In this document: positions 1-64,000 of the stretch, piece after piece
How the letters are laid out: the number at the start of each line of letters is the position of its first letter
Position numbering within the stretch: the stretch's first letter is position 1
Assembly: GCF_054482525.1 (NCBI RefSeq)
Contig: NZ_CM137006.1
Strand: one strand, 5' to 3'
Length of the DNA stretch: 64,000 nt
The notes under the pieces: generated by a model
Seen by the model: the letters and a program-made list of their open reading frames with translations, nothing else
What the model was told of the DNA's origin: nothing
Databases searched by the model: none
Position numbers and translations under genes: made by a program

Positions 1-620
1 GTGACCCGGACGCTAACCCGCGTCTGCGTGCAGCAATTGATAAAGCATTGTCTAACAACATGACCCGTGACACTCTGAACCGCGCAATCGCACGTGGTGT
101 GGGGGGGGATGATGATGCAAACATGGAAACCATCATCTACGAAGGTTACGGTCCTGGCGGCACGGCAATCATGATTGAATGTCTGTCTGACAACCGCAAC
201 CGTACCGTTGCTGAAGTGCGCCATGCATTCAGTAAATGTGGCGGTAACCTCGGTACTGATGGTTCCGTAGCTTATCTGTTCAGCAAAAAAGGCGTGATCT
301 CCTTCGAGAAAGGCGATGAAGACACCATCATGGAAGCAGCCCTGGAAGCAGGTGCTGAAGACGTTGTGACCTATGATGACGGCGCAATTGATGTCTACAC
401 TGCATGGGAAGAAATGGGTAAAGTGCGCGACGCTCTGGAAGCGGCAGGTCTGAAAGCAGACAGCGCGGAAGTTTCCATGATCCCGTCCACCAAAGCTGAT
501 ATGGATGCAGAAACCGCACCGAAACTGATGCGTCTGATCGATATGCTGGAAGATTGCGACGACGTGCAGGAAGTCTACCATAACGGTGAAATCTCTGATG
601 AGGTTGCAGCGACTCTCTGA
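1..620 (+). CDS. yebC: YebC/PmpR-family transcriptional regulator, 3' portion (5' end lies upstream of window)
   Basis: Open frame runs from window start to TGA at 618-620; translation (…[49 protein letters not shown]…) matches the YebC family; position immediately upstream of ruvC as in E. coli. Confidence 0.9.
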
Positions 621-654
621 TGGGGCCTGCTAAACAGCAAAACGGAGACGCGTG

Positions 655-1176
655 ATGGCTATTATTCTCGGCATTGACCCGGGTTCGCGCGTGACCGGCT
701 ATGGCGTCATCCGCCAGGTAGGCAGGCAATTGTCCTACCTGGGTAGCGGATGCATACGCACCAAAGTGGATGATTTACCGTCTCGTCTGAAGCTCATCTA
801 TGCGGGCGTGACGGAAATCATTACCCAGTTCCAGCCTGATTATTTCGCCATTGAACAAGTCTTTATGGCGAAGAACGCTGACTCAGCCCTGAAACTGGGG
901 CAGGCACGCGGCGTGGCGATTGTGGCGGCGGTGAATCAGGAATTGCCGGTATTTGAATATGCGGCACGTCAGGTAAAGCAAACGGTGGTAGGTATTGGTA
1001 GTGCTGAAAAAAGCCAGGTGCAGCATATGGTCCGCACCTTGCTGAAACTGCCCGCTAATCCACAGGCGGATGCTGCCGATGCATTAGCTATCGCGATTAC
1101 CCATTGTCACGTCAGTCAGAATGCGATGCAGATGAGCGAATCGCGGCTGAACCTGGCGAGAGGGCGACTGCGTTAA
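655..1176 (+). CDS. ruvC: Holliday junction resolvase RuvC
   Basis: ORF 652-1176; ATG at 655 gives [18 protein letters not shown]…, the RuvC N-terminus; 173 aa. Confidence 0.93.
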
Positions 1177-1177
1177 G

Positions 1178-1780
1178 TTATACCGCCTCGGTCAGTTCCG
1201 GCTGAGGCGTTTCCACTCCCTCCGCATGAATCAACACCAAACCCGGATGATGCCACAAACTGGCTGGCGTGACGGTTTTACGCTCCCACGGAATAGAACC
1301 TAAGAACCAGAATTTCCAGAAAGTGAGTTTTGCATTCGGATTGCTATTTAACAATTCTCCAAACGTCTCTATTTCACCCACCGGAATACATAGCGCCTTT
1401 TTATAAATATCAAAAACAAATTTTGAACAGAACTGGCGCGAAGATTCGTATTTAAAACCGGTGTGGTAAAGTTTGCGTAGCCGGGAGGGAACCTGTTCAA
1501 CAATTCGTTGTTTTTGTTGTTCTGTAAGCCCGGCGTCTAATCGCTTTATAGCATAGCGTTGATTAGAAGAACGTTTAATAAAACGAGATAGCGTGGTGAT
1601 GGTTGAAAGGGGAACCCGGCTTTCTGCAACCATGAAGTCTTCACCGTTATGACCGATAATGATCCCGACGTGATTACTCCAGCAATTTGATGCAGCTGAT
1701 ATTTGACCAAATAAGGCAGCACCTATACATGTAAAGACGATATCACCAATTTCATATTCAGCAGGATAATTAATATTCAC
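1178..1780 (-). CDS. yebB: YebB (DUF830-family protein)
   Basis: 200-aa ORF between ruvC and ruvA on the opposite strand; sequence and position match E. coli YebB as recalled. Confidence 0.8.
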
Positions 1781-1987
1781 ATTGTCATTCCATTGAAATA
1801 GATACGAATATACGTAATAGCATAAAAAATTTATTTTTTCAGGAGGCGCAATATGTATTTTTATTACGCATTTCTTCGCTGAATATGTAATATTTAAATA
1901 TTTGCTTCCAATATAACCTGTAGAATAAATTATACTGCGCCATTTTTCAGATCATCGGGACGCCTCGCAAGTTTTCTTCATCCTTCG

Positions 1988-2003
1988 CTGGATATCTATC
2001 CAG
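1988..2003. promoter_or_regulatory. LexA operator (SOS box) upstream of ruvAB
   Basis: CTGGATATCTATCCAG fits the CTG-N10-CAG palindromic LexA consensus; about 50 bp upstream of the ruvA start. Confidence 0.8.
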
Positions 2004-2054
2004 CATTTTTTTATCATACAGCATTATCTTTGATTCATTACGCAGGAGCGTCAT

Positions 2055-2666
2055 GTGATAGGCAGACTCAGAGGCATCATCATTGAAAAACAACCCCCGC
2101 TGGTGTTAATTGAAGTGGGCGGCGTAGGCTATGAAGTGCATATGCCGATGACCTGTTTTTATGAACTCCCTGAAGCGGGTCAGGAAGCGATCGTTTTCAC
2201 CCACTTTGTGGTGCGTGAAGACGCGCAACTGCTGTACGGTTTTAACAATAAACAAGAGCGCACGTTGTTCAAAGAGTTGATCAAAACCAACGGCGTCGGC
2301 CCGAAGTTGGCGCTGGCGATCCTCTCCGGAATGTCAGCGCAGCAGTTCGTTAATGCCGTTGAGCGTGAAGAAGTGGGGGCACTAGTGAAACTGCCGGGTA
2401 TTGGCAAAAAAACCGCCGAACGCTTGATTGTTGAAATGAAAGACCGATTTAAAGGTTTGCATGGCGATCTCTTTACGCCAGCCGCCGACCTGGTACTCAC
2501 ATCACCTGCCAGCCCGGCGACCGACGATGCTGAACAGGAAGCGGTTGCCGCGCTGGTGGCGCTGGGCTATAAACCACAAGAAGCAAGCCGCATGGTGAGC
2601 AAAATCGCTCGCCCTGACGCCAGCAGTGAAACATTAATTCGCGAAGCCCTACGCGCCGCGTTATGA
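2055..2666 (+). CDS. ruvA: Holliday junction branch-migration protein RuvA
   Basis: 203-aa ORF with GTG start; [31 protein letters not shown]… is the RuvA N-terminus. Confidence 0.93.
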
Positions 2667-2671
2667 GGTAA

Positions 2672-3685
<1,014 letters not shown>

Positions 3686-3689
3686 GTCG

Positions 3690-3830
3690 GATCGGTCGCT
3701 CGCGGCGCATCCGACACTGGCAGTGTTGCCTGATGCGCCGCTATTCGCGTCTTATCAGGCATATACCAGAGATAGCGAACCATAGGTCGGATAAGGCGCT
3801 CGCGCCGCATCCGACAAATGTGTTCAGCGA
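3690..3830. repeat. REP/BIME palindromic-unit cluster in the ruvB-znuB intergenic region
   Basis: Repeated GCCTGATGCGCCGC / GGTCGGATAAGGCGCTCGCGCCGCATCCGACA type imperfect palindromes typical of enterobacterial REP elements. Confidence 0.7.
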
Positions 3831-3834
3831 AAGA

Positions 3835-4620
3835 TTAGCTGGCCTGTTTTTTCATCATACTGAGAATAAATAACAGTGCCGCGCATAGCACCACCGACGG
3901 GCCTGCTGGTGTATCGTAAAATGCGGAAAAGGTTAAACCGCCAGTCACTGCCACCATTCCCACCAAAACAGCGACACCTGCCATCTGTTCCGGCGTGCGG
4001 GCAAAGCGACGTGCAGTAGCAGCAGGAATAATCAGCAACGAAGTAATAATCAACGCGCCGACAAATTTCATCGCTACACCAATCGTCAATGCCGTCACCA
4101 GCATCAACAACAATTTCACGCGCTGTAATTTCACACCATCAACAAACGCCAGATCCGGGCTAATCGTCATCGACAGCAAATTGCGCCATTGCCAGAACAA
4201 AATCGCCACCACGATGACCACGCCAATTGCAATAGAGATGAGATCTTCTGGCGTCACTGCCAGCAAATCACCGAACAGGTAAGCCATCAAATCAACACGA
4301 ATATTAGACATCAGACTAACGACCACCAGGCCCAGCGACAGGGCACTGTGCGCCATAATCCCTAATAACGTGTCGATCGCCAGCTGTGGACGCTTCTCCA
4401 GCCATACCAGACCGCCCGCCAGCAGCAGCGTAACTGCAATCACCGCATAGAATGGATTCACGTCCAGCAACAAACCAAACGCGACACCAAGTAATGAGGC
4501 ATGGGCCAGCGTATCACCGAAATAAGACATACGACGCCAGACCACAAACGAACCCAGCGGACCCGCGGCACAGGCGAGCATGATCCCGGCTAACCAACCG
4601 GGAAATAATAATTCAATCAT
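3835..4620 (-). CDS. znuB: Zinc ABC transporter permease ZnuB
   Basis: 261-aa hydrophobic ORF; 4-bp overlap with the ATPase gene upstream; matches ZnuB. Confidence 0.9.
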
Positions 4621-5372
4621 GAGCGATCATTTCCCCGACGCAAAACAATTCGTCCCTGTAAATCGTGACGATGATTATGATGATGGCGATAGATACCCAT
4701 TTGTTCAGCACCACGAGGACCAAACATAGAAATAAACTCCGGATGCAGGGAAACAACTTCCGGTGTACCGGAACAACAAATGTGGTGATTCAGGCAAAGC
4801 ACTTCATCGGTTTTTGCCATTACCAGATGCAGATCGTGAGAGACCATTAAAACGCCACAATCCAGTTCGCGACGCAACTGGTCAATAAGGTCATATAACG
4901 CCACCTGACCATTCACATCCACGCCCTGAGTGGGTTCATCCAGCACTAATAATTGCGGTCGATTTAACAATGCTCGCGCTAACAATACACGCTGTGTTTC
5001 GCCACCCGAGAGCTTTTGCATCGGTGCGTTAATCAGATGCCCGGCCTGGACACGTTTCAGTGCAGGCAAAATATCTTCTTTATGTGTGCCAGGGCGTAAG
5101 CGTAAAAAACGGTGTACGGTCAGTGGCAACGTGGTGTCGAGATACAGCTTCTGCGGTACATAGCCGATGCGCAGTTTTCCGTTGCGCTTGATAACCCCTT
5201 CATCGGGTGTTACCAGCCCGAGCACTACCCGTACCAGTGTCGACTTACCTGCGCCATTTGGCCCAAGTAAAGTCAAAATTTTTCCAGGTTTAAGTTCCAG
5301 CGACACATCAGAGAGGACGCGGCGTTGGCCAAAAGAAACCGAGACATTTTCCAGGGAAACCAGACTTGTCAT
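4617..5372 (-). CDS. znuC: Zinc ABC transporter ATP-binding protein ZnuC
   Basis: 251-aa ORF; Walker [13 protein letters not shown] signature LSGGETQR, Walker B LLVLDEP. Confidence 0.93.
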
Positions 5373-5396
5373 GTTAATTTTAGTCTTGCAGTAGTC

Positions 5397-5419
5397 ATGA
5401 AATGTTATAATATCACACT
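5397..5419. promoter_or_regulatory. Zur box in the divergent znuA / znuCB promoter region
   Basis: TGAAATGTTATAATATCACACTT, an AT-rich palindrome resembling the Zur operator consensus, sits between the divergent znuC and znuA starts. Confidence 0.7.
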
Positions 5420-5450
5420 TCTCATATTCATTACGATGATTGGTCGCATT

Positions 5451-6383
5451 ATGTTACATAAAAAAACGCTTCTTTTCGCAGCATTATCCGCCGCTCTCTG
5501 GGGCGGTGCAACACAGGCCGCAGATGCTGCCGTTGTCGCTTCGCTTAAACCCGTTGGGTTCATCGCTTCTGCCATTGCTGATGGGGTAACAGAAACGGAG
5601 GTTTTACTACCTGACGGCGCTTCAGAACATGATTATTCACTGCGTCCATCAGATGTAAAACGCTTACAGAACGCGGACTTAGTCGTTTGGGTTGGCCCGG
5701 AGATGGAAGCGTTCATGCAAAAACCGGTAAGTAAATTACCTGAAGCGAAACAGGTAACGATTGCGCAGCTAGAGAATGTGAAACCGCTGCTGATGAAAAG
5801 TATTCACGGCGATGATGATGATCACGACCACGCGGAAAAAAGTGACGAAGATCACCATCACGGCGATTTCAACATGCATCTTTGGCTTTCCCCAGAGATA
5901 GCGCGGGCTACAGCGGTTGCAATCCATGGAAAATTAGTGGAACTTATGCCGCAAAGTCGAGCCAAACTTGACGCCAACTTGAAGGATTTTGAGGCACAAT
6001 TAGCCTCAACCGAAAAGCAGGTTGGTAACGAGCTCGCGCCGCTCAAGGGGAAAGGTTATTTCGTTTTTCACGATGCTTACGGCTATTTCGAAAAACAGTT
6101 CGGACTGACACCGCTTGGTCATTTTACCGTTAACCCTGAGATTCAACCTGGCGCGCAGCGTTTACATGAAATAAGAACACAGTTGGTTGAGCAAAAAGCA
6201 ACCTGCGTTTTTGCTGAGCCACAGTTCAGGCCAGCGGTCGTTGAGAGCGTCGCACGAGGGACATCCGTTCGTATGGGAACGTTGGATCCCCTGGGGACGA
6301 ATATCAAACTGGGTAAAACAAGCTATTCAGAATTCCTGAATCAATTAGCCAACCAGTATGCGAGCTGCCTGAAAGGAGATTAA
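5451..6383 (+). CDS. znuA: Periplasmic zinc-binding protein ZnuA
   Basis: ATG at 5451 gives [23 protein letters not shown] (signal peptide); His/Asp-rich loop [19 protein letters not shown] typical of ZnuA; the track ORF 5325-6383 is an in-frame upstream extension. Confidence 0.9.
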
Positions 6384-6398
6384 TGAGGAAGTGATTAC

Positions 6399-7721
6399 GT
6401 GCAACAGATAGCCCGCTCTGTCGCCCTGGCGTTTAATAATTTACCGCGACCACACCGCGTTATGTTGGGGGCGCTCACCGTTCTTACTCTGGCCGTCGCT
6501 GTCTGGCGGCCCTATGTTTATCACCGCGATGCCACGCCAATTGTCAAAACCATTGAGCTGGAACAGAACGAAATTCGTTCGCTCTTACCTGAAGCCAGTG
6601 AGCCGATTGATCAAGCTGCACAAGAAGATGAAGCCATTCCCCAGGATGAACTGGATGACAAAATCGCCGGTGAAGCGGGCGTGCATGAATATGTTGTTTC
6701 CACTGGCGATACGCTAAGCAGCATTCTCAATCAGTATGGTATTGATATGGGTGATATCACCCAACTGGCTGCTGCCGACAAAGAATTGCGTAACCTGAAA
6801 ATCGGTCAACAACTCTCCTGGACATTAACCGCGGACGGCGAACTGCAGCGCCTCACCTGGGAAGTGTCTCGTCGTGAAACCCGAACCTATGACCGTACTG
6901 CCGCTAACGGTTTTAAAATGACCAGCGAAATGCAGCAAGGAGAGTGGGTCAACAATCTGCTGAAAGGTACCGTCGGGGGAAGCTTTGTTGCCAGCGCCAG
7001 AAACGCCGGTTTAACCAGCGCCGAAGTGAGCGCAGTGATTAAAGCCATGCAGTGGCAAATGGATTTCCGCAAACTGAAAAAAGGCGATGAATTTGCGGTG
7101 TTAATGTCACGAGAAATGCTTGATGGTAAACGTGAGCAAAGCCAGCTGCTGGGCGTACGTTTGCGTTCAGAAGGTAAAGATTATTACGCAATCCGCGCTG
7201 AAGATGGCAAATTCTACGATCGTAACGGTACTGGTCTGGCGAAAGGATTCTTGCGATTCCCGACGGCGAAACAGTTCCGTATCTCATCTAACTTTAACCC
7301 GCGTCGTACTAATCCGGTGACCGGTCGCGTTGCGCCACACAGAGGTGTTGATTTCGCAATGCCACAAGGTACGCCAGTGCTTTCAGTGGGTGACGGTGAA
7401 GTGGTGGTTGCCAAACGCAGTGGCGCAGCAGGTTATTATGTGGCTATTCGTCATGGTCGCAGCTACACCACGCGTTATATGCACTTGCGCAAGATTCTGG
7501 TGAAACCGGGACAGAAGGTGAAACGTGGCGACCGTATCGCGCTTTCCGGTAATACCGGACGTTCAACCGGGCCGCATCTGCACTATGAAGTATGGATAAA
7601 CCAGCAGGCCGTAAACCCGCTGACGGCAAAACTGCCGCGTACCGAAGGGCTGACCGGCTCCGATCGTCGCGAATTCCTGGCGCAGGCCAAAGAGATTGTG
7701 CCGCAGCTACGGTTTGATTAA
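6399..7721 (+). CDS. mepM: Murein DD-endopeptidase MepM (LysM + M23 peptidase)
   Basis: 440-aa ORF; C-terminal M23 motifs (HRGVDFA…, [15 protein letters not shown]); position downstream of znuA as for yebA/mepM. Confidence 0.9.
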
Positions 7722-7840
7722 TTAACATCCATTCGCAGCCGGTACGCAGTCAGTACCGGCTTTTTTTATTTGGTGCGGGGCAAGTTGCGCCGCTACACTA
7801 TCACCAGATTGATTTTTGCCTTATCCGAAACTGGAAAAGC

Positions 7841-8812
7841 ATGGAAACGAAAAAAAATAATAGCGAATACATTCCTGAGTTTGATAAATCCTTTCGCCAC
7901 CCGCGCTACTGGGGAGCATGGCTGGGCGTAGCAGCGATGGCGGGTATCGCTTTAACGCCGCCAAAGTTTCGCGACCCCATTCTGGCACGGCTGGGACGTT
8001 TTGCCGGACGCCTGGGAAAAAGCTCACGCCGTCGTGCGTTAATCAATTTGTCGCTCTGCTTTCCAGAACGTAGTGAAGCTGAACGCGAAGCGATTGTTGA
8101 TGAGATGTTTGCCACCGCGCCGCAAGCGATGGCAATGATGGCTGAGTTGGCAATACGCGGGCCGGAGAAAATTCAGCCGCGCGTTGACTGGCAAGGGCTG
8201 GAGATTATCGAAGAGATGCGACGTAATAACGAGAAAGTGATCTTTCTGGTGCCGCACGGTTGGGCCGTCGATATTCCTGCCATGCTGATGGCCTCGCAAG
8301 GGCAGAAAATGGCAGCGATGTTCCATAATCAGGGCAACCCGGTTTTTGATTATGTCTGGAACACGGTGCGTCGTCGTTTTGGCGGTCGTCTGCATGCGAG
8401 AAATGATGGTATTAAACCATTCATCCAGTCGGTACGTCAGGGCTACTGGGGATATTATTTACCCGATCAGGATCATGGCCCAGAGCACAGCGAATTTGTT
8501 GATTTCTTTGCCACCTATAAAGCGACGTTGCCCGCGATTGGTCGTTTGATGAAAGTGTGTCGTGCGCGCGTTGTACCGCTGTTTCCGATTTATGATGGCA
8601 AGACGCATCGCCTGACGATTCAGGTGCGCCCACCGATGGATGATCTGTTAGAGGCGGATGACCATACGATTGCGCGGCGGATGAATGAAGAAGTCGAGAT
8701 TTTTGTTGGTCCGCGACCAGAACAATACACCTGGATATTAAAATTGCTGAAAACTCGCAAACCGGGCGAAATCCAACCGTACAAGCGCAAAGATCTTTAT
8801 CCCATCAAATAA
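7841..8812 (+). CDS. lpxM: Lipid A biosynthesis myristoyltransferase LpxM (MsbB)
   Basis: 323-aa [30 protein letters not shown]…; lauroyl/myristoyl acyltransferase family; matches LpxM. Confidence 0.9.
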
Positions 8813-8964
8813 AAAAAGCCTCTCGCGAGGAGAGGCTTCCGCCGTGTGATAAGTTCAAGTTTGCTTCAGAAGATTCGAAATCTGTTGAACTATCATTGAA
8901 CTGTAGGCCGGATGAGGCGTTTTGAACTGCACCCCAAATGTTGGACATAATCTGACATCTGAAG

Positions 8965-9495
8965 GTGCAGTTTATGAAACATTCATTTGAAGTAAAACTT
9001 GCCGCTGTAAATCACTACCTGGCTGGTCATGCAGGCATCATTTCTACGGCAAAACTCTTTCAACTTTCTCACACCAGCCTCTCACACTGGATTAATCTTT
9101 TTCTTCTTCACGGTCCTCGGGCACTGGATTGCAGACACAAGCGTAGCTATTCTCCTGAAGATAAACTTTGCGTGGTTCTTTATGCTCTCGGGCATTCTGA
9201 GTCTCTACCCCGGGTAGCTGCCCGGTTTAACATTCCCAGCCACAACACGGTTAAAAACTGGATAAAAGGCTACCGCAAATCTGGTAATGAGGCCTTTATC
9301 AGGCGCAGGAAGGAGAAAAGCATGACCCGTTCTGATGATACCCATGAAAACGAGGCAAACATGACGCCGGAAGAGATGAAGAATGAGCTGCGTTATCTTC
9401 GCGCAGAAAATGCATATCTGAAAGCCATGCAGGAGCATCTCCTGGAAAAAAAGCGCCAGGAGCTGGAGAAAAAACGAAAGTCATCCGGAGCCTGA
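8965..9495 (+). CDS. IS3-family transposase OrfA (HTH DNA-binding, leucine-zipper region)
   Basis: 176-aa ORF; N-terminal region resembles IS150-group OrfA; contains the slippery heptamer A_AAA_AAG at 9447-9453 in frame. Confidence 0.85.
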   Translation: MQFMKHSFEVKLAAVNHYLAGHAGIISTAKLFQLSHTSLSHWINLFLLHGPRALDCRHKRSYSPEDKLCVVLYALGHSESLPRVAARFNIPSHNTVKNWIKGYRKSGNEAFIRRRKEKSMTRSDDTHENEANMTPEEMKNELRYLRAENAYLKAMQEHLLEKKRQELEKKRKSSGA

Positions 9496-9599
9496 GGTGC
9501 GGACACTGCCAGTCTGACCTGTTAAAGGCTGCAGGGCTGGCCAGAAGCACGCTGTACTACCAGCTGTCACTGCAGAAGGCTAAGGACAAGTATGCTGAT

Positions 9600-10354
<755 letters not shown>

Positions 10355-10379
10355 GTTTTCGCCGCATCCGGCAACGTAC

Positions 10380-11822
10380 TTACTCTACCGTTAAAATACG
10401 CGTGGTATTAGTAGAACCCACGGTACTCATCACGTCGCCCTGGGTGACAATCACCAGGTCACCAGACATCAAGTAACCTTTATCGCGCAGCAGATTAACC
10501 GCTTCGCTGGCAGCTGCTACGCCGTCATTAGCGCTATCAAAGTGCACCGGCGTAACGCCGCGATAGAGAGCAGTCAGGTTCAGCGTACGTTCATGGCGTG
10601 ACATGGCGAAAATTGGCAGACCAGAGCTGATACGGGAGGTCATCAGCGCCGTACGACCCGATTCGGTCATGGTGATGATCGCCGTAACGCCTTTCAGGTG
10701 GTTAGCCGCGTACATTGCTGACATGGCGATAGCTTCTTCCACATTGTCGAACTGAACGTCCAGACGGTGTTTAGAAACGTTGATGCTCGGGATTTTTTCC
10801 GCACCCAGGCAAACGCGCGCCATGGCTGCAACAGTTTCTGAAGGATACTGACCAGCAGCAGTTTCTGCAGAAAGCATCACAGCGTCAGTACCATCCAGAA
10901 CGGCGTTTGCTACGTCCATGACTTCTGCACGCGTCGGCATCGGGTTAGTAATCATTGACTCCATCATCTGGGTCGCCGTGATTACTGCGCGGTTAAGCTG
11001 ACGCGCACGACGGATCAACGCTTTCTGAATGCCGACCAGTTCCGGGTCGCCAATTTCCACACCGAGGTCGCCACGTGCAACCATTACCACGTCAGAGGCG
11101 AGGATGATGTCATCCATTGCATCCTGGCTGCAAACGGCTTCCGCACGTTCAACCTTGGCAACAATTTTCGCATCACAGCCTGCATCGCGTGCCAGGCGAC
11201 GGGCATAGTTCAGATCTTCGCCGCAGCGTGGGAAGGAGACAGCCAGGTAATCTACGCCAATTAACGCCGCAGTCTTAATGTCTGCTTTGTCTTTTTCGGT
11301 CAGCGCTTCAGCCGACAAACCGCCGCCAAGTTTGTTGATACCTTTATTGTTGGAGAGGGGACCACCGACGGTCACTTCGGTGAACACTTTCATGCCCTGA
11401 ACTTCCAGTACTTTTAACTGAACGCGACCATCGTCCAGCAGCAGGATGTCACCAGGCACGACGTCAGCAGGCAGGCCTTTGTAGTCGATACCGACTTTTT
11501 CTTTGTCGCCTTCACCTTTACCCAGGTTGGCGTCGAGCAGGAATTTATCCCCAATATTGAGGAAAACTTTGCCTTCTTTAAAGGTGGATACACGGATTTT
11601 GGGCCCCTGGAGGTCACCCAGAATAGCCACATGACGCCCCAGTTTTGCGGCAATCTCACGAACTTTATCCGCGCGCATTTTGTGATCTTCAGGCGAGCCG
11701 TGAGAAAAGTTCATACGTACAACGTTTGCACCCGCTGCGATAACTTTTTCAAGGTTATTATCGCGATCTGTTGCTGGGCCTAACGTGGTAACGATTTTAG
11801 TTCTGCGAAGCCTTCTGGACAT
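10380..11822 (-). CDS. pykA: Pyruvate kinase II
   Basis: ATG (complement 11820-11822) gives [43 protein letters not shown]…; 480 aa; the track ORF is an in-frame upstream extension. Confidence 0.93.
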
Positions 11823-11949
11823 GTAATACTCCGTTGACTGAAACAACCAGGTGTTGCTTGAACATGAAATCCGAATGAAATAACGCCGCGATGGCGATAA
11901 ATTAATCTCATTCGGATGTCGTATAAGATTAGGACAGTGACAGTCGTTT

Positions 11950-12819
11950 TTAGCGATCGTCACTTAAATTAAGTAACTGCTTATCAAAACGCGATTCCTT
12001 CAGCGCTTCCTTGACCCGCTTCAAGTTATCTCTGAATTTTGCACCGCGTCGCAAAGTAAATCCTGTCGCCAGCACATCTATCACGGTCAGCTGCGCAAGT
12101 CGAGAAACCATGGGCATATAAATGTCAGTATCTTCCGGTACGTCGAGGGTAATTGCCAGCGTTGCTTCCCGGGCGAGCGGGGTACCCGCAGAGGTGAGGG
12201 CAATCACCATGGCGTCGTTTTCGCGTGCCAGCTGCGCCAGCTCGACCAGATTTTTTGTTCTTCCCGTGTGAGAAATCAGCACCACCACGTCTCCGTCGCT
12301 ACAATTCATACAACTCATGCGTTGCAGCACAATATCATCGGAGTACACCACCGGAACATTAAAACGAAAGAACTTATTCATCGCATCGTGGGCAACGGCG
12401 GCTGAAGAGCCTAATCCGAAAAAGGCGATTTTTTTTGCCTGAGTGAGCAAGTCGACGGCGCGGTTGATGGCAGATTTATCCAGTGAATGACGGACATGAT
12501 CGAGCGTTGCCATTGCGGACTCAAATATTTTCCCCGTGTATGATTCAACGCTGTCATCTTCATTGACGTTGCGATTAACATAGGGAGTGCCATTCGCCAG
12601 ACTTTGTGCCAGATGAAGTTTAAAATCAGGAAAACCGCGCGTATCCATGCTGCGACAGAAACGATTCACCGTCGGTTCGCTAACATTGGCTTCCAGCGCC
12701 AGAGCAGCAATACTCGAATGGATCGCGTTATCGGGAGAAGCCAGAATGACCTCGGCAACTTTGCGCTCTGATTTGCTCAAATGTTCCAGCTGAGACTGGA
12801 TTTTTTCCAGCATATTCAT
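11950..12819 (-). CDS. hexR: RpiR-family transcriptional regulator HexR
   Basis: 289-aa ORF with N-terminal HTH and C-terminal SIS domain; divergent from zwf as in E. coli. Confidence 0.9.
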
Positions 12820-13156
12820 GATGTAAAGAGACTCACGGGTAATGACGATTTCCGCACTGAAAGAAATCGAAATGCAGTTTTGTCAGATATTACGCCTGTG
12901 TGCTGTGTTAATGACAAAAGCAGATAAAAAAGTTGTTATTTTTTTTCATAACATGATCAGTGTCAGATTTTTACCCAATGGAAAACGATGATTTTTTTAT
13001 CAGTTTTGCCGCACTTTGCGCGCTTTTACCGTAATCGCACGGGTGGATAAGCGTTTACAGTTTTCGCAAGCTCGTAAAAGCAGTACAGTGCACCGTAAGA
13101 AAATTACAAGTATACCCTGGCTTAAGTACCGGGATAGTTAACTTAAGGAGAATGAC

Positions 13157-14632
13157 ATGGCGGTAACGCAAACAGCCCAGGCCTGTGACCTGGTCATTTT
13201 CGGCGCGAAAGGCGACCTTGCGCGTCGTAAATTGCTGCCTTCCCTGTATCAACTGGAAAAAGCCGGTCAGCTCAACCCGGACACCCGGATTATCGGCGTA
13301 GGGCGTGCTGACTGGGATAAAGCGGCTTATACCAAAGTTGTCCGCGAGGCGCTCGAAACTTTCATGAAAGAAACCATTGATGAAGGTTTATGGGACACCC
13401 TGAGTGCACGTCTGGATTTTTGTAATCTCGATGTCAATGACACTGCTGCATTCAGCCGTCTCGGCGCGATGCTGGATCAAAAAAATCGTATCACCATTAA
13501 CTACTTTGCCATGCCGCCCAGCACTTTTGGCGCAATTTGCAAAGGGCTTGGCGAGGCAAAACTGAATGCTAAACCGGCACGCGTAGTCATGGAGAAACCG
13601 CTGGGGACGTCGCTGGCGACCTCGCAGGAAATCAATGATCAGGTTGGCGAATACTTCGAGGAGTGCCAGGTTTACCGTATCGACCACTATCTTGGTAAAG
13701 AAACGGTGCTGAACCTGTTGGCGCTGCGTTTTGCTAACTCCCTGTTTGTGAATAACTGGGACAATCGCACCATTGATCATGTTGAGATTACCGTGGCAGA
13801 AGAAGTGGGGATCGAAGGGCGCTGGGGCTATTTTGATAAAGCCGGTCAGATGCGCGACATGATCCAGAACCACCTGCTGCAAATTCTTTGCATGATTGCG
13901 ATGTCTCCGCCGTCTGACCTGAGTGCAGACAGCATCCGCGATGAAAAAGTGAAAGTACTGAAGTCTCTGCGCCGCATTGACCGCTCCAACGTGCGCGAAA
14001 AAACCGTACGCGGGCAATATACTGCGGGCTTCGCCCAGGGCAAAAAAGTGCCGGGATATCTGGAAGAAGAGGGCGCGAACAAGAGCAGCAATACAGAAAC
14101 CTTCGTGGCGATCCGCGTCGACATTGATAACTGGCGCTGGGCCGGTGTGCCATTCTACCTGCGTACTGGTAAACGTCTGCCGACCAAATGTTCTGAAGTC
14201 GTGGTCTATTTCAAAACACCTGAACTGAATCTGTTTAAAGAGTCGTGGCAGGATCTACCGCAAAATAAACTGACTATCCGTCTGCAACCTGATGAAGGCG
14301 TGGATATCCAGGTACTGAATAAAGTTCCTGGCCTTGACCACAAACATAACCTGCAAATCACCAAGCTGGACCTGAGCTATTCAGAAACCTTTAATCAGAC
14401 GCATCTGGCGGATGCCTATGAACGTCTGCTGCTGGAAACCATGCGTGGTATTCAGGCACTGTTTGTTCGTCGTGATGAAGTGGAAGAAGCCTGGAAATGG
14501 GTAGACTCCATTACTGAGGCGTGGGCGATGGACAATGATGCGCCGAAACCGTATCAGGCCGGAACCTGGGGACCCGTTGCCTCGGTGGCAATGATTACCC
14601 GTGATGGTCGTTCCTGGAATGAGTTTGAGTAA
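13157..14632 (+). CDS. zwf: Glucose-6-phosphate 1-dehydrogenase
   Basis: 491-aa ORF; [33 protein letters not shown]…; G6PD active-site region RIDHYLGKE. Confidence 0.95.
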
Positions 14633-14711
14633 TATCTGCGCTTATCCTTTATGGTTATTTTACCGGTAACATGATCTTGCACAGATTGTAGAACAATTTT
14701 TACACTTTCAG

Positions 14712-14744
14712 GCCTCGTGCGGATTCACCCACGAGGCTTTTTTT
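14712..14744 (+). terminator. Intrinsic terminator downstream of zwf
   Basis: GCCTCGTG…CACGAGGC hairpin followed by a T7 run. Confidence 0.7.
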
Positions 14745-14866
14745 ATTACACTGACTGAAACGTTTTTGCCCTATGAGCTCCGGTTACAGGCGTTTCAGTC
14801 ATAAATCCTCTGAATGAAGCGCGTTGTGAATCATCCTGCTCTGACAACTCAATTTCAGGAGCCTTT

Positions 14867-16678
14867 ATGAATCCACAATTGTTACGCGTAACAAATCGAA
14901 TCATTGAACGTTCGCGCGAGACTCGCTCTGCTTACCTCGCCCGGATAGAACAAGCGAAAACTTCGACCGTTCATCGTTCGCAGTTGGCATGTGGTAACCT
15001 GGCACACGGTTTCGCTGCCTGCCAGCCAGAAGACAAAGCCTCTTTGAAAAGCATGTTGCGTAACAATATCGCCATCATCACCTCCTATAACGACATGCTC
15101 TCCGCGCACCAGCCTTATGAACACTATCCAGAAATCATTCGTAAAGCCCTGCATGAAGCAAATGCGGTTGGTCAGGTTGCGGGCGGTGTTCCGGCGATGT
15201 GTGATGGTGTCACCCAGGGGCAGGATGGAATGGAATTGTCGCTGTTAAGCCGCGAAGTGATTGCGATGTCTGCGGCGGTGGGGTTGTCCCATAACATGTT
15301 TGATGGTGCGCTGTTCCTCGGAGTGTGCGACAAGATTGTTCCGGGTCTGACTATGGCAGCCCTGTCGTTTGGGCATTTGCCTGCGGTGTTTGTGCCGTCT
15401 GGACCGATGGCAAGCGGTTTGCCAAATAAAGAAAAAGTGCGTATTCGCCAGCTTTATGCCGAAGGTAAAGTGGACCGCATGGCATTACTGGAGTCAGAAG
15501 CCGCGTCTTATCATGCGCCGGGAACATGTACTTTCTACGGTACTGCCAACACCAACCAGATGGTGGTGGAGTTTATGGGGATGCAGTTGCCAGGCTCTTC
15601 TTTTGTTCATCCGGATTCTCCGCTGCGCGATGCTTTGACCGCAGCCGCTGCGCGCCAGGTTACACGCATGACCGGTAATGGTAATGAATGGATGCCGATC
15701 GGTAAGATGATAGATGAGAAAGTGGTGGTGAACGGTATCGTTGCACTGCTGGCGACCGGTGGTTCCACTAACCACACCATGCACCTGGTGGCGATGGCAC
15801 GCGCGGCCGGTATTCAGATTAACTGGGATGACTTCTCTGACCTTTCTGATGTTGTACCGCTGATGGCACGTCTCTACCCGAACGGTCCGGCCGATATTAA
15901 CCACTTCCAGGCGGCAGGTGGCGTACCGGTTCTGGTGCGTGAACTGCTCAAAGCAGGCCTGCTGCATGAAGATGTCAATACGGTGGCAGGCTTTGGTCTG
16001 TCTCGTTATACCCTTGAACCATGGCTGAATAATGGTGAACTGGACTGGCGGGAAGGGGCGGAAAAATCACTCGACAGCAATGTGATCGCTTCCTTCGAAC
16101 AACCTTTCTCTCATCATGGTGGGACAAAAGTGTTAAGCGGTAACCTGGGCCGTGCGGTTATGAAAACCTCTGCCGTGCCGGTTGAGAACCAGGTGATTGA
16201 AGCGCCTGCGGTTGTTTTTGAAAGCCAGCATGACGTTATGCCGGCCTTTGAAGCGGGTTTGCTGGACCGCGATTGTGTCGTTGTTGTCCGTCATCAGGGG
16301 CCAAAAGCGAACGGAATGCCAGAATTACATAAACTCATGCCGCCACTTGGTGTATTATTGGACCGGTGTTTCAAAATTGCGTTAGTTACTGATGGACGAC
16401 TCTCCGGCGCTTCAGGTAAAGTGCCGTCAGCTATCCACGTAACACCAGAAGCCTACGATGGCGGGCTGCTGGCAAAAGTGCGCGACGGGGACATCATTCG
16501 TGTGAATGGACAGACAGGCGAACTGACGCTGCTGGTAGACGAAGCGGAACTGGCTGCTCGCGAACCACACATTCCTGACCTGAGCGCGTCACGCGTGGGA
16601 ACAGGACGTGAATTATTCAGCGCCTTGCGTGAAAAACTGTCCGGTGCCGAACAGGGCGCAACCTGTATCACTTTTTAA
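14867..16678 (+). CDS. edd: Phosphogluconate dehydratase
   Basis: 603-aa ORF of the IlvD/Edd dehydratase family; followed directly by eda. Confidence 0.95.
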
Positions 16679-16714
16679 GACGACAAATTTGTAATCAGGC
16701 GAGAGAAAACTCTG

Positions 16715-17356
16715 ATGAAAAACTGGAAAACAAGTGCAGAATCAATCCTGACCACCGGCCCGGTTGTACCGGTTATCGTGGTAAAAAAACTGGAACACGC
16801 GGTGCCGATGGCAAAAGCGTTGGTTGCTGGTGGGGTGCGCGTTCTGGAAGTGACTCTGCGTACCGAGTGTGCAGTTGACGCTATCCGTGCTATCGCCAAA
16901 GAAGTGCCTGAAGCGATTGTGGGTGCCGGTACGGTGCTGAATCCACAGCAGCTGGCAGAAGTCACCGAAGCGGGTGCACAGTTCGCAATTAGCCCGGGGC
17001 TGACCGAGCCGCTGCTGAAGGCTGCTACCGAAGGGACTATTCCTCTGATTCCGGGGATCAGCACTGTTTCCGAACTGATGCTGGGTATGGACTACGGTTT
17101 GAAAGAGTTCAAATTCTTCCCGGCTGAAGCTAACGGCGGTGTGAAAGCCCTGCAGGCGATCGCGGGTCCGTTCTCCCAGGTCCGTTTCTGCCCGACGGGT
17201 GGTATTTCTCCGGCTAACTACCGTGACTACCTGGCGCTGAAAAGCGTGCTGTGCATCGGTGGTTCCTGGCTGGTTCCGGCAGATGCGCTGGAAGCGGGCG
17301 ATTACGACCGCATTACTAAGCTGGCGCGTGAAGCTGTAGAAGGCGCTAAGCTGTAA
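16715..17356 (+). CDS. eda: KDPG / KHG aldolase
   Basis: 213-aa [53 protein letters not shown]…; matches Eda. Confidence 0.95.
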
Positions 17357-17361
17357 AAGTC

Positions 17362-17391
17362 AAAATGCCCGATCGAGGATCGGGCATTTTT
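17362..17391. terminator. Bidirectional intrinsic terminator between convergent eda and purT
   Basis: ATGCCCGATC…GATCGGGCAT hairpin flanked by an A-run and a T-run. Confidence 0.75.
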
Positions 17392-17410
17392 GTAGCGTTT
17401 TTCGCCGGGG

Positions 17411-18589
17411 TTAAGCTTGTACTTTTATCTGTGCTGCGGCGTGCTTTGCGCGCTCAATCGCTTCATCAACACTCTCTGCAGTAGCCAGTGCCACCCCCAG
17501 ACGACGGCTGCCATCAATTTCCGGCTTACCAAATAAACGAATCTGTAGGCCTGCGCCTACGGCATTCTGCACATTATCAAACGTGACATTCTGACTGGTC
17601 AGTTGTGGCAGGATAACGGCAGAAGCTGCAGGACCATACTGACGGATCCCGCCAACCGGAAGTCCGAGGAAGGCACGTACATGCAGGGCAAACTCTGAGA
17701 GATCCTGAGAAATTAACGTCACCATCCCGGTATCATGTGGACGAGGGGAGACCTCACTGAAAATCACCTCATCACCACAGACAAACAGCTCGACACCAAA
17801 CAGACCATAACCGCCCAGTGCCAGCACCACTTTACGGGCAATCTCTTGCGCACGTTCAAGGGCAAGCTGGCTCATTTGCTGTGGTTGCCAGGATTCACGG
17901 TAGTCGCCATCTTCCTGGCGATGACCTACTGGTGCACAGAAATGGACGCCATCCACCGCGCTGACGGTTAGCAGGGTAATTTCGAAGTCAAACTTAACGA
18001 CGCCTTCAACAATTACGCGGCCCGCTCCGGCGCGACCGCCTTGCTGAGCGTACTCCCATGCATGAGCAAGTTGCTCTGCAGAACGAATAAACGTCTGCCC
18101 CTTGCCGGAGGAACTCATCACCGGTTTAACAATGCAGGGATAGCCGATTTCAGCAACCGCCTCGCGGAAAAGGTTTTCGTTATCGGCAAAACGATAAGTG
18201 GAAGTGGGCAGCTGCAGCTCTTCTGCCGCCAGGCGACGGATACCCTCGCGATTCATCGTTAATTTCGTTGCGCGCGCGCAGGGGACAACATTCAGTCCTT
18301 CCTCTTCAAGTTGGATCAGCATATCGGTGGCAATAGCTTCGATCTCCGGCACGATATAATGTGGTTTTTCCAGTTCAACCACACGGCGTAATGCATCACC
18401 ATCAAGCATATTAATGACATGGGAGCGATGCGCGACATGCATGGCTGGTGCGTCGGCATAGCGATCAACGGCAATCACTTCTACGCCGAGACGCTGACAC
18501 TCGATTGCCACTTCTTTACCCAGTTCACCGGAGCCTAATAACATCACGCGAGTTGCTGCCGGACGCAGCGCAGTGCCTAATAACGTCAT
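17411..18589 (-). CDS. purT: Formate-dependent phosphoribosylglycinamide formyltransferase (GAR transformylase 2)
   Basis: 392-aa ATP-grasp [47 protein letters not shown]…; matches PurT. Confidence 0.93.
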
Positions 18590-18626
18590 AACGAATATCC
18601 CCTGATTAATTCCGCGCGCAGTATAA

Positions 18627-18642
18627 ACGAAAACGTTTGCGC
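18627..18642. promoter_or_regulatory. PurR operator-like site upstream of purT
   Basis: ACGAAAACGTTTGCGC, a palindrome fitting the PurR box core AAACGTTT, about 40 bp upstream of the purT start on the opposite strand. Confidence 0.6.
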
Positions 18643-18687
18643 GTGTCTTTATTGCTGATGTTGATTTCCCAACCGAAAAGAAATATA

Positions 18688-18703
18688 CTGTATAAAATCA
18701 CAG
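18688..18703. promoter_or_regulatory. LexA operator (SOS box) upstream of yebG
   Basis: CTGTATAAAATCACAG matches CTGT-N8-ACAG; 20 bp upstream of the yebG start. Confidence 0.85.
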
Positions 18704-18722
18704 TTATTATGAGAGGCTGCAA

Positions 18723-19013
18723 ATGGCGGTTGAAGTTAAATACGTAGTCATTCGTGAGGGCGAAGAGAAAATGTCGTTTACCAGCAAAAAGGAAGCCGAT
18801 GCTTATGACAAAATGCTTGATACGGCGGATCTGCTTGACACCTGGCTGACAAATTCTCCAGTGCAAATGGAAGACGAGCAACGTGAAGCCCTTTCGCTAT
18901 GGCTGGCAGAACAAAAAGATGTGCTTAGCACCATTCTGAAAACCGGCAAATTACCGTCCCCACAGGTCGTCGGTGCTGAATCCGAAGAGGAAGATGCCTC
19001 ACACGCGGCCTGA
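18723..19013 (+). CDS. yebG: SOS-inducible protein YebG
   Basis: 96-aa ORF MAVEVKYVVIREGEEKMSFTSKKEADAYDKMLD…; LexA box upstream. Confidence 0.9.
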   Translation: MAVEVKYVVIREGEEKMSFTSKKEADAYDKMLDTADLLDTWLTNSPVQMEDEQREALSLWLAEQKDVLSTILKTGKLPSPQVVGAESEEEDASHAA

Positions 19014-19031
19014 AGCAACTTGCGCTCCTGA

Positions 19032-19436
<405 letters not shown>

Positions 19437-19762
19437 TGGCTTCTGATAATTCGATTGACCGTTGGCGGATGCGGCGCGAATGCCTTGTCCGCCCCACAAC
19501 GCACCACAATCGTAGGCCTGAGAAGACGCAACAGCGTCGCATCGGGCAATCAGCATCAAACAGTGCTACTCAAAACGTCAAACTACTTTCACCTAAAATA
19601 CCCTTATCACCTGATATACAGTGAACACCTTACCTGGCGCGAATTTCTTTGAATAACGGCCTACCGACCCGCTTATTTGCGCATCTTTTGTCTCGATATA
19701 CATTTTCTGACATCCTCATCCGCTATGCTACAGGCACTAAAAATGGTTATTGAGGAGCAAAT

Positions 19763-20422
19763 ATGGCTAACTGGTTAAATCAACTGCAATCCTTGCTTGG
19801 GCAAAGCAGTTCTTCTGCCTCCTCGTCTGCGGATCAGGGATTGGGCAAACTTTTAGTGCCAGGCGCATTAGGCGGACTGGCTGGGCTGCTGGTCGCAAAT
19901 AAATCAGCACGTAAACTTCTTACGAAATATGGCACCAACGCGTTACTGGTTGGCGGCGGAGCGGTCGCGGGTACGGTGCTGTGGAATAAATACAAAGATA
20001 AAATTCGCGCGGCGCATCAGGACGAACCGCAGTTTGGCGCGCAAAGTACGCCGCTGGATGAGCGTACGGAACGTTTGATCCTTGCGCTGGTCTTTGCCGC
20101 TAAAAGTGATGGTCATATTGATGCCAAAGAACGTGCGGCAATCGACCTGCAATTGCGTGAAGCCGGCGTGGAAGAACAGGGGCGTGTACTCATTGAGCAG
20201 GCAATCGAACAACCGCTGGATCCACAACGCCTGGCTACCGGGGTCCGCAATGAAGAAGAGGCGCTGGAAATCTATTTCCTGAGCTGCGCGGCTATTGATA
20301 TTGACCATTTTATGGAACGCAGTTACCTGAATGCACTGGGTGACGCGCTGAAAATCCCCCAGGATGTTCGTGACGGCATTGAACGCGATCTCGAACAGCA
20401 AAAACGTACTTTGGCGGAATAA
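19763..20422 (+). CDS. yebE: Inner-membrane protein YebE (DUF533)
   Basis: 219-aa [41 protein letters not shown]…; matches YebE. Confidence 0.88.
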
Positions 20423-20585
20423 TTCCGCTCTCTGGATAGCCTGAAGTTGACTATTTCGGGCTATCCAGAACCGCACAGCCATTTGAGCAGGCTGATTTTC
20501 TCTGTCTGCATAACATTCGATATCCGCGCCATTACCTGTCATCATGTGACTGCTCCCCGCCCTGTCGGGCGAGGCTTCCCACTTC

Positions 20586-21762
20586 TTAAGCCGCAACCGT
20601 CTGTGTGACGGATTTACGCTGGCCTCCATGGGCAGAAACGACGAGTCCCGCCGCTTGTAATTCCAGTATGCCCTTGCGTTTGATGTTGAGCGCCGCGTTG
20701 ATATCGCGGTCATGTTCAACTCCACACTCTGGACACTGCCAGATGCGCTTATGTAATGGCATCTCCGACATTTTGTGACAGCAGCAGTGGCAGGTCTTCG
20801 AACTGGCGAACCATTGATCCAGTTTCACCAGATGCACACCTTTCTCTGTTGCTTTGTATTCCAGTTTTGTGATGAATCCAGACCATCCAGCATCGCCTAT
20901 CGCACGAGCCAGATGGTGATTTTTCATCATATTTGCCGTTTTCAATGTCTCGACAATTACCGCTTGGTTTTCGTCAACAATTGCGCGAGATAACTTGTGC
21001 TGGAAATCGGCACGGGCACTGGCTACCCGTTCGTGAACGGCTGCAAGTTGTATTCTGGCTTTGCGCCTGTTTGCGCTCCCTTTTTTCTTACGGGACAGTG
21101 CTTCCTGCTTCCTGCTTCCGGCGCAGGTTGCGACTTGCATTGATTAGGTGGCGGGGACTGGCAATTTTATTGCCGTCCGATTTGATGACAAAATGCGCCA
21201 GCCCCATATCCAGCCCTGTCACATTTGATATCAGTGCGGGCTTTGCCGGCGCTTCCATCCCGTCGTCACAGAGTAACGACGCGTAGTATTTCCCGGTTGC
21301 GCTGCGGCTCAACGTGATACTTTTCAGCATTCCCGTAATTTCACGATGTAAACGCGCTTCAATCGGCAAGATTTTCGGTATTTTTATCGCACCATCAAGG
21401 ACTTTTATGCCAACACAATGATAGCTCGATTGTCTGCCGTGTTTACTTTTAAAGGTTGGTTTACCTGCTTTCAGTTTCGGATTGAAAAAGTTAGAAAAAG
21501 CCACGTCGAGGTTAATTACCGCCTGCTGCAACGCAATAGAATCATATTCTTTAAGCCATCCATACCGGCGGGATTTCTTCGCCACTGCAAGCAGTGGTTT
21601 GAGGTCTTTACGCGGGTTTAAATTTACGCGGTGCCGCTGGTAAGAATGTTTCTTGATATGCAGAGCTTTGTTGTACGCAAAACGCACTGCACCGAACTGG
21701 GCGTTGATAAATTCAGCCTGTTCTGGTGTCGGATAGATGCGTACTTTTGTTGCTCTTAACAT
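20586..21762 (-). pseudogene. tnpB: tnpB (OrfB_IS605 / RuvC-like RNA-guided nuclease family), frameshifted
   Basis: Two consecutive minus-strand ORFs in different frames (21088-21762 and 20586-21140). The N-terminal part has TnpB-like start MLRATKVRIYPTPEQAEFIN… and the RuvC-I motif GLDMGL; the C-terminal part has the RuvC-II region, a CxxC…CxxC zinc finger and RuvC-III. The frame break coincides with three tandem copies of TGCTTCC at 21099-21119. Confidence 0.8.
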
Positions 21763-21818
21763 AATCAGCGCTCATTGATATAATGCTTTTATTTTAACAC
21801 TTTAGGTGAATATATCAA

Positions 21819-22232
21819 TTGAGTAATCATGATGATTTACTGGCGGGATTTCTCCGCAAACGACACAGTGTCAGTAAGCTGGTTGTGCACCTTATTTTTA
21901 CGACAAAGTATCGACGCAAACTATTCGACAGTCAGATGATCGCTCAGTTGCGTGAGGCTTTTGGCTCCGCTGCGGCAAAGCTTGAATGCGAAATTATTGA
22001 GATGGACGGGGAGCCAGACCATGTACACCTGCTGGTTGCCTACCCGCCAAAACTGGCGGTCAGTGTGATGGTCAATAATTTAAAATCGGTATCATCACGT
22101 TTGCTACGCCAGCAGAACGCGCATTTACGTATGCAGAGTAAAACGGGGCTTTTGTGGTCGAGATCGTACTTTGTCTGTAGCACCGGAGAGGCAACGATTG
22201 AAACGCTCAGAGCCTACGTTCAGAGTCAGTAA
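21819..22232 (+). CDS. tnpA: IS200/IS605-family Y1 (HuH) transposase TnpA
   Basis: 137-aa ORF with HuH motif (…PDHVHLLVAYPPK…) and a C-terminal catalytic-Tyr region (…RSYFVCSTGEA…); divergent from tnpB. Confidence 0.8.
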   Translation: MSNHDDLLAGFLRKRHSVSKLVVHLIFTTKYRRKLFDSQMIAQLREAFGSAAAKLECEIIEMDGEPDHVHLLVAYPPKLAVSVMVNNLKSVSSRLLRQQNAHLRMQSKTGLLWSRSYFVCSTGEATIETLRAYVQSQ

Positions 22233-22373
22233 ACACCTGATTGATCTTTAAAGCCCTGCGGGCTTTTCGCCTTATATCCCCGCCCGCATTGGGCGAGGGT
22301 TTACGGCGTTTTTCGCTAAGCAATGACTACCCTGTTTCGCTTGCATCTCCGGTGAGTTTTGCCACCCTTATAA

Positions 22374-25120
<2,747 letters not shown>

Positions 25121-25143
25121 GGCATGCTCCAGGCCGAAAAAGC

Positions 25144-25800
25144 CTAGCGTAATGGAATGATATCGCCTTGCCAACCCTGTGATGAACGCTGACCGACTAA
25201 CAATAATGAACCACGATCGGCGCGAACGATGAGACGACCATGTTCATCCCATAGTGCACTGTTACCACGGGCATTTGCCATCAGCACGGCAATTGAGTAC
25301 TGATGTGAAAAAAATTGTAAGCGACGGGCCGACGCCAGCAGGTCGGGTTCTCCCAGACATTGCCCTGTCGTAAACAGTGAACAGGTCGGGTCCATATCCA
25401 TACCTTCCGGTTGTTCATCGACCACCGTGATGGTTCTGGAACGACGGCCCAGACATGCACCATGACTCTGATGGTAGATCCCTGGTGTTTTTCGCCACGG
25501 TGCGAACACCGCAATTCCACGAATAAAGCGATCGTTATATTCAACGGGAAGGCCGGCAATGATGGTCATTCGCCAGGTCGTTGCAGCATAACAAAGCGGG
25601 TCTAACAGCGAGAGATCGGGTGGGGCAGGAAGGGCACGTCGCGAATAATCACACCCCAGTAAAGAAAGCGATGGAAAAACTAACAGCTGACATTGTTGCC
25701 TGGCGGCGGCCCTCACAAACTCCAGATGATGAGCTACCTGTTCGGTCAGTGAGGTTTTACGAGGCTCATATTGCGCTGCTGCAACTTTCCAGAACGACAT
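25144..25800 (-). CDS. yobB: Carbon-nitrogen hydrolase family protein YobB
   Basis: 218-aa ORF MSFWKVAAAQYEPRKTSLTEQ…; position between exoX and holE. Confidence 0.8.
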   Translation of the reverse strand: MSFWKVAAAQYEPRKTSLTEQVAHHLEFVRAAARQQCQLLVFPSLSLLGCDYSRRALPAPPDLSLLDPLCYAATTWRMTIIAGLPVEYNDRFIRGIAVFAPWRKTPGIYHQSHGACLGRRSRTITVVDEQPEGMDMDPTCSLFTTGQCLGEPDLLASARRLQFFSHQYSIAVLMANARGNSALWDEHGRLIVRADRGSLLLVGQRSSQGWQGDIIPLR

Positions 25801-25901
25801 AATGACTTCCTTTTCAAAATGACTGCAAATTATGGGTGCGGTTTAGAAAATACTCATAATTTAGCAGGCGTTATGTAAGAAAGTGTAACTCTGTATAAGT
25901 T

Positions 25902-26132
25902 TTATTTAAGTTTGGGCTCGTAAGGTAAACGTGACAGATTGACCGAAGCCAAACGGTGGGCGATAAGCCGCTCGCGAAACCAGCTGCGCAAATGTTCAGG
26001 CTGTTCACGTTCAACCGCTTCAGCGATCACCGGCATATTGTAGCGTTCTTTAAATGCCACCCCGGCCGCCGCCAAATCGACATTCACTTTATCCATTTCT
26101 GTTTGATCCAGTTTAGCCAGATTCTTCAGCAT
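25902..26132 (-). CDS. holE: DNA polymerase III theta subunit
   Basis: ATG (complement 26130-26132) gives [52 protein letters not shown]…; 76 aa. Confidence 0.9.
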
Positions 26133-26270
26133 TCTTAATCTCCTCATCATTCGCGGGCAAAAGTTACTAAGAGTGAGCCTGGATGGCAAGCCGGAATTGA
26201 TGATCCTCGACTCAGACATTAGACAAGGTTATGCTCTGTAAAAAAGTTATTACAAAAAGGAATAGATAAT

Positions 26271-26645
26271 ATGACTTCAACTGCACGCTCCCTTCGCTAC
26301 GCGCTGGCAATCCTGACCACTTCGTTGGTGACACCTTCCGTCTGGGCACATGCGCATTTAACGCATCAGTATCCTGCGGCAAACGCGCAAGTGACAGCTG
26401 CCCCGCAGGCAATTACTTTAAACTTCTCGGAAGGCGTTGAAACAGGATTCAGTGGTGCAAAAATCACGGGGCCAAAAAACGAAAATATTAAAACATTACC
26501 GGCGAAGCGGAATGAGCAGGACCAAAAGCAACTGATTGTTCCACTGGCCGATTCGCTGAAACCCGGAACCTACACCGTTGACTGGCATGTTGTTTCGGTG
26601 GATGGGCATAAAACGAAAGGACACTACACCTTTAGCGTGAAATAA
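26271..26645 (+). CDS. yobA: Periplasmic copper-binding protein CopC homologue
   Basis: 124-aa ORF with signal peptide and a mature N-terminal HAHL motif; CopC family. Confidence 0.88.
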   Translation: MTSTARSLRYALAILTTSLVTPSVWAHAHLTHQYPAANAQVTAAPQAITLNFSEGVETGFSGAKITGPKNENIKTLPAKRNEQDQKQLIVPLADSLKPGTYTVDWHVVSVDGHKTKGHYTFSVK

Positions 26646-26648
26646 ATC

Positions 26649-27521
26649 ATGCTGGCGTTTACCTGGATCGCGCTGCGATTTATCCATTTCACCTCGCTGA
26701 TGCTGGTCTTTGGCTTCGCAATGTACGGTGCCTGGCTGGCACCCTTAACGATTCGTCGCTTGCTGACGAAGCGTTTTCTGCGTTTACAACAGCACGCTGC
26801 CGTCTGGAGTTTGATCAGTGCCACTGCAATGCTCGCCGTTCAGGGCGGGTTGATGGGAACGGGATGGACAGATGTATTTTCGCCAAATATTTGGCAGGCT
26901 GTTTTGCAAACGCAGTTTGGTGGCGTCTGGTTATGGCAAATTGTTCTCGCCCTCGTAACGTTGATCGTCGCCCTTATGCAACCGCGGAATATGCCACGTT
27001 TGCTGTTTATGCTCACTACCGCGCAATTTATTCTGCTGGCGGGAGTCGGGCATGCGACGCTGAATGAAGGGGTAACGGCGAAAATCCATCAGACTAATCA
27101 CGCGATTCACCTGATTTGTGCGGCGGCGTGGTTTGGGGGATTACTGCCGGTGCTCTGGTGTATGCAACTCATCAAAGGCCGTTGGCGACACCAGGCTATT
27201 CAGGCGCTGATGCGTTTTTCCTGGTGCGGGCATTTTGCGGTGATCGGCGTACTGGCAAGCGGCGTGCTTAATGCATTGTTGATTACCGGATTTCCCCCCA
27301 CGCTTACGACTTACTGGGGCCAACTCTTATTGCTCAAAGCCATCCTGGTGATGATTATGGTGGTCATCGCGCTGGCTAATCGTTATGTTCTTGTACCGCG
27401 CATGAGGCAGGATGAAGATCGTGCGGCTCCCTGGTTTGTGTGGATGACTAAACTCGAATGGGCGATAGGTGCGGTAGTGCTGGTGATCATCAGCCTGCTT
27501 GCGACTCTCGAACCTTTTTGA
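26649..27521 (+). CDS. yebZ: CopD-family inner-membrane protein
   Basis: 290-aa polytopic membrane ORF immediately downstream of the copC-like gene. Confidence 0.88.
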   Translation: MLAFTWIALRFIHFTSLMLVFGFAMYGAWLAPLTIRRLLTKRFLRLQQHAAVWSLISATAMLAVQGGLMGTGWTDVFSPNIWQAVLQTQFGGVWLWQIVLALVTLIVALMQPRNMPRLLFMLTTAQFILLAGVGHATLNEGVTAKIHQTNHAIHLICAAAWFGGLLPVLWCMQLIKGRWRHQAIQALMRFSWCGHFAVIGVLASGVLNALLITGFPPTLTTYWGQLLLLKAILVMIMVVIALANRYVLVPRMRQDEDRAAPWFVWMTKLEWAIGAVVLVIISLLATLEPF

Positions 27522-27533
27522 TGGATTACGAAA

Positions 27534-27875
27534 ATGATGAAAAAAAGTATTCTGGCGTTTCTGTTACTCACCAGTTCTGCAGCGGCGCTGGCGGCACCGC
27601 AGGTGATTACCGTCAGTCGTTTTGAAGTGGGTAAAGACAAATGGGCATTTAACCGCGAAGAGGTGATGCTGACTTGCCGACCGGGTAATGCTTTGTATGT
27701 CATTAACCCAAGTACTCTCGTGCAGTATCCGTTAAACGATATTGCACAAAAAGAAGTCGCCAGCGGGAAGACTAAAGCCCAGCCCATATCGGTGATTCAG
27801 ATTGATGATCCCAACAATCCCGGCGAAAAAATGAGTCTGGCACCGTTTATAGAACGAGCTGATAAACTCTGTTAA
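27534..27875 (+). CDS. yebY: DUF2511 periplasmic protein YebY
   Basis: 113-aa ORF with signal peptide [20 protein letters not shown]; third gene of the yobA-yebZ-yebY cluster. Confidence 0.85.
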
Positions 27876-27904
27876 TTACCTAAAATAGCCTTTTGATTTC
27901 CAAT

Positions 27905-27947
27905 AAAAAACCGCCTCAGTTCTTTCACCAGAACAGGCGGTTTTTAA
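27905..27947. terminator. Bidirectional intrinsic terminator (yebY and antisense sRNA RyeA)
   Basis: AAAAACCGCCTCAGTTCT…AGAACAGGCGGTTTTT: GC-rich imperfect hairpin flanked by an A-run and a T-run. Confidence 0.6.
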
Positions 27948-28032
27948 CATTTAAGCTAATGACCCCCACGCTTTTTATTGACCATTTTGCACGCAAACTG
28001 GAAAACCTGGCGTCGTCATCTATTCTTAAAGG

Positions 28033-28135
28033 GCAAGGCAACTAAGCCTGCATTAATGCCAACTTTTAGCGCACGGCTCTCTCCCAAGAGCCATTTCCCT
28101 GGACCGAATACAGGAATCGTGTTCGGTCTCTTTTT
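28033..28135 (+). ncRNA. sdsR: RpoS-dependent small RNA SdsR (RyeB)
   Basis: GCAAGGCAACTAAGCCTGCATTAATGCCAACTTTTAGCGCACGGCTCTCTCCCAAGAGCC… ending in a hairpin plus T5 matches the SdsR sequence as I recall it; it lies between yebY and pphA as in E. coli. Confidence 0.75.
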
Positions 28136-28269
28136 ATCTGTTAAAAGCCAGAAGCATTCCTTTCGCTGACTTTATAGTCAACCATAACACACACTCTACT
28201 GTCTGAGTCCAGCATTTTTTAACATTCCTGTTAAGATTATGTGATCTTTAGCGCGGGAGGAAAATATTG

Positions 28270-28926
28270 ATGAAACAGCCTGCGCCCGTTTATCAGAGAA
28301 TTGCGGGTCATCAATGGCGACATATCTGGCTTTCAGGCGATATACACGGTTGTCTTGAGCAGTTGCGCCGCAAATTATGGCATTGTCGTTTTGATCCGTG
28401 GCGAGATTTACTTATCTCAGTGGGAGACGTTATCGATCGTGGGCCGCAAAGTTTACGTTGCCTGCAGTTACTGGAACAACATTGGGTTCGTGCGGTAAGA
28501 GGCAATCATGAACAGATGGCGATGGATGCGCTGGCATCCCAGCAGATGTCTTTATGGTTGATGAATGGCGGCGACTGGTTTATTGCGCTGGCAGATAATC
28601 AACAGAAACAAGCGAAAGCGGCGCTGGAAAAATGTCAGCATTTGCCCTTTATTCTTGAAGTACACAGTCGCACCGGCAAACATGTTATTGCTCATGCCGA
28701 TTATCCAGATGATGTTTATGAATGGCAAAAGGACGTTGATTTGCATCAGGTCTTGTGGAGCCGCTCGCGATTAAGTGAACGCCAAAAAGTGCAGGGAATT
28801 ACAGGTGCTGATCATTTCTGGTTTGGTCATACACCGTTGCGCCATCGCGTGGATATTGGCAACCTGCATTATATTGATACAGGTGCTGTCTTTGGGGGCG
28901 AACTGACTGTTGTGCAATTGCAATAA
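28270..28926 (+). CDS. pphA: Serine/threonine protein phosphatase 1 (PPP-family metallophosphatase)
   Basis: ATG at 28270 gives MKQPAPVYQRIAGHQWRHIWLSGDIHGCLEQL… with GDIHG and GNHE metallophosphatase motifs; 218 aa. Confidence 0.9.
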   Translation: MKQPAPVYQRIAGHQWRHIWLSGDIHGCLEQLRRKLWHCRFDPWRDLLISVGDVIDRGPQSLRCLQLLEQHWVRAVRGNHEQMAMDALASQQMSLWLMNGGDWFIALADNQQKQAKAALEKCQHLPFILEVHSRTGKHVIAHADYPDDVYEWQKDVDLHQVLWSRSRLSERQKVQGITGADHFWFGHTPLRHRVDIGNLHYIDTGAVFGGELTVVQLQ

Positions 28927-29118
28927 TTAAAAATCACCGTACTCCTGTGCAGGTCGCCAGAAACCATCTATAAAATCCTCAATCGGAAAACAACCGCCAT
29001 GGCGGATCCGTTGATCGCTCATAGAATAAAGACACTGCTGTTCCGTGTTGTAGACATCCACAACAATATCTTCACAACCGCCATCCAGGTAGCAAACAAA
29101 AAGTACCAGCGCGAACAT
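28927..29118 (-). CDS. yebW: Small uncharacterised protein YebW
   Basis: ATG (complement 29116-29118) gives MFALVLFVCYLDGGCEDIVVDVYNTEQQCLYSMSDQRIRHGG…; 63 aa; the track ORF is a longer in-frame extension. Confidence 0.7.
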   Translation of the reverse strand: MFALVLFVCYLDGGCEDIVVDVYNTEQQCLYSMSDQRIRHGGCFPIEDFIDGFWRPAQEYGDF

Positions 29119-29222
29119 TTCATCCCCGAAGTGTGGTGCCGTACCGTTAAGTTTAGGAGAGATTTTACAACGGGGAAATAACCAGGACAAATAACCCGCC
29201 ATGCCGACGGGTTCTTTTTGGA

Positions 29223-29459
29223 TCAGGCAAGACGCATAATCCAGGCATCAGATTGTTGATCGTAACGGGTACGGTAAAGGACAGAGTGTTCGCCATTTAG
29301 CAGGGCGGGAATACTGGTTTCAGCATCCCAGGCATCCAGTTGCATACATAAATCGGGGTCTGATTTACAAGGAATGGTTAACGTTCGATCACCCGGCGAT
29401 TCGCCGTGTAATTCGCCGTCGTCGATTTCAAAAGCGCCTATGCGCACACTGGTTTTCAT
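29223..29459 (-). CDS. yebV: Small uncharacterised protein YebV
   Basis: ATG (complement 29457-29459) gives MKTSVRIGAFEIDDGELHGESPGDRTLTIPCKSDPDLCMQLDAWD…; 78 aa. Confidence 0.75.
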   Translation of the reverse strand: MKTSVRIGAFEIDDGELHGESPGDRTLTIPCKSDPDLCMQLDAWDAETSIPALLNGEHSVLYRTRYDQQSDAWIMRLA

Positions 29460-29576
29460 CTTCGTGCTCTCCATTTAGCTGCCGGTTGTGGTACGACCAG
29501 TCCGATCGCACCATTTTTCAGCCTAGTTGAGGCAGCCGAATGTGCCAGTCAAAAAGTGCGCTTTTTTTGTGCGCTG

Positions 29577-31016
29577 TCAGGCGTTACCGGTAAAAAGTTT
29601 CCCGTCTCGCACCAGTTCACGCGGGTAGCTGTTTTTCAGTCGCGAACCAATTCGTTTGGCTAAACCAATCGGCTGATGCTGGAAAGTTACCAATACATCA
29701 TCCGCTACTGGCGCGGCTTGCGGGTAAACATCGCGCCCGCGATACCACTCTTCCGCCTCCTGCGGTGTCAGTTCAAAAGCGTTCACATTGTCGGGGGAGG
29801 CAAGGGCAATAACCGCTTCATGCTGCCAGCGATAACCTTTGTTATGCGTTTCGGCAAGTTTAATCCCCAGGCGAGAAAATCGGACTTTACCGATCAGGGC
29901 TTCAATGCCTACCGGGAACAACCACAGTTCTTTGTCGCGTTGCCAGAGTCGCAGGTTTCCATCCCAGTTTAAGCCAACACTTGCAGCCGCCTGACAAATT
30001 TGTCCAGCTTCGCGATCTTTCACCGGGCTGAACGGGAAATTGCCCACTTTGTATTTTGGGGCGGGTAAGGCGGGAATCGCCTGAGTTTTACGCAGACGAG
30101 CAACGAAGAAGCCTTCGCAGTCGTAAATTTGTGGGAAAACATGCAAAAAGCCTTCTTCTGTCAGCGCCTTGTTTGCACCAGGGAAGAGATCGCCAAGCGG
30201 TAAAAACTCTACTGCGTCGGGGTAAGTCTCTTTCAGCCACAGGCAAACTGCTTCGTTTTCTTCCCTGTTTAAGGTACAGGTCGAGTAAACCAGCGTACCG
30301 CCAGGGCGTAATGCATGAAAGGCGCTGTCGATCAGTTCCCGTTGGGTAGCTGCGATTTCCTGATTGCTTTCTGGTGACCAGTTTTTTAGCGCATCGGGAT
30401 CTTTACGCACCACGCCTTCGCCGGAGCAGGGAGCGTCCAGCAAAATGGCATCGAACATTTCTGGCACTGCCGCACCAAATACACGGCCATCAAAATGCGT
30501 GAGCGCAACATTACGGATGCCACAGCGGCTGATATTGGCATGTAACACTTTTACTCGACTGGCGGAAAACTCATTGGCAAGGATCGCCCCTTCGTTATTC
30601 ATCCGCGCGGCAATTTGCGTCGTTTTGGAGCCTGGCGCAGCAGCGACATCCATCACCCGCTGTGGTGCATTACCGTCAGCAAACAAGGCGGCGACGGGCA
30701 ACATTGAACTGGCTTCCTGAATATAAAACAGGCCACTTAAATGCTCGGCGGTACTACCCAACGGCAATGCATCTTCATCGTCGCGTTCAATCCAGAAACC
30801 TCCTTCACTCCACGGAATTGGCGTAAGCGTCCAGCCATAAGGAGCGGTTAATTGCAGGAAATCAGCAACGGAGATTTTCAGCGTATTAACGCGAATGCTG
30901 CGGCGCAACGGGCGCTGACAGGCGGCAAGAAAATCATCAAAAGAGAGCGTCGAAGGCATCGCTTCGCGCATTTGCGTCAGAAAGGCGTCCGGGAAATAAA
31001 CGGTGTGTTGGGCCAC
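29577..31016 (-). CDS. rsmF: 16S rRNA m5C1407 methyltransferase RsmF
   Basis: 479-aa ORF (GTG start; an in-frame ATG lies 6 nt upstream) …[43 protein letters not shown]…; SAM-dependent RsmB/F family. Confidence 0.9.
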
Positions 31017-31095
31017 GAGCATATACCACTGGCAAAAAAACAGGCGCGCAGTTTAGCATAAACGCTCCGGCGCAGGCACGCCGGAGCAGTGGGCA

Positions 31096-33729
31096 TTATT
31101 TGGGAAGCGCAGTACCCCATTCACGCCACTCTTTCGGTTCACTTTCCTGCAACAGGAAGTGCTTGCCTTCCTGGGCTTTCGGTGCCAGCGGCGTACCCGG
31201 AGGCGTAGCGAAGGCGATGCCGCCACGGATAAACTGGTTAAAGGTGCCGGTTTTCACGACGCCGCCCGTCAGACCAAAGTCCAGACTGTAACCCGATGCC
31301 AACCAGAAGACGGAATTGTTACGCACCAGGTGTTGATAGCGTTTACTGATGCGCATCGCAATCATCACGCGATCTGACAATGTCCCCAGCGTCATTCCGG
31401 TAACCGTACCGACTTCCAGACCACGGAATAGCACAGGCGTACCGATGCCTAACGAACCGGCTTCCGGCGCTTCAACAATAATGCTTAAGCCATCCAGGTA
31501 ACGCGAATCAGTTATGGTGGCCTCTTGTAATTCAAAGTCGCGGCGAGGGTTGCCCCGTCCTGGTTCGACGTTGATATACGGCTGGAGGATAGTATCAAGA
31601 TGCTCAACGCCAGCTGCCGAAATTTGCGGTGTGACAACTGAGAAGCGCGTACCACCGCGAGCAAAGGTCTGGACATATTCCGGATAGAGCACCGCCTTTG
31701 CCTGTACTTCATTGCGCGCGGTAATCAGATCCAGCGTCTGGATTTGCCCGATATCAATACCGAGATAGCGAATTGGCATCCCGACCGCCAGTTTTCCGGC
31801 ATCGAAAGCGTGAAGCGTAATCTGCCCGCCAACCGCACGGGCTGCTGTTTCGGAAGCATACAGAATACGCTTGTCGCCTTTACGCTGACTGGCGCTGGCA
31901 CCGCTGAGGTTATCGAAGCTAATAGCCCCCTTTAATGCTCTGGAGAGCGGGGATGCCTGTACAGTCAGACCACTACCATTCAGCTGAACTTTCGCCCCAC
32001 CTTCTGCCCAGAACACGCTGTTGCTGGTCAGAAGGTTGCGATACTCCGGCTTAATATGCAGATCGATATCAAACGCGTTAGCTCGCGGACGCACGGTAAT
32101 AACTTCACCAACTTCAAATTTACGGTACAGCACTACCGATCCTGCCTGCACATCCGGCAGCGTCTCTGCACTCAAACTCACGGTTGTGGTGGGTAAATCG
32201 CTAAGGCTGTTCTCCAGCGCTTTTTCCAGATTGGCATACAGTGGATAGCTGGCTTTCATCTCGCCTTTATCGCCTGGCAGAATACGTATCCCGCCGTTAA
32301 TCCATTCTGAGGCGCTGGCACCGAGAAACTCAACGCCATCCAGCCCCACCTTCACGTCGACACGGCTGTTGACGACAAATTTGCTATCGCCTTTTACCAG
32401 TTCGCGATGCTGAGGCTCGATGGCGACGGTAAAGGTGACGCCTTTGCTGGTGAGTTTACGATCAATAACCTGGCCTACCTGCACGCCGTGAAGAATGAGC
32501 GGTTGACCAGCATCAATACCGTAACTTTCCGGCGCGGTCAGGGTCAGTGTCAGAACATCCGGCTCTTGCAGTAGGGCTTTTTCGCCTGGCACAACAACGA
32601 ACTCTTTGCGTGGCTCGCCATCGCCGGGCACCAACTCGAAGGTTTTGCCGGTCAGCAGGGCGCTGAGATTGGCATCGCTAAGGGATAATTTCGGATTACG
32701 TAATTCGATGCGGGTATTTTCACGAAGCAGGGTGACGACGCTGGGATCAACGGTCATTTCCCCAGTGACTTTACCACCAGGATTTAAATCCAGTTTAGTC
32801 AGCTGTCCGACTTCCAGCCCCTGATACATTAACGGCGTCGAGTCGGCGGTTAATCCGGCCCCACTCGGCAGTTCCAGTTTTATTATTACGCCACGCTGGC
32901 TGTGGGCGAGATCTTCATACAGACCAAAGGTATCTTCCGCCTCGGCAGGTTTCGACTCTTCAGGTGAATCGAAGGCAATCGCACCGTTAACCAGTGCCGC
33001 CAGACTTTCCAGTTTCACCTTCGCGCCACTGATACTGACGTTGGCATCAACGCCGGAAACGTTCCAGAAACGGCTACCTTTTTTCACCAGGTCGGTAAAA
33101 CGCCGCTCGATCAGGACATCAATCACCACGCCTTGCTTGTTGGGATTGATGGCATAGTCGTAGACTTTTCCGACCGGGATCTTGCGGAAATAGACCAATG
33201 AACCGCTGTTCAGCGAACCGAGATCGGGGGCTTGAAGGTGGATCATCAGATCGCCATTGTCCAGCCGATATTTCGGTTGGGTATCGAGTGCGACAAAGTG
33301 ATCCTGCTCTTTACCTTTACCCGGCATCATGCCGATATAGTTACCACCGACGAGGGCGTCCAGCCCGGAGACACCTGCCAGCGAGGCCTTTGGCGTCACC
33401 AGCCAGAACTGTGTCTCTTCGCGCAGCGCATCTTTCATATCAGACTTGATGCTGACCTTGACTTCAATCTTACGAAGATCGTCGCTCAGGCTGATATCCT
33501 GCACAGTTCCGACTTCAACGCCCTGATAACGAACAGGGGTGCGGCCCGGGACAATACCATCCGCCGACATAAAGTCGATGGTGACGGTATTACCCCGGTC
33601 CTGATAACTATCCCAAATCAGCCAACCGGCAATCATTAGCGCGATGAATGGCAGCAGCCAGAAAGGTGAGATACGGCGTTTATTTTTAATCTGCGCTTCA
33701 GTCGTCGAAGCGGGCGTTTCCTGACTCAT
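31096..33729 (-). CDS. letB: Lipophilic envelope-spanning tunnel protein LetB (YebT), multi-MCE domain
   Basis: ATG (complement 33727-33729) gives [39 protein letters not shown]…; 877 aa; repeated MCE-domain architecture. Confidence 0.9.
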
Positions 33730-34981
33730 GTGCATCCCAAAGTAAGCGGCTGTCCAGCCATTCCACAGCAAGAATAGTCAAAATTACCGCTGCGCCGAAA
33801 TAAAACGCAGCCGGTCCCATAGTAAAAGCGAGGATCTGATCGCGATTAATCAGCGACATGGTTAAAGATATGACAAACAGGTCGAGCATCGACCAGCGAC
33901 CAATCCAGGTCACCATCCGCAGTAACAGAATGCGTGTGCGTAAACCTTGCTGGCATTTAAAATGAATACTCAACAGTAAAGTGAACATGACGATCACTTT
34001 AGTAAACGGTACCAGAATACTGGCGATAAACACGATTCCGGCGACCGCAATGTTGCTACTTGCCAGCGACATAATCCCGGAAAGAATTGTATCTTCCTGC
34101 CGGCCACCATTCAGATAAATGATAGAAATAGGCAACAGGTTGGCAGGTAACAATAAAACGATTGACGCTAACAGCGCCGCCCAGCATTTTTGCAGACTAT
34201 GACGGCGACGCAGGCGTAGCGGGATATGGCAACGCGGGCAGCGACCACGCTGATCAGGATAGCCGGTAAAATGGCACCCAAGACAGACACGGAGTTTCTC
34301 GTCTCTACACGTAGCGGGGCGCTGTGGATAAAATCGCTCCCACAGTTCTTCGACATTGAGATGTGACAACGTCACCGTCGTTAAAATCACTAACGCCACA
34401 AAAGAGAACAAGCCGACACCCGCCTGGATATGGGCATAATCCTGTACCTTTATAGAAGCAACGCCAATGCCGACCAGGTAGATATCGAGCATTACCCACT
34501 CTTTCAGTCGCTCAAGCATCAGCAGTACCGGACGTAGATTCATTCCCAGTCGGTTACCAAACCATAAATAAGCTATGGAGGTCACCAGAATGAGGGGGGC
34601 ACCAATAACGCAGAAAAAGACCATTGATCCCGTTATCGCATCGCCCTGTTTGGTCATTTGCCAGATGCCTTGCATAACGTTGGCGTCAATACGAATGCCT
34701 AACAGCCAGATATGCAACAGCGGTTCGCCCCAGGCAAACGGCATAAGCAACAGCATGGTGAAGGCCATTGCCGCCAGGCGCGTTAGCGACCAGTCGCGCC
34801 CGTCACGAATTTTTGCCTGACAGCGCGGACAATAGGCACTTTGATGAGAATTTATCTCGGGCAGGCTAAACAGCATGTCACATTGCGGGCAACGTTGGTA
34901 ATCACCACGCGGCAGTTCCTCACCGATAGCCCTCACTGTTATCTTTTTTGTCGGCGTAATTTGTGGTGTGTTAAGAGCCAT
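33698..34981 (-). CDS. letA: Paraquat-inducible-A-like inner-membrane protein LetA (YebS)
   Basis: 427-aa ORF with paired Cys motifs (CPQCDM…CPRCQ; CLGCH…CPRCH) and transmembrane segments; 32-bp overlap with letB. Confidence 0.9.
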
Positions 34982-35110
34982 GACGTGCCAAATGTAATAA
35001 GAATTAACATTAATCTTAACCCATGATGGGAATGATCTTGAGCATTAACGCATTTAATGCTTATTTTAATAGGCTGGCAGTTCCTGGTAAGACAACCAAG
35101 TGATTATATA

Positions 35111-35608
35111 ATGAACAAAACAGAATTTTACGCGGATTTAAATCGCGACTTTAACGCGCTGATGGCAGGAGAAACCAGTTTTCTGGCAACGCTTGCGAAC
35201 ACCAGTGCGTTGTTATATGAGCGTCTCACTGACGTAAACTGGGCAGGTTTTTATTTGCTTGAGGACGATACACTGGTGCTCGGACCATTTCAGGGCAAAA
35301 TTGCCTGTGTCCGGATACCCGTCGGGCGCGGCGTGTGCGGCACTGCGGTTGCCCGCAATCAAGTGCAGCGTATCGAGGATGTTCATGCGTTTGACGGGCA
35401 TATTGCCTGTGATGCGACGAGTAATTCTGAAATTGTTCTGCCGCTGGTGGTGAAAAATCAGATTATTGGTGTTCTCGACATCGATAGTACCGTCTTCGGT
35501 CGCTTTACAGACGAGGACGAGCAAGGCTTACGTCAGCTTGTGGCACAGCTTGAAAAGGTGCTTGCAACGACGGATTACAAAAAATTCTTTGCGAGCGTCG
35601 CAGGATAA
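35111..35608 (+). CDS. msrC: Free methionine-(R)-sulfoxide reductase (GAF domain)
   Basis: ATG at 35111 gives MNKTEFYADLNRDFNALMAGETSFLATLANTSALLYERL…; 165 aa. Confidence 0.9.
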   Translation: MNKTEFYADLNRDFNALMAGETSFLATLANTSALLYERLTDVNWAGFYLLEDDTLVLGPFQGKIACVRIPVGRGVCGTAVARNQVQRIEDVHAFDGHIACDATSNSEIVLPLVVKNQIIGVLDIDSTVFGRFTDEDEQGLRQLVAQLEKVLATTDYKKFFASVAG

Positions 35609-35704
35609 TCAACGGATAACGTAGCATTTACTGATAGCGTCATTATAATGACGCCTGTTCATGCCTGCGCTTGTTGGCTACGTCCGTTGTAATCAGGAAA
35701 TTTC

Positions 35705-36403
35705 ATGGAAAATCAACCTAAGTTGAATAGCAGTAAAGAAGTAATCGCGTTTCTGGCCGAACGTTTTCCCCACTGTTTCAGTGCGGAAGGTGAAGCGCGT
35801 CCGCTGAAAATCGGTATTTTTCAGGATTTGGTCGATCGTGTTGCCGGGGAAATGAACCTGAGCAAAACGCAATTACGATCCGCTTTACGTCTCTACACTT
35901 CGAGCTGGCGTTATCTTTACGGTGTTAAACCCGGCGCAACGCGTGTCGATCTTGACGGCAACCCATGCGGTGAGCTGGACGAGCAACATGTAGAGCATGC
36001 TCGCAAGCAGCTTGAAGAAGCGAAAGCGCGTGTTCAGGCACAGCGTGCTGAACAGCAAGCGAAAAAACGCGAAGCTGCCGCAGCTGCTGGTGAGAAAGAA
36101 GACGCACCGCGACGCGAACGCAAGCCACGTCCGACCACGCCACGCCGCAAAGAAGGCGCTGAACGTAAACCTCGTGCGCAAAAGCCGGTAGAGAAAGCGC
36201 CAAAAACAGTAAAAGCACCTCGCGAAGAACAGCACACCCCGGTTTCTGACATTTCAGCTCTGACTGTCGGACAAGCCCTGAAGGTGAAAGCGGGTCAAAA
36301 CGCGATGGATGCCACCGTATTAGAAATCACCAAAGACGGCGTCCGCGTCCAGCTGAATTCGGGTATGTCTTTGATTGTGCGCGCAGAACACCTGGTGTTC
36401 TGA
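35705..36403 (+). CDS. proQ: RNA chaperone ProQ
   Basis: 232-aa [45 protein letters not shown]…; basic linker and C-terminal Tudor-like domain. Confidence 0.93.
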
Positions 36404-36422
36404 AACGGAGGCCGGGCCAGGC

Positions 36423-38471
36423 ATGAACATGTTTTTTAGGCTTACCGCGTTAGCTGGCCTGCTTGCAATAGCAGGCCAGACCTTCGCTGTAGAAGATATC
36501 ACGCGTGCTGATCAAATTCCGGTATTAAAGGAAGAGACGCAGCATGCGACGGTGAGTGAGCGCGTAACGTCGCGCTTCACCCGTTCTCATTATCGCCAGT
36601 TCGACCTCGATCAGGCATTTTCGGCCAAAATCTTTGACCGCTACCTGAATCTGCTCGATTACAGCCACAACGTGCTGCTGGCAAGTGATGTTGAACAGTT
36701 CGCGAAAAAGAAAACCGAGTTAGGCGATGAACTGCGTTCAGGAAAACTCGACGTTTTCTACGATCTCTACAATCTGGCGCAAAAGCGTCGTTTTGAACGT
36801 TACCAGTACGCTTTGTCGGTACTGGAAAAGCCGATGGATTTCACCGGCAACGACACTTATAACCTTGACCGCAGCAAAGCGCCCTGGCCGAAAAACGAGG
36901 CTGAGTTGAACGCGCTGTGGGACAGTAAAGTCAAATTCGACGAGTTAAGCCTGAAGCTGGCAGGAAAAACGGATAAAGAAATTCGTGAAACCCTGACTCG
37001 CCGCTACAAATTTGCCATTCGTCGTCTGGCGCAAACCAACAACGAAGATGTTTTCTCGCTGGCAATGACGGCGTTTGCACGTGAAATCGACCCGCATACC
37101 AACTATCTTTCCCCGCGTAATACCGAACAGTTCAACACTGAAATGAGTTTGTCGCTGGAAGGTATTGGCGCAGTGCTGCAAATGGATGATGACTACACCG
37201 TTATCAATTCGATGGTGGCAGGTGGCCCGGCAGCGAAGAGTAAAGCTATCAGCGTTGGTGACAAAATTGTCGGTGTTGGTCAAACAGGCAAGCCGATGGT
37301 TGACGTGATTGGCTGGCGTCTTGATGATGTGGTTGCCTTAATTAAAGGGCCGAAGGGCAGTAAAGTTCGTCTGGAAATTTTACCTGCTGGTAAAGGGACC
37401 AAGACCCGTACTGTAACGTTGACCCGTGAACGTATTCGCCTCGAAGACCGTGCGGTTAAAATGTCGGTGAAGACCGTCGGTAAAGAGAAAGTCGGCGTTC
37501 TGGATATTCCAGGTTTCTATGTGGGTTTGACAGACGATGTCAAAGTGCAGTTGCAGAAACTGGAAAAACAGAATGTCAGCAGTGTCATCATCGACCTGCG
37601 TAGCAATGGCGGTGGGGCGTTGACCGAAGCGGTATCGCTCTCCGGTCTGTTCATTCCATCCGGTCCGATTGTTCAGGTCCGTGATAACAACGGTAAAGTT
37701 CGTGAAGACAGCGATACCGATGGGCAGGTTTTCTATAAAGGCCCGCTGGTGGTGCTGGTTGACCGCTTCAGTGCTTCGGCTTCAGAAATCTTTGCCGCGG
37801 CAATGCAGGATTACGGTCGTGCGCTGGTTGTGGGTGAACCGACGTTTGGTAAAGGCACCGTTCAGCAATACCGTTCATTGAACCGTATTTACGATCAGAT
37901 GTTACGTCCTGAATGGCCAGCGCTGGGTTCTGTGCAGTACACGATCCAGAAATTCTATCGCGTTAACGGCGGCAGTACGCAACGTAAAGGCGTAACGCCA
38001 GACATCATCATGCCGACGGGTAATGAAGAAACGGAAACGGGTGAGAAATTCGAAGATAACGCGCTGCCGTGGGATAGCATCGATGCCGCGACCTATGTGA
38101 AATCGGGAGATTTGACGGCCTTTGGACCGGAGCTGCTGAAGGAACATAATGCGCGTATCGCGAAAGATCCAGAGTTCCAGAACATCATGAAGGATATCGC
38201 GCGCTTCAACGCTATGAAGGACAAGCGCAATATCGTTTCTCTGAATTACGCTGTGCGTGAGAAAGAGAATAATGAAGATGATGCGACGCGTCTGGCGCGT
38301 TTGAACGAACGCTTTAAGCGCGAAGGTAAACCGGAGTTGAAGAAACTGGATGATCTACCGAAAGATTACCAGGAGCCGGATCCTTATCTGGATGAGACGG
38401 TGAATATCGCACTCGATCTGGCAAAGCTTGAAAAAGCCAGACCCGCGGAACAACCCGCTCCCGTCAAGTAA
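36423..38471 (+). CDS. prc: Tail-specific (C-terminal processing) protease Prc
   Basis: ATG at 36423 gives MNMFFRLTALAGLLAIAGQTFAVEDITRADQIP…; 682 aa; the track ORF begins upstream in-frame inside proQ. Confidence 0.93.
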   Translation: MNMFFRLTALAGLLAIAGQTFAVEDITRADQIPVLKEETQHATVSERVTSRFTRSHYRQFDLDQAFSAKIFDRYLNLLDYSHNVLLASDVEQFAKKKTELGDELRSGKLDVFYDLYNLAQKRRFERYQYALSVLEKPMDFTGNDTYNLDRSKAPWPKNEAELNALWDSKVKFDELSLKLAGKTDKEIRETLTRRYKFAIRRLAQTNNEDVFSLAMTAFAREIDPHTNYLSPRNTEQFNTEMSLSLEGIGAVLQMDDDYTVINSMVAGGPAAKSKAISVGDKIVGVGQTGKPMVDVIGWRLDDVVALIKGPKGSKVRLEILPAGKGTKTRTVTLTRERIRLEDRAVKMSVKTVGKEKVGVLDIPGFYVGLTDDVKVQLQKLEKQNVSSVIIDLRSNGGGALTEAVSLSGLFIPSGPIVQVRDNNGKVREDSDTDGQVFYKGPLVVLVDRFSASASEIFAAAMQDYGRALVVGEPTFGKGTVQQYRSLNRIYDQMLRPEWPALGSVQYTIQKFYRVNGGSTQRKGVTPDIIMPTGNEETETGEKFEDNALPWDSIDAATYVKSGDLTAFGPELLKEHNARIAKDPEFQNIMKDIARFNAMKDKRNIVSLNYAVREKENNEDDATRLARLNERFKREGKPELKKLDDLPKDYQEPDPYLDETVNIALDLAKLEKARPAEQPAPVK

Positions 38472-38475
38472 TATC

Positions 38476-38507
38476 AATCAGGCACAAGAAATTGTGCCTG
38501 ATTTTTT
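38476..38507 (+). terminator. Intrinsic terminator downstream of prc
   Basis: AATCAGGCACAA-GAAA-TTGTGCCTGATT hairpin followed by a T6 run. Confidence 0.75.
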
Positions 38508-38662
38508 AACAGCGGCAAGATGCCGTAAATCAGATGCTACAAAATGTAAAGTTGTGTCTTTCTGGTGACTTACGCACTATCCAGACTTGAAAATAGTCGC
38601 GTAACCCATACGATGTGGGTATCGCATATTGCGTTTTGTTAAACTGAGGTAAAAAGAAAATT

Positions 38663-39544
38663 ATGATGCGAATCGCGCTCTTCCTGCTAACGAACCTGGC
38701 CGTAATGGTCGTTTTCGGGCTGGTACTGAGCCTGACAGGGATACAGTCGAGCAGCGTTCAGGGGCTGATGATCATGGCCTTGCTGTTCGGTTTTGGTGGT
38801 TCCTTCGTTTCGCTTCTGATGTCCAAATGGATGGCATTACGATCTGTTGGCGGGGAAGTGATCGAGCAACCGCGTAACGAAAGGGAACGTTGGCTGGTCA
38901 ATACTGTAGCAACCCAGGCTCGTCAGGCGGGGATCGCTATGCCGCAAGTGGCTATCTACCATGCGCCGGACATCAACGCTTTTGCAACCGGTGCGCGCCG
39001 TGATGCCTCTCTGGTTGCTGTCAGCACCGGTTTGCTGCAGAACATGAGCCCGGATGAAGCCGAGGCGGTAATTGCTCACGAAATCAGCCACATCGCCAAT
39101 GGTGATATGGTCACCATGACGCTGATTCAGGGCGTGGTGAACACCTTCGTTATCTTTATTTCCCGTATTCTGGCGCAGCTTGCCGCGGGTTTTATGGGCG
39201 GAAATCGTGATGAAGGTGAAGAGAGCAACGGCAACCCGCTGATCTACTTTGCGGTTGCAACGGTTCTGGAACTGGTGTTTGGTATTCTGGCGAGCATTAT
39301 CACCATGTGGTTCTCGCGTCATCGTGAATTCCACGCCGATGCGGGTTCAGCAAAACTGGTTGGTCGCGAGAAAATGATTGCTGCATTGCAGCGCCTGAAA
39401 ACCAGCTATGAACCGCAAGAAGCAACCAGCATGATGGCTTTCTGCATTAACGGTAAGTCGAAATCACTCAGTGAGTTGTTCATGACTCACCCGCCGCTGG
39501 ATAAACGTATTGAAGCTCTGCGTACGGGTGAATACCTGAAGTAA
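38663..39544 (+). CDS. htpX: Membrane zinc metalloprotease HtpX
   Basis: 293-aa ORF; HEISH zinc-binding motif; matches HtpX. Confidence 0.93.
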
Positions 39545-39559
39545 TATGAAGTAAATACT

Positions 39560-39591
39560 AAAAAGCGCGTCCTGATCGACGCGCTTTTTTT
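39560..39591 (+). terminator. Intrinsic terminator downstream of htpX
   Basis: GCGCGTC…GACGCGC hairpin followed by a T7 run. Confidence 0.7.
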
Positions 39592-39592
39592 G

Positions 39593-40270
39593 TGCACAGA
39601 AAACCCCCAGCTAGGCTGGGGGTTCCGGAAAGCTTTCAGCTTTGAGCCAGTTATTAAAACCCCTTTTGATTTGTTAAAACACCTTGCGGTCTGGCAACTG
39701 CAAGTGTCAAACAAGAAATCAAAAGGGGGTCCCAATGGGGAACGAAAAGAGCTTAGCGCACACCCGATGGAACTGTAAATATCACATAGTTTTTGCGCTA
39801 AAATACCGAAGACAGGTGTTCTACAGAGAGAAGCGTAGAGCAATAGGCAGTATTTTGAGAAAGCTGTGTGAGTGGAAAAGCGTACGGATTCTGGAAGCTG
39901 AATGCTGTGCAGATCATATCCATATGCTTGTGGAGATCCCGCCCAAAATGAGCGTATCCGGGTTTATGGGATATCTGAAAGGGAAAAGCAGTCTGATGCT
40001 TTACGAGCAGTTTGGTGATTTGAAATTCAAATACAGGAACAGGGAGTTCTGGTGCAGAGGGTACTACGTCGATACAGTGGGTAAGAACACGGCGAAGATA
40101 CAGGATTACATAAAGCACCAGCTTGAAGAGGATAAAATGGGAGAGCAGTTATCGATTCCCTATCCGGGCAGCCCGTTTACGGGCCGTAAGTAACGAAGTT
40201 GGATGCAAATGTCAGATCGTGTGCGCCTGTTAGGGCGCGGCTGGTAAGAGAGCCTTATAGGCGCATTTGA
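39593..40270 (+). mobile_element. IS200 insertion sequence (boundaries approximate)
   Basis: Contains an IS200 tnpA; left end carries the two characteristic stem-loops (CCCCCAGC-TAG-GCTGGGGG at 39604-39622, and an RBS-sequestering helix pairing 39660-39672 with 39716-39729 just before the ATG); IS200 lacks terminal inverted repeats, so the ends are estimated. Confidence 0.8.
39735..40193 (+). CDS. tnpA: IS200 transposase TnpA (HuH Y1 transposase)
   Basis: ATG at 39735 gives MGNEKSLAHTRWNCKYHIVFALKYRRQVFY…HIHMLVEIPPK…RGYYVDTVG…; 152 aa; near-identical to IS200 TnpA as recalled. Confidence 0.9.
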   Translation: MGNEKSLAHTRWNCKYHIVFALKYRRQVFYREKRRAIGSILRKLCEWKSVRILEAECCADHIHMLVEIPPKMSVSGFMGYLKGKSSLMLYEQFGDLKFKYRNREFWCRGYYVDTVGKNTAKIQDYIKHQLEEDKMGEQLSIPYPGSPFTGRK

Positions 40271-40300
40271 AAAACCTCCGGCTATGCCGGAGGATATTTA

Positions 40301-41674
40301 TTATGCCCTGGCTCGTGGCTGAGTGATACGTAAACCACTGACACAGGCAGCAATCACTGCCAGAATAGCCGCAGCCATCAGCGAGACGTGCGTACCATTA
40401 TCACCAAACTGATTTAGCATCAGCGCCACCAGTGCCGCGCCGCTACTCTGACCCAGTAGACGAGCCGTCCCTAACATGCCACTGGCTCCACCGCTACGTT
40501 CGCGAGGCGCGGAGGTAATAATGGTGTGGTTATTGGGTGACTGGAATAAGCCAAATCCAGCGCCACATAAGATCATCGGCCAGATAATATTGATATCCGC
40601 AGGTGACGCGGGCAGCAGAACCAGGGAAAAAAGCCCCGCAGCCATGATGAACAATCCTAAAGCACCCAGCAATCCTGCATGTACGCGTTCAATCAAATAG
40701 CCTGCCAGCGGAGCCATCACCATCGTTGCTAACGGCCACGGTGTCAGAAGTAAACCTGTTTCGACTTCACTACGCCCGAGCACGGTTTGCAGGTAAAAGG
40801 GCAGGGAAACCATTGCCAGCATTTGTGCGCAGAAAGAGCAAACAGATGTGCAAATAGAAAGTGAAAACAGCGGGATACGCAGTAAATCCACCGGTAGCAG
40901 CGGTACGGGAAGAAAAAGCTGGCGGCGAATAAAGAAAATACCAACGACAACCATTACCACCAGTTCCGCACCAATCAATGTCAGCGATTGCCCCTGAGCG
41001 AAACCACTCAACGCAGTGATAAGCAGGCCGAAGGTTAACGCGTTCATCACGGCGCTGGGCAGGTCGAAACGGGGTTTACTGGCGCGAGAACCATTGGGTG
41101 GCAGAAAACGCATCGCCAGAAGCAGGGCGATAATACCCAACGGTACGTTGATTAAAAATAACCATTTCCAGGATGCGATGGAGAGGATTGCTGCAGCAAT
41201 TGTCGGCCCGGCAGCAGAAGAAACGGCAACAATAAACGAGTTTATGCCCATCCCTCGACCCAGAAAACGTTGTGGATAGATCAGGCGGATAAGTGCGGTA
41301 TTAACGCTCATCAACGCTGCACCGCCGAAACCTTGTATGACACGCGCAAGGGTGAGCATTTGCAGCGAATCAGAAAGGGCGCAGAACAGTGAAGACAACA
41401 GAAAAACGACCAGACCGCATTTATAAATACGTCGATAGCCAAACATATCGCCCAGAAACGAAAATGAGAGCAGGGAGATGACAATGGCGATTTGATAGGC
41501 GTTCACTACCCAGATGGAACTGGCCGGTGTGGCATGAAGGTCCGTGGCGATTGTTGGCAAGGCGACGTTGGCGATTGCGCCGTCAAGGACAGCCATCGAA
41601 ATACCAATCACAATGGTTAATATCGCACCGTATCGCTGGGGCAACGGCAGGCCGTCGGCCTGAACTTTTGGCAT
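40301..41674 (-). CDS. yebQ: MFS transporter YebQ
   Basis: ATG (complement 41672-41674) gives MPKVQADGLPLPQRYGAILTIVIGISMAVLDGAIANVALP…; 457 aa, 14-TMS-type MFS. Confidence 0.88.
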   Translation of the reverse strand: MPKVQADGLPLPQRYGAILTIVIGISMAVLDGAIANVALPTIATDLHATPASSIWVVNAYQIAIVISLLSFSFLGDMFGYRRIYKCGLVVFLLSSLFCALSDSLQMLTLARVIQGFGGAALMSVNTALIRLIYPQRFLGRGMGINSFIVAVSSAAGPTIAAAILSIASWKWLFLINVPLGIIALLLAMRFLPPNGSRASKPRFDLPSAVMNALTFGLLITALSGFAQGQSLTLIGAELVVMVVVGIFFIRRQLFLPVPLLPVDLLRIPLFSLSICTSVCSFCAQMLAMVSLPFYLQTVLGRSEVETGLLLTPWPLATMVMAPLAGYLIERVHAGLLGALGLFIMAAGLFSLVLLPASPADINIIWPMILCGAGFGLFQSPNNHTIITSAPRERSGGASGMLGTARLLGQSSGAALVALMLNQFGDNGTHVSLMAAAILAVIAACVSGLRITQPRARA

Positions 41675-41850
41675 AGGAATTTTATATCTTTGGTGAATAA
41701 TCAACAGGGGTAAGATTCTAGCACTGATATTCACGGTGGATGTCGCAGAATTGTAACTAACCGGCAAAAGATGGATTGCGACCACCCAGGTGCGAAATTA
41801 TAATAAAAAACAGTTCTGATTTTTATAAAACACTCGCAATGAGGTGATAA

Positions 41851-42642
41851 ATGGCTAACGCAGATCTGGATAAACAGCCTGATTCTGTATCTTCCGTGCT
41901 AAAAGTTTTTGGCATTTTGCAGGCGCTGGGTGAAGAGCGCGAAATAGGGATAACCGAGCTGTCGCAGCGCGTCATGATGTCAAAAAGCACCGTTTATCGC
42001 TTTTTACAGACCATGAAAACCCTGGGTTATGTGGCGCAGGAAGGGGAGTCGGAGAAATATTCCCTGACCCTGAAATTGTTTGAACTGGGCGCTCGCGCGT
42101 TACAAAACGTCGATTTAATTCGTAGCGCAGATATCCAGATGCGTGAGATCTCCCGCCTGACCAAAGAAACTATCCACCTCGGCGCACTGGACGAAGACAG
42201 TATTGTTTACATTCACAAAATTGACTCTATGTACAATTTGCGCATGTATTCACGGATTGGGCGTCGTAATCCGCTGTACAGCACCGCGATTGGTAAGGTA
42301 CTGCTGGCATGGCGCGATCGCGATGAAGTGAAGCAAATTCTTGAGGGCGTGGAGTATAAACGCAGTACCGAACGGACCATCATCAGTACAGAAGCGTTAT
42401 TACCCGTTCTGGACCAGGTGCGCGAGCAGGGGTATGGCGAAGATAACGAAGAGCAGGAAGAAGGACTGCGTTGCATTGCGGTTCCGGTATTTGATCGCTT
42501 TGGCGTGGTCATTGCCGGTCTTAGCATCTCCTTCCCGACGTTGCGTTTCTCTGAAGAGCGTTTACAGGAATATGTCGCAATGTTGCATACCGCGGCGCGC
42601 AAAATTTCTGCCCAAATGGGTTATCACGACTATCCATTCTGA
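41851..42642 (+). CDS. kdgR: IclR-family transcriptional regulator KdgR
   Basis: 263-aa ORF MANADLDKQPDSVSSVLKVFGILQALGEEREIGITELSQRV…; divergent from yebQ. Confidence 0.92.
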   Translation: MANADLDKQPDSVSSVLKVFGILQALGEEREIGITELSQRVMMSKSTVYRFLQTMKTLGYVAQEGESEKYSLTLKLFELGARALQNVDLIRSADIQMREISRLTKETIHLGALDEDSIVYIHKIDSMYNLRMYSRIGRRNPLYSTAIGKVLLAWRDRDEVKQILEGVEYKRSTERTIISTEALLPVLDQVREQGYGEDNEEQEEGLRCIAVPVFDRFGVVIAGLSISFPTLRFSEERLQEYVAMLHTAARKISAQMGYHDYPF

Positions 42643-42785
42643 TGAGAGTAAGAACCTGTCTGAATATCAAACAGACAGGTTCTTTATTTAGCATGAGAAA
42701 AATAAAGTTGAAGGTGGCGTTATATTAAACGCACTTGCGATAAGAATATTTTACTCATGAGTGAGAATCTGGTTATTTATTACCC

Positions 42786-43025
42786 TTAACCATTATCGAC
42801 CACAATATTGCTTTTACGTAACAACGGGCAATCTGTTATCCCCAGAAAACCACTTTTAGTGTGCAGGTATTGTACCGTGCTGGTGCCTCTGGCGGTCAGA
42901 TAGGTACATTGCAAACCTAATCCCGCGGCATTCTCTTTGCTTCCAATCAAAACGCCATATCCGCTGAGTAATAATCCTATCCATACCAGTGCTATCAGCA
43001 TAACTGTGCGAATGATGAATCGCAT
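42786..43025 (-). CDS. yobH: Small membrane protein YobH
   Basis: 79-aa ORF MRFIIRTVMLIALVWIGLLLSGYGVLIGSKENAAGLGLQ…. Confidence 0.8.
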   Translation of the reverse strand: MRFIIRTVMLIALVWIGLLLSGYGVLIGSKENAAGLGLQCTYLTARGTSTVQYLHTKSGFLGITDCPLLRKSNIVVDNG

Positions 43026-43183
43026 TACAACCTCTTCTCTTTTTATGTTCGCTTAATCGTAGCGGCAATATGCGCTGAAGCAAGCGACTCATTCTGAAAA
43101 AGCACGAATATCGACATAGTTAGGCGCTGTTTAACTAACGCATGCTAGTTTAATGACATAAGGTAGGTGAAACGGAGATTGGA

Positions 43184-43327
43184 GTGAAAAAGTTTCGATG
43201 GGTCGTTCTGGTTGTCGTGGTGTTGGCTTGCTTGCTGCTTTGGGCGCAGGTATTCAACATGATGTGCGATCAGGATGTACAATTTTTCAGCGGAATTTGT
43301 GCCATTAACCAGTTTATCCCGTGGTGA
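43184..43327 (+). CDS. mgrB: PhoQ-inhibitory small membrane protein MgrB
   Basis: Read directly from DNA (below the 60-aa ORF-track cutoff): GTG at 43184 gives [47 protein letters not shown], 47 aa. Confidence 0.85.
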
Positions 43328-43401
43328 TATCATTTTTTCAGCACTAGATTTTCTTCCTCTCCAGCAGTGGTAGAATAGCGCCTCTACTCAGAGGTGGTGA
43401 A

Positions 43402-43689
43402 ATGAACGAAGTTGTAAATTCAGGCGTGATGAACATTGCGTCTTTGGTTGTATCGGTGGTGGTTCTTCTTATCGGGCTCATCTTGTGGTTTTTTATCAAT
43501 CGTGCCAGTTCACGGACTAACGAACAGATTGAACTGCTTGAGGCGTTGCTGGATCAGCAAAAACGTCAAAATGCACTGTTACGTCGTTTGTGCGAAGCAA
43601 ACGAACCAGAGAAAGCAGATAAAAAGACCGTTGAGAGTCAAAAATCGGTTGAAGACGAAGATATTATTCGTCTGGTCGCCGAACGATAA
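43402..43689 (+). CDS. yebO: Small membrane protein YebO
   Basis: 95-aa ORF MNEVVNSGVMNIASLVVSVVVLLIGLILWFFINRASSRTNEQIELLEALLDQQKRQN…. Confidence 0.82.
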   Translation: MNEVVNSGVMNIASLVVSVVVLLIGLILWFFINRASSRTNEQIELLEALLDQQKRQNALLRRLCEANEPEKADKKTVESQKSVEDEDIIRLVAER

Positions 43690-44358
43690 TCCTTCCTCAA
43701 TCTTGAGTAACCCCGTCGTTGAAGGGTTACTCAATTCATCCTGATTATACGCACTGCCATGGTGCAACTGCTTCAAATTAAAACTCTGGTCTGACTTCAA
43801 ATAATTATCATATTATTTATTTGCGTAACGGGATATCAGAAAAAGATATTTAGCCCATTAATTTATTAGGATGTTTACATCGGATTTATGATTAAGTGTG
43901 GTATTATTTATTAGCGAAACGTTTCTCTCTTGATTTTTTTGCGCATTCATCAATTTTTCTTATTTTAAATTTACAATACCTTTGGCGATTGAGTTCTCTT
44001 TGGGGTGATTGATAGCCGTTAACTGACTGTTTTATGAGAAAAAGTGATATAACTTTTTATTCATTGCATAGCAGAAAATGTGATATTGCACGCACTATGT
44101 AATAACTTCTCCCATTGGCCTGGAACAACTGAACTTATTGAACTATGTTAGAAAATACGTCAGTTTAAGTATCTGCCTGAACTGGCAAGGTTAAGCACAA
44201 TGATATATCGGCGCGTATTCCGTTGCATAAGTGTGCAAAAAAAGTGGAAGACGTATCGAGATTTGTGCGTCTGATCGAGACATGTTTAAAAATGGCTTGC
44301 CATAATTAACGTTGTATGTGATAACAGATTTCGGGTTAAACGAGGTACAGTTCTGTTT

Positions 44359-44502
44359 ATGTGTGGCATTTTCAGTAAAGAAGTCCTGAGTAAACACGTT
44401 GACGTTGAATACCGCTTCTCTGCCGAGCCTTATATTGGTGCCTCATGCAGTAATGTGTCAGTTTTATCTATGTTATGCCTGCGGGCGAAGAAAACAATCT
44501 AA
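44359..44502 (+). CDS. yobF: Small protein YobF (first gene of the yobF-cspC operon)
   Basis: Read directly from DNA: ATG at 44359 gives [47 protein letters not shown], 47 aa; ends 12 bp before cspC. Confidence 0.8.
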
Positions 44503-44514
44503 GGAATTTTTCAA

Positions 44515-44724
44515 ATGGCAAAGATTAAAGGTCAGGTTAAGTGGTTCAACGAGTCTAAAGGTTTTGGCTTCATTACTCCGGCTGATGGCAGCAAAGACGT
44601 GTTCGTACACTTCTCCGCTATCCAGGGTAATGGCTTCAAAACTCTGGCTGAAGGTCAGAACGTTGAGTTCGAAATTCAGGACGGCCAGAAAGGTCCGGCA
44701 GCTGTTAACGTAACAGCTATCTGA
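44515..44724 (+). CDS. cspC: Cold-shock-domain protein CspC
   Basis: 69-aa [72 protein letters not shown]; RNP1/RNP2 motifs. Confidence 0.95.
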
Positions 44725-44770
44725 TCGAATCCACTGATCTGAAGTGTGAATACGCTTCAATCTCGCTATA

Positions 44771-44797
44771 AAGCCTCGCCGAATGCGAGGCTTTTTA
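44771..44797 (+). terminator. Intrinsic terminator downstream of cspC
   Basis: AGCCTCGC-CGAAT-GCGAGGCT hairpin followed by a T5 run. Confidence 0.8.
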
Positions 44798-44889
44798 CTT
44801 TGCTTTATCTTCGCTCCTGGCGTTCGGATATTTGCCCGCCGCGTGATTCGCGTTACACTTGCGGCCTTTAGTATCCTGCCGGAGTTGTC

Positions 44890-45699
44890 ATGTCGTTTTC
44901 CTGTCCACTTTGCCATCAGCCTCTTTCGCGTGAAAAAAACAGCTATATCTGTCCCCAGCGACATCAGTTTGATATGGCGAAAGAAGGGTATGTCAATCTG
45001 CTGCCCGTTCAGCATAAACGGTCTCGTGATCCGGGCGACAGCGCGGAAATGATGCAAGCACGCCGCGCATTCTTAGATGCCGGACATTATCAGCCGCTGC
45101 GTGATGCAATTGTCGCCCAACTGCGGGAACGGCTTGATGAAAAGGCCACGGCGGTGCTGGATATTGGCTGTGGTGAAGGGTATTACACACACGCATTTGC
45201 CGATGCGCTGCCCGAAATCACCACGTTTGGCCTGGATGTCTCGAAGGTAGCGATAAAAGCGGCGGCGAAACGCTATCCGCAGGTCACTTTTTGTGTTGCT
45301 TCCAGCCACCGTTTGCCGTTTTCCGATACCAGTATGGACGCCATAATACGTATTTACGCGCCGTGTAAAGCAGAAGAATTAGCGCGAGTAGTGAAGCCTG
45401 GCGGTTGGGTCATTACTGCCACGCCGGGACCGCGACATTTGATGGAGCTGAAGGGGCTGATTTACAATGAAGTACATCTTCATGCACCTCATGCAGAACA
45501 ACTGGAAGGTTTTACATTACAGCAGAGTGATGAGTTGTGTTATCCGATGCGTCTTCGCGGTGACGAAGCCGTCGCATTATTGCAGATGACGCCGTTTGCC
45601 TGGCGTGCGAAGTCAGAAGTCTGGCAAACACTGGCAGCAAAAGAAGTGTTCGACTGCCAGACGGACTTTAATATTCACCTCTGGCAGCGTTCTTATTAA
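44890..45699 (+). CDS. rlmA: 23S rRNA m1G745 methyltransferase RlmA
   Basis: 269-aa ORF with N-terminal zinc-finger cysteines (CPLCHQ…CPQRH) and SAM-binding motif LDIGCGEG. Confidence 0.9.
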
Positions 45700-46262
45700 C
45701 CGTGGAAGTGCGTCCAGAGGATCTGGACGCCGATGCCGATCAGCACCAGCCCGCCGAGAATTTCCGCTTTTTTCCCAATAATTGAGCCGATAAAGCGACC
45801 AACCATCATCCCTAATGTCGACATAATCAAGGTTGCACAACCAATGGCCAATGCGGTCGCGATAATGTTGACCTGAAGGAAAGCAAGACCAACACCCACA
45901 GCCATGGCATCCAGGCTGGTGGCAATCGCGGTGGTTACCAGTAGCCAGAAACCGTGCCGACGGCGCGGCTCTTCATCTTCATCATCTGCGCCACGAAAAC
46001 CCTCAATAATCATTCGCCCGCCGAGGAATATCAGCAGCACAAACGCAATCCAGTGATTCCATTCAAGGACAAACCGGCTGGCTAACATGCCCATTCCCCA
46101 GCCGATCAGCGGTGTCAGGGTTTCGACGGCACCAAAAATAAGGCCGGTTCGCAACGCTTCAGAAAATTTCGGTTTATGGAGGGTGGCACCTTTACCGATT
46201 GATGCAGCAAATGCATCCATCGACATACCAAACGCAAGAAGAACAGTAGCAGTGATATTCAT
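45696..46262 (-). CDS. mntP: Manganese efflux pump MntP
   Basis: ATG (complement 46260-46262) gives [33 protein letters not shown]…; 188 aa; the track ORF 45696-46505 includes the leader in-frame. Confidence 0.9.
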
Positions 46263-46490
46263 GACAACGTCCTGACCGGGGTATCCATAAAACACATCAT
46301 CGCCCCCAGCAAACATGCATACATGAACAACAAGCCGCGATGGGTTTTCGCGTTCATGCAGGCATAGCGATTGATGTGCATATGGTCTCGCCTGACTGAA
46401 AGTGTTCAGTCCGTACGTGCCACGTTTTGCAACGAGTATGTTGACACGTACATTTCCGGAATCTGGAAATCGGCTACTCCCCAAATGAGG
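46263..46490 (-). promoter_or_regulatory. mntP 5' leader, expected to contain the Mn2+-responsive yybP-ykoY riboswitch (extent approximate)
   Basis: A roughly 230-nt untranslated leader precedes mntP; assignment relies on established knowledge of the E. coli mntP leader, not on a fold I could verify by eye. Confidence 0.5.
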
Positions 46491-46691
46491 GCGCAACCTT
46501 AACATATTTTGAGAATATAAAACAACTGTTGGAATATATTATTTCATTGCTTTATTGATAACGATTTTCATTTAGATTTATATATCAATGAAACGTTAAA
46601 ATAAATAACAAATAAGGGAAGAGGTAATATAGCCTTAGCTATGTCTGATTATTAAAAATACACTAAACATAGCTTTGGCTAAATTCATAAC

Positions 46692-47150
46692 TTATTGAGT
46701 TGAAACGAGAAGCTTATAAATTTTTTCCAGATCGTCGATATTTCGAACGCGGATTAACAGCCGACGCTGTTCTAATTGCATCACCAACACGCCATCTTCC
46801 GACAAGTTCATCGCTTTGATTCGGCTATATTCAATCCAGACATTGGCGAAGAAAAAACCTTTTTGTTTAAAGATGATCTTCGGAACGCGGATCCAGAATA
46901 TATAAAAACCCATCAGAGCCAGTGCACTTAATAACCATGTTGTTATTAGCGCGCCATGATTCGTGACGTTGTTATAGATAAGAATGACAATCAATCCGAC
47001 GAAGATAACGCTATCAATGCGACCACGCCGGAGCAAAGGAATTGCCAGCAGGGTGGGGCCGTTACGGCGGGGCATGATGAACTGATCGTAGATCGCGAAG
47101 GCCAGGAGTGCGGCGATGAAAAGAATCAGTACCAGGTCCGTGATTGTCAT
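46692..47150 (-). CDS. yobD: Inner-membrane protein YobD (DUF986)
   Basis: 152-aa hydrophobic [34 protein letters not shown]…. Confidence 0.85.
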
Positions 47151-47163
47151 TAATCCTCCAGAT

Positions 47164-47193
47164 AAAAAAACGGGGCCAAAAGGCCCCGGTAGT
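47164..47193. terminator. Bidirectional terminator between manZ and yobD
   Basis: AAAAAAACGGGGCCAAAAGGCCCCGG: GC hairpin with an A-run on the plus strand, i.e. a T-run on the minus strand, downstream of manZ. Confidence 0.7.
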
Positions 47194-47204
47194 GTACAAC
47201 AGTC

Positions 47205-48065
47205 TTACAGTCCCAGCAGGCCGCAAGCGTAACCAGCGATACCGATGACGAAGAAGCCAACGATGATCCACAGCGGGTTAACTTTTTTGCGCAGCAGCCA
47301 CATACAAGCAAAGGTCAGCAGCAGTGGTACCAGGCCTGGCATTAACTGGTCCAGAATAGTCTGGACAGTGGTAACGTGTTCTTTGCCCGTCTGGTCAGTA
47401 ATGCGAGAGACAACCAGCGGGATGTTGACATGCGTCCACTTGTTAACTAATGCCCCCATGACAAACAGGCCGAGGATAGACGCCCCTTCCGTCAGTTTTT
47501 GCAGGAAACCACCACCCATATCTTTAACGATATCGATACCTTTGGAGTAACCATATGCTACGCCGTAGTAACGGGTTGCCAGACGCACCAGGTTAAACAA
47601 GATGAAGAACAGCAGCGGACCTAACAGGCTGCCGCTCATTGCGATACCGGCACCCAGCGCTGCAAATACCGGTCGTACGGTTCCCCAGAAGATCGGGTCG
47701 CCTACACCAGCCAGCGGCCCCATCAAACCGACTTTGATACCGTTGATAGCACCGTCATCGATCTCTGCGCCATTAGCACGCTGTTCTTCCAGCGCCAGGG
47801 TTACGCCGAGAATCGGCGCAGCCACGAACGGCTGGGTGTTAAAGAACTCCAGGTGACGGCGAATAGCTTGTTTACGAGCTTCGTTGTTCTCAGGGTAGAG
47901 GCGACGAATTGCCGGTACCATAGAGAAGCAGAAACCCAGTGCCTGCATACGTTCGAAGTTCCATGAACCCTGGAAGAGGTTAGAACGCAGGAAGACGCCA
48001 CGAATATCACTTTGAGTGAGTTTTTTCTCGGTGGTAGTTTGAGTTGTATCAACCATTTCGCTCAC
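47205..48065 (-). CDS. manZ: Mannose PTS enzyme IID
   Basis: 286-aa ORF MSEMVDTTQTTTEKKLTQSDIRGVFLRSNLFQGSWNFERMQALGF…. Confidence 0.92.
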   Translation of the reverse strand: MSEMVDTTQTTTEKKLTQSDIRGVFLRSNLFQGSWNFERMQALGFCFSMVPAIRRLYPENNEARKQAIRRHLEFFNTQPFVAAPILGVTLALEEQRANGAEIDDGAINGIKVGLMGPLAGVGDPIFWGTVRPVFAALGAGIAMSGSLLGPLLFFILFNLVRLATRYYGVAYGYSKGIDIVKDMGGGFLQKLTEGASILGLFVMGALVNKWTHVNIPLVVSRITDQTGKEHVTTVQTILDQLMPGLVPLLLTFACMWLLRKKVNPLWIIVGFFVIGIAGYACGLLGL

Positions 48066-48068
48066 CTG

Positions 48069-48869
48069 TTAGTCCAGTTCGTTATCGAGATCGTTGTTAC
48101 CAGCTGCCTGAGCAGGCGCACCGGCTACGCGGTTGTATTTCGGGCTAAGTTGGATGTAGAGCACTGCCATAACAGTACCAATCACACCCAGAGCAACCAG
48201 GTTAAAGTTGGTGAATGCTGCGGTTACGAAGCCGAGGTAGAAGAACGGCATCAGGTAGCCAGCACGCATCATGTTGATAACCATCGCATAACCAACCACC
48301 ACGATCATGCCACCGGCGATATTCAGACCATTGGTCACCACTTCCGGAATCGCGTTCAGCATGTTCTGTACTTCGCTGGTACCAACAGACAGCGCAACGA
48401 TGACGGCCGGAATAGCCACACGCATTGCTTGCAGGAACAGAGAAGAAACGTGGATCCAGGAAATCGCTGTCAGGTTGCCGTTATCAGCAGCCTTATCCGC
48501 AGCGTGCTGGAAAGCAACGGTAATAGTACGAACGATGATGGTCAGTACCTGGCCCGCAGCGGCCAGAGGGATTGCCAGTGCGATACCTGCACCAATGCTC
48601 TGATGACCTGCGATAACCAGAATAGTAGAAATGATGGAAGCCAGAGCGGCGTCAGGCGCAACTGCAGCACCGATGTTCATCCAGCCCAGCGCGATCATTT
48701 CCAGCGTACCACCGATAATAATACCGGTTTTCATATCGCCAAGAACGATACCCACCAGGGTACACGCGATTAGCGGACGGTGAAACTGAAATTCATCGAG
48801 GATTGATCCCATACCTGCGATACAGGCTACGATAAATACCAGCACAATTTGAAGAGTGGTAATCTCCAT
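48069..48869 (-). CDS. manY: Mannose PTS enzyme IIC
   Basis: 266-aa membrane ORF MEITTLQIVLVFIVACIAGMGSILDEFQFHRPLIACTLVG…. Confidence 0.93.
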   Translation of the reverse strand: MEITTLQIVLVFIVACIAGMGSILDEFQFHRPLIACTLVGIVLGDMKTGIIIGGTLEMIALGWMNIGAAVAPDAALASIISTILVIAGHQSIGAGIALAIPLAAAGQVLTIIVRTITVAFQHAADKAADNGNLTAISWIHVSSLFLQAMRVAIPAVIVALSVGTSEVQNMLNAIPEVVTNGLNIAGGMIVVVGYAMVINMMRAGYLMPFFYLGFVTAAFTNFNLVALGVIGTVMAVLYIQLSPKYNRVAGAPAQAAGNNDLDNELD

Positions 48870-48931
48870 TGTACTTCTCCTGTTTACGTAAGACTTAAGT
48901 GTGAAAACTGAGTGATAATCAACACAATACG

Positions 48932-49903
48932 TTACTTATCGATTTTGCTGATCAGATCCATCATTTTCAGTTTCGGATCGGTGGAAACCTTACGGACTTC
49001 CAGCTCAATACCGCGCGCATTCAGTTTCTTGAACGCCTCGATATCTTTTTCATCAACCGAAACCGCGTTATTCACCTGGGTTTTACCCTGACGGAATGCC
49101 ATACCACCGACGTTAACAGAGGTGATTTTCACGCCGCCTTCAACGAGACGCTCTACATCTGTTGGGTTGGTAAATAACAGCATTACGCGTTCGCCAGCAT
49201 ATTTCGGGTTGTTGTAGACGCGAATCATTTTGGCAACATCAACTACGTGTGCTGTTACGCCCGGAGGTGCAACCTGGGTGAGCAGTGTCTTACGAACGGT
49301 ATCCGCAGCCACTTCATCACTAACAACAATAATACGGGAGACATTGGTTTCTTTGGTCCAGCGGGTGGCGACCTGACCGTGAATCAGACGGTCGTCGATA
49401 CGCGCAAGGCCAATAACCATGTAGTCGTTTGGTCCCATTGGTTTTGCCGGAGTTGGAGCCGCTTTTGGTGCTGCGGCAGCGGGTGCTGGCGCGGCTTTTT
49501 CAACCGGTTTGGCTTTCAGAGCTTTCACGCCTTCACGGCCTGTTTCTACTGCCAGCGCCACCAGTTCATCAAAGCTTGGGTCATCATCACGGGCCATTAA
49601 CGTTTCCACGAGCATTGGAATGTTAACGCCTGCAATGACTTCATAATGCTCTTTGTCGACGACAATGCGGCTGGCAGCATTGAACGGGCTGCCTCCCCAT
49701 GTATCAACGAGAAACAGCACGCCTTTAGTGGTGTCGAGTTTTGCCAACTGAGCGTTGTACTTTTCAATCAGCGTTTCGGCATTTTCACCTGGAACGAAAT
49801 CGATCCAGCCGACGTTTTCCTGCTCGCCTAACAGCATTTCTGCGGTTTTAAGCAACTGCTCTGCAGCCCAACCATGTGTGCCTATAACAATAGCAATGGT
49901 CAC
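48932..49903 (-). CDS. manX: Mannose PTS enzyme IIAB
   Basis: 323-aa ORF MTIAIVIGTHGWAAEQLLKTAEMLLGEQENVGWIDFVPGENAETLIEKY…; Ala/Pro-rich linker between the IIA and IIB domains. Confidence 0.93.
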   Translation of the reverse strand: MTIAIVIGTHGWAAEQLLKTAEMLLGEQENVGWIDFVPGENAETLIEKYNAQLAKLDTTKGVLFLVDTWGGSPFNAASRIVVDKEHYEVIAGVNIPMLVETLMARDDDPSFDELVALAVETGREGVKALKAKPVEKAAPAPAAAAPKAAPTPAKPMGPNDYMVIGLARIDDRLIHGQVATRWTKETNVSRIIVVSDEVAADTVRKTLLTQVAPPGVTAHVVDVAKMIRVYNNPKYAGERVMLLFTNPTDVERLVEGGVKITSVNVGGMAFRQGKTQVNNAVSVDEKDIEAFKKLNARGIELEVRKVSTDPKLKMMDLISKIDK

Positions 49904-50365
49904 TTGCTACCTCCTTTATTATCGTTAACACCTCAACGTGCCAGATGTATTTTTGAATCGTCGTCCACAATCGAATCGATTCAGATAAGGGCTACAACCA
50001 AAAACCCCTGCGTTTCGCGATTTATTTTAGATATCGAAAAAATTATTTTATGTGATGAAGATCCGTAATTTAACTTTCGATTAGCAGAAATTTCGAAAGG
50101 TAAAATATCCTTGTCACATTCGTTTGCAAAGGAAGGTAAATCTTTGCCAAATCAGAGGCGTCTCTGATATGTTTAACTCCCGTTTAACAACCATGGAGTA
50201 TAGGGCAGTAGCCCGCAGTATGGATCGTCACCGACGTCATTTCAGCATCAGGCCTTTTAACGCCTGTCTTTCTGGCACTCTATGCCGCACCTTTCGTTTG
50301 CATTTTGTCGTTACGCCTGCATTATTTCTGGCGTCGAATAGCTATTCCTTAAGCAGGAGCTTGTC

Positions 50366-51922
50366 ATGGAATTCTTAATGGACCCCTCAATTTGGGCGGG
50401 GCTACTCACGCTTGTTGTTCTCGAAATTGTGCTGGGTATCGATAACCTGGTCTTCATCGCCATTCTTGCTGACAAACTGCCGCCAAAACAACGCGATAAA
50501 GCGCGTTTGCTGGGATTATCACTGGCGCTGATTATGCGTCTGGGGCTGCTGTCGCTGATTTCATGGATGGTCACGCTGACCAAACCGCTATTTACCGTCA
50601 TGGATTTCTCCTTCTCCGGACGCGACCTGATTATGTTGTTCGGGGGGATATTCTTGCTGTTCAAAGCAACAACCGAACTGCATGAACGGCTGGAAAACCG
50701 CGATCATGATTCCGGCCACGGTAAAGGCTACGCCAGTTTCTGGGTGGTCGTCACACAGATTGTCATCCTTGACGCCGTCTTCTCATTGGATGCGGTAATT
50801 ACTGCAGTAGGGATGGTTAACCATCTGCCGGTGATGATGGCGGCGGTAGTGATTGCGATGGCGGTTATGCTGCTGGCATCGAAACCGCTGACGCGATTCG
50901 TTAACCAGCACCCCACGGTGGTGGTGCTCTGTCTGAGCTTCCTGTTAATGATTGGTCTGAGTCTGGTGGCAGAAGGTTTCGGTTTCCACATTCCGAAAGG
51001 TTACCTGTATGCCGCTATTGGCTTCTCGATCATCATCGAAGTGTTTAACCAGATTGCGCGTCGCAACTTTATTCGTCATCAGTCGACTTTGCCGCTGCGA
51101 GCGCGTACTGCCGATGCCATCCTGCGTTTGATGGGCGGGAAACGTCAGGCCAATGTTCAGCACGATGCCGATAACCCGATGCCGATGCCGATCCCGGAAG
51201 GTGCGTTTGCCGAAGAAGAACGTTACATGATTAACGGCGTATTGACGCTGGCGTCGCGTTCTCTGCGCGGGATCATGACGCCGCGCGGTGAAATAAGCTG
51301 GGTTGACGCTAATCTCGGGGTCGATGAAATCCGCGAGCAACTGCTCTCTTCACCGCACAGTCTGTTCCCGGTATGTCGCGGTGAACTGGATGAAATCATT
51401 GGTATCGTACGTGCTAAAGAACTGCTGGTGGCGCTGGAAGAGGGCGTTGATGTGGCGGCGATTGCTTCGGCGTCTCCGGCAATTATCGTTCCGGAAACCC
51501 TCGATCCGATCAACCTGTTGGGCGTTCTGCGTCGTGCTCGCGGGAGCTTTGTTATCGTGACCAACGAGTTTGGTGTGGTACAAGGCTTGGTCACGCCGCT
51601 GGATGTGCTGGAAGCCATTGCGGGTGAATTCCCGGACGCTGACGAAACGCCGGAAATCATTACTGATGGTGACGGCTGGCTGGTAAAAGGCGGTACAGAT
51701 TTGCATGCCTTGCAGCAGGCGCTTGATGTTGAGCACCTTGCCGATGACGATGATATCGCGACGGTCGCGGGCCTCGTGATCTCGGCAAATGGTCACATTC
51801 CCCGTGTGGGCGATGTGATTGATGTAGGGCCACTGCATATCACCATCATTGAAGCCAATGATTATCGTGTTGATCTGGTTCGCATTGTTAAAGAGCAACC
51901 GGCGCACGATGAAGATGAGTAA
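50366..51922 (+). CDS. yoaE: TerC-family membrane protein with C-terminal CBS / CorC-HlyC domains
   Basis: 518-aa [50 protein letters not shown]…. Confidence 0.88.
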
Positions 51923-51925
51923 GCG

Positions 51926-53524
51926 TTAACGTAACGGCATAATGGGCGTGATATGTCCATTATGCCGGGCGGGCGGCGGTTGGCTGCCCGCCAGCCATTT
52001 GGGAAAATCACGTAGCGGCATCGGCTGTGCGTACAAATACCCTTGCAAAATATGCACGCCATGACGGCGCAAATACTTCGCCTGTTCTTGCGTTTCCACG
52101 CCCTCCGCCACCAGTTCAATATTCAGTCTTTGCCCCAGCGCGATGATGATATCGGTCACCGTCGAGTTAACCGCGTCAGAACCTATAGCTGCGGTAAATG
52201 ACTTATCAATTTTCAGCACGTCAGGACGTAATGTTTCAAGCCAGGAAAACGAACTGTTGCCGGTGCCGAAGTCATCAATCGCCAGTTTGACGTTTTTACG
52301 ATGCAGCTCGCGGGCAATCCGATAATCAACATCCAGTAAGGCATCGCGTTCGGTGATTTCGAGGATCAGTTGCTGAATCGGGTGAGCGCTAAACCAGTAC
52401 TGATTGAGATCTTTTATCAGCACACCACGGCGAAAATGACTGGGTGCGACGTTAATGCCAACATGAAACTGACTACTCATTGGGAAAACATGCCGCTGAC
52501 GGATGGTTTCTGCCATCACATAGCGGGTCAGTGGCACAATTAAATGATGTTCTTCCGCGATAGGAATAAACACATCCGGTGAAATCCAGCCCTGACGTGG
52601 ATTGTTCCAGCGCAGCAAAATCTCTACACCAATACATTGCTGGCTGCGCGCATTAAGCAAAGGCTGGCAGAACAATTCGAACTCATGTTGCGCCAGGCCC
52701 AGATTGATTTCGCGGGAAAAACTCATCCGGTAAGCGGTCGCCAGCCAGGCGATATAGCCCACCAGTAAACTTAGCAGCACCGCCAGCGGTAATTGTGTTG
52801 GAAGATAGTGCCATGCCAGCGCCGTAGCCCCCGGACCATTAACGTTAATGGTAAAAGGAAAGCGTTGCGAAGAAACCTGATAGTTTTCATTGTCTTCAGG
52901 TTGCGGAAGGGAATCTACCAGCCCATTACCATAGAGCAAATGCCGTTTGTCCACCGTCAGGCTGGCGCTACTGATTTGCGGCAGTTGTGGCTCAAGGAGC
53001 ATTGCCGTCAGTAAGTCGATGTTAATCATCTCCATGACCCCAGCATTGCTACTGCCCGCTGCAGGTGTCCATTGAATCAAAACCGGACTGCCTTTAATCA
53101 GGGCACGGTCGATCGTCAGGCGTAAAAGTGGTTGCGGTGCAGGAAGTTCAGCCAGAATGTCCACGACGGGCACATTGCGATAACCAAAAATGCTGGAGCA
53201 ATAAAGTGTGCCGTCTTGCACCAGGCCAATGGATCGCACAGTTTGGAGTTTTGCCGCCTGTTTACGTAATGGCAAATGGGCGACAGAGCAGGGCAGACCA
53301 ATCAGCGGAAGCAAGACTTCGCTACCTGCCTGTAGGGGAAGCAGTACTTTATCTAATTCCTCTACAGTGTGATTGGCGAATTGTACTACCCGTTGTTGAT
53401 TTAAGTTACGCTGTGAAATAAATCGCACGCTCAGGGTCGAAGCGAGCGTAACGAGTGCGCAAATCGTACAAACAATCATTCGATTACGGCGATAGGTTTT
53501 AATGATCCGTTGTGCTTTTTGCAT
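51926..53524 (-). CDS. pdeD: c-di-GMP phosphodiesterase (CSS-motif sensor + EAL domain)
   Basis: ATG (complement 53522-53524) gives MQKAQRIIKTYRRNRMIVCTICALVTLAST…; 532 aa; C-terminal EAL-domain sequence; formerly yoaD. Confidence 0.85.
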   Translation of the reverse strand: MQKAQRIIKTYRRNRMIVCTICALVTLASTLSVRFISQRNLNQQRVVQFANHTVEELDKVLLPLQAGSEVLLPLIGLPCSVAHLPLRKQAAKLQTVRSIGLVQDGTLYCSSIFGYRNVPVVDILAELPAPQPLLRLTIDRALIKGSPVLIQWTPAAGSSNAGVMEMINIDLLTAMLLEPQLPQISSASLTVDKRHLLYGNGLVDSLPQPEDNENYQVSSQRFPFTINVNGPGATALAWHYLPTQLPLAVLLSLLVGYIAWLATAYRMSFSREINLGLAQHEFELFCQPLLNARSQQCIGVEILLRWNNPRQGWISPDVFIPIAEEHHLIVPLTRYVMAETIRQRHVFPMSSQFHVGINVAPSHFRRGVLIKDLNQYWFSAHPIQQLILEITERDALLDVDYRIARELHRKNVKLAIDDFGTGNSSFSWLETLRPDVLKIDKSFTAAIGSDAVNSTVTDIIIALGQRLNIELVAEGVETQEQAKYLRRHGVHILQGYLYAQPMPLRDFPKWLAGSQPPPARHNGHITPIMPLR

Positions 53525-53654
53525 GCGGGCCACCCTGTAAGCGTATGGCGACAAACGCCTGACGCAACAGTGGAAGTGTAGTGGGGAAAATTACAGCAGA
53601 CGAGAAAGCGGGGATAAATTCGCCCATCCGTTGCAGATGGGCGAGTAAGAAGTA

Positions 53655-55019
53655 TTAGTCACACTGGACTTTGATTGCCAGACCACCGCGTGAGGTTTCG
53701 CGGTATTTAGCGTTCATGTCCTTACCGGTTTCGTACATCGTTTCGATGACCTTATCCAGCGAGACGCGCGGTGCACTGGTGCGACGCAGGGCCATCCGCG
53801 CGGCGTTAATCGCCTTGACTGACGCAATGGCGTTACGTTCAATGCACGGCACCTGAACTTGCCCTGCAACAGGGTCACAGGTCAGACCGAGGTTGTGCTC
53901 CATGCCAATTTCCGCTGCCACACAAACCTGTTCCGGGCTACCGCCCAACAGCTCGGCAAGGCCCGCAGCAGCCATTGAACAGGCAACACCCACTTCGCCC
54001 TGGCAACCGACTTCCGCACCGGAAATAGAGGCGTTCATTTTATACAGTGCACCAATCGCGCCCGCTGCCATAAAGTAACGGGTATAGATGTCCGGGCTGA
54101 CCGATTCAATAAAGTGGTCATAGTAAGCCAGCACTGCCGGAACGATACCGCAGGCACCGTTGGTTGGCGCAGTTACCACACGACCACCGGCGGCGTTTTC
54201 TTCGTTAACTGCCAGCGCAAACATGTTTACCCAGTCAATGACATTCATCGGATCGTTAGACAGTTTATCGCTGGAAACTAACATCCGGCGCAGGGCAGAC
54301 GCACGACGTGGCACGCGCAGCGGGCCTGGCAGTACACCTTCGGTGTTCATCCCGCGATCGATACATGCCTGCATGGTTTGCCAGACATGCGCGAAATACT
54401 CGTCGATCTCTTTCTTGCTGTGCAGCGCCAGTTCGTTCTGCATAGCGAGACCAGACAGCGAATAGCCGGTTTCATTACAGTACGCGAGCAGTTCGGTGGC
54501 AGATTTGAACGGATACGGCACGCTCACTTCGTTGGCAGCATCCTGACCAAAGTGTTCTTCATCGACGATAAAACCGCCGCCGATGGAATAATAAGTTTTG
54601 CTGTAGATGACTTCATCGCCGTTATAGGCGTGGATTTGCATGCCGTTTTCATGCAGCGGCAGGTTGCCGTTATGAAAACGCATCCCGTTGTCGCGCGGGA
54701 AATCCACTTCATGCCGTCCCTGTGCCAGCAGCAGACGTTCGCGCTCTTCTACGTCGCGAATAAAACCGGGAATACTGTCGATATCCACGGTGGCAGGTTC
54801 GTTACCTGCAAGACCCATAATAATGGCGATATCGGTGTGGTGGCCTTTACCCGTCAGCGACAGTGAACCATAAACGTCCACGGCAACGCGAGTAACGCTA
54901 TCCAGTAAGCCTTTTTCGACCAGATCATCGACGAACTGTTTACCCGCCTTCATAGGCCCTACGGTATGGGAAGATGAGGGACCAATCCCCACCTTAAACA
55001 TGTCGAATAGACTAATCAC
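53655..55019 (-). CDS. sdaA: L-serine dehydratase 1 (Fe-S)
   Basis: 454-aa [36 protein letters not shown]…. Confidence 0.93.
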
Positions 55020-55202
55020 GATAATACTCCTGACAAGGTGACTGGACTTCCAGTAACGAACTAATAACAGCGCATAGTGTAAGAGGGAACGCGGCGACTG
55101 GCTTAACTATTCACATGAATTAAACTAATCAAAAACCGCGATTTAACTAATATTGCGATGATTGTCTCAGGTAGTGTTTTGTAGATGTAAAGATAAGTAT
55201 AG

Positions 55203-55781
55203 TCAGGGTTTCACACCAATTTGCAGCGCCAGTTCACGAATTATGCCTGCGGTCATTCCCCATACAAAATACTGTTCGTACCAGGACAGCCATACCCGAT
55301 GTGAATCGCCACGGCGGTAGATATCTAAAGGGTGATAACGACCCAGATGTAATGCCTGGGCGAGCGGCATTTCAAACACCGCCGAGACTTCATCTTCACT
55401 GGCGCGATACGGCAGATCGGGCGGGATAATGCCGACCACTGGGGTTACCTGGTAGCCAGTTACGCTATCGACGGGCGGCAGCACGCCGATAACTTCAACG
55501 GCGGAAGGCGGTATAGCGACCTCTTCTTCAGCTTCGCGCAGTGCGGCGGCGATAACTGATGCGTCCGTGTCATCGACTGCACCTCCAGGGAATGCCACTT
55601 GTCCAGCGTGTTTACGCAGATGAATTGAACGCTGAGTCAGCAACAACCCCGGTTGCGGTCGACGGACGATGGGGATTAACACGGCAGCCTGACGATGATT
55701 TAGGGTTTCCCGGTTAATTTGCGGGCGCAAAAGTTGAAAGCGCGATAAAAAATCATCAAGCGTCAGGCTACGGTATTCCAC
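55203..55781 (-). CDS. nudL: Nudix hydrolase NudL
   Basis: 192-aa ORF with Nudix box (…[26 protein letters not shown]…). Confidence 0.88.
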
Positions 55782-55784
55782 GTC

Positions 55785-57146
55785 TTACTTCTCCAGTTGG
55801 CGTAATATCTTATTAACTTTATCAAAAGTTTCCTGATATTCCGCTTCTTCCTGGCTATCGGCGACAATTCCACCGCCCGCAGAGCAGTATATTTGTCCGT
55901 TAATGGCAGTCAGCGTGCGGATAGTAATGCTGGTGTCCATATTGCCGCAAAAGCTCAAATAGCCAATGCTGCCGCACCAGGCATTGCGTCGGTGCGGTTC
56001 CAGTTCGTCGATAATTTCCATAGCCCGTACTTTCGGAGCCCCGGTTATTGAGCCACCAGGAAAAGCTGCGCGCAGCAGATCGCTGGCGTGTAACTGTTCT
56101 GGTAGCCGCGCCGTTATGGTGCTGACCAGATGATGCACGGCAGGGAAGGGTTCGACCACGAACAGCTCTGGTACTTTTACCGAACCAGCTACGGCAACGC
56201 GACCGATATCATTACGCATTAAATCAACAATCATCAGATTTTCAGCGCGATCTTTCGCTGAGTTCGCCAGTTTTTCTGCTTGTTTGCTATCTTCTTGGGG
56301 ATCGGGCAGGCGTGGTAGCGTGCCTTTAATCGGGCGGGTCTGGATTTCACTATTATCACAAAGGATAAACCGCTCTGGCGAAAGGCTTAAAATCGCGCCC
56401 TGTTCAAGACGTAAAAAAGCGCTAAATGGCGCGCGGTTGGCCTGATTAAGCTGAAGGAATGCCTGCCATTCATCGCCAGAATAGGCCGCATGAAAACGCT
56501 GGGCGAGATTCACCTGATAGCAATCACCGCTGTGCAGATATTCCTGTACCTGGCGAAATTTTTCGCCGTACTGCTCGCGGGTCATATTGGATTGCCAGTC
56601 GGAAGTGAGCGCGAAATCTTCCTGCGGGGAGAATTGCTGGTTTTCCAGCCAGGCCCGACGGGCATTGACATCATTATGACTCAGCAAAGAAACTGTTTGA
56701 CGCTGGTGGTCAACAACCAGCGCCCAGTCGTAGATACCCACTGCCATATCAGGCAGAACGATATCTTGCTGCGCAATTTCTGGCAGTGACTCAAAACGGC
56801 GGCCCAGATCGTAGCCAAACAACCCCAGCGCGCCGCCCTGAAATGGCAAATCTTCGTTATGCGCTGGGCGAATGTCTGCGCGATCCAGCACCTGCTGGAG
56901 CACCTGTAGCGGGTCATCAGTGGTCGTTGTGCGTTTTTCGCTTTCACAAACAACGGTTTCTTTACCGAAAGTGGTTAAAGTGCAAATCGGCTCGGCGACC
57001 ACAATATCAAAGCGGCTATACGGATGATCGGCATAGCCGGAGTGTAAAAGCATCGCCCACGGCAGGTGGCTTAAGCGGGTGAAATAAAATTCAGCGGCGT
57101 CCTGACGCCAGGGTAAAGTAATCACAGCGGGAGATAACGTCTTCAT
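55785..57146 (-). CDS. pabB: Aminodeoxychorismate synthase component I
   Basis: 453-aa ORF MKTLSPAVITLPWRQDAAEFYFTRLSHLPWAMLLHSGYADHPYSRFDIV…; chorismate-binding enzyme family. Confidence 0.93.
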   Translation of the reverse strand: MKTLSPAVITLPWRQDAAEFYFTRLSHLPWAMLLHSGYADHPYSRFDIVVAEPICTLTTFGKETVVCESEKRTTTTDDPLQVLQQVLDRADIRPAHNEDLPFQGGALGLFGYDLGRRFESLPEIAQQDIVLPDMAVGIYDWALVVDHQRQTVSLLSHNDVNARRAWLENQQFSPQEDFALTSDWQSNMTREQYGEKFRQVQEYLHSGDCYQVNLAQRFHAAYSGDEWQAFLQLNQANRAPFSAFLRLEQGAILSLSPERFILCDNSEIQTRPIKGTLPRLPDPQEDSKQAEKLANSAKDRAENLMIVDLMRNDIGRVAVAGSVKVPELFVVEPFPAVHHLVSTITARLPEQLHASDLLRAAFPGGSITGAPKVRAMEIIDELEPHRRNAWCGSIGYLSFCGNMDTSITIRTLTAINGQIYCSAGGGIVADSQEEAEYQETFDKVNKILRQLEK

Positions 57147-57219
57147 CAGTCCTGACTCTACTGGCTATGTGCCGGGTAGCATGAAATAATTAGCGCCAAC
57201 AATTTAGCAGGAGTTAACA

Positions 57220-57399
57220 ATGTTTGCAGGTTTACCTTCACTCACCCATGAACAGCAGCAAAAAGCCGTCGAGCGGATCCAGGAACTGATGGCACAAGGG
57301 ATGAGCAGCGGCCAGGCAATCGCGTTGGTGGCAGAAGAGCTGCGTGCCAACCATTCCGGCGAACGAATTGTGGCGCGTTTTGAGGATGAAGACGAGTAA
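57220..57399 (+). CDS. yoaH: UPF0181 small protein YoaH
   Basis: Read directly from DNA: ATG at 57220 gives [59 protein letters not shown], 59 aa. Confidence 0.8.
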
Positions 57400-57518
57400 C
57401 ACACTAATCCGTATCGCTTTCGTTATACAAGCCGATGGTTATTTGATTGTGAGAAAAAGGACGCTTTTCATATGTGATTAAAAGCGTCCTGACCCATTTA
57501 TGCTGATGTAAATTTAAC

Positions 57519-57818
57519 TTAGACCAGTGCTTTTAGTTCTTCCTGCATATATGTTGAAAAGTATTCAGGATTTTTAATCACAATGCGTTCACCAGACTCC
57601 ATTTTTTTTGCCCATCCAACCATTTTTTCCGTGAACCCCGGGTTCCAGCCTTCCTGGTCAGCTCGCGCCGTAATATCGGCGGCGCTCGCGGGTACTCCCA
57701 GTTCTTTTAAATATTTAAAGATTCCCTTTGCCGTGCTTTCATTCATCGAACTTGGTGTTGGCGCTGATACATCCATGGCACCAATGAAATCCAGGGCTTT
57801 ATCTATTACAGCAGGCAT
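57519..57818 (-). CDS. yoaC: DUF1889 protein YoaC
   Basis: ATG (complement 57816-57818) gives MPAVIDKALDFIGAMDVSAPTPSSMNESTAKGIFKYLKELGVPA…; 99 aa; the track ORF has a 20-codon in-frame extension. Confidence 0.78.
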   Translation of the reverse strand: MPAVIDKALDFIGAMDVSAPTPSSMNESTAKGIFKYLKELGVPASAADITARADQEGWNPGFTEKMVGWAKKMESGERIVIKNPEYFSTYMQEELKALV

Positions 57819-58239
57819 ATTCTTATCCTTAAAATTAACCATGTTATCGATAAGGCTATATATGACCTTAATTTGCATCTAATATCAAAGGGATTATAAC
57901 GATATGGCACGAGTTAACCTGTTGACATTCAGGTGTTTTAAAGGTAGCAGCTCATGGTGTGTTATCCAGTAAGAGGGAGAAAATTGACGGTCAGTTCTCA
58001 CGCTATAACCAAATTGTTCAGCTAAGAAAGAAAACCAGAGATGCTAATCGAAGGGCGAACACAACGGCATGGTTATGTTTATTTATATAGTTAGCTTTAT
58101 AGCTAAAATTGAAATTATAAAAATAAATAATGAATTAGCAGGAGCATCAACAGTAATATCTTAATCTCTGGTCGATTTATGTAAAACCGACCAGTATTAT
58201 CGATAAATTATCGTCTGACTTATTTTGCTTCGATAAAGC

Positions 58240-58584
58240 TTACACCGCAGCCACAATCTTAATTTCAACTTTATACTTCGGGTTCATCAAACCCGCTTGT
58301 ACCGTGCAGCGCACCGGCGCATGACCCGCGACAACCCAGGCATCCCACGCTTTATTCATCGCCGCGAAGTCGTTTTTATCGGCCAGGAAAATGGTGGCAT
58401 CCAGAATGCTCGATTTATTGCTGCCCTGTTTTTCCAGCACGGCGTCAATCTGCGCCAGCGTGTTGGCGGTTTGCTCAAAGGCATCGGCGTCGAGGTTTTC
58501 CGGTACACCAGTGTAGTAGAGCGTGTTGTTGTGGATTACTACATCAGACCAGCGGGCTTCAGCATCGATACGAACGATAGTCAT
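58240..58584 (-). CDS. yoaB: RidA/YjgF-family protein YoaB
   Basis: ATG (complement 58582-58584) gives MTIVRIDAEARWSDVVIHNNTLYYTGVPENLDADAFEQTANTLAQIDAVLEKQG…; 114 aa. Confidence 0.85.
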   Translation of the reverse strand: MTIVRIDAEARWSDVVIHNNTLYYTGVPENLDADAFEQTANTLAQIDAVLEKQGSNKSSILDATIFLADKNDFAAMNKAWDAWVVAGHAPVRCTVQAGLMNPKYKVEIKIVAAV

Positions 58585-58715
58585 CATTTTGTCCTCATTA
58601 TCCTTCCATTTTCGTGCTGCAAAGACTGCCACAATGTGAGGTCGCCGTCACCACTTCAACTGGCGAAAGCGCCCTCATCCTGACATAATCCCTGTTCAAA
58701 TCAACAGGGGGTAGT

Positions 58716-60626
58716 GTGACGGACGATTTTGCACCAGACGGTCAGTTGGCGAAAGCGATACCAGGCTTTAAGCCGCGAGAACCACAGCGACAGATGGCGG
58801 TAGCCGTCACCCAGGCGATAGAAAAAGGCCAGCCGCTGGTGGTGGAAGCCGGAACCGGTACGGGCAAAACCTACGCTTACCTGGCCCCTGCGCTGCGGGC
58901 GAAAAAGAAAGTCATTATCTCGACCGGTTCAAAAGCGTTGCAGGATCAGCTCTACAGCCGCGATTTGCCAACGGTTTCAAAGGCGTTGAAATATACGGGC
59001 AACGTGGCGTTGCTGAAAGGGCGCTCAAACTACCTCTGCCTCGAACGTCTTGAACAGCAGGCGCTGGCGGGGGGCGATCTGCCGGTACAAATCTTAAGCG
59101 ATGTGATCCTGCTGCGCTCCTGGTCTAATCAAACAGTCGATGGTGATATCAGCACCTGCGTCAGCGTGGCGGAAGATTCACAGGCGTGGCCGCTGGTCAC
59201 CAGCACCAACGACAACTGTCTTGGCAGCGACTGCCCGATGTATAAAGATTGCTTTGTGGTCAAAGCACGCAAAAAAGCGATGGACGCCGATGTGGTGGTG
59301 GTAAACCATCATCTCTTTCTGGCGGATATGGTGGTGAAAGAGAGTGGATTTGGCGAACTGATCCCGGAAGCGGACGTCATGATCTTTGACGAAGCCCATC
59401 AGCTGCCCGACATTGCCAGCCAGTATTTTGGTCAGTCACTCTCCAGTCGACAACTGCTCGACCTGGCAAAAGACATCACCATCGCCTACCGCACCGAATT
59501 AAAAGACACCCAGCAGTTACAAAAGTGCGCCGACCGCCTTGCCCAGAGCGCGCAGGATTTTCGCCTGCAATTAGGTGAGCCAGGTTATCGTGGCAACCTG
59601 CGCGAACTGTTAGCTAATCCGCAAATTCAGCGGGCGTTTTTACTGCTCGATGACACCCTGGAACTTTGTTATGACGTGGCGAAACTGTCGCTGGGGCGTT
59701 CCGCCTTGCTGGATGCAGCATTTGAGCGCGCCACGTTGTATCGCACGCGGCTGAAACGGCTAAAAGAGATCAATCAGCCGGGCTACAGCTACTGGTACGA
59801 ATGCACTTCGCGCCATTTTACTCTGGCGCTCACGCCGCTCAGCGTGGCGGATAAATTCAAAGAGTTAATGGCGCAAAAACTAGGTAGCTGGATCTTTACC
59901 TCAGCAACGCTGTCGGTGAATGACGATCTGCATCATTTCACCTCGCGGCTTGGCATTGAACAGGCAGAGTCGTTGCTGTTACCCAGCCCGTTTGATTACA
60001 GCCGCCAGGCGTTACTCTGTGTGCCGCGCAACCTGCCGCAAACTAATCAACCGGGTTCCGCACGGCAACTGGCGGCAATGCTGCGACCGATCATCGAAGC
60101 TAACAACGGTCGTTGTTTTATGCTTTGTACCTCGCACGCCATGATGCGCGATCTGGCTGAGCAGTTCCGCGCTACCATGACGCTTCCCGTTTTGTTGCAG
60201 GGGGAAACCAGCAAAGGGCAACTGTTGCAGCAATTTGTCAGCGCCGGTAACGCGCTTCTTGTGGCAACCAGCAGCTTCTGGGAAGGGGTGGATGTGCGTG
60301 GCGATACATTGTCGCTGGTGATTATCGACAAGTTGCCGTTTACCTCACCGGATGATCCACTATTAAAAGCGCGCATGGAAGATTGCCGTTTGCGCGGTGG
60401 CGACCCGTTCGATGAAGTACAACTACCGGATGCGGTGATTACTCTCAAGCAGGGGGTAGGGCGACTGATTCGCGACGCCGACGATCGCGGGGTTTTGGTG
60501 ATTTGTGACAATCGGCTGGTGATGCGCCCTTACGGCGCGACGTTTCTCGCCAGTCTGCCGCCCGCGCCGCGCACCCGTGACATTGCCCGTGCGGTTCGCT
60601 TCCTTGCGATACCATCCTCCAGGTAA
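58716..60626 (+). CDS. yoaA: DinG-family ATP-dependent DNA helicase YoaA
   Basis: 636-aa ORF; Walker A VVEAGTGTGKT, DEAH-type box (IFDEAHQLPD), cysteine cluster (CLGSDCPMYKDC) typical of Fe-S DinG/Rad3 helicases. Confidence 0.92.
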   Translation: MTDDFAPDGQLAKAIPGFKPREPQRQMAVAVTQAIEKGQPLVVEAGTGTGKTYAYLAPALRAKKKVIISTGSKALQDQLYSRDLPTVSKALKYTGNVALLKGRSNYLCLERLEQQALAGGDLPVQILSDVILLRSWSNQTVDGDISTCVSVAEDSQAWPLVTSTNDNCLGSDCPMYKDCFVVKARKKAMDADVVVVNHHLFLADMVVKESGFGELIPEADVMIFDEAHQLPDIASQYFGQSLSSRQLLDLAKDITIAYRTELKDTQQLQKCADRLAQSAQDFRLQLGEPGYRGNLRELLANPQIQRAFLLLDDTLELCYDVAKLSLGRSALLDAAFERATLYRTRLKRLKEINQPGYSYWYECTSRHFTLALTPLSVADKFKELMAQKLGSWIFTSATLSVNDDLHHFTSRLGIEQAESLLLPSPFDYSRQALLCVPRNLPQTNQPGSARQLAAMLRPIIEANNGRCFMLCTSHAMMRDLAEQFRATMTLPVLLQGETSKGQLLQQFVSAGNALLVATSSFWEGVDVRGDTLSLVIIDKLPFTSPDDPLLKARMEDCRLRGGDPFDEVQLPDAVITLKQGVGRLIRDADDRGVLVICDNRLVMRPYGATFLASLPPAPRTRDIARAVRFLAIPSSR

Positions 60627-60683
60627 TTTGTGATGGAGTATGGTATGATGCGCGCCTTTTTATTGATCTAAGCACGAAGACCC

Positions 60684-61379
60684 ATGCGAATTCTGGCTAT
60701 CGATACCGCGACAGAGGCCTGCTCTGTCGCCCTGTGGAACGACGGTACTGTCAACGCTCATTTTGAGCTTTGCCCTCGTGAACATACTCAACGAATCTTA
60801 CCGATGGTGCAGGATATCCTGACCACCAGCGGAACTTCCCTGACTGATATTAACGCTCTGGCTTACGGGCGCGGCCCCGGTAGCTTTACTGGCGTGCGCA
60901 TTGGTATTGGCATCGCGCAAGGGCTGGCGCTTGGCGCGGAATTACCGATGATTGGCGTCTCCACGCTAATGACGATGGCGCAAGGGGCGTGGCGCAAAAA
61001 CGGCGCAACACGCGTGCTGGCAGCCATTGACGCGCGAATGGGCGAAGTTTACTGGGCCGAATATCAGCGTGATGAAAACGGTATCTGGCACGGTGAAGAA
61101 ACCGAAGCCGTACTGAAACCCGAACTCGTTCATGAACGAATGCAACAGCTTTCCGGCGAATGGGTGACGGTAGGGACGGGCTGGCAAGCCTGGCCGGATC
61201 TCGGTAAAGAGAGCGGGCTGGTTTTGCGCGATGGCGAAGTGTTACTCCCCGCTGCAGAAGATATGCTGCCGATTGCTTGTCAGATGTTTGCCGAGGGTAA
61301 AACGGTGGCGGTGGAACATGCCGAACCGGTTTATTTACGTAACAACATCGCATGGAAGAAACTTCCGGGCAAAGAATGA
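60684..61379 (+). CDS. tsaB: tRNA t6A37 threonylcarbamoyladenosine biosynthesis protein TsaB
   Basis: 231-aa [26 protein letters not shown]…; formerly yeaZ. Confidence 0.93.
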
Positions 61380-61418
61380 ATCTTAAGAGTATGCCCTGAG
61401 AAAAAAAGGAGTCGCATC

Positions 61419-62000
61419 ATGGCGGTTCAAAAGAACGTTATCAAAGGCATACTGGCAGGTACGTTTGCGCTAATGCTGAGCGGTTGTGTCACTGTGCCGG
61501 ACGCCATTAAAGGCAGCAGTCCCACGCCGCAACAAGATTTAGTTCGGGTGATGAGTGCGCCGCAGCTGTACGTTGGTCAGGAGGCACGCTTTGGTGGCAA
61601 AGTGGTTGCGGTACAAAACCAGCAAGGGAAAACCCGCCTGGAAATTGCCACCGTACCACTGGACAGCGGAGCCAGACCGACGCTGGGAGAACCTTCTCGC
61701 GGTCGCATTTATGCTGATGTGAACGGTTTTCTGGACCCGGTCGATTTTCGTGGACAACTGGTTACGGTAGTCGGGCCAATTACCGGTGCGGTTGACGGCA
61801 AAATCGGCAACACGCCCTATAAATTTATGGTGATGCAGGTAACGGGTTACAAACGTTGGCATTTAACCCAGCAGGTGATTATGCCGCCTCAGCCGATTGA
61901 TCCATGGTTTTATGGTGGTCGTGGCTGGCCCTATGGCTACGGTGGATGGGGCTGGTATAATCCCGGCCCCGCGAGAGTACAAACTGTTGTAACTGAATAA
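61419..62000 (+). CDS. yeaY: Slp-family outer-membrane lipoprotein YeaY
   Basis: 193-aa ORF with lipoprotein signal (…LMLSGC); C-terminal Gly/Trp/Tyr-rich tail. Confidence 0.88.
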
Positions 62001-62115
62001 TTGCTTGTTTTTAAAGAAAAAGAAACAGCGGCTGGTCCGCTGTTTCTGCATTCTTACGGTAAAGATAAAAATAAATAGTGACGCGCTTCGCAACCTTTTC
62101 GTTGGGTAATTATCA

Positions 62116-62132
62116 AGCTGGTATGATGAGTT
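62116..62132. promoter_or_regulatory. FadR operator-like site in the fadD promoter
   Basis: AGCTGGTATGATGAGTT resembles the FadR consensus (ANCTGGTCNGACCAGTT-like) about 75 bp upstream of the fadD start. Confidence 0.55.
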
Positions 62133-62204
62133 AATATTATGTTAACGGCATGTATATCATTTGGGGTTGCGATGACGACGAACACGCATTTTAGAGGTGA
62201 AGAA

Positions 62205-63890
62205 TTGAAGAAGGTTTGGCTTAACCGTTATCCCGCGGACGTTCCGACGGAGATCAACCCTGACCGTTATCAATCTCTGGTAGATATGTTTGAGCAGTCG
62301 GTCGCGCGCTACGCCGATCAGCCTGCGTTTGTGAATATGGGGGAGGTAATGACCTTCCGCAAGCTGGAAGAACGCAGTCGCGCGTTTGCCGCTTATTTGC
62401 AACAAGGGTTGGGGCTGAAGAAAGGCGATCGCGTTGCGTTGATGATGCCTAACTTATTGCAATATCCGGTGGCGCTGTTTGGCATTTTGCGTGCCGGGAT
62501 GATCGTTGTAAACGTTAACCCGTTGTATACCCCGCGTGAACTTGAGCATCAGCTTAACGATAGCGGCGCATCGGCGATTGTTATCGTGTCTAACTTTGCC
62601 CACACTCTGGAAAAAGTGGTTGATAAAACCGCCGTTCAGCACGTAATTCTGACCCGTATGGGCGATCAGCTATCTACGGCAAAAGGCACGGTAGTCAATT
62701 TCGTTGTTAAATACATCAAGCGTCTGGTGCCGAAATACCATCTGCCAGATGCCATTTCATTTCGTAGCGCCCTGCACAACGGCTACCGGATGCAGTACGT
62801 CAAACCCGAACTGGTGCCGGAAGATTTAGCTTTCCTGCAATACACCGGCGGTACCACTGGTGTGGCGAAAGGCGCGATGCTGACTCACCGCAATATGCTG
62901 GCGAACCTGGAACAGGTTAACGCGACCTATGGTCCGCTGTTGCATCCGGGCAAAGAGCTGGTGGTGACGGCGCTGCCGCTGTATCACATTTTTGCCCTGA
63001 CCATTAACTGCCTGCTGTTTATCGAACTGGGTGGGCAGAACCTGCTTATCACTAACCCGCGCGATATTCCAGGGTTGGTAAAAGAGTTAGCGAAATATCC
63101 GTTTACCGCTATCACTGGCGTTAACACCTTGTTCAATGCGTTGCTGAACAATAAAGAGTTCCAGCAGCTGGATTTCTCCAGTCTGCATCTTTCCGCAGGC
63201 GGAGGGATGCCTGTTCAGCAAGTGGTGGCAGAACGTTGGGTGAAACTGACTGGACAGTATCTGCTGGAAGGTTATGGCCTGACCGAGTGTGCGCCGCTGG
63301 TCAGCGTTAACCCGTATGATATTGATTATCATAGCGGTAGCATCGGTTTGCCGGTGCCATCGACGGAAGCCAAACTGGTGGATGACGACGACAACGAAGT
63401 ACCACCGGGTCAACCGGGTGAGCTTTGTGTCAAAGGACCGCAGGTGATGCTGGGTTACTGGCAGCGTCCGGATGCTACCGATGAAATCATCAAAAATGGC
63501 TGGTTACACACCGGCGACATCGCGGTGATGGATGAAGAAGGATTCCTGCGTATTGTCGATCGCAAAAAAGACATGATTCTGGTTTCCGGTTTTAACGTCT
63601 ATCCCAACGAGATTGAAGATGTCGTCATGCAGCATCCTGGCGTACAGGAAGTCGCGGCTGTTGGCGTACCTTCTGGCTCCAGTGGTGAAGCGGTGAAAAT
63701 CTTCGTAGTGAAAAAAGATCCATCGCTTACCGAAGAGTCACTGGTGACCTTTTGCCGCCGTCAGCTCACGGGCTACAAAGTACCGAAGCTGGTGGAGTTT
63801 CGTGATGAGTTACCGAAATCTAACGTCGGAAAAATTTTGCGACGAGAATTACGTGACGAAGCGCGCGGCAAAGTGGACAATAAAGCCTGA
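62205..63890 (+). CDS. fadD: Long-chain fatty acid-CoA ligase FadD
   Basis: TTG at 62205 gives (M)[32 protein letters not shown]…; 561 aa; AMP-binding motif [14 protein letters not shown]; the track ORF extends upstream in-frame. Confidence 0.93.
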
Positions 63891-63906
63891 GCGTTAAGTC
63901 AGTCGT

Positions 63907-63935
63907 CAGACGCCGGTTAATCCGGCGTTTTTTTT
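63907..63935 (+). terminator. Intrinsic terminator downstream of fadD
   Basis: CGCCGG-TTAATC-CGGCG hairpin followed by a T8 run. Confidence 0.8.
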
Positions 63936-63959
63936 GACGCCCACTAAAGAGAATACAAT

Positions 63960-64000
63960 TTGAATTACCAAATGATTACCACGGACGATGCGCTGGCTTC
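63960..64000 (+). CDS. rnd: Ribonuclease D, first 13 codons only (continues beyond window)
   Basis: TTG AAT TAC CAA ATG ATT ACC ACG GAC GAT GCG CTG GCT reads (M)NYQMITTDDALA, the RNase D N-terminus; rnd is known to initiate at UUG. Confidence 0.7.
   Translation, partial: MNYQMITTDDALA

Follow-up and report, generated by a model that had tools for sequence, protein, structure and literature searches.

Insertion sequences of the IS3 family are recognized by a length of about 1.2–1.55 kb, imperfect TG...CA terminal inverted repeats and a target duplication of 3–4 bp. For one of them, IS150, Vogele and colleagues reportedly described in 1991 a frameshift signal consisting of A_AAA_AAG and a 3' stem-loop (cited in PMC4066793). 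In the IS150 sequence folded here, a perfect 10-bp stem (GCCUUAGCUC/GAGCUAAGGC) begins 6 nt past the heptamer, with an energy of -18.5 kcal/mol (z = -4.0). IS1397 is said to have been described by Bachellier and colleagues in 1997, and Clement and colleagues reportedly found in 1999 that it is active and REP-specific. The dnaX and IS911 cassettes combine an SD-like GGAG about 10–12 nt upstream, A_AAA_AAG and a downstream hairpin, and the 3' element of IS911 is a three-way junction (PMC5009743). A_AAA_AAG itself ranks in the top three of -1 motifs in E. coli by efficiency, and 72% of the heptamers of IS1 and IS3 elements are either this motif or A_AAA_AAA (PMC4066793). SD-like stimulators are established for dnaX and are estimated for 56% of IS elements (PMC5009743; PMC5389563).

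Here we analyzed an insertion sequence and its recoding site in a 64-kb stretch of DNA, the whole of which is called the window below. The A-rich site at 9447–9453 (Table 1) is very probably the signal for programmed -1 ribosomal frameshifting in IS1397, at which two Lys-tRNAs would slip in tandem on A_AAA_AAG with modest stimulation by an SD-like motif and a 3' hairpin. The frameshift site is an ordinary one, already known and annotated in RefSeq: the window copy agrees with the known element in its length of 1432 bp, at 99.86% identity, and in its transposase allele (P0001), its insertion in a REP and its RefSeq-annotated frameshift, and nothing substantive differs. IS150 has the same heptamer at the homologous codon and the same 0/-1 layout, and its OrfB is 52% identical to that of IS1397; in contrast, IS150 lacks the upstream GGAG that is present in IS1397, and IS1397 has no stem in the IS150 register, only an interrupted 38-nt hairpin. 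The arrangement of upstream GGAG, heptamer and downstream hairpin is like that of the dnaX and IS911 cassettes, although the elements of IS1397 are candidates, its hairpin is weaker than the dnaX and IS911 structures, and dnaX has no sequence homology to the IS1397 site. Beyond annotation the importance of the site is little; specialists may note, as a modest addition, that neither IS1397 nor its nearest relative has the covarying IS150-type stem-loop.

Table 1. Positions of IS1397, its expression signals and its insertion site in the window
Feature	Position	Strand	Remarks
IS1397, complete insertion sequence	8923..10354	+	1432 bp; 99.86% nucleotide identity to RefSeq-annotated IS1397 copy
Target-site duplication GTTT, left copy	8919..8922		4 bp; GTTT seen on both sides of the IS
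Target-site duplication GTTT, right copy	10355..10358		4 bp; GTTT seen on both sides of the IS
REP/palindromic unit, left half (GCCGGATGAGGCG)	8907..8919		Complementary to 10360-10372; halves contiguous in K-12
REP/palindromic unit, right half (CGCCGCATCCGGC)	10360..10372		Complementary to left half; halves contiguous in K-12
Left terminal inverted repeat, starts 5'-TG	8923..8947	+	25-nt arm, 84% complementary to right arm (repeat search)
Right terminal inverted repeat, ends CA-3'	10330..10354	+	25-nt arm, pairs with left arm (repeat search)
orfA, frame 0	8974..9495	+	173 aa; HTH domains and C-terminal leucine-heptad helix; ATG 8974, TGA 9493-9495
orfB frame, -1 relative to orfA	9387..10322	+	Preceded by TGA 9384-9386; TAA 10320-10322; Pfam HTH_21, rve, rve_2
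Small upstream hairpin CAGGAG-CAU-CUCCUG	9430..9444	+	-8.0 kcal/mol, z = -2.0; ends 1 nt before A-run
SD-like AGGAG, candidate 5' stimulator	9431..9435	+	11 nt 5' of heptamer; GGAG 9432-9435
Slippery heptamer A_AAA_AAG	9447..9453	+	X_XXY_YYZ register in orfA frame; within A7 run 9446-9452
Candidate 3' stimulatory hairpin, interrupted	9457..9494	+	38 nt; -12.4 kcal/mol; outer CAGG/CCUG, inner CUGGAGA/UC-AUCCGG; second A-run in loop
Second A-run, A6 (frame-0 AAA AAA)	9469..9474	+	No canonical heptamer; in-frame tetramers A_AAA 9471-9474, A_AAG 9477-9480
Catalytic D295 codon (WVTDITEF)	9855..9857	+	Invariant, 22-sequence alignment
Catalytic D355 codon (HSDQGWHY)	10035..10037	+	Invariant, 22-sequence alignment
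Catalytic E391 codon (MENFF)	10143..10145	+	35 residues between it and D355; invariant, 22-sequence alignment

Identity and insertion site of the element

The element is IS1397, a member of the IS3 family related to IS150. The window holds one copy, which differs at 2 of 1432 bases from a copy named IS1397 in RefSeq; by the ISfinder convention, more than 95% nucleotide identity means the same IS name. All 15 megablast matches listed are annotated as 'IS3-like element IS1397 family transposase', and the RefSeq record that holds the near-identical IS1397 gives its CDS as joined from two pieces with the note 'programmed frameshift'. The length, the TG...CA repeats (imperfect 25-nt arms, TGAACTGCACC... 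and ...GGGTTCAGTTCA), the 4-bp duplication and the overlapping 0/-1 reading frames are all as expected of an IS3-family element. The empty site of K-12 reads GGCGTTTTCGCC and holds one GTTT (longer context ...GGCCGGATGTGGCGTTTTCGCCGCATCCGGC...), and IS1397 interrupts the central loop of a REP, GCCGGATG(A/T)GGCG-TTTT-CGCCGCATCCGGC, between lpxM and pykA. REP or palindromic units are the known target of IS1397 (PMC1525189).

By megablast, IS1397 matches were found in 3,485 of the 5,426 complete E. coli genomes, at up to 40 places per genome, and four of the 5,426 carry it at the lpxM–pykA junction. This polymorphism in position and copy number, the few genomes with the insertion and the intact target duplication together argue for recent transposition, and mark the lpxM–pykA intergenic region as a recent, lineage-specific insertion site. 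The earlier note had held the element to be intact and potentially active. It is intact, with 1432 bp, both inverted repeats, the 4-bp target duplication and the transposase allele that is found on the largest number of contigs, and from its sequence the copy is potentially mobile.

Some minor features were seen near the 5' end of the element. The lpxM–pykA site is empty in K-12 and also in strain 118UI (locus L091, 590–640). A promoter-like TTGAAC-18 nt-CATAAT lies at 8922–8951 of the window, within the left inverted repeat and 5' of orfA; it was the sole match in the scanned region, where 1.3 are expected by chance. Directly 3' of the lpxM stop, at 8814–8840, there is a GC-rich hairpin with A/T runs that the scan called as a minus-strand terminator, and the sequence of this palindrome and its upstream A-run suggests that it could also serve lpxM. 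Since IS1397 is inserted downstream of this hairpin, it probably leaves lpxM expression undisturbed.

Reading frames, heptamer and fused transposase

At the site, the codons of orfA are CTG GAA AAA AAG CGC, and the codon register, read directly, places A_AAA_AAG in the orfA frame exactly where the earlier note had put it. Its description of the frames proved right as well: orfB is open from 9387, just past a TGA, and overlaps orfA by 109 nt (9387–9495) up to the orfA stop. A -1 slip gives a product of 449 aa (450 codons including the stop), in agreement with the OrfAB of about 450 aa that had been predicted, and a stop codon between the heptamer and the catalytic domain was looked for in the -1 frame and is absent. 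The proposal that programmed -1 frameshifting, the expression mode of the IS3 family, operates here accords with RefSeq, which marks identical DNA as a programmed frameshift.

Domain searches of the conceptual OrfAB found the Pfam domains HTH_28, HTH_21, rve (E = 3.8e-21) and rve_2, with HTH_28 in the orfA part. OrfAB scored 387.2 bits against the NCBIfam profile transpos_IS3 (cutoff 160); the match is single and collinear, runs through the junction and covers positions 1–369 of 369. OrfA alone covers positions 1–90 of the profile, in a match that stops at residue 161, one residue beyond the heptamer's AAG codon, and OrfB started from the GTG at 9600 (240 aa, catalytic core) covers positions 136–369; thus, only the frameshifted product spans the whole IS3 profile. 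The orfB frame has no ATG, GTG or TTG start before 9600. The fused product has the conserved DDE residues that the earlier note took as a test of its reading: D295, D355 and E391 are invariant and form a DD(35)E triad, and K398, 7 residues after E391, is likewise invariant in the alignment of the window protein with 21 diverse representatives. Past the site, the C-terminus of OrfA goes on as a charged helix (RQELEKKRK) and OrfAB switches to APGAGEK, which suggests, by analogy with IS911, that the leucine-heptad helix would end at the shift.

With 28 copies of AAAAAAG in the 64-kb window, both strands counted, the chance prior of an in-frame copy in the 109-nt overlap, which has about 36 codon positions, is roughly 0.008. 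As a separate observation on the window as a whole, these 28 occurrences compare with 16.0 +/- 3.8 expected from dinucleotide shuffles, and none of 100 shuffles reached 28.

Conservation of the slippery site among relatives

Relatives were taken from 80 loci on one-genome-per-species contigs and 8 plasmid loci, together with the IS150 of K-12; they are approximately 40–57% identical, with Bacillota and Pseudomonadota among their sources. Among 63 distinct relatives with the 0/-1 layout, 60, IS150 included, carry a heptamer in frame at the homologous codon position (A_AAA_AAG in 55 and A_AAA_AAA in 5), and because this position is the same in so many distinct relatives, the heptamer is far beyond chance. 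A_AAA_AAG is unchanged in the lineage with 97% identity to IS1397 (L093 and L094) and in L002, an IS on a plasmid of Pantoea sp. SO10 that is the closest distinct relative of IS1397 (the Pantoea element below). Between the heptamer and the second A-run, IS1397 and the Pantoea element differ by CCA->CCG and GCU->GCG in the -1 frame, both synonymous, and the same two substitutions in frame 0 are Gln->Arg and Leu->Arg (n = 2, a small sample).

Several loci depart from the common layout. In Pseudomonas asuensis (L011, L012, L014, L015), and likewise in Pseudomonas oryzihabitans and Pseudomonas rhizoryzae (L051, L054), all about 40% identical, a single continuous frame of about 1.4 kb holds both the orfA-like and the orfB-like part; these are apparently naturally fused transposases for which a frameshift is unneeded. 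Two other Pseudomonas loci (L072, 489–573; L083, 1929–2028) are without an in-frame heptamer and read CCU AAA GGA G at the homologous spot.

Relatives above about 53% identity, sought in a 50%-identity cluster library for covariation of the IS1397 hairpin, were not found there, the next full-length cluster being at 43%. Two proteins, P0143 and P0173, were considered as closer relatives and rejected, as they are error-ridden copies of IS1397 itself: fragments of both read ...LLEKSARSWRKTKVI..., as though each A-run were one base short, the C-terminus of P0143 is garbled in a way that resembles further frame errors, and homopolymer errors in long-read assemblies are probably the cause. A locus in the E. 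coli representative genome (L043) was likewise rejected as a naturally fused IS1397. It is a degenerate copy (1450–2370 and 3745–3794) with an internal deletion of 193 bp, in which IS positions 469–661, including the frameshift region, are missing, and IS positions 1116–1165 match about 1.4 kb further downstream, as if there were an insertion there.

Stimulatory elements

Most of the relatives of IS1397 share a strong 3' element. We defined an IS150-type stem as an uninterrupted helix of at least 7 bp that starts 3–7 nt after the heptamer and closes on the E-L-R codons of orfB, and such a helix (7–16 bp, perfect, core GCCUUAG/CUAAGGC) was found in 54 of the 60 relatives with a heptamer, IS150 among them. 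In a set of 49 distinct sequences, pairing is seen in 85.6% of cells and compensatory changes in 9 of the 15 pairs; among 500 shuffles, not one matched the percentage paired, the compensatory cells or the covariation score, and slid registers reached at most 44%, with the caveat that the register of the 3' arm was taken from each sequence's own best helix. A helix search after the heptamer found no IS150-type stem in IS1397, in the Pantoea element or in a small Pseudomonas group. In IS1397 no uninterrupted helix is longer than 5 bp, and GAGCUG and UGAGGU, which stand opposite each other in the homologous register, do not pair.

The earlier note had proposed folding the downstream RNA for a stem-loop or pseudoknot, and the outcome is mixed: a modest 38-nt hairpin is present, but neither a strong stem-loop of the IS150 type nor a pseudoknot was found. 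The hairpin begins 4 nt past the heptamer, where 4–10 nt is expected of a stimulatory structure, and passes the empirical criteria given by Sharma et al. 2014. Its ddG/nt is 0.133; IS150, treated in the same way, has 0.187, and the weakest of their 20 reference elements has 0.09. Compared to shuffles it is not significant (z = -1.9; 7 of 200 fold as well). In the 97% lineage, one difference within it converts a U.G pair to U-A; in the Pantoea element the hairpin is not kept. Longer folds that include the site (87, 90 and 136 nt) had z values between -0.4 and -1.3, but such lengths are uninformative, as even the proven IS150 stem goes unrecovered (z = -0.75 at 90 nt). A pseudoknot helix of at least 5 bp between the hairpin loop and the 85 nt downstream was not found, and an Rfam scan of 8800–10500 at E <= 1 returned no family.

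On the 5' side, the GGAG lies 12 nt from the motif's second base, within the published SD rule of 6–17 nt, and GGAG is equally distant from the heptamer in 39 of 61 sequences. The Glu codon at this place is GAG in 45 of 60 sequences against 23.8 expected from their own codon usage, a comparison that is indicative only and not a true P value, the sequences being related. The small hairpin upstream of the A-run is kept in the Pantoea element as a 5-bp hairpin, and by repeat search and folding CCAGGAG at 9456–9462 is a possible alternative partner for its 3' arm. The three segments CAGGAG, CUCCUGG and CCAGGAG (9430–9462) are mutually complementary, flank the heptamer and are largely conserved in Pantoea; in their alternative pairings they could form either the 5' hairpin or a hairpin that encloses the slippery site.

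Based on these comparisons, IS1397 and its closest relative appear to use a different set of stimulators from most IS150-like relatives. A fuller scenario can be drawn in which the IS1397/Pantoea subclade lost the ancestral, covarying IS150-type stem-loop and rewired its control, with CAGGAG (9430–9435), CUCCUGG (9439–9445) and CCAGGAG (9456–9462) forming both a weaker 3' hairpin and an SD-like stimulator open to masking by the 5' hairpin, and with part of OrfAB arising perhaps when RNA polymerase slips in the lengthened A7 run. We regard this scenario as speculative and rather unlikely.

Mechanism and alternative explanations

Tandem slippage at the heptamer, the reading that we prefer, would proceed as follows. 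Most ribosomes would read CTG GAA AAA AAG CGC straight through to the UGA at 9493–9495 and make the 173-aa OrfA as the major product. A minority would pause with Lys-tRNAs on AAA in the P site and AAG in the A site, both tRNAs would move back by one base onto AAA AAA, and decoding would restart at GCG (9453–9455) in the orfB frame, yielding the 449-aa OrfAB as a minor product with the junction ...LLEKK/APGAGEK.... Both the slip and its stimulation are deduced from sequence, the likely stimulators being the modest hairpin at 9457–9494 and, as in dnaX and IS911, the GGAG that precedes the heptamer by 11 nt. The frameshift would set the ratio of OrfA to OrfAB, and transposition may thereby be kept low.

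The same EKKAPGAG fusion would result if OrfAB were made mainly by transcriptional slippage, that is, from mRNA with an eighth A added in the A7 run, perhaps aided by the nascent-RNA hairpin at 9430–9444. Seven A's are sufficient in IS1447, another IS3-family element, and are the minimum reported there (PMC6211511), and the run in IS1397 adjoins a GC-rich hairpin of -8.0 kcal/mol that is kept in the Pantoea element; moreover, this subclade is among the few relatives without the 3' stem-loop, and slippage stimulated by a hairpin has a precedent in a Roseiflexus IS630 element (PMC5009743). However, the Roseiflexus mechanism is a forward realignment that should delete a base and so lead to the +1 frame, not to orfB, and efficient slippage by E. 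coli RNA polymerase is reported for runs of 9 (PMC5009743). Most relatives have T followed by only A6, too short for efficient slippage, and the exact X_XXY_YYZ register and the terminal G, both irrelevant to a polymerase, are found in IS1397, in the Pantoea element and in 55 relatives. We thus consider transcriptional slippage as the main route improbable.

A productive shift further downstream is more improbable still. The second A-rich run (GAGAAAAAACGAAAG) noted earlier does exist, although it lies at 9466–9480 rather than 9465–9479, and in frame 0 it includes AAA AAA CGA AAG (9469–9480), where a single tRNA might slip on A_AAA or A_AAG, both in frame and within the overlap, to give ...EKKRQELEKK/TKVIR.... 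Given a strong stimulator, no tetramer does better in E. coli than A_AAG, but unstimulated tetramers barely exceed background (PMC4066793), and the only candidate hairpin has this stretch in its loop. The products of the first and second sites score alike against the IS3 profile (387.2 and 386.0 bits), which has no power to separate them. Neither tetramer is part of an in-register heptamer, the motif of the relatives aligns with the first site, and the substitutions between the sites are silent in the -1 frame; in addition, both the 97% lineage (L093, L094) and Pantoea have AAAAAG in place of the A6, whereas the first heptamer is invariant. Being out of register and not conserved, the second run is probably irrelevant to the shift, and its tetramers would be minor shift sites at most. 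The least probable of the readings considered, with a very slim chance of being right, is that recoding is absent in this copy, which would make only OrfA and a separately initiated OrfB and retain the heptamer as a relic. The 240-aa frame from the GTG at 9600 does span the catalytic core, but such an OrfB would be without profile positions 91–135 and the N-terminal DNA-binding domains, and no earlier start was seen in its frame. IS3-family transposition needs OrfAB, as in IS911 and IS150, and the polymorphism and intact target duplication described above, which argue for recent transposition, also speak against a copy without recoding.

Annotation of the junction and protein variants

Gene callers split the IS1397 transposase unless the frameshift is modelled. 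In RefSeq it is modelled: join(8974..9454,9454..10322) reproduces exactly the protein P0001, named IS1397 family transposase by NCBI, which is encoded by the window copy and, found on 465 contigs, is the commonest allele by contig count. The RefSeq join (9454/9454) lies one base 3' of the mechanistic site and gives KK-P-PGAG at the junction, as against KK-A-PGAG for tandem slippage. The join EKK-P-PGAG was seen in 112 of the 120 listed protein clusters (P0001–P0120), and it looks like a systematic annotation artefact of one residue.

One further variant of the IS1397 transposase, P0052 (448 aa), was found on 2 contigs, the longest of 5.2 Mb. It reads ...HLLEKAPGAG..., a sequence consistent with the loss of two A's, which would fuse orfA and orfB constitutively; P0052 may be genuine, a hyperactive allele, or it may reflect a homopolymer error in sequencing.

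Follow-up and report, generated by a model that had tools for sequence, protein, structure and literature searches.

A predicted TnpB ωRNA scaffold and flank-derived guide at the right end of an ISEc46-family IS200/IS605 element between yebE and ptrB

The closest described counterpart of the RNA considered here is the ωRNA (reRNA) of ISDra2 TnpB from Deinococcus radiodurans, which was reported by Karvelis 2021 (PMC8612924) and resolved by cryo-EM by Nakagawa 2023 (PMC10097598). In ISDra2, the guide consists of approximately 16 nt of the flank that follows the right end (PMC8612924), and the C-terminal domain of the protein is poorly conserved and disordered (PMC10097598). A further report (PMC10278001) describes TnpB as processing its own mRNA into ωRNA and stabilizing the product. 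In IS608 of Helicobacter pylori, the cleavage tetranucleotide is recognized via the 4 nt located 5' of the hairpin foot (PMC3201880), and IS608 TnpB was inactive in interference assays (PMC10055086). In the ISGst elements of Geobacillus stearothermophilus, the scarless donor joint that TnpA leaves behind is the target of the ωRNA, and TnpA and TnpB share the TAM (PMC10055086). Rfam holds two models of TnpB ωRNAs, RF03065 and RF02998, which cover a very small subset of such RNAs (Meers 2023, PMC10055086).

Here we describe the right end of an ISEc46-family element in a 64-kb window (the whole stretch of DNA that was analysed). The minus strand of 20546-20656 is very probably the ωRNA (reRNA) scaffold of this element, with its guide at 20530-20545. 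A sequence-only reading of the same DNA had proposed a guide-RNA region at this right end, and the proposal is borne out by five covarying helices that lie near the stem positions of the ISDra2 ωRNA. The features of the locus are summarized in Table 1.

Table 1. Features of the ISEc46-family element and its predicted ωRNA. Scaffold positions are numbered backwards from the guide, window position 20546 being -1; a slash marks a cut; ISDra2 positions are from PMC10097598.
Feature	Window coordinates	Strand	Scaffold positions	ISDra2 ωRNA positions	Basis or remark
ISEc46-family IS200/IS605 element, 1770 bp	20546-22315	-			empty-site comparison, plasmid copy, RefSeq annotation
Target tetranucleotide TTAG, predicted TAM, directly 5' of left end, single copy	22316-22319	-			empty-site comparison; eight TTAG-flanked independent insertions
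Left-end guide tetranucleotide AAAC	22299-22302	-			
Left-end subterminal imperfect palindrome, CCTCGCCC-AATGC-GGGCGGGG	22278-22298	-			pattern search, DNA fold
tnpA, Y1 HUH transposase, 137 aa	21819-22232	+			Pfam Y1_Tnp, E = 5.5e-39 (21819-22229)
Sigma-70-like promoter candidate for tnpB and ωRNA precursor	21791-21818	-			consensus match only
tnpA promoter candidate, facing away from the tnpB promoter candidate	21756-21784	+			consensus match only
tnpB pseudogene	20586-21762	-			ORF split; third TGCTTCC tandem copy in 21099-21119 breaks the frame
Predicted ωRNA scaffold, 111 nt	20546-20656	-	-111 to -1		MFE fold, covariation, ISDra2 match, covariance model
Stem 1	20649-20656 with 20636-20643; loop GGACU 20644-20648	-	-111 to -104 with -98 to -91	-116 to -111 with -91 to -86 (span -116 to -86)	
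Stem 2	20628-20632 with 20578-20582	-	-87 to -83 with -37 to -33	-84 to -81 with -35 to -32	
Stem 3a	20617-20625 with 20588-20595	-	-80 to -72 with -50 to -43	-77 to -71 with -48 to -42	
Stem 3b	20607-20611 with 20597-20601	-	-66 to -52	-70 to -49	
Stem 4	20567-20574 with 20555-20562	-	-29 to -10, loop -21 to -18	tetraloop -20 to -17	
Candidate pseudoknot GACU:AGUC			-102 to -99 with -6 to -3	-5 to -3 with -103 to -105	
Right-end guide tetranucleotide GAAG	20575-20578	-			
Right-end subterminal imperfect palindrome	20555-20574	-			pattern search, DNA fold
Tail AGCAGUCAC	20546-20554	-			
Right-end cleavage site TCAC/	20546-20549	-			
Predicted 16-nt guide AUGAUGACAGGUAAUG, yebE-side flank	20530-20545	-			length from ISDra2 (PMC8612924)

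Identity, site and ends of the element

The element is bracketed by yebE (19763-20422) and ptrB (22401-24461), both on the plus strand. Three ORFs lie between the two genes: one of 137 aa on the plus strand (21819-22232) and two on the minus strand (21088-21762 and 20586-21140), which represent a split tnpB. Megablast analysis against 5,426 complete E. coli genomes gave matches in 5,425 of them, with at least 80% query coverage at one place in just 448. Strain PCN033 carries the same 2.2 kb at 99.9% identity, and its RefSeq annotation reads 'IS200/IS605-like element ISEc46 family transposase' and 'RNA-guided endonuclease InsQ/TnpB family protein, frameshifted'. Among the matches listed, the empty site, with a yebE-ptrB spacing of 431 bp, was in the majority.

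Comparison with one such empty yebE-ptrB site (L001) defined both ends. The empty site reads ...CCTGTCATCAT/CTAAGCAATGAC..., with the junction CATCAT/CTAAGC (slashes mark junctions), whereas in the window the left junction of the occupied site is ...CATCAT/GTGACTGCTCC... and its right junction is ...TTTTTCG/CTAAGCAATGAC; the element therefore spans 20546-22315, and CTAA is present once, unduplicated, at 22316-22319. Both junctions recurred in a different context in a plasmid copy (L002) whose 389-aa tnpB is intact. It is the minus strand that is transposed (the 'top' strand), with the left end at 22315 and the right end at 20546, and on this strand the insertion lies 3' of TTAG without target-site duplication, as in other IS200/IS605 elements. 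Similarity always ended directly after ...AGCAGTCAC (tnpB sense strand; ...GTCAC) in a set of 29 diverged copies, drawn from plasmids, IMG/VR viral contigs and E. coli genomes and with identities down to 73% for DNA and 70% for protein; this likewise places the right end at 20546. The sequence-only reading had put this end at about 20544, correct in approximate place and 2 nt off; the empty-site comparison that it had suggested as a check located the ends close to the palindromes described below.

We also considered whether the plus strand could be the top strand, which would make 20546 the left end, and rejected this opposite orientation. Its flanks, TCAT and TTAC, are not conserved, and tnpB points to 20546; this orientation is excluded because the flank at 20545 varies between insertions, with the other side always being TTAG or TCAG.

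The element lies 85 bp upstream of the ptrB start codon (22316-22400), with tnpA co-oriented with ptrB, and the native ptrB promoter may have been displaced or replaced by the insertion. A weak, sub-threshold match to the Rfam family naRNA4 (CssrE) was also observed upstream of yebE, at 19515-19566 on the minus strand (28 bits, E = 0.029).

Subterminal palindromes, cleavage tetranucleotides and relatives

Read along the minus strand, the element is organized as TTAG/CGAAAAACGCCGTAAAC, the left palindrome, tnpA (antisense), tnpB (sense), GGGAAG, the right palindrome and AGCAGTCAC/. The right palindrome reads CCCCGCCC-TGTC-GGGCGAGG on the plus strand and CCTCGCCC-GACA-GGGCGGGG on the minus strand. 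A search for CCTCGCCC-N4-5-GGGCGGGG gave two matches in the 64-kb window, these two palindromes, both on the minus strand, with 0 expected from shuffles. The single position at which they are imperfect, C/A in plus-strand sequence, can form a U·G (T·G) pair when the minus strand is read. Both palindromes had been noticed in the earlier reading, which placed them at 20554-20573 and about 22272-22293; they exist as claimed, and their coordinates, which were off by 1-6 nt, are corrected in Table 1. Its interpretation of them as subterminal hairpins of the TnpA-recognized type agrees with their distances from the ends fixed by the empty site, 9 nt on the right and 17 nt on the left, an IS608-like geometry (PMC3201880).

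Further likeness to IS608 (PMC3201880) was found in the Y1 TnpA, in similar imperfect palindromes near both ends on one strand, in a left target that lies outside the element and is not duplicated, and in a right cleavage site that lies inside the element approximately 10 nt 3' of the hairpin, whereas the tetranucleotides differ and the spacing is 19 and 10 nt (left and right) in IS608 versus 17 and 9 nt in ISEc46. The 4-nt pairing rule is shared: IS608 combines TTAC with AAAG, and in the ISEc46 family the pairs TTAG/AAAC and TCAG/GAAC and the right-end pair TCAC/GAAG all follow the IS608 rule, with the second and fourth positions covarying. The left-end pairs represent two types among the relatives, a TTAG flank with AAAC (8 independent insertions) and a TCAG flank with GAAC (8). 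The right-end guide of IS608 itself is GAAT.

TTAG-type left ends were found in the window, L002, L006, L018, L022-L027 and L034-L036, and TCAG-type left ends in L004, L005, L007, L019-L021, L028-L030 and L032, and the two types were intermixed over the TnpB tree. L019-L021 combine a TnpB 99% identical to that of ISEc46 with a TCAG-type left end and lack tnpA, a pattern that suggests either a recombinational swap of the left end or a TnpB tolerant of a TYAG TAM.

Many relatives are tnpB-only elements of approximately 1.33 kb, comprising the left end, tnpB and the right end without tnpA; many members of the ISGst family are likewise tnpB-only and non-autonomous (PMC10055086). Such elements were located in plasmid leading regions and phage-plasmids, including L004 1121-2455 (IncI, in the psiA/ardA interval), L006 (IncY phage-plasmid) and L007 (IncF). 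A lone 38-nt right-end remnant (AGTGGGAAG...CAGTCAC) was present at L016 2201-2238 and in hits H66-H70 and H113-H120, at 97-100% identity and on many plasmids; L016 represents a deletion remnant: downstream, it has the same flank as the full element of L019, whereas upstream it is unrelated.

Fold and covariation of the scaffold, and its predicted guide

The scaffold occupies the 3' end of tnpB in the sense orientation and ends on the right-end boundary at 20546, the location of an ωRNA. Folded alone, the minus strand of 20546-20661 formed five helices with an MFE of -47.8 kcal/mol (z = -2.9), and this fold equalled the consensus; RNAalifold recovered these helices from 13 and again from 27 related sequences. 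In the 27-sequence alignment, 95.2% of cells were paired and 17 of the 40 pairs were compensatory, compared with 6.5±1.9 in shuffles (none of 500 reached 17), a control that overstates significance because the sequences are related and phylogeny is ignored. Slid-partner controls on the same alignment gave 1-9 compensatory pairs. When the analysis was confined to the 21 copies with an intact or near-intact tnpB, 96.8% of cells were paired, with 15 compensatory pairs versus 4.2±1.7 after shuffling. Compensatory pairs occurred in all five helices. In L035/L036, stem 3b was replaced wholly, with CUCGAU-ACU-AUCGAG in place of CCGUC-ACACA-GACGG, and the hairpin was kept.

A covariance model built from the scaffold (R1) found one site in the window, 20546-20661 on the minus strand. 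It also matched L012 2787-2931 (minus strand; 36 bits), at the 3' end of a second TnpB that is convergent with the first and 29% identical to ISEc46 TnpB; stem 1, stem 2 and the hairpin CCUCGCCC...GGGCGGGG recur at this site together with a GUCA tail, and the element ends in GTCAA, not GTCAC. R1 gave no match in the IMG/VR TnpBs L037-L041 (33-35% identity). The covariance-model search proposed in the sequence-only reading came out negative with the Rfam ωRNA models: no ωRNA family matched 19500-23000 at E ≤ 10, with both RF03065 and RF02998 missing the region, so the scaffold lies outside those particular Rfam families. Both models nevertheless describe RNAs of this kind, encoded at the 3' end of IS605 orfB. 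Chance-level matches in the same scan were HgcC (E = 2.7) and sot0042 on the hairpin (E = 9).

A pseudoknot could form between GACU of the stem-1 loop and AGUC of the tail; it was 94.6% paired, with one or two pairs lost in L012 and L022/L023, and shows no covariation because the tail is invariant. If formed, this pseudoknot would stack on stem 1, as in ISDra2. A long-range helix between approximately -196 to -188 (UGGC..UGC, zinc-finger codons) and the tail GCAGUCA was predicted from 13 sequences, fell to 3 pairs with 27 sequences, was broken in L035/L036 and was dropped.

ISEc46 TnpB aligned over its full length with ISDra2 TnpB (8BF8/8EXA/8H1J) at E = 1.3e-74 and keeps the residue aligned with ISDra2 D191. 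The residues aligned with ISDra2 E278 and D361, which we take to be catalytic positions, are also kept. As Table 1 indicates, the fold derived from covariation nearly coincides in position with the experimentally determined ISDra2 ωRNA. The two RNAs are alike in overlapping the 3' end of tnpB, reaching the right-end boundary and drawing the guide from the flank; in a scaffold of approximately 111-116 nt whose stems 1, 2, 3a/3b and 4 lie at nearly equal distances from the guide, with stem 4 nearest to it and capped by a tetraloop; and in a possible GAC/GUC pseudoknot that would join the stem-1 loop to positions -5 to -3. They differ in RNA sequence and in the stem-1 loop, which has 5 nt here and 19 nt in ISDra2. 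The TAM is TTGAT in ISDra2, whereas the TAM predicted for ISEc46 is TTAG; in addition, tnpA and tnpB overlap in ISDra2 and are divergent in ISEc46.

The predicted target of the guide, TTAG-ATGATGACAGGTAATG (TTAGATGATGACAGGTAATG), had a single occurrence, on the minus strand of the empty site L001 at 531-550. A sequence-level search for the TAM plus 16-mer found it in neither the other 40 loci nor the occupied site. The flank and TTAG are thus predicted to reconstitute a donor-joint target, following the logic of Karvelis 2021 (PMC8612924) and Meers 2023 (PMC10055086). That the guide would be read from the flank just outside the right end, as had been suggested from the letters of the sequence, is consistent with this unique target in the empty allele.

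Condition of this copy, proposed mechanism and alternatives

The tnpA gene ends with TAA at 22230-22232, where the plasmid ISEc46 copy has TCA, and is 4 codons shorter than the plasmid copy because of this change; RefSeq gives 141 aa for PCN033 tnpA, compared with 137 aa for TnpA in the window. The window TnpA keeps the HUH motif and the SYF tyrosine. The tnpB stop codon was confirmed as TAA at 20586-20588 on the minus strand, and the frameshift claimed in the sequence-only reading was traced to the third TGCTTCC copy and agrees with the RefSeq label 'frameshifted'. This 7-bp duplication occurred in 2 of the 467 E. coli records holding that stretch; the frameshift is therefore recent and strain-specific, a lineage-specific slippage event, and the window comes from PCN033 or a strain very close to it. 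The element and a copy with intact tnpB do not differ in the final 250 nt. With tnpB frameshifted, the RNA is without a cis-encoded partner that has an intact RuvC triad and a TNB zinc ribbon. An intact partner TnpB is encoded by the plasmid copy, and the 465 of 467 E. coli records without the duplication were taken as intact; intact ISEc46 TnpB, accession WP_063091402.1, contains the Pfam HTH, OrfB_IS605 and TNB domains.

The tnpB and tnpA promoter candidates matched the consensus at 10 of 12 and 11 of 12 positions, respectively. A terminator scan gave no terminator-like site between the tnpB promoter candidate and the right end; with a promoter-like site and no terminator-like site in this interval, the precursor is plausibly still made. 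Since TnpB reportedly processes its own mRNA to yield ωRNA (PMC10278001), mature RNA would here probably need TnpB supplied in trans. Outside the element, a 15-bp inverted repeat with 93% complementarity was observed at 20431-20469, directly after the yebE stop codon and 77 bp beyond the right end. It is probably the yebE terminator, in the path of tnpB read-through.

Homology to ISDra2 and to the Geobacillus elements suggests transcription of tnpB from the tnpA-tnpB intergenic promoter, across the right end and into the flank. The final 111 nt or so of the element would then fold as stems 1, 2, 3a, 3b and 4, with the GACU/AGUC pseudoknot probable. TnpB would bind this scaffold, and approximately 16 nt of the flank would guide the nuclease to TTAG-ATGATGACAGGTAATG, a target that would exist only after excision, when the donor joint equals the empty yebE-ptrB allele. 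Cutting the donor joint would force repair from the element-bearing copy. The right-end hairpin, stem 4 of the RNA, is predicted by analogy to double, as single-stranded DNA, as the TnpA binding site, with the 4 nt 5' of the hairpin feet choosing the cleavage sites. Transcription, processing, binding and cleavage in the ISEc46 system are thus proposed by analogy. As in ISGst, the ωRNA would target a scarless TnpA donor joint and TnpA and TnpB would share the TAM; ISGst differs in host and sequence family.

Because tnpB is a pseudogene here and TnpB reportedly processes and stabilizes its own ωRNA (PMC10278001), the RNA may not accumulate in this strain. We regard it as a serious possibility, somewhat short of probable, that the scaffold is intact yet inert, with no TnpB in trans, the read-through left unprocessed and the region acting as a TnpA right end only. 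This reading draws on the reported role of TnpB in processing, on the 7-bp duplication that makes tnpB a pseudogene and on the 64-kb window, which contained neither a second right end nor another tnpB copy. However, plasmids and phage-plasmids of E. coli commonly carry ISEc46-family tnpB genes whose scaffold is identical or near-identical, and related tnpB genes with this scaffold are also frequent on plasmids of Salmonella and on a P1-like phage, whereas the search for a second copy covered the 64-kb window; moreover, the frameshift is very recent, so that the RNA sequence is undecayed. It is improbable, by our estimate, that the orphan scaffold and guide are loaded in trans by an ISEc46-family TnpB from a plasmid or phage-plasmid, or that the right end yields a read-through RNA antisense to the 3' end of yebE. 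If trans loading were true, a nuclease of mobile elements would police the chromosomal yebE-ptrB allele.

Two further readings dispense with an ωRNA. The palindrome could be a TnpA hairpin and the upstream stems a by-product of coding for the TnpB C terminus, with no functional RNA. Positions -111 to -44 do overlap the last 23 tnpB codons, part of the stem conservation is due to protein constraint because most stems lie inside coding sequence, and no Rfam family matched the region. This reading is nevertheless very unlikely in view of the compensatory double changes in all five helices, the stem 3b hairpin kept through full rewriting in L035/L036, the proximity of the helices to the stems of the solved ISDra2 ωRNA and the same RNA motif beside the 29%-identical TnpB of L012; protein constraint at the C terminus is also weak, because that domain is poorly conserved and disordered in ISDra2 (PMC10097598). 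A role of the 20555-20574 hairpin in intrinsic termination, of tnpB or of the opposing yebE transcript, is extremely doubtful: its 8-bp stem is G+C-rich and lies shortly past the tnpB stop codon, but it was not called in the terminator scan, the minus strand has no U-run after it (AGCAGUCACAUG), yebE has its own hairpin at 20431-20469, and a near-identical hairpin lies at the other end of the element, both moving with the element.

The evidence taken together supports an ordinary, textbook IS200/IS605 right end with an ωRNA of the ISDra2 TnpB type, in an element that is itself catalogued (ISEc46). No concept is changed, because the anatomy matches the predictions of the ISDra2 and IS608 models. 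The ends, TAM, scaffold and guide of ISEc46 are unannotated, are not in Rfam and are without description in the searchable literature, in which ISEc46 appears in resistome and mobilome surveys only and no paper joins TnpB, TAM and TTAG. The present analysis supplies exact ends, a predicted TTAG TAM, a model of the scaffold and the native guide of a TnpB commonly encoded on the chromosomes, plasmids and phage-plasmids of E. coli. Near-identical TnpBs with TTAG or TCAG flanks would imply a relaxed TYAG TAM. These results are useful for annotation and for work on enterobacterial TnpB proteins close to that of ISDra2.

Follow-up and report, generated by a model that had tools for sequence, protein, structure and literature searches.

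The contingency loci of Haemophilus and Neisseria and the MLVA/VNTR loci of Escherichia coli O157, the latter with units of 6 to 7 bp, gain whole repeat units, have units that are not divisible by 3, and are polymorphic among near-identical strains. In E. coli VNTRs with 6- to 7-bp units, the changes are insertions and deletions of whole units (PMC3777172). The protein TnpB aids transposon retention by RNA-guided cleavage of the vacated site (PMC10055086). Deep mutational scanning of the TnpB from ISDra2 found truncating stops to be depleted save at the extreme C-terminus and activity to be favored by positive charges near nucleic acid (PMC11844463). A further point of comparison is the ordinary decay of IS accessory genes, as seen in E. 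coli 042, where a single frameshift lies in one gene of an old, inherited IS.

Here we analyze a stretch of 64,000 nucleotides (RefSeq assembly GCF_054482525.1, contig NZ_CM137006.1), hereafter called the window, in which the tnpB gene of a chromosomal ISEc46 was very probably inactivated by a slipped-strand event that added one unit to a 7-bp tandem repeat. The repeat shares with contingency and VNTR loci the properties listed above, but it differs from them in being very short (2 to 7 units), lineage specific, and of recent origin by point mutation, and it differs from contingency loci in not being conserved in the gene family and in giving no sign of selection for switching or of high rates within populations. 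Like ordinary IS decay, it affects one gene of an old inherited IS by a single frameshift; here, however, the lesion sits in a tract that is still changing and has several allelic states, one of which is back in frame.

The ISEc46 insertion

The whole element occupies 20546-22315 (1,770 bp, minus strand) in the yebE-ptrB interval, with its left end (LE) at the 22315 side and its right end (RE) at the 20546 side in the tnpB sense. These limits come from alignment with the empty site of K-12, which aligns flush at 20545|22316 with 0 duplicated bases and hence without target duplication. Read in the tnpB sense, the empty-site junction is ...CTTAG|ATGATGACAGGTAATGG..., and we infer that the ...CTTAG flank adjoining LE is a putative target or TAM. 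The assignment to the IS605 family made in the initial annotation agrees with both the TnpA and TnpB profile matches and the annotation of close copies, which match the element DNA at 99% identity and are named ISEc46 (IS200/IS605-like) in RefSeq.

The two genes are divergent, with tnpA on the plus strand and tnpB on the minus strand. The tnpA gene (21819-22232, plus strand) encodes a Y1/HUH transposase of 137 aa, named ISEc46 family transposase in RefSeq, which matches the NCBIfam profile NF033573 (transpos_IS200) with an E value of 1.1e-41 and 142 bits against a cutoff of 55. As in other IS200/IS605 elements, the ends carry subterminal imperfect hairpins on the tnpB-sense strand, without terminal inverted repeats. 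The RE hairpin, CCTCGCCC-GACA-GGGCGGGG (20555-20574, minus strand), has a folding energy of -8.4 kcal/mol (z = -2.1) and lies 9 nt from the element end; the LE hairpin (22278-22299, minus strand), found by repeat search, has a folding energy of -13 kcal/mol (z = -3.1) and lies 16 nt from the end. We take this geometry to be of the IS608 type, which marks the tnpA-side end as LE and the end downstream of tnpB as RE. No match to an omega/reRNA family of Rfam 15 was found in 20300-22500; the tnpB 3' end and right-end region, the expected position of such an RNA, is intact, with the same sequence as in relatives.

ISEc46 is present at the same yebE-ptrB site in ~400 of 5,426 complete E. coli genomes, and the insertion is therefore old and vertically inherited. 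In E. coli 042 this insertion shows the opposite state: the frameshift there is in tnpA, and tnpB is intact. Relative to other ISEc46 copies, tnpB in the window has the extra heptamer, K218E, and, in this strain, G326C, while tnpA lacks its last 4 codons.

A heptamer tract and two tnpB frames

The heptamer tract, (TGCTTCC)x3 on the plus strand and (GGAAGCA)x3 on the coding strand, lies at 21099-21119 (minus strand in the tnpB sense) and makes the gene 7 nt longer than the intact allele. TRF reports an array of period 7 with 3.0 copies, 100% matches, and the unit TGCTTCC, in accord with the three perfect copies described in the initial annotation, and finds no other 100%-perfect array of at least 3 copies in the 64-kb window. 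The 14-mer TGCTTCCTGCTTCC is likewise unique to this tract within the window, with 0.03 matches expected from shuffles.

The tnpB pseudogene extends over 20586-21762 (minus strand) and has 1,177 nt, compared with 1,170 nt and 389 aa for the intact form. It is split into two minus-strand frames, as they had been read before. The upstream frame (21088-21762, 224 aa) holds the HTH/WED/REC part and the RuvC-I residue Asp185 (GLDMG) and closes on RRKQEAGSTVP before the stop (C-terminal end, ...NLRRKQEAGSTVP-stop); the downstream frame (20586-21140, 184 aa) reads MQVATCAGSRKQEALSRKKKGSANRRKARIQLAAVHERVA... and holds RuvC-II Glu269, RuvC-III Asp351, and the zinc finger. On the NCBIfam IS200_TnpB profile, the upstream open reading frame (ORF) corresponds to positions 2-214 and the downstream ORF to positions 211-360 of 360, and as these are consecutive parts of the profile, the ORFs are two halves of one TnpB. 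The heptamers code for RRKQEA, directly ahead of a conserved LSRKKKGS segment. With 7 nt per unit, the frame is kept at 2, 5, or 8 copies, and removal of one heptamer in silico gives a continuous TnpB of 389 aa, close to the ~390 aa first predicted for two copies.

RefSeq annotation follows the same rule: tnpB is tagged "frameshifted" in PCN033 and SCU-102, with three copies, and in 19KM1776, with four, and the two-unit tnpB genes examined (EC581, 19KM1831, and 042) are intact 389-aa proteins. That the frameshift arose by the gain of one 7-bp unit, as the initial annotation held, gains weight from an otherwise identical two-copy allele (19KM1831 and the contig L026), and no intact homologue combining three copies with another frame solution was encountered, the 48 homologues compared having no indel at the tract point.

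With its closest solved relative, ISDra2 TnpB (PDB 8exa, 8bf8, and 8h1j), the intact TnpB gives an alignment with an E value of 2.6e-74. Its residues D185, E269, and D351 align to ISDra2 D191, E278, and D361, the catalytic residues of that protein; the D/E/D triad and a zinc finger, encoded here as C322/C325/C341/C344, are thus common to both proteins. In the window, the triad and the zinc finger do not fall in one polypeptide, as D185 is in a separate frame, while the sequence repaired by one heptamer would unite them. Because truncating stops are depleted in the ISDra2 scan except at the extreme C-terminus, the 224-aa product of the three-copy allele is expected to be inactive.

The heptamer is not the sole lesion of this tnpB, since the zinc finger also carries G326C. 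In the complete-genome collection, which does not include the window itself, the nearest relative is PCN033, a strain of ST597, serogroup O11, and phylogroup D (PMC9828833); the two are separated by 7 SNPs over 62.6 kb and by an additional IS1397 (8924-10354). Two of the 7 SNPs, at 20780 and 22231, are inside ISEc46. The SNP at 20780 is the window-private G326C, which changes the zinc-finger motif CHCCGHK to CHCCCHK. The SNP at 22231, also private, is a TCA-to-TAA change that deprives tnpA of its final four codons; relatives have a TnpA of 141 aa with the gene ending at 22244, and the 137-aa form was found on one contig only in a collection of 15 billion proteins.

Copy number across genomes

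A 121-bp BLAST query, which reports the copy number at the site but hides the imperfect repeat described below (6+1 gaps are placed, not a mismatch), matched 467 complete-genome records. Three copies were found in 2 of these (PCN033 and SCU-102) and four copies in 1 (19KM1776), and the remaining records gave a 114-bp match, equivalent to two units. The window, PCN033, SCU-102, and 19KM1776 are near clonal, with 2 to 4 private SNPs each in ~48 kb.

The proteins predicted for 1 to 8 copies on the present haplotype were looked up by exact sequence in public contigs. The three-copy product (224 aa, truncated), the allele of the window itself, was the commonest, with 190 contigs, followed by the four-copy product (248 aa, truncated) with 98, the five-copy product (396 aa, in frame, with GSRKQEA inserted) with 37, the intact two-copy product (389 aa) with 20, the six-copy product (231 aa, truncated) with 3, and the seven-copy product (255 aa, truncated) with 1. 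The one-copy (241 aa, truncated) and eight-copy (403 aa, in frame) products were absent from the public contigs. In these counts, which are inflated by clonal sampling and do not represent independent events (parsimony strictly needs only ~5 changes), the out-of-frame alleles with 3, 4, 6, or 7 copies account for 292 contigs and the in-frame alleles for no more than 57, the in-frame states are not enriched, and the frequency falls monotonically from 3 to 7 copies.

The same exact look-up served as a control. The slip products expected from either of the two ways in which the imperfect repeat could gain a unit, on each of two N-terminal haplotypes, were absent, as were the three- and four-copy products on the common A124 haplotype, in a setting where ISEc46 TnpA is found on at least 1,000 contigs. 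No expanded allele was present among 20 PLSDB plasmid matches, one record of 80 to 90% identity being left out, and a metagenome scan for at least 3 copies gave no matches.

As would be expected of a VNTR, the DNA itself confirmed alleles with 2, 3, 4, 5, 6, and 7 units, and the contigs retrieved for every copy state all have the element at the yebE-ptrB site. A 17-kb flank with 0 to 2 SNPs is shared by sequences with 2 copies (L025 and L026), 3 copies (seven sequences), 4 copies (two), 5 copies (two), and 6 copies (one), so that near-identical strains are polymorphic for a 7-bp unit, not a multiple of 3, inside the tnpB ORF. The contig with 7 copies has 1 to 2 mismatches in 20.7 kb relative to two of these loci. 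The initial annotation called the repeat a classic slippage substrate, and its presence at every number from 2 to 7 copies on a single haplotype with little other variation is what that description would predict. Four contigs bear four different prophages beside yebY (96.9 to 98.3% identical) and therefore represent distinct sublineages rather than resequenced isolates. The prophage on the yebY side was also considered as a phylogenetic marker and rejected, as all four differ and cannot root the tree.

Only two of the four retrieved two-copy contigs, L025 and L026, are on the near-invariant 17-kb haplotype. The perfect two-copy sequences of 19KM1831, L023, and L024 belong to a second lineage ~66 SNPs away that has an identical 8.4-kb segment around the IS, and most of the 20 two-copy contigs with Glu218 are of this 19KM1831-like lineage. 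Over 49 kb, 19KM1831 differs by ~408 SNPs and shares only the 8.4-kb segment. We rejected it as a test of reversion: being of a different lineage, it shows the ancestral haplotype and is silent on reversion.

Origin of the perfect repeat

The initial annotation overlooked that in nearly all other ISEc46 the two units differ and that they form a perfect repeat here only through K218E. The difference is a single C/T site at 21104 (minus strand in the tnpB sense), where C gives GAA (Glu218) and the T of other ISEc46 gives AAA (Lys218) in the unit TGCTTTC. The other ISEc46 copies checked have the imperfect pair TGCTTTC TGCTTCC on the plus strand, with Lys218. On the coding strand, EC581 and 042 read GGAAGCA GAAAGCA (RKQKA), compared with GGAAGCA GGAAGCA in the present haplotype.

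A 79-nt query with the perfect two-copy sequence matched 287 complete-genome records, of which 19KM1831 was the sole perfect match. The four-copy 19KM1776 was matched in two pieces, PCN033 and SCU-102 were matched with a 7-nt gap, and the other 283 records had at least 1 mismatch, those examined having the imperfect pair. Lys218 is found in all other intact alleles sampled, including a Salmonella allele with 34 substitutions. It is also found in 48 of 48 aligned homologues (76 to 99% identity, without an indel) from Hafnia, Photorhabdus, Xenorhabdus, Proteus, Yersinia, Salmonella, Klebsiella, and others. Glu218 is therefore derived, and one A-to-G transition (K218E) made the perfect 14-bp direct duplication. 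The tract is not a maintained feature of the gene family or the species, as a contingency locus would be.

Discussion

The alleles suggest a stepwise course. The ancestral imperfect pair GGAAGCA GAAAGCA became a perfect 14-bp duplication through the K218E transition, replication slippage between perfect units would then add or remove whole units, and from three units on the tract would behave as a small VNTR. With 3, 4, 6, or 7 copies, TnpB is truncated after the RuvC-I aspartate, and RuvC-II, RuvC-III, and the zinc finger are left in another frame. Homology with ISDra2 TnpB predicts that such a loss of frame abolishes RNA-guided DNA cleavage and hence homing and retention of the element. We infer slippage because the changes are of whole units only, are confined to the perfect repeat, and fall in frequency from 3 to 7 copies.

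The imperfect pair, for its part, appears stable on sequence comparison, and expansion is unseen in the other 464 complete-genome records. As the imperfect pair is unexpanded in genomes, in plasmid matches, and in protein look-ups, the data support a threshold at which the point mutation was the enabling step. In a sample stratified by copy number, at least 4 to 5 tract changes stand against 6 singleton SNPs in 17 kb, which would put the mutation rate of the tract at some 10^4 times that of a single base; the figure is crude and likely to be biased upward. The base-substitution rate being ~2e-10 per generation, the tract rate would be ~1e-6 to 1e-5 per generation, an estimate with the same crudeness and probable upward bias. 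Measured rates at the MLVA/VNTR loci of E. coli O157 are higher, at 4.4e-5 to 1.8e-3 (PMC3777172).

Other accounts of the split gene fare less well. The chance that an error of sequencing or assembly created the third copy is practically nil. Independent complete genomes (PCN033 and SCU-102) have the same three-copy allele, and 19KM1776 has four copies; the complete genomes with the allele come from three countries (China, the USA, and Switzerland), and many other assemblies (draft, ENA, and Logan) have it as well. A 7-bp unit is, moreover, unlike the typical homopolymer-type error. It is extremely improbable that the three-copy gene is still active through rescue by programmed ribosomal frameshifting or transcriptional slippage. 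An A6G3 run (GAAAAAAGGG, 21078-21087, minus strand) does follow immediately after the upstream-frame stop, but a run downstream of the stop is of no help: the +1 shift would have to come ahead of the TAA at 21088-21090, where the final sense codons (GTC CCG TAA) allow no +1 re-pairing. The genes of nearly all family members run through in a single frame, so that recoding is unexpected, and with no slippery site for +1 ahead of the TAA, we rejected programmed recoding from the sequence. A different order of events, in which K218E had already (nearly) killed TnpB and the heptamer gain was secondary, the tract then drifting neutrally, is unlikely in our judgment, although several observations point to it. 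Lys218 is invariant in the 48 homologues, Glu reverses the charge within a segment rich in Arg and Lys (NLRRKQKALSRKKKGS), ISDra2 TnpB activity is favored by positive charge near nucleic acid (PMC11844463), and the allele frequencies look neutral; K218E may have weakened TnpB before the frameshift. Against this, the residue aligned in ISDra2 TnpB is Gln (Q227), which shows that the position need not be basic, and the two-copy ORF with Glu218 is intact on its 20 contigs, mostly of the second lineage.

The initial annotation further proposed that the ON/OFF state could be reversible. This stands in part: the tract is labile and five copies restore the frame, but no 3-to-2 reversion can be demonstrated in the assemblies, and the two-copy L025 and L026 may be ancestral rather than revertants. 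To judge from the five-copy allele, restoration of the reading frame does occur in nature. A slippage-driven frame switch acting on the TnpB nuclease, dead at 3, 4, 6, and 7 copies and potentially live at 2 and 5, would, if true, be the first phase-variable TnpB and would give the IS or the host lineage a heritable, reversible on/off control of RNA-guided self-cleavage, but we hold it to be very unlikely. We give equally little credence to a true contingency locus, that is, frequent reversible switching of TnpB between ON (2/5) and OFF (3/4/6/7) kept by selection, and a benefit such as IS retention balanced against the cost of self-inflicted double-strand breaks is no less doubtful. The unit length and its position inside the ORF are as such a locus would require, six copy-number states occur on one haplotype, 37 contigs have the in-frame five-copy allele, and the clonal haplotype includes two-copy alleles (L025 and L026). 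In contrast, the repeat is not conserved, other ISEc46 and the 48 homologues having the imperfect pair without length variation; the tract is short; its rough rate falls below the measured E. coli VNTR range given above; and out-of-frame alleles dominate, with a monotonic fall and no in-frame excess. The seven-residue insertion of the five-copy protein is without precedent in the 48 homologues, and an AlphaFold2 model of this protein from a 50-sequence alignment, with a mean pLDDT of 54 and values below 50 across residues 213-303, is too poor to judge the insertion. The predominance of out-of-frame alleles fits neutral decay better than selected switching.

The frameshift itself is ordinary IS decay, already annotated in RefSeq (PGAP). 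What is new here is the lineage-specific VNTR and its origin in a single transition, which make the locus an instance of well-known slipped-strand frameshifting and not a new mechanism. Neither this VNTR behavior nor the single-transition origin was found in the literature searched, where ISEc46 is named only in resistome and mobilome surveys; the top literature results for TnpB with phase variation or tandem repeats made no mention of TnpB.

Under slippage in a newly perfect repeat, the locus would be a clean natural case of the birth of a microsatellite or VNTR, with one transition followed by stepwise expansion to seven copies in one E. coli lineage. The imperfect 7-bp pair is stable across hundreds of genomes and many genera, and the 17-kb flank remained essentially unchanged during the expansion. 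The alleles (K218, E218, the 7-aa insertion, and the truncations) form a natural series for the role of TnpB in the retention of a single-copy chromosomal IS. The tract is also a ready high-resolution typing marker for the lineage, and a "frameshifted" TnpB at this site is to be read in annotations as one of several allelic states, not as a sequencing error.

Probable exchange and divergence at the ISEc46 locus

The ST597-like clade, which carries the E218 tnpB allele (the K218E haplotype with its perfect 7-bp repeat), was compared with 19KM1831, a two-copy E218 strain of a different lineage. Across window positions 15646-24016 (8.4 kb, including the IS) the two are identical, whereas outside this segment they are ~0.85% divergent. 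Identity over 8.4 kb between otherwise divergent lineages indicates a recombination tract by which the E218 tnpB allele passed from one lineage to another.

ISEc46 in the window also has private changes. In tnpA (plus strand), a C-to-A substitution at position 22231 converts TCA to TAA, so TnpA is 137 aa rather than 141. In the public collection, a protein with exactly this sequence (WP_458911846.1) is confined to a single contig of 5.135 Mb. In tnpB (minus strand), the substitution G326C at position 20780 alters the zinc-finger motif from CHCCGHK to CHCCCHK. Two of the seven window SNPs relative to the near-clonal PCN033 fall inside the 1.77-kb element, where ~0.2 would be expected, an excess that may reflect either relaxed constraint on a dead element or chance.

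Decay opposite to that in the window is seen at the same insertion in E. coli 042 (NC_017626.1, L012 27720-29370), where tnpB is an intact, 389-aa gene and tnpA is annotated as frameshifted.

Other mobile elements in the region

Four E218-bearing contigs (L014, L020, L021, and L025; positions 1-3880) have four different lambdoid or Rac-like prophages at one attachment site adjoining yebY, with genes for integrase, Exc, RecT, and exonuclease VIII. The prophages are 96.9% to 98.3% identical to each other, and the 17-kb flank is identical among these strains. At the corresponding site (~28140 onward), the window and PCN033 instead have pphA, yebW, and yebV. The attachment site appears to be a hotspot for integration, where prophages turn over rapidly.

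IS1397, an IS3-family element at 8924-10354 whose ORFs span 8965-9495 and 9600-10322, interrupts a REP-like sequence in the lpxM-pykA intergenic region. The near-clonal PCN033, SCU-102, and 19KM1776 lack it there; the unrelated 19KM1831 also has an annotated IS1397 in this intergenic region.

Between yebQ and htpX lies an IS200C tnpA (~39735-40193, plus strand), at which SCU-102 has four differences from the clade. These are clustered (39799-40076) and suggest gene conversion from another IS200 copy. In 19KM1831, the yebQ-htpX interval has IS200 in two tandem copies.

Follow-up and report, generated by a model that had tools for sequence, protein, structure and literature searches.

An intact K-12-type sdsR/ryeA small-RNA pair and an unoccupied attachment site between yebY and pphA in an Escherichia coli genome

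In the DNA that we analysed, a stretch of 64,000 nucleotides from contig NZ_CM137006.1 of RefSeq assembly GCF_054482525.1 (hereafter, the window), 394 bp separate the yebY and pphA genes (positions 27876-28269), and this raises the question of what, if anything, is encoded between them. The 1.2-kb stretch around the locus is a 100% match to E. coli PCN033, and matches essentially all other complete E. coli genomes at 95-99%; judged by these matches, the window is Escherichia coli. In the PCN033 record, which was annotated by PGAP, nothing is annotated between yebY and pphA. The curated K-12 record lists two genes on opposite strands in the same gap, ryeA (b4432, 272 nt) and sdsR (b4433, 104 nt), and no CDS. 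The original prediction, which was made from the sequence alone, had proposed an SdsR/RyeA sense-antisense locus between yebY and pphA, and this identification is borne out by Rfam, by alignment to K-12, and by the promoters and terminators of both RNAs. We regard it as nearly certain that the locus is a canonical, intact E. coli sdsR/ryeA pair, with a circuit of the type known from K-12 and Salmonella, read-through into pphA and an empty attachment site (Table 1). The locus has already been described in full, and no mapped functional element in the window departs from the reference. The main value of this analysis is thus correct annotation: two RNA genes are left unannotated by PGAP, and the gap would otherwise look empty. 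The locus is also biologically important, as it encodes a core small RNA of the sigma-S regulon, a regulator of porins, efflux (tolC) and mismatch repair (mutS). Its links with an antisense RNA and with pphA, and its use as a prophage integration site, add to this importance, and all of these properties have been published for identical sequence.

Table 1. Features in and around the yebY-pphA intergenic region (window coordinates; arrows give the direction of minus-strand features)
Feature	Position	Strand	Description
yebY CDS	27534-27875	+	ORF list; annotated by RefSeq in the identical PCN033 sequence; conserved gene upstream, which anchors the locus
Bidirectional intrinsic terminator	27905-27945	both	A6, stem-loop, T5; for yebY (+) and RyeA (-)
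sdsR promoter, sigma-S type	27999-28029	+	-35 TGGAAA 27999-28004; 16-bp spacer; -10 TATTCT 28021-28026; discriminator TAA 28027-28029
sdsR (ryeB) small RNA gene	28033-28135	+	~100-103 nt; RF00111; K-12 identity; K-12 RefSeq start 1 nt earlier, 28032
SdsR Rho-independent terminator	28101-28135	+	11-bp stem 28101-28129 (5 G-C pairs), 7-nt loop, T5 28131-28135
Phage/island attachment site (attB)	28113-28135		Last 23 bp of sdsR; unoccupied in the window
sdsR-pphA spacer	28136-28269	+	Leader of the sdsR-pphA read-through transcript; pphA Shine-Dalgarno GGAGG 28256-28260
ryeA (sraC) antisense RNA	28173->27903	-	271 nt; transfer of K-12 b4432
ryeA promoter, sigma-70	28189->28181	-	Extended -10 TGtTATGGT; TATGGT 28186->28181, at -13 to -8 relative to 28173, the start furthest downstream
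pphA (prpA) serine/threonine phosphatase CDS	28270-28926	+	ORF list; RefSeq annotation

Sequence identity, coordinates, the anatomy of promoters and terminators, and conservation were all observed directly. We scanned the full window with Rfam at gathering thresholds and rescanned the interval permissively, and we transferred the curated K-12 features by globally aligning the K-12 interval with the window. The permissive rescan of the interval revealed nothing credible beyond the SdsR and RyeA models. A match to Listeria rliE (27853-27957), with 26.5 bits against a gathering threshold of 90 and an E-value of 0.059, was rejected as a chance match to the terminator hairpin.

On the plus strand, the SdsR_RyeB model (RF00111) matches positions 28036-28135 over its entire length (model positions 1-100 of 100), with 114.4 bits against a gathering threshold of 38 and an E-value of 1.8e-21. 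The K-12 sdsR gene maps to 28032-28135, and all 104 of its 104 nucleotides are identical in the window, so that the 5′ target-pairing region, where a mismatch would have weighed most heavily against the original prediction, is free of differences as well. Indeed, the window and K-12 have zero differences across 27966-28158. Using primer extension and 5′ RACE in K-12, Choi et al. 2019 placed the start of SdsR one nucleotide downstream of the old annotation. This revised start corresponds to position 28033, which is the coordinate that had been predicted; the predicted extent of SdsR (28033-28135, plus strand) thus agrees with the RF00111 match, the K-12 transfer and the revised start. The 3′ ends of K-12 SdsR were mapped at +100 to +102 (Choi et al. 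2019), and these positions fall within the T-run of the predicted terminator. This terminator, which had likewise been anticipated as a hairpin followed by T5, was recovered by a terminator scan and by folding; at -15.8 kcal/mol, it is far more stable than shuffled sequence, and with its U-tail it forms a 3′ end of the Hfq type. The sequence in the window thus resembles K-12 sdsR in its RNA, its sigma-S promoter, its terminator, and its placement downstream of yebY and upstream of pphA. There is no difference within the gene, and the two descriptions differ only by the one nucleotide that separates the RefSeq 5′ end from the primer-extension start. RpoS-dependent expression in stationary phase, binding to Hfq, and repression of targets (tolC, mutS, yhcB and ompD) are known from experiments in K-12 and Salmonella.

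An RpoS-type promoter upstream of 28033, which had been proposed as a check of the prediction, is present and complete. Frohlich 2012 lists the features that favour sigma-S as a C at -13, a G or T at -14, a C at -8, an A/T-rich discriminator and a 16-bp spacer. All of these features are found upstream of 28033: the T at -14 is position 28019, the C at -13 is 28020 and the C at -8 is 28025, and the discriminator is A/T-rich. Replacing the -10 hexamer TATTCT with CTCGAG abolishes SdsR in K-12 (Choi et al. 2019), and this hexamer is unchanged in the window. A scan of the interval for the sigma-70 consensus returned only one site, which is no more than expected by chance, and missed both real promoters, as can be expected for one promoter of the sigma-S type and another with an extended -10 element.

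We also scanned species-representative genomes with a 24-base pattern from the SdsR core, which yielded at least 120 loci across Enterobacterales. Among the matches listed, which represent 114 species, SdsR and the columns of its promoter are ~90-100% conserved. Conservation is high from roughly -35 to the end of the T-run, and then collapses at once. A yebY homologue lies upstream of sdsR in all 111 of the listed loci that have more than 500 nt of upstream flank, and usually ends 143-162 nt before the SdsR start; the distance in the window, from the yebY stop (27875) to SdsR +1 (28033), is 158 nt, and is thus typical. Among the matches listed, only E. coli and some Citrobacter have pphA directly downstream.

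The evidence for the antisense RNA requires more care. The SraC_RyeA model (RF00101) matches 28139-27995 on the minus strand over its full length, with 175.1 bits against a gathering threshold of 37. This match should not count as proof that RyeA exists. What the model covers (27995-28139) is no more than SdsR and the sdsR promoter in reverse complement, and because it mirrors these conserved elements, it also scores 170-172 bits in three Yersinia species (Y. artesiana, Y. proxima and Y. pekkanenii), although sraC was reported to be missing in Yersinia and to be poorly conserved (Frohlich 2012). The RF00101 match thus adds no independent support for RyeA, which, as we read the sequence, is instead supported by a promoter and start region identical to those of K-12, and by a terminator. 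K-12 ryeA transfers to an RNA that spans all of sdsR, with RyeA nucleotides 39-141 complementary to SdsR, and it comes with its own promoter and terminator, in agreement with the proposed antisense arrangement. The extended -10 block of the promoter is identical to that of K-12, where replacement of TATGGT with CTCGAG abolishes RyeA, and where RyeA is made by E-sigma70 only (Choi et al. 2019). This promoter block is common to E. coli and four Citrobacter species and is absent in E. albertii, S. enterica and C. youngae, a restricted spread in line with reports that sraC is poorly conserved. An alternative -10 element ~35 bp upstream, as reported for Shigella and Salmonella, was considered and rejected, as it has no convincing -35 element or spacer in the window. 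As a separate observation, the allele of the window at 28214 creates AAAAAT on the minus strand, at about this distance (~35 bp) upstream of the ryeA -10 element.

The ryeA gene in the window and that of K-12 are alike in their start region, their -10 hexamer and extended TG, their full overlap with sdsR and their terminator hairpin. However, the RNA is 271 nt in the window and 272 nt in K-12, and seven differences distinguish the two: U6 in place of U7 at the terminator, a G-to-A change at 27935, and changes at 27953, 27958, 27965, 28159 and 28161. Upstream of the promoter, the window further differs from K-12 in having an A at 28214 (-41 of the ryeA promoter) and a C at 28228 (-55). All seven differences within ryeA fall outside the overlap with sdsR. 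Similarly, 5151 of 5425 E. coli genomes have no more than one mismatch in the 145-nt core. Since the core is nearly invariant and the differences from K-12 lie outside the overlap, selection acts on SdsR and its promoter. The whole 394-bp region, by comparison, is at least 99% identical in only 3 of 5426 genomes (PCN033, SCU-102 and 19KM1776), and on this sequence criterion the window belongs to a rare lineage. An exact 32-mer containing the A at 28214 is found in 175 genomes, versus 4591 with the K-12 allele (of 5426), which makes it a minority allele of ~3%.

Given seven changes confined to RyeA-only sequence, among them the shortened U-run and the altered stem at 27935, together with the minority allele at 28214, the level of RyeA or the efficiency of its termination could differ somewhat from K-12. 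A stronger version of this idea is that RyeA is functionally altered in this lineage, and that the changes shift the balance of RyeA and SdsR away from the behaviour of K-12. That every K-12 difference within ryeA lies in RyeA-only sequence, that only 175 of 5426 genomes carry the 28214 allele, and that the position of the sraC promoter and the length of the RNA vary among E. coli, Shigella and Salmonella (Frohlich 2012) are all compatible with such an alteration. However, the changes leave the mapped -10 element, extended TG, start region and terminator stem intact or even stronger (the stem is improved on both strands by the A at 27935), and position 28214, at -41, is outside the core promoter elements. 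We therefore consider a functional alteration of RyeA unlikely. It is slightly less likely again that the A at 28214, the change at 27935 and the shorter U-run could specifically retune the synthesis or termination of RyeA, and so shift the growth-phase timing of SdsR and pphA in the PCN033-type lineage. The reading that we favour remains a RyeA of the K-12 type.

The 3′ end of RyeA depends on the role of the hairpin downstream of yebY, which the original prediction had placed at 27905-27947 and suggested as a possible terminator of RyeA. The alternative is that this hairpin (27905-27945) terminates only yebY, and that RyeA ends elsewhere: near the 5′ end of SdsR, according to an older 249-nt annotation, or as an RNase III product of ~150 nt. 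There are reasons to entertain this alternative. The Rfam model of RyeA stops at 27995, earlier reports disagreed on the size of RyeA (‘some confusion in the literature’, Choi et al. 2019), an RNase III-dependent species of ~150 nt does exist (Frohlich 2012), and the A-run that precedes the terminator stem may merely lengthen the helix. However, all 20 of the 3′ RACE clones of K-12 RyeA end at +261 to +270 (Choi et al. 2019), which corresponds to the last base of the stem through the seventh U of the K-12 hairpin, and in vitro transcription with E-sigma70 gave a RyeA of ~270 nt that results from Rho-independent termination (Choi et al. 2019). The ryeA gene in the current RefSeq record of K-12, at 272 nt, also ends at the hairpin, and its 3′ end (1923337) maps to position 27903 in the window, just beyond the minus-strand U-run.

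The properties of the hairpin in the window and in other species likewise fit a terminator that works in both directions. It folds on both strands (from 27905 or 27906 to 27945), with -19.8 kcal/mol on the plus strand and -20.7 kcal/mol on the minus strand (z = -7.7 and -5.5, respectively), and none of 200 shuffled sequences was equally stable; on the minus strand, it is followed by U6. The module of A-run, stem and T-run occurs at a fixed position, -127 to -88 from the SdsR start, in ~75 of 115 species among the matches listed, essentially all in Enterobacteriaceae, and was not found at the listed loci of Yersinia, Serratia, Rahnella and Dickeya. Of the 77 listed species that have the terminator, 75 keep both A-run and T-run, and joint retention of the two runs is expected for a terminator that is used in both directions. 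Furthermore, the hairpin shows covariation within Enterobacteriaceae: among the matches listed, 68 of 68 distinct sequences pair at stem position 5, with four types of Watson-Crick pair, and over stem positions 5-10, 291 of 408 cells are paired, compared with 229 +/- 7 (maximum 252) when partners are shuffled. Termination of yebY only is thus very improbable in our view, and the 3′ RACE, in vitro transcription and transferred 3′ end all support the original suggestion that RyeA terminates at this hairpin.

A final alternative is that the interval is conserved because it encodes a small protein. The interval contains ORFs of 63, 50 and 38 codons, the longest being an open plus-strand frame with a TTG start (27978-28169) that overlaps sdsR, and coding constraint on such a frame could be imagined; however, none of the three ORFs has a Pfam match, of 110 distinct homologous sequences among the matches listed, only 5 keep the 63-codon frame open for at least 60 codons and only 3 keep its start codon, the limits of conservation are the promoter and the T-run rather than the boundaries of an ORF, and the curated K-12 record has no CDS in the gap, so that we give this explanation practically no credence. 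The earlier view that the interval has no significant protein-coding signal is thus upheld by the Pfam result and by how rarely the frame stays open.

With these elements in place, we infer the expression, pairing, toxicity and read-through of the pair from experiments on identical or near-identical sequence in K-12 and Salmonella. In stationary phase and under stress, SdsR would be transcribed from the sigma-S promoter, starting at 28033, and would end at a leaky terminator (28131-28135). RyeA would be transcribed by sigma-70 from 28173 on the opposite strand, across sdsR and its promoter, and would stop at the bidirectional hairpin that it shares with yebY (27945->27905). This convergent transcription of ryeA would interfere in cis with the sdsR promoter; both the transcriptional interference at sdsR by ryeA transcription and the sigma-factor dependence were reported for K-12 by Choi et al. 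2019. Expression of RyeA that is reciprocal to that of SdsR, and mutual degradation of the two RNAs that depends on RNase III, have also been described (Choi et al. 2019; Frohlich 2012). Together, these effects would confine SdsR to stationary phase. Frohlich 2012, by contrast, argues that SdsR can be controlled without SraC.

Over-expression of SdsR is toxic because it represses yhcB, and the toxicity is relieved by RyeA; on this basis, the pair was described as an sRNA toxin with an sRNA antitoxin, and as a toxin-antitoxin system of a new type (Choi et al., PMC6610125). This label derives from over-expression experiments of one laboratory. The pair resembles type I toxin-antitoxin systems and cis-antisense sRNA pairs (of the GadY and ArrS class) in that the antisense RNA neutralizes its partner through an extended duplex and cleavage by RNase III. 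However, the ‘toxin’ in this case is a non-coding, Hfq-dependent, trans-acting sRNA rather than the mRNA of a toxic peptide, and there is no toxic ORF in the interval.

The original prediction treated pphA only as a flanking gene. In K-12, most pphA mRNA comes from transcription that starts at the sdsR promoter and passes through the SdsR terminator, and pphA is repressed by the transcription of ryeA, not by the RyeA RNA (Choi et al. 2019). By analogy, the SdsR terminator in the window is presumably leaky and permits read-through into pphA, and pphA is not a passive neighbour, but a gene that would be transcribed from the sdsR promoter. Since the pphA mRNA comes from this promoter, the spacer between sdsR and pphA would be the pphA leader, and since pphA would be supplied by read-through, it would come under the same control by sigma-S and ryeA. 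The spacer is contiguous in all 5425 of 5425 matching E. coli genomes.

Also beyond the original prediction, the 3′ end of sdsR doubles as a site known for prophage attachment. In the summary of Balbontin 2008 that is given in PMC7380047, the terminal ~23 bp of sdsR are described as an attachment site for a phage and an island, and these base pairs would have the same role here. In an occupied site, copies of the core would flank the foreign DNA at either end. The 23-bp core is present once in the window, where it runs straight into a spacer of the K-12 type. Since sdsR thus leads directly into K-12-type spacer, the attachment site is unoccupied in the window. The SdsR/SraC locus of Salmonella, including the PhiW104 site (Balbontin 2008; Frohlich 2012), is like that of the window in SdsR itself, in the sigma-S promoter and in the linkage to yebY, and the ~23-bp 3′-terminal att sequence of Salmonella is unchanged in the window. 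Salmonella differs in that its SraC promoter is reported ~35 bp further upstream and in that pphA is not adjacent, whereas the window has the K-12-type, unoccupied arrangement.

A second, partial match to the 3′ end of sdsR occurs in ~236 of 5425 E. coli genomes, with a break at ~28105-28110, within the SdsR terminator. We inspected a single one of these ~236 genomes, that of E. coli 2013C-3252 (locus L125, 8880-9170). In this genome, a lambdoid prophage with genes for a tail fibre, Lom and the NleG7 effector (nleG7) adjoins a retained ACAGGAATCGTGTTCGGTCTCTTTTT, which is followed by the ryeA promoter and pphA. The prophage thus parts sdsR from the ryeA promoter and pphA, and this arrangement is consistent with the attachment site that Balbontin 2008 described in Salmonella. 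In contrast to the window, S. enterica, E. albertii and C. youngae have other DNA after sdsR, in which part of the sdsR 3′ end recurs as a second, terminator-like copy. The sequences of E. albertii, S. enterica subsp. diarizonae and C. youngae are common to the three at ~+105 to +200 from SdsR +1, and include a terminator-like element, e.g. GTATTCGGTCTTTTTTGG, that resembles the 3′ end of sdsR. To judge by its sequence, this second copy is as expected for an old insertion at the attachment site. The arrangement in E. albertii is thus that of Salmonella rather than that of E. coli, and no pphA homologue was found within 1.26 kb downstream.

One E. coli genome has a different kind of insertion. 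In FDAARGOS_944 (locus L123, 2733-3501), an IS1A element is located inside sdsR, at the position of window 28043-28058, and is flanked on both sides by a duplicated TAAGCCTGCATTAATG (SdsR +11 to +26). At 16 bp, this duplication is unusually long for IS1. By this insertion, sdsR and ryeA are both naturally disrupted. We rejected recurrent insertion of IS1 into sdsR, as the exact junction is found in 1 of 5426 genomes and matches of lower identity are unrelated loci. A report that mentions a ‘single transposon insertion’ (PMC5495878) was also set aside, as ryeA figures in it only as a differentially expressed gene, with no insertion at the locus.

Several loci from the survey of species depart from the usual arrangement. 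In the same three Yersinia species named above, the cassette of sdsR and its promoter is inverted, so that it converges on the 3′ end of yebY, and in Izhakiella australiensis, sdsR is ~2.8 kb from yebY. These four species run counter to the published statement that sdsR always lies downstream of yebY. Enterobacterial sdsR was also found in two assemblies labelled as Bacteroidota, namely Chryseobacterium sp. 18061 (L085) and a metagenome-assembled genome of Flavobacterium psychrophilum (L086), and in two metagenome-assembled genomes labelled as Proteobacteria (L045 and L048). The Chryseobacterium assembly additionally contains yebY, at 71% identity, and a terminator of the Enterobacteriaceae type. 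Such occurrences most likely reflect contamination or mislabelling of public assemblies.

Elsewhere in the window, three other matches, all on the plus strand, reach the gathering thresholds of Rfam: the Hfq-binding sRNA STnc490 (39602-39725, 146 bits), sroD (63849-63934, 115 bits) and a thermoregulator leader of the cspA type (44339-44799, 138 bits), which is probably the 5′ UTR of a cspA paralogue.

Follow-up and report, generated by a model that had tools for sequence, protein, structure and literature searches.

Members of the IS200 group carry tnpA alone, have no terminal inverted repeats and possess one subterminal hairpin at each end, and the reference element of the group is IS200 of Salmonella enterica, studied by Casadesus and Haniford. 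The published map of IS200 places a terminator at nts 12–34, a stem-loop at nts 69–138 that blocks 30S binding, and the start of the antisense RNA art200 at nt 153/154, just beyond the third codon (PMC4513863). According to work in Salmonella and E. coli, the first hairpin halts approximately 85% of read-in transcription, with further repression by art200 and Hfq (PMC4513863, PMC5435999), and Y125 of the transposase has been named as the catalytic residue, the Y125F mutant of IS200 being catalytically dead (PMC4513863). In the guide model developed for IS608 of Helicobacter pylori a short guide located 5′ of a hairpin pairs with the cleavage site (GL AAAG, CL TTAC; PMC5934647), and insertion of IS200/IS605 elements is biased towards the lagging-strand template (PMC5027513).

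The window analysed here (a term that denotes the whole 64-kb stretch of DNA) contains an additional copy of such an element within the gene order prc, htpX, tnpA, yebQ, kdgR, in a region (bases 39400–40500) that is 100% identical to E. coli PCN033 and 19KM1776. An earlier note had placed an IS200 copy past the htpX terminator and before the 3′ end of yebQ, starting within a few bp of the terminator T-run; both statements were upheld by alignment with the uninterrupted htpX-yebQ region of K-12 and of 5255 empty genomes. The htpX-yebQ spacer measures 756 bp in the window versus 45 bp in K-12 MG1655, where it reads ...GCGCGTCCTGATCGACGCGCTTTTTTT|ATGCCCTGG..., and the difference of 711 bp is accounted for by sequence lying between the seventh T of the T-run (39591) and ATGCCC (from 40303), so that the start of the element could be sharpened to 39592, immediately after that seventh T. 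None of the element sequence is present in the 45-bp spacer of IS-free genomes. The same 711 bp recur at 98.7–99.9% identity in eight other E. coli copies at unrelated loci (downstream of gndA, tkt, fabF, yfeX, potE and emrB, on one plasmid, and in strain Nissle), with sequences diverging outside the element. We conclude with near certainty that positions 39592–40302 on the + strand (GTGCACAG...ATATTTATT) represent a complete IS200C element of the IS200 group, IS200/IS605 family, inserted in the 45-bp spacer right after the htpX T-run. There is no counter-evidence to the identification as IS200C, and the insertion is an ordinary complete copy of an element that is already known; its value lies in correct annotation, namely the exact ends of the IS, the assignment of a previously ambiguous hairpin to it, and the integrity of both neighbouring genes.

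Several features of the insertion conform to those expected of the group. The empty site TTTTTTT|ATGCCC corresponds to TTTTTTT-IS-ATGCCC in the occupied state, without target-site duplication and without loss of host bases. Since the IS and its left flank both end in TT, placement from the empty site alone is ambiguous by 2 nt; one left flank ends in CT, which favours assigning the left TT to the flank rather than to the IS, in agreement with the IS200/IS605 model, and the ends common to the other E. coli copies and to Y. pestis IS1541 bear on the same point. The element lacks terminal inverted repeats, its ends GTGCACAG... and ...ATATTTATT bearing no inverted relationship to each other, and a hairpin is located subterminally on either side (39602–39624 and 40275–40293). 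A single supported open reading frame, tnpA (39735–40193), was found in the element, with no tnpB or iscB; an antisense reading frame of 106 aa (39798–40118) was without support and was disregarded. RefSeq labels the tnpA product of the window, and those of copies with 99–100% identity, as 'IS200/IS605-like element IS200C family transposase'. The flanking genes htpX (38663–39544, + strand; open reading frame and annotation) and yebQ, which encodes an MFS transporter (40301–41674, – strand; open reading frame, domain search and RefSeq), are both intact despite the insertion; tnpA and htpX are co-directional, and the left end of the IS touches the T-run.

The arrangement of the window copy closely follows that of Salmonella IS200. 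Both have a single tnpA gene encoding 152 aa, and the offsets in the window copy (first hairpin at nts 11–33, stem-loop at nts 69–137, ATG at nt 144) agree with the published ones, at which the hairpin occupies nts 12–34, the stem-loop sequestering the Shine-Dalgarno sequence nts 69–138, and the ATG lies near nt 144. Unlike the E. coli element, for which junction comparison gives a length of 711 bp, Salmonella IS200 has a published length of 707 bp, a comparison made by way of published offsets; the window copy further differs by a P22L change in TnpA. A scan for the 22-mer of the left hairpin across contigs representing one genome per species recovered at least 120 loci, and there was no Salmonella IS200 copy among the matches listed. 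Hosts represented among these matches include Yersinia, Vibrio, Edwardsiella, Brenneria, Budvicia, Oxalobacter, Mailhella and Desulfovibrio, together with Bacillota, Peptococcaceae and Saccharibacteria MAGs. IS1541 of Y. pestis, an orthologue of IS200, shares 87.9% identity with IS200C over 709 aligned nt, matches it exactly in both hairpins and in the terminal ...ATATTTATT, and likewise sits directly after a hairpin and T-run. It is distinguished by its first 8 nt (GTGCCCAG versus GTGCACAG in IS200C), by the N-terminus of its TnpA (MRDEK versus MGNEK), and by a far higher copy number that includes tandem copies. The more distant IS608 shares the Y1/HUH transposase (PDB 2a6m, E = 1e-17, with HUH and Tyr aligned) and subterminal hairpins, and its left cleavage site lies in the flank and its right one at the terminus of the IS, a layout that the window fits. 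In contrast to IS200C, IS608 carries an additional tnpB and uses the target TTAC with the guide AAAG, whereas for IS200C a T-run target (TTTTT/TTATT) and AAAA guides are inferred, and a hairpin that IS608 targets lack lies adjacent in the target.

The claim of the earlier note that the tnpA product is of IS200 type is borne out by the Pfam Y1_Tnp match (PF01797; E = 1.7e-37, 128.7 bits against a cut-off of 23), the Rfam STnc490 match described below, the RefSeq IS200C label and the eight copies elsewhere. The 152-aa Y1/HUH transposase (39735–40193, + strand) possesses residues H61-I-H63 (the HUH motif), Y125 and Q129 that align with PDB entries 2ec2, 2f4f and 2a6m (the last being IS608), from the solved IS608, ISDra2 and Sulfolobus enzymes. 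The window copy, intact at both ends and in its reading frame, differs from the consensus of the nine copies at three positions. One of these, a C-to-T change at 39799, results in Pro22Leu (P22L) within the motif HIVFAPKYR. Pro22 is kept in each of the eight E. coli copies elsewhere and in four further genomes whose htpX-yebQ site holds the IS, the motif HIVFAPKYR was also read in Yersinia, Vibrio, Dickeya, Brenneria and Saccharibacteria MAG copies, and Pro occupies the position equivalent to L22 in the three solved homologues (2ec2, 2f4f and 2a6m). Among the copies examined Leu22 was found only in PCN033 and 19KM1776, from which we infer that P22L arose after insertion.

Because P22L affects a residue that is invariant in all other copies and homologues examined, the transposase of the window copy may be impaired. 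One reading of the locus is that the element is structurally complete but functionally dead, P22L having disabled TnpA and left a fixed relic that could be mobilised only by TnpA supplied in trans from other genomic copies. We give this reading a chance not far below even: it is favoured by the invariance of Pro22 in every other copy and homologue compared, and transposition of IS200 has been reported as very rare in any case (PMC4513863), but the catalytic HUH, Y125 and Q129 and all of the cis elements are intact, and the PCN033 chromosome has ten matching places, so that trans-complementation is possible.

Hairpin 1 at the left end (39602–39624, + strand) comprises a 10-bp stem with a TAG loop, folds as RNA and, on both strands, as DNA, and corresponds to positions 1–23 of Rfam STnc490. 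Its core is formed by CCCCCAGC (39604–39611), TAG and GCTGGGGG (39615–39622), the perfect 8-bp stem noticed earlier, which is present and extends outwards by two further base pairs. By position it corresponds to the bidirectional transcription-blocking hairpin of IS200, published as nts 12–34 (PMC4513863, PMC5435999). Next on the + strand comes UUCCGG, which makes a poor U-tract, and a blocking activity of the hairpin in the window copy would be expected on the strength of the published Salmonella data. Downstream lies the stem-loop of the tnpA 5′UTR (39660–39728, + strand; Rfam and folding), with a perfect 13-bp lower stem formed by 39660–39672 and 39716–39728. The earlier note had paired 39660–39672 with 39716–39729; the helix stands as a perfect 13-bp stem, and its range ends at 39728 because G39729 is unpaired. 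The predicted fold buries the Shine-Dalgarno sequence AAGGGGG (39723–39729), 5 nt upstream of the ATG at 39735, in keeping with the occlusion that had been proposed. For the 169-nt leader the predicted folding energy is –66.4 kcal/mol (z = –5.4), a value equalled by none of 200 shuffles, and a full-length match to Rfam STnc490 (RF01405) at 39602–39725 scores 146.4 bits versus a gathering score of 56, so that both left-end structures can be regarded as intact, as first thought. The sequences of hairpin 1 and of the right hairpin are each unique in the 64-kb window, with approximately zero chance matches expected.

STnc490 matches the strand that is sense for tnpA and the published art200 is antisense, thus the Rfam match supports conservation of the left end and not the strand of an sRNA. 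The region expected to encode art200, mapped from the published coordinates (PMC4513863), occupies 39652–39745 on the – strand, with the published start at IS nt 153/154 corresponding to 39744/39745 in the window. The – strand of this region is predicted to fold into a long stem-loop followed by UUUU (–35.5 kcal/mol, z = –5.3). A simple sigma-70 scan of the element identified no promoter for tnpA or for art200.

As judged from other members of the family, TnpA would cut out the top strand in single-stranded form and insert it elsewhere, binding both subterminal top-strand hairpins. The A-runs located 5′ of the hairpins (39600–39603 and 40270–40274) would guide cleavage to T-rich sites, namely TTTTT in the flank on the left and TTATT at the IS end on the right. 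The AAAA at 39600–39603 (+ strand) is the candidate left guide, proposed by analogy with IS608 from its complementarity to the T-rich flank, and such a guide would fit the T-rich cleavage sites. The element would then circularise as a single strand and enter the lagging-strand template. GC skew on the + strand of the window is positive, and in K-12 htpX lies on the complement strand at 1.91 Mb, in the left replichore; these two observations are consistent with the expected position of the top strand of the IS on the lagging-strand template. Transposase output would be held very low, with hairpin 1 blocking read-in from htpX that the host terminator would already have stopped, the 5′UTR stem-loop hiding the Shine-Dalgarno sequence, and antisense art200 pairing with the same region.

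The target of the insertion is the native intrinsic terminator of htpX (39560–39591, + strand), which is identical in K-12 and positive in a terminator scan. It consists of the stem AAAAAGCGCGTC / GACGCGCTTTTT with a CTGATC loop and a run of seven T at 39585–39591, and the 40-nt flank containing it folds at –17.6 kcal/mol. Weak matches to Rfam STnc420, STnc40 and Atu_C9 in this region (39524–39594) did not reach the gathering score; they overlie the generic hairpin of the htpX terminator and were rejected as sRNA genes. In all nine E. coli copies the left end is positioned directly after the T-run of a hairpin and T-run terminator, with a co-directional gene upstream. We extended the comparison to 125 unique, independent and non-tandem IS200-group left junctions among the matches listed. 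The left flank ends in TT at 124 of the 125, and the last five flank bases are TTTTT at 74, TTATT at 15 and TTCTT at nine of these listed junctions. The 40-nt left flank of the same junctions has a median fold of –18.0 kcal/mol, with 97% at –10 or better; among control T5 sites from the same loci only 12% reach –10 kcal/mol, or 14% when sites outside long open reading frames are considered (Mann-Whitney p = 2e-70). A strict rule requiring a perfect stem detects a hairpin at 98 of the 125 junctions, the misses being imperfect or long-loop hairpins, and we adopted minimum free energy against controls instead. At the 125 junctions among the matches listed, the last G:C pair of the stem is followed by a median of 6 nt (IQR 6–7) before the IS starts, a distribution that is slightly blurred by an IS start that is off by a few nt in approximately 12 flanks of the ...TTGTT|GTG... 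type. The excess of hairpins at junctions over T5 controls indicates that a T-run alone does not account for the pattern and that the hairpin is important, be it for the transposase or for the survival of insertions. In tandem arrays the second Y. pestis copy begins right after the ...TTATT of the first, and a case on an E. coli plasmid has two extra T's.

That IS200-group elements prefer terminators is already known in outline. Terminator-like stem-loops were reportedly observed by Odaert et al. in 1998 at eight of 14 IS1541 sites. A preprint has since described the strongest upstream-terminator signal for IS200/IS605 and read upstream terminators as favouring IS persistence (10.1101/2025.07.22.666184). 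Our searches of literature text returned general terminator enrichment only, and no paper stating base-precise terminator targeting. The junction survey thus provides a quantitative statement of the position of IS200-group elements directly after intrinsic terminators, which helps to predict ends and insertion sites and could inform work on target choice by Y1 transposases.

Two readings of this position were weighed. Our own proposal, which we advance tentatively and as less likely than not, is that IS200-group elements recognise the whole terminator, its hairpin and T-run being single-stranded on the lagging-strand template and mimicking the right end of the elements themselves (hairpin and ATATTTATT), and not just a T-rich tetra- or pentanucleotide by way of the AAAA guide. 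If true, such mimicry would explain the base-precise insertion approximately 6 nt past the stem at 97% of the 125 junctions listed, across several phyla; it would explain head-to-tail tandems, the right end being itself a target; and it would explain why E. coli of divergent backgrounds recurrently carry the insertion at one and the same nucleotide of the htpX terminator. Only this structure-mimicry mechanism would be new, given that the preference for terminators has already been reported. The other reading is that abutment to terminators reflects selection rather than targeting, with insertion at any T-rich site and survival of those copies that are shielded by an upstream terminator and lie outside genes. 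Sites close to terminators are neutral and transcriptionally silent, and the preprint reading that upstream terminators aid IS persistence is in line with selection (10.1101/2025.07.22.666184). We nevertheless regard it as unlikely: among the matches listed a strong hairpin is present at 97% of junctions versus 14% of T5 sites outside long open reading frames in the same loci, the IS starts inside the T-run with a spacing from the stem that scarcely varies (median 6 nt, IQR 6–7) and in constant orientation, and selection for a mere location downstream of a terminator would not yield base-precise spacing.

Among 5426 complete E. coli genomes, 2063 carry IS200C at full length, and as many as 35 matching places, counting full-length and partial ones together, occur in one genome. 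The htpX-yebQ site is contiguous and empty in 5255 of the 5426 (97%) and is occupied by the IS at exactly the same position in 175 genomes; the junctions were identical in the five further occupied genomes examined. Between backgrounds the flanks, one of which is K-12-like, differ by 1.5–2% and the IS by only 0.1–0.4%. The low divergence of the IS against the high divergence of its flanks suggests either that insertion at this nucleotide happened repeatedly or that recombination spread or homogenised the IS. The converse history, in which the IS-bearing state is ancestral and the short K-12-like spacer arose by secondary precise deletion, draws on the ability of IS200/IS605 elements to excise precisely and regenerate an empty site, but it is highly improbable given that 97% of genomes are empty and that a divergence of 0.1–0.4% in the IS versus 1.5–2% in the flanks makes the IS younger than the divergence of the flanks. 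We accordingly treat the window as carrying an insertion into the 45-bp spacer.

The empty site contains one hairpin between the convergent htpX and yebQ genes, bordered by an A-run and, at its opposite side, by a T-run, and in K-12 the TAA stop codon of yebQ overlaps the terminator T-run (TTTTTTT|ATGCCC). As this terminator is directly 3′ of yebQ on the opposite strand, it is probably shared by htpX and yebQ as a bidirectional terminator. The insertion separated yebQ from this structure and left the htpX terminator untouched. The right end of the IS (40270–40302, + strand) consists of AAAAA, the hairpin CCTCCGGC-TAT-GCCGGAGG (40275–40293) and the tail ATATTTATT; it is absent from the empty site and shared with other copies, and would provide a candidate subterminal hairpin for TnpA binding together with the right cleavage site. 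The earlier note had observed the hairpin just downstream of yebQ and left its assignment open. Sequence comparison now assigns it to the right end of the IS and not to a native yebQ terminator: neither the K-12 spacer nor the 5255 contiguous empty sites contain it, and the hairpin and terminal ...ATATTTATT are identical in the eight other E. coli copies and in dozens of Yersinia copies whose right end was read, the hairpin lying 9 nt from the IS end in every full copy with a located right end. Approximately 40 Y. pestis IS1541 copies all terminate in ...GGAGGATATTTATT, followed by any base, and similarity among them stops directly after ...TTATT. In Vibrio and Mailhella copies, in which the right stem is CCACCGGC...GCCGGTGG, pairing is preserved by a compensatory double change. 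The idea that the hairpin is the native yebQ terminator, with the IS ending upstream of it, has only its good intrinsic-terminator appearance to recommend it (it lies 7 nt past the yebQ stop and UUUUU follows on the yebQ strand) and is scarcely credible, having already been refuted by the empty-site alignment and by the same hairpin at the right end of the eight other E. coli and dozens of Y. pestis copies, in which similarity ends 9 nt later.

With the hairpin assigned to the IS, the 3′ end of yebQ takes on a composite character. Two bases of its TAA stop codon (40301–40303) now derive from the terminal TT of the IS, and the yebQ-strand RNA reads UAA, 7 nt, CCUCCGGC-AUA-GCCGGAGG and UUUUU, a structure that folds far better than shuffles. 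The right-end hairpin with its five U residues is predicted to replace the lost yebQ terminator and to form the 3′ end of yebQ. For annotators, it is useful that the terminal two bases of the IS complete the yebQ stop codon and that the 3′ end of yebQ is probably formed by the right-end hairpin and no longer by the terminator near htpX. The right hairpin is terminator-like on both the + and – strands according to the terminator scan, and on the + strand, from its predicted structure, it may also end tnpA transcripts.

The junctions of the 711-bp IS200C copy that lies between htpX and yebQ (39592-40302) are identical to those in five further E. coli genomes that carry the IS at this position (L131-L135). 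Across these loci the flanks of the different backgrounds, one of them K-12-like, diverge by 1.5-2%, whereas the IS itself differs by only 0.1-0.4%. This combination of near-identical elements and identical junctions within diverged flanks suggests either recurrent insertion at one nucleotide or recombinational spread or homogenisation of the element. The copy in the window also carries a C-to-T substitution at 39799 in tnpA (39735-40193, + strand) that is private and changes codon 22 (P22L) within the TnpA motif HIVFAPKYR, which is otherwise invariant; Leu22 was found only in PCN033 and 19KM1776, and four other genomes whose IS occupies this site keep Pro22. The C-terminus of YebQ (40312) reads PRARA in the window and PRSRA in K-12, a polymorphism of the flanking sequence that has no connection with the IS.

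Head-to-tail tandem copies of IS200 or its Yersinia orthologue IS1541 were identified on the E. coli plasmid pNMBU-W05E18_02 (L006, 861-1011) and at four Y. pestis loci (L085, L086, L088 and L102). In the Yersinia tandems the second copy begins immediately 3′ of the ...ATATTTATT of the first, with one additional T before the second copy in L102, and in the E. coli plasmid two additional T's separate the two copies. The right end of IS200/IS1541 therefore itself serves as a target. Many other E. coli plasmids, including those of O157:H7, hold only fragments of IS200C (H57-H61, H64-H67, H74-H80), covering either nt 1-337, or nt 571-711 at approximately 92% identity, and in some cases broken by IS1; they are decayed copies.

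Among the matches listed, the exact 22-nt left hairpin of IS200 is present far beyond the Enterobacteriaceae, in MAGs and genomes (loci L011-L082), mostly at contig ends. The hosts, given for MAGs as binned and thus subject to possible binning errors, include Bacillota, Peptococcaceae, Saccharibacteria, Elusimicrobiaceae, Mailhella/Desulfovibrio, Oxalobacter and Vibrio. The hairpin is invariant in these matches, whereas the IS begins with 8-12 nt that vary by lineage (GTGAAACG, GGTTAAAA, GTATAGAG and others).

The Rfam model STnc490 (RF01405) matches 39602-39725 on the + strand, in the sense of tnpA, and takes in the upstream terminator hairpin, whereas the published art200/STnc490 sRNA is a 90-nt antisense RNA; the orientation and extent of the model seem not to match the characterised sRNA. 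The Rfam model of the Yersinia sRNA Ysr202 gave a sub-threshold match at 40270-40378 on the − strand (27 bits, where the gathering score is 315), with the alignment confined to the model ends and the interior skipped. The 3′ part of this match is the IS right-end hairpin (40275-40293) and its U-run, the remainder lying in the 3′ end of yebQ, which suggests that Ysr202 has the right end of IS1541 as its terminus.

No tRNA genes were found in the entire 64-kb window. Its RNA features elsewhere include the convergent, overlapping sRNA pair SraC/RyeA (−) and SdsR/RyeB (+) at 27995-28139, both far above their Rfam gathering scores, an Rfam cspA-thermoregulator match (137.6 bits) at 44339-44799 (+) that presumably represents a cspA paralogue's leader, and the sroD sRNA at 63849-63934 (+, 115 bits).

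Follow-up and report, generated by a model that had tools for sequence, protein, structure and literature searches.

The 669-bp spacer between yebO and yobF is most probably (about 85%) a composite noncoding control region of yobF-cspC that conceals no gene and is built from a terminator, AT-rich filler, upstream sites, and two promoters, distal P2 and proximal P1. In this arrangement, a leaky hairpin terminator ends the mgrB-yebO transcript and is followed by ~170 bp of fast-evolving, AT-rich filler; the next ~215 bp would act as upstream regulatory DNA, with islands resembling transcription factor sites, in a spacer that H-NS binds in vitro; the distal promoter P2, with a sigma-S-type -10, makes a 202-nt leader; and the proximal sigma-70 promoter P1, with an extended -10 and an upstream A-tract, makes a 26-nt leader with a ribosome-binding site near which OxyS pairs. 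The evidence comprises two mapped transcription start sites (TSSs), a mapped 3' end at the terminator, binding in vitro by H-NS and by the RpoD, RpoS, and RpoN holoenzymes, and the conservation and spacing of elements in the spacer. This is an ordinary region, most of which had been described before, its promoters having been mapped earlier. In coordinates of the window (the whole 64,000-nucleotide stretch of DNA that was analyzed), the genes and elements are as follows:

43184 to 43327, plus strand: mgrB.
43402 to 43689, plus strand: yebO.
43690 to 43738, plus strand: yebO 3' untranslated region (UTR) and terminator hairpin, from folding and a Term-seq 3' end.
43739 to 43904, no strand: AT-rich DNA (GC 0.32) with no recognizable content; fast-evolving, single-copy, and unannotated.
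43913 to 43928, no strand: island A, AGCGAAACGTTTCTCT, a CG-centered palindrome of the LacI-family operator type.
43944 to 43967, no strand: island A2, CATTCATCAATTTTTCTTATTTTA, from the alignment.
44050 to 44090, no strand: island B, conservation 0.55 to 0.66.
44120 to 44155: island C, which is promoter P2.
44121 to 44157, plus strand: P2, with -35 TGGAAC (44121 to 44126), a 17-bp spacer, -10 TATGTT (44144 to 44149), and TSS 44157.
44157 to 44358, plus strand: the 202-nt P2 leader, its first ~62 nt variable and its last 98 nt, which contain P1, 80 to 100% conserved.
44223 to 44238, plus strand: island D, TTGCATAAGTGTGCAA (consensus CGCATAAnTGTGCAG), with a sense-strand RNA 3' end at 44234 inside it.
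44261 to 44296, no strand: near-invariant block, TTTGTGCGnCnGATCGAGACA followed by GTTTAAAAATGG, at -72 to -37 of P1.
44297 to 44333, plus strand: P1, with -35 TTGCCA (44297 to 44302), a 17-bp spacer, TGt plus -10 GATAAC (44320 to 44325), and TSS 44333.
44334 to 44358, plus strand: P1 leader with Shine-Dalgarno sequence GAGG (44342 to 44345), invariant in 40 genomes.
44359 to 44502, plus strand: yobF.
44515 to 44724, plus strand: cspC.
From 44890, plus strand: rlmA.

The window is E. coli DNA. Positions 43300 to 44800 are 100% identical to E. coli strain PCN033, and at least 80% of the length of this stretch is held by 5,415 of 5,426 complete E. coli genomes. The window runs in reverse orientation relative to K-12, and published positions were converted as window = 44359 + (1907591 - K-12 v3 coordinate), with v2 coordinates equal to v3 minus 1976. 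The spacer (43690 to 44358) has the same 669-bp length in K-12 MG1655 (1907592 to 1908260); RefSeq annotates no feature in it in either K-12 or PCN033, and no annotated feature lies under the spacer match in any listed E. coli genome. Its GC content of 0.353, versus 0.502 for the window, is the lowest of all 669-bp stretches in the 64 kb; 0.24% of 669-bp windows are equally low, every one of them overlapping this spacer, and the 200-bp minimum is 0.27 at 43800 to 43999. Homopolymers include T7 at 43934 and A7 at 44237, along with five 5-base runs. The 50 kb of K-12 around the locus contains 51 intergenic gaps, of which the spacer is the largest; the second measures 428 bp, and the median is 79 bp. 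The original prediction had described an AT-rich gap of about 670 bp with homopolymer runs, no gene, and a length unusual for an E. coli spacer, and all of this is borne out (GC 35% versus 50%). The upstream 382 bp of the spacer is single-copy and present in 5,421 of the 5,426 complete genomes; it is core DNA rather than a recent insertion.

Published start sites place two promoters in the spacer, in agreement with the earlier proposal that it carries the yobF-cspC promoter, for which TSS data had been named as a check. Kim et al. (2012) mapped yobF TSSs at v2 1905641 (249 reads, 26-nt UTR) and at v2 1905817 (107 reads, 202-nt UTR), corresponding to window positions 44333 (P1) and 44157 (P2), respectively. 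Using SMRT-Cappable-seq, Yan et al. (2018) recorded a full-length yobF-cspC unit extending from 1907617 (window 44333) to 1907153. P1 and P2 are identical to yobFp1 and yobFp2 of EcoCyc and RegulonDB (Kim 2012; Yan 2018), with the TSSs at 44333 and 44157 matching base for base, and a 2026 paper names yobFp1, yobFp2, and cspCp8 as sigma-70 promoters. The opposite picture, which the original prediction had named as its refutation (one promoter near yobF and an interval that is mostly untranscribed), is about half correct. A consensus promoter and terminator scan returned counts at chance and missed the exact hexamers of both P1 and P2, as well as the yebO hairpin. A yobF promoter-YFP fusion gave no activity in low-Mg medium, indicating that promoter use is condition-dependent.

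P1 has the sigma-70-type layout, with an upstream TG that gives it an extended -10. The best yobF promoter of Shimada et al. (2014), TTGCCA-17-GATAAC, sits at 44297 to 44302 and 44320 to 44325, correctly spaced for the TSS at 44333. An RpoN-holoenzyme SELEX peak lies at ~44322, at P1, and the RpoN-holoenzyme evidence is for repression of the operon. Immediately upstream, the columns of the block at 44261 to 44296 are invariant or nearly so in 40 genomes, with blastn identities of 85 to 94% in all genera, and an invariant GATC occupies 44273 to 44276. Its sequence probably includes a putative activator site together with an UP-like A-tract, and the center of the block, near -60 from the P1 start, is at a typical activator position. 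Downstream, pairing of OxyS near the yobF Shine-Dalgarno sequence has been published, and yobF mRNA has been reported as a target of CyaR.

P2 likewise has a sigma-70-type layout (hexamers 16 to 18 bp apart, with a mapped start downstream), and its start was predicted near 44156 to 44157 from cross-species conservation alone, before the published TSS at 44157 was found; the P2 upstream sequence of Kim et al. (2012) differs from the window by one base. The motif, CTGGACGAA..GAGCTATGGTA, is located 238 to 242 and 218 to 222 bp ahead of the ATG across genera, most of which have the form TGGACG-17-TATGGT; in the Kosakonia/Phytobacter group the -10 is at 210 bp, one helical turn shorter. A C at -13 is present and widely conserved (GCTATGGTA), an RpoS-holoenzyme SELEX peak at ~44206 is nearer to P2, and on an in vitro transcription array, the probe set that spans precisely this spacer, of which the strand ("-f") is ambiguous, has a sigma-S/sigma-70 ratio of 2.44. 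Sequence and low-resolution in vitro binding together suggest that P2 may be preferentially used by sigma-S in stationary phase. In Salmonella 4/74, the annotated TSS is far upstream, and Tn5 insertions 172 to 181 nt downstream of it remain within the 5' UTR; this strain thus uses an equivalent long leader.

The protein binding reported for the spacer as a whole places it in a known category. For the RpoD holoenzyme, Shimada et al. (2014) described peaks numbering "more than two" that lie "within 670 bp spacer," and they marked the spacer as bound by H-NS in vitro, and they name it as an example of the type-B spacers, a class that includes the 847-bp spacer of cydA. The two share considerable length, a co-directional arrangement, several holoenzyme peaks, and H-NS binding, although cydA, unlike the yobF spacer, has five promoters and regulators that have been characterized.

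At the upstream end of the spacer is the terminator of the preceding transcript. The hairpin has 11-bp arms (43703 to 43713 and 43724 to 43734) and a 10-nt loop, with a folding energy of -15.5 kcal/mol (z = -3.66) that none of 200 shuffled sequences equaled. Term-seq (Adams et al. 2021) identified a "primary" yebO 3' end at K-12 1908212/3 (window 43738/43737) in three of three conditions, and the mgrB-yebO transcript 3' end (43738) is thus located 4 nt past the hairpin. The tail reads UUCAUCC (TTCATCC in the DNA), with no clear U-tract, and the consensus terminator scan made no call at this site. SMRT-Cappable-seq (Yan et al. 2018) recorded an mgrB-yebO unit and also a read-through unit, yebO-yobF-cspC, from the yebO TSS; the terminator is therefore leaky.

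The spacer had been thought most plausibly to carry, along with the promoter, a long structured 5' leader typical of cold-shock-family genes. This idea is partly supported, being right in kind and wrong in extent. P2 does generate a 202-nt leader, but this takes up 202 of the 669 bp, the final 30% of the spacer, and so fails to account for a spacer of this length; P1, which has more reads, leaves only 26 nt. Nor is the leader detectably structured, as judged by RNAalifold, shuffled controls, and Rfam. RNAalifold applied to the leaders of 40 species finds no compensatory pairs (covariation term, -0.09), as the 24 predicted pairs either do not vary or vary in just one of their two bases, and the E. 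coli leader folds with z = -0.94 relative to shuffles.

We also considered a stronger version, in which a thermosensor-type structured leader spans most of the spacer and provides posttranscriptional control of yobF-cspC. The existence of the 202-nt leader, which is the annotated form in Salmonella, is consistent with this, as is the reportedly posttranscriptional heat induction of YobF, and the variable 5' part (~62 nt) is slightly more stable than its shuffles (mean z, -0.63; below -2 in 6 of 40 species), although this is a weak shift among species that are not independent. The last 98 nt are extremely conserved, but they coincide with P1, and their conservation is explained at the DNA level. 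The confinement of the leader to 30% of the spacer, the short leader made by the promoter with more reads, and the lack of compensatory change or excess stability all argue against a spacer-long sensor. An Rfam scan of 43000 to 45000 (E <= 1) has nothing in the spacer proper, and shows a subthreshold match near the cspC terminator. The cspA-thermoregulator model (RF01766) does match 44339 to 44799, scoring 137.6 bits (gathering score, 78) and overlapping the last 20 bp of the spacer, but most of the match comes from the cspC coding part, the yobF part has little posterior support, and the model does not reach into the spacer proper. The cspA mRNA leader is similar in belonging to the cold-shock family and in being a long leader upstream of a csp gene; here, however, the match is outside the spacer, the yobF ORF itself takes the place of a cspC "leader," and neither a cold box nor a conserved structure was found in the spacer. 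We therefore regard a thermosensor-type leader of this extent as unlikely, and favor a composite control region in which the leader is one part.

A second question is whether the leader is the source of a small RNA, which the original prediction had left as a possibility. Among the 3' ends reported by Term-seq (Adams et al. 2021) is one on the sense strand, classed as "orphan," that maps to K-12 1907716 (window 44234); of three conditions it appears in one, probably LB at an OD of 2.0, with a high read score (264,852). The supplement lists no other 3' end on either strand at 1907600 to 1908199. This end is retained in the 5'-UTR list of that study, which by its rule implies an upstream TSS. 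Together with P2, it suggests a ~78-nt leader fragment (44157 to 44234) in one growth condition, which is a weak hint and the sole one of a small RNA in the region. Such a fragment could be a stationary-phase, trans-acting RNA similar to the 5' UTR-derived sponge RNAs, with P2 supplying the required TSS and the high-scoring 3' end falling inside the strongly conserved island D. It resembles the 5' UTR-derived fragments of the Term-seq study in its position within a 5' UTR, 125 nt upstream of the ORF, but differs from them in being putative, with no terminator, a body that is not conserved, and detection in one condition only. Position 44234 is followed by an A-run rather than a U-run, the 78 nt are no more stable than their shuffled versions (z = +0.25), conservation within the leader is lowest in this body, which also has no covariation, there is no Rfam match, and the end is missing from the other two conditions; it could simply arise from decay of the long leader or from pausing within it. 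The small RNA possibility has thus gained one condition-specific 3' end, while terminator, fold, covariation, and Rfam match are all absent, and we consider a trans-acting RNA here quite unlikely. An independent small RNA gene was rejected, as the region has a promoter (P2) and one 3' end, but no terminator, stability excess, or covariation.

The possibility of an unannotated small protein fares worse. There are ten ORFs of 20 to 38 codons on the two strands of the spacer, but among Escherichia nine of them are broken by a missing start or by added stops. The tenth, an antisense 22-codon ORF (44160 to 44228), is intact in four Escherichia lineages, where its peptides are only about half identical between lineages; in other genera, the ORF from the same ATG ranges from 2 to >50 codons with no common sequence, so that neither peptide nor length is conserved beyond the genus. 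This ATG simply belongs to the conserved island D motif. As no ORF is conserved, even within Escherichia, a hidden small protein gene is extremely improbable.

The conservation analysis across Enterobacteriaceae, which had been suggested as a check on the region, reveals discrete islands with positions locked to the yobF ATG. In a conservation profile of 29 genomes and the corresponding alignment, islands A, A2, B, C, and D stand out from a spacer that is just 75 to 79% identical in its entirety within the genus. The first ~210 bp are poorly conserved, with column identity to the E. coli base of 0.12 to 0.40 over 43739 to 43904 in the 29 genomes, and the final 98 bp before the ATG are at 80 to 100%. 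In the upstream regulatory segment from 43905 to 44120 (~215 bp), short islands are kept across the family, at a nearly fixed distance to yobF.

At the position of the fast-evolving stretch, other genera carry a gene. Using a YebO protein alignment, we collected 80 loci, one genome per species, across Enterobacteriaceae, and found that the yebO-to-yobF distance is bimodal. The short class (~590 to 745 bp) includes Escherichia, Salmonella, Citrobacter, Klebsiella, Raoultella, the E. cloacae complex, Trabulsiella, and others, and the long class (~1510 to 1580 bp) includes Lelliottia, Leclercia, Kosakonia, Phytobacter, Cedecea, Buttiauxella, and several Enterobacter. The long class has a 331-amino-acid ORF that begins ~17 bp past yebO and codes for an MBL-fold hydrolase (Pfam Lactamase_B_2, E = 8e-42); this gene directly follows yebO in 32 of the 80 loci (~40%), and 515 to 545 bp still separate it from yobF.

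These loci raise the question of whether the E. coli spacer is a scar, either of a decayed, lost gene or of horizontally acquired, H-NS-silenced DNA, with no function beyond its promoters. The hydrolase gene is found precisely at the position of the least conserved ~170 bp of the E. coli spacer, the spacer has the lowest GC content in the window, and its binding by H-NS in vitro has been reported. However, a tblastn search with two hydrolase orthologues (word size 2) detected no remnant in the E. coli spacer, the best match having E = 0.14 with scattered hits on both strands, and we rejected the spacer as a hydrolase pseudogene or remnant. With regard to silenced DNA, low GC and H-NS binding are present, but a horizontal origin is contradicted by the core status of the spacer (5,421 of 5,426 genomes) and by its family-wide islands. 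Moreover, the hydrolase-bearing genomes keep their 515 to 545 bp with an identical set of islands, which argues that most of the length of the spacer is conserved regulatory DNA and not a scar. This reading of the whole spacer is accordingly rather improbable, and it could apply to 43739 to 43904 at most. We infer instead that the control region is long because its upstream architecture has been maintained, together with the absence of the neighboring hydrolase gene from this lineage.

The islands upstream of P2 offer some indication of what this architecture might do. The core of island A, CGAAACGTTT, is present in most of 77 genomes, 393 to 479 bp ahead of the ATG. It is most similar to the RbsR operator of rbsD, confirmed in K-12 as TCAGCGAAACGTTTCGCTGA, with which the window sequence TTAGCGAAACGTTTCTCTCT agrees at 16 of 20 positions and has 13 contiguous bases, AGCGAAACGTTTC, in common; the variant in most other genera, TCGAAACGTTTT, is the reverse complement of the second, upstream rbsD site in K-12. 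The right half-site of island A is imperfect in comparison with the rbsD operator, and the island sits ~240 bp ahead of P2 and ~415 bp ahead of P1, an unusual place for a simple repressor. Its 11-mer is not rarer than chance within the 64 kb, and the core would suit other LacI-family proteins too. In Salmonella, rbsR and cspC were both recovered in one screen for fast growth on succinate, and the authors of that screen attribute the RbsR effect to RpoS and rbsD mRNA. Island A2, which is TGTCATnAAAnTTTCATTATTTTGGTGCA in most genera, starts 43 to 47 bp (mostly 45) past island A; Escherichia has lost its GGTGCA end, as well as an inverted repeat, TGCCTT-N5-GAGGCA, that other genera have between the two islands.

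Islands B and D appear to be related. In most genera, island B is the palindrome GTGCAT-N4-ATGCAC, with its center near -93 relative to the P2 TSS; the E. coli version is degenerate (TTCATTGCATAGCAG), and instances are found 291 to 307 bp ahead of the ATG, with a few weak matches at 312 to 318. Island D starts 133 to 136 nt ahead of the ATG in nearly all genomes bearing the motif, and leader positions G69 to A81 are at least 90% conserved within it. The two share the core GCATAACTrTGCA (GCATAACT(A/G)TGCA) and are 157 to 171 bp apart, flanking P2, an arrangement that would suit a single dimeric factor and a loop; the B/D motif, like that of A, is at chance frequency within the 64-kb window. NsrR, CytR, NtrC, DnaA, CRP, and IscR sites were considered for islands B and D, and none was seen to fit. 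The upstream region of the paralogue cspE has nothing in common with the spacer beyond 7-mer chance matches.

Islands A, B, and D and the block ahead of P1 are putative protein-binding sites, although their conservation could have another cause, such as a role at the RNA level for D, which is within the P2 leader. We can imagine that the upstream half of the spacer is a family-wide, fixed-spacing cis-regulatory scaffold, in which an RbsR-type operator at A is combined with palindromes at B and D (GCAT-N4-(A/G)TGC) that loop around P2; their separation of 157 to 171 bp amounts to ~15 to 16 helical turns and could form a repression loop. Should RbsR bind island A, CspC levels would respond directly to ribose sensing, and rbsR and cspC, the pair recovered together in the Salmonella screen, would be connected. 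This proposal is speculative and, taken as a whole, unlikely to be correct. We found no earlier description in the literature of the family-wide, fixed-position islands or of the RbsR-like site, and offer them as leads rather than findings.

Control of this operon is of interest because CspC is a global RNA chaperone. Its loss has been linked to faster growth of Salmonella on succinate, to weaker activation of the PhoP virulence program, and to a fitness gain in aging E. coli colonies, in which yobF-cspC is the main mutational hotspot. The gap between yebO and yobF needs no new gene annotation. The conserved, fixed-position sites, including the RbsR-like operator, are concrete targets for finding regulators of yobF-cspC and constitute a modest new lead.

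Several 3' ends lie inside yebO (window 43402-43689; K-12 1908368-1908502) in the Term-seq supplement of Adams et al. (2021), which also places a Rho-termination region at K-12 1908371, and a reporter of the yebO 5' UTR plus ORF was constructed in the same paper. Together, the internal 3' ends, the Rho-termination region and the published reporter raise the possibility that yebO itself undergoes premature termination. What follows yebO differs among relatives. A gene coding for a 331-aa MBL-fold hydrolase (Pfam Lactamase_B_2) is situated ~17 bp 3' of yebO in 32 of the 80 Enterobacteriaceae loci (~40%; one genome per species), these being the two retrieved loci listed here and 30 further loci:

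MBL-fold hydrolase gene after yebO in two retrieved loci
L010, 3308-4303: MBL-fold hydrolase gene
L060, 3302-4297: MBL-fold hydrolase gene

Because it is only ~17 bp from yebO, the hydrolase gene is probably co-transcribed with mgrB-yebO. It is wholly absent, without remnant, from the sampled loci of Escherichia, Salmonella, Citrobacter and Klebsiella.

Locus tag RS09915 is missing from the PCN033 series between yebO and yobF, and this gap suggests that a gene once called in the spacer of that strain was later withdrawn. The gene at window 44515-44724, which RefSeq (PGAP) labels cspE in PCN033 and the other listed genomes, is cspC by position and 100% identity. The spacer of E. coli O121 strain 201805972 carries an inserted IS1 element (L086, the sequence retrieved from this strain, 2638-3400; equivalent to window ~43875), with yoaB-yoaA directly after it; the stretch that runs from the spacer as far as yoaC is therefore deleted or inverted in this strain. 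Adaptive IS insertions in yobF-cspC have been reported by a published colony-ageing study.

An invariant GATC (Dam methylation site) at window 44273-44276 is shared by all 40 aligned genomes; it sits in a conserved block, ~57-60 bp upstream of the start site of P1, the proximal yobF promoter. Where yobH begins, 5' of mgrB, GCATAACTGTGCG (window 42998-43010) matches 12 of 13 bases of the island D motif (one mismatch); by chance, such extra matches are expected at a mean of 0.9 per window, i.e., one.

The Rfam cspA-thermoregulator model spans the whole yobF-cspC transcript (window 44339-44799; 137.6 bits vs. a gathering score of 78), with the yobF ORF aligned, at low posterior support, to the cspA 5' UTR part of the model. 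In yobF codons 1-37 (window 44359-44469), first, second and third positions are equally conserved over 77 genomes (0.914, 0.931 and 0.927), whereas yebO, taken for comparison, has a normal coding pattern (0.80, 0.93 and 0.59). Judged by this equal conservation, yobF seems to be under nucleotide-level constraint on top of protein coding, for example through a role as the cspC leader, as an internal promoter or as the target of a small RNA.

Follow-up and report, generated by a model that had tools for sequence, protein, structure and literature searches.

The very probable complete regulatory region of the Escherichia coli manganese exporter gene mntP: riboswitch leader, conserved promoter and predicted MntR and Fur sites

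The regulatory region of the E. coli manganese exporter gene mntP (yebN) has been described by Kalita 2022, Prakash 2024 and Stephen 2025. A crystal structure, co-transcriptional probing and Rho studies of the mntP leader are already reported, and the K-12 element is presented as experimentally validated, its aptamer having been crystallised (PDB 4Y1M). According to the literature, the K-12 allele binds Mn2+ and its expression is raised in response. The riboswitch controls translation, and Rho-dependent termination in the leader and early ORF, partly relieved by Mn2+, has been shown experimentally. MntR is stated to be an activator at the mntP promoter, and Fur regulation of the gene has been reported; MntR, Fur and H-NS all act on this promoter, where the binding of Fur and MntR relieves the repression by H-NS. 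The region is also said, in papers citing them, to have been described by Waters 2011, Dambach 2015 and Price 2015.

E. coli possesses a second member of the yybP-ykoY riboswitch family, the alx (PRE) element. This element is likewise translational, likewise precedes a Mn2+ exporter gene and likewise uses a P1.1 switch helix. It differs in lacking P2, in its three-way junction, in its L3 and in carrying intrinsic terminator elements, and it responds to alkaline pH. The Firmicute members (L. lactis yoaB, B. subtilis yybP and ykoY) exhibit the same aptamer architecture with a conserved core of L1 and L3, but they are reported to control an intrinsic terminator and to act at the level of transcription. 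For the operators, the closest described relative is that of E. coli mntH, which in K-12 contains the same 9-4-9 MntR palindrome (AAACATAGC-N4-GCTATGTTT) with a Fur box nearby. The mntH gene has a single MntR box that adjoins the gene start and represses, whereas mntP has two imperfect boxes, 40 bp apart and about 150-190 bp upstream of the start site, which activate according to the literature. In the K-12 sequence, no more than about 35 nt separate the MntR box from the annotated mntH ATG, and a small ORF, ypeD (b4819), is annotated over the mntH start (L084:2188-2277); the K-12 annotation has a leader ORF for mntH and none for mntP.

Here we describe the corresponding region in a 64-kb stretch of DNA (64,000 nt, hereafter the window). 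The gap between yobD and mntP (46263-46691, 429 nt) is, with a probability that we put at about 95%, the entire control region of mntP, the manganese exporter gene of E. coli. As such it is an already known system and an ordinary find. The gene and its ribosome-binding sequence are as follows.

45696..46262, minus strand: mntP coding sequence, 188 aa plus stop, Mn2+ efflux pump (NF008546, PF02659, annotation of PCN033 and K-12)
46270..46273, minus strand: Shine-Dalgarno sequence AGGA of mntP, 7 nt 5' of the ATG (direct reading of the sequence)

The mntP ORF starts with the ATG at 46262-46260 on the minus strand and ends at 45696. Its 188-aa product matches the NCBIfam MntP equivalog NF008546 with 414.6 bits over positions 1-188 of 188, a full-length match that confirms the start at 46262 proposed in an earlier note on this DNA. 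Pfam PF02659 also matches the product, and the same coding sequence is labelled mntP in the annotations of E. coli PCN033 and K-12. The AGGA at 46273-46270 is the sole good ribosome site for mntP and is kept in relatives. Upstream of mntP lies yobD (46692-47150, DUF986), and the gene order manZ-yobD-mntP-rlmA is also found in the K-12 annotation. The 701-nt segment 46100-46800, which spans the gap, matches E. coli PCN033 at 100% identity, and 5422 of the 5426 complete E. coli genomes contain it. At its other end, the minus-strand mntP converges on rlmA, a plus-strand gene at 44890-45699. The two genes share 4 nt at their 3' ends (45696-45699), both stop codons included, which leaves no intergenic room for a terminator. 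Further on, the cspA thermoregulator model RF01766 matches 44339-44799 on the plus strand (137.6 bits, E-value = 2e-36). This match spans the leader and the coding region of a cold-shock-family gene downstream of rlmA, called cspE by PGAP in PCN033.

Compared with the same locus in K-12, the 429-nt region differs at six positions, only one of which, in the P4 loop at 46404, falls in the riboswitch aptamer. Single-base changes also affect the MntR box B spacer, the margin of the Fur-like box and the stretch that separates the Shine-Dalgarno sequence from the AUG. An extra C at 46344 lies in a variable hairpin; it opens a 40-codon ORF and extends the open stretch in frame with mntP to 92 codons. 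The operator boxes, the promoter, the switch sequences and the Shine-Dalgarno sequence are all intact. No functional difference between this mntP allele and the K-12 allele is expected.

The leader contains the aptamer and its helices, all on the minus strand.

46263..46488, minus strand: mntP 5' untranslated leader, about 226 nt (transcription start placed at about 46488 from published landmarks)
46379..46487, minus strand: yybP-ykoY Mn2+ aptamer, four-way junction (RF00080, RNAalifold, covariation)
46487-46481/46385-46379, minus strand: helix P1.1
46474-46472/46392-46390, minus strand: helix P1.2
46470-46465/46457-46452, minus strand: helix P2
46451-46445/46419-46413, minus strand: helix P3.1
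46434-46431/46426-46423, minus strand: helix P3.2
46411-46405/46400-46394, minus strand: helix P4
46472..46484, minus strand: L1 block UUGGGGAGUAGCC, 5' side of the metal-binding core (little or no variation in 69 orthologues)
46435..46444, minus strand: L3 metal-binding loop UCAACAUACU (invariant at all but one position in 69 orthologues)
46382..46393, minus strand: 3' block AGGCGAGACCAU, 3' strands of P1.2, L1 and P1.1 (invariant in 69 orthologues)

The earlier note had pointed to the yybP-ykoY riboswitch known for the E. coli mntP leader and had proposed a covariance-model search of the minus strand, in which the absence of a significant hit would have counted against this reading. A permissive Rfam scan exhibits a significant RF00080 match at 46394-46490 on that strand (41.9 bits, E-value = 5e-9), and this match, together with the covariation described below, supports the reading. 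The score is 3.1 bits lower than the curated gathering score of 45. The alignment ends at 46394, after P4, and leaves uncovered the 3' GAGACC strand that provides the 3' strands of P1.1 and P1.2. For calibration, K-12 and 12 orthologous loci were scanned with the same model. The K-12 element (locus L083, 1162-1258) obtained 41.6 bits, and the orthologues ranged from 35.5 to 53.1 bits with five above 45. Since the validated K-12 element also falls below the cut-off, the shortfall belongs to the model and not to the present sequence.

Comparative evidence for the aptamer comes from 80 Enterobacteriaceae mntP loci, from which 69 distinct aptamer regions were aligned. RNAalifold, run unguided, predicts all of P1.1, P1.2, P2, P3.1, P3.2 and P4, with compensatory changes in 17 of 35 pairs. 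When the six-helix structure listed above is imposed on the 69 orthologues, standard pairs occupy 93.2% of the cells and compensatory changes occur in 18 of the 34 pairs. No column shuffle out of 500 attains these values, and sliding the 3' partners reduces the paired fraction to 26-47%. The core blocks are invariant or nearly so in the same orthologues: GGGGAGUAG of L1 (46482-46474), UCAACAUAC of L3 (46444-46436) and GAGACC (46389-46384). The pairing of the 3' block AGGCGAGACCAU with the 5' strands is supported by both RNAalifold and covariation. With the transcription start at 46488, residues A11 and A48 of the published numbering correspond to 46478, within L1, and 46441, which becomes the first L3 nucleotide. 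The aptamer sits directly upstream of mntP and downstream of a conserved promoter block. In contrast to alx, this element possesses P2 and an mntP-type L3. Being one loop base apart from the K-12 aptamer, the present leader would be expected, by analogy, to bind Mn2+ and to be inducible as the K-12 allele is.

Between the aptamer and the ribosome-binding site we identified two further elements.

46292..46379, minus strand: platform helix 46379-46366/46304-46292 around a variable hairpin, 46365-46315 (free and aptamer-enforced folds)
46278..46289, minus strand: switch segment (alternative pairings, minimum-free-energy fold)

The platform helix covaries, with CG/UA at 46370-46300, UA/CG at 46369-46301, GC/AU at 46368-46302 and AU/GC at 46375-46296. 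The inner hairpin (46365-46315) is unconserved and is deleted in Enterobacter-type leaders. The minimum-energy fold of the whole leader has -84.1 kcal/mol (z = -2.67), and in this fold P1.1 and L1 are broken and alternative pairings are formed. Enforcing the aptamer yields -77.0 kcal/mol, a cost of about 7 kcal/mol relative to the minimum. Two alternative pairings are predicted. The first joins UAUGG (46289-46285) with CCAUA (46385-46381) in the 3' half of P1.1, and the second joins CCCC (46281-46278), which adjoins the Shine-Dalgarno sequence, with GGGG (46482-46479) of L1 and P1.1. All four segments are invariant in 76 sequences, which agrees with the switch pairings but lends them no covariation support.

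Published co-transcriptional probing offers landmarks along the leader. In those experiments, the aptamer is complete at a transcript length of about 124 nt, from which a 14-nt polymerase footprint is to be subtracted, and a Mn-dependent disruption of L1 and P1.1 occurs at about 205 nt. Counted from 46488, the aptamer ends at nt 110 and UAUGG occupies nt 200-204. The modelled switch pairings are thus consistent with the published switching point near nt 205 and the aptamer completion near nt 110. In the same paper, probing revealed no clear effect of Mn on the ribosome-binding site itself, and the occlusion of this site, the last step of the mechanism, is a prediction.

Every structural trait of the yybP-ykoY family that lends itself to computation is present in this leader or, for the alternative pairing of P1.1, predicted. 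Taken as a whole, the leader would operate as follows. When Mn2+ is bound, the aptamer would hold L1 and L3 together and stabilise the P1.1 switch helix. When Mn2+ is absent, UAUGG (46289-46285) and CCCC (46281-46278) would invade P1.1 and L1 beside the ribosome-binding site. In this off state mntP would be poorly translated, and the untranslated RNA would be exposed to Rho-dependent termination. The Mn2+ binding, the translational control and the Rho-dependent termination in this scheme are carried over from published work on the K-12 allele, which is nearly identical. What distinguishes mntP from the Firmicute switches is a long platform helix together with a ribosome-binding site that is predicted to be occluded, with Rho as a back-up.

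The extra C at 46344 creates one further reading frame in the leader.

46259..46381, minus strand: 40-codon ORF, probably not a gene (PGAP hypothetical protein WP_000547919.1 in some strains)

The three final bases of the P1.1 3' strand form the AUG of this ORF, whose stop codon overlaps the mntP start as AUGA, a classic arrangement for translational coupling. PGAP calls WP_000547919.1 in PCN033 and in an O157:H7 strain, and other genomes with the identical sequence carry no such call. On this basis the ORF might be regarded as a real leader peptide, coupling ribosomes to mntP or shielding the leader from Rho, which does terminate within it. We consider this very unlikely. In K-12, the strain where the regulation was worked out, the 1-nt deletion at 46344 cuts the ORF to 27 codons with a different tail. 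The exact 82-nt allele is found in only 918 of 5422 complete E. coli genomes (about 17%). In most genera AGG, AGA or UGG stands in place of the AUG and indels shift the frame, and across genera the ORF is anywhere from 0 to 79 codons long. The product has no match in Pfam or NCBIfam. The only Shine-Dalgarno-like bases in front of the AUG are the invariant GAGA of the metal-binding core, and the binding of Mn2+ would hide the AUG, contrary to the observed induction by Mn2+. The switch and ribosome-binding sequences account for the conservation seen in the 3' part of the ORF (around UAUGGAUACCCCGGUCAGGAC). No uORF is mentioned in the two main papers on the mntP leader, and a search across a paper library listed none tied to mntP. 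Broken in K-12, a minority allele and not conserved, the ORF was rejected as unlikely to be a real gene, and on the sequence comparisons above it is very probably a false PGAP gene call. There is likewise little chance that the ORF is translated in the roughly 17% of complete E. coli genomes with the extra C and constitutes a lineage-specific layer of the riboswitch; if it were, its translation would add this layer through ribosome coupling to mntP or through protection of the leader from Rho.

A scan for intrinsic terminators found one terminator-like site in the leader against 0.4 expected, namely the hairpin 46352-46336 followed by GCUUGUUGUU. This site would be needed if the leader acted mainly through an intrinsic terminator, as the transcriptional yybP-ykoY switches of Firmicutes do. 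Such a mode of action is extremely unlikely here. A stem of just 5 bp goes with a poor U-tract; in K-12 the structure is weakened by a G-to-A change at 46338 in addition to the deletion at 46344. The segment is unconserved and is missing in Enterobacter-type leaders, and the published work describes translational control with Rho-dependent termination and not an intrinsic terminator; in the published assay on the T1 template without Rho, pause bands only were seen. The hairpin being not conserved, the candidate terminator was rejected.

The reading frame of mntP is open for 92 codons upstream of its start, up to the TAA at 46541-46539. The earlier note had stated that it stays open for 81 codons without a convincing start. 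This description is accurate: the furthest in-frame upstream ATG, at 46505, is 81 codons above the mntP start, and neither this ATG nor the other in-frame candidates (TTG 46496, TTG 46484, ATG 46316 and GTG 46295) is preceded by a Shine-Dalgarno sequence. The note had also taken the long open frame as a sign of a structured leader, an argument that does not hold. The chance that a random 92-codon stretch contains no stop is about 1%. Because of the 1-nt indel at 46344, K-12 has only 30 open codons above mntP, and 80 related loci have between 3 and 92. As its length is not conserved, the open frame is a strain-specific accident by sequence comparison and not a signal. The reading of these 92 codons as coding, with an MntP of up to 269 aa from ATG 46505 (an ORF listed as such) or from another in-frame start, is effectively refuted by this same variation in K-12 and the 80 relatives, by leader indels that are not multiples of three, by the missing Shine-Dalgarno sequences, by the position of ATG 46505 upstream of the inferred transcription start, by the 188-aa protein already covering the whole NCBIfam model and by a leader conservation that tracks RNA helices rather than codons.

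Upstream of the transcribed leader, the region exhibits a promoter and several candidate operators.

46496..46525, minus strand: inferred mntP promoter, -35 TTGTTT (46525-46520), 18-nt spacer, extended -10 TGtTAAGGT (46504-46496)
46557..46575, minus strand: Fur-like box CTAAATGAAAATCGTTATC, 14/19 to the Fur consensus, centre at about -78
46583..46604, minus strand: left arm of an imperfect inverted repeat with the Fur-like box (inverted-repeat calls in the window and in L059)
46625..46646, minus strand: MntR box B, AGACATAGC-TAAG-GCTATATTA, 3 mismatches to the mntH box AAACATAGCnnnnGCTATGTTT, centre at about -148
46665..46686, minus strand: MntR box A, GAATTTAGC-CAAA-GCTATGTTT, 3 mismatches to the mntH box, centre at about -188

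The G+C content is 23.0% at 46500-46690 and 25.4% at 46491-46691, compared with 50.2% for the whole window. The AT-richness noted earlier for 46500-46690 is therefore real, and the proposal that this segment is the likely promoter and operator region agrees with the two MntR boxes and the Fur-like box found inside it and with the conserved promoter. The promoter block TTGTTTTATATTCTCAAAATATGTTAAGGTTGCGCC is almost invariant over about 78 species, and its position suits a transcription start at about 46488; the positions given for this start and for the operators are drawn from sequence, conservation and secondary literature. A simple consensus promoter scan gave 2 hits against 2.2 expected, none at the conserved promoter, which is below the threshold of the scan; such a scan is uninformative in AT-rich DNA.

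For the MntR boxes, the reference AAACATAGCAAAGGCTATGTTT was taken from the DNA upstream of K-12 mntH, and the whole 64-kb window was searched for AAACATAGC-N4-GCTATGTTT with up to 3 mismatches in the 18 specified positions. Exactly two matches were obtained, against 0.00 expected, and they lie 40 bp apart. A search for MntR boxes in the AT-rich segment, as the earlier note had suggested, is thus answered by two boxes. Box A begins 5 nt past the yobD stop codon and is conserved as ATAGCnnnnGCTAT in relatives. Across 76 species, box B keeps its ATAGC and GCTATAT almost without change, and the half-sites of box A are conserved too. We predict that 46625-46646 and 46665-46686 are MntR operators.

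The two MntR palindromes are also complementary to each other, forming 19-nt arms that are 84% complementary and 22 nt apart (46615-46696). In RNA of the yobD sense, the predicted fold is a hairpin (-22.6 kcal/mol) that immediately follows the yobD stop codon and precedes U-rich sequence. Sub-threshold matches to mir-282 on both strands of 46615-46696 were discarded as spurious, being the two palindromes pairing together. Matches to the Leu_leader and PK-repZ families of Rfam were set aside as noise (E-value > 0.4).

The element AAATGAAAATCGTTATC matches the 19-bp Fur consensus GATAATGATAATCATTATC at 14 of 19 positions, a level reached by 96 of 2000 shuffles of the AT-rich region (4.8%) and, in the 64-kb window, by five other places that score at least 14. 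The suggested search for a Fur box thus leads to a site whose consensus match alone is modestly unusual and which is conserved: AAATGAAAATCGTT (46573-46560) is nearly invariant in 76 species amid a variable spacer. Given this conservation and the literature on Fur and MntR binding, the box at 46557-46575 is likely the Fur site of mntP. Within the same variable spacer, TTAAC (46599-46595, at about -110) is invariant in 76 Enterobacteriaceae species. It falls within an imperfect inverted repeat, in the left arm, and the Fur-like box is the right arm. The TTAAC element may represent a degenerate second Fur site or may be bound by some other factor.

These elements suggest the following course of regulation at the promoter. 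Transcription would start at about 46488 from the conserved promoter, in AT-rich DNA that H-NS would silence. Mn2+-loaded MntR at the boxes near -148 and -188 and Fur at the box near -78 would relieve this silencing. The roles of MntR, Fur and H-NS again come from published work on the K-12 allele.

The region described here does not change existing knowledge, the mntP leader being among the best-characterised metal riboswitches. It has a consequence for annotation: scans at the gathering threshold of Rfam release 15 under-annotate the enterobacterial mntP riboswitch, the K-12 reference included, and default Rfam annotation thereby overlooks it in E. coli. Finally, the footprints in 76 species give precise coordinates to the predicted MntR, Fur-like and promoter elements of mntP, and they draw attention to the conserved TTAAC arm.
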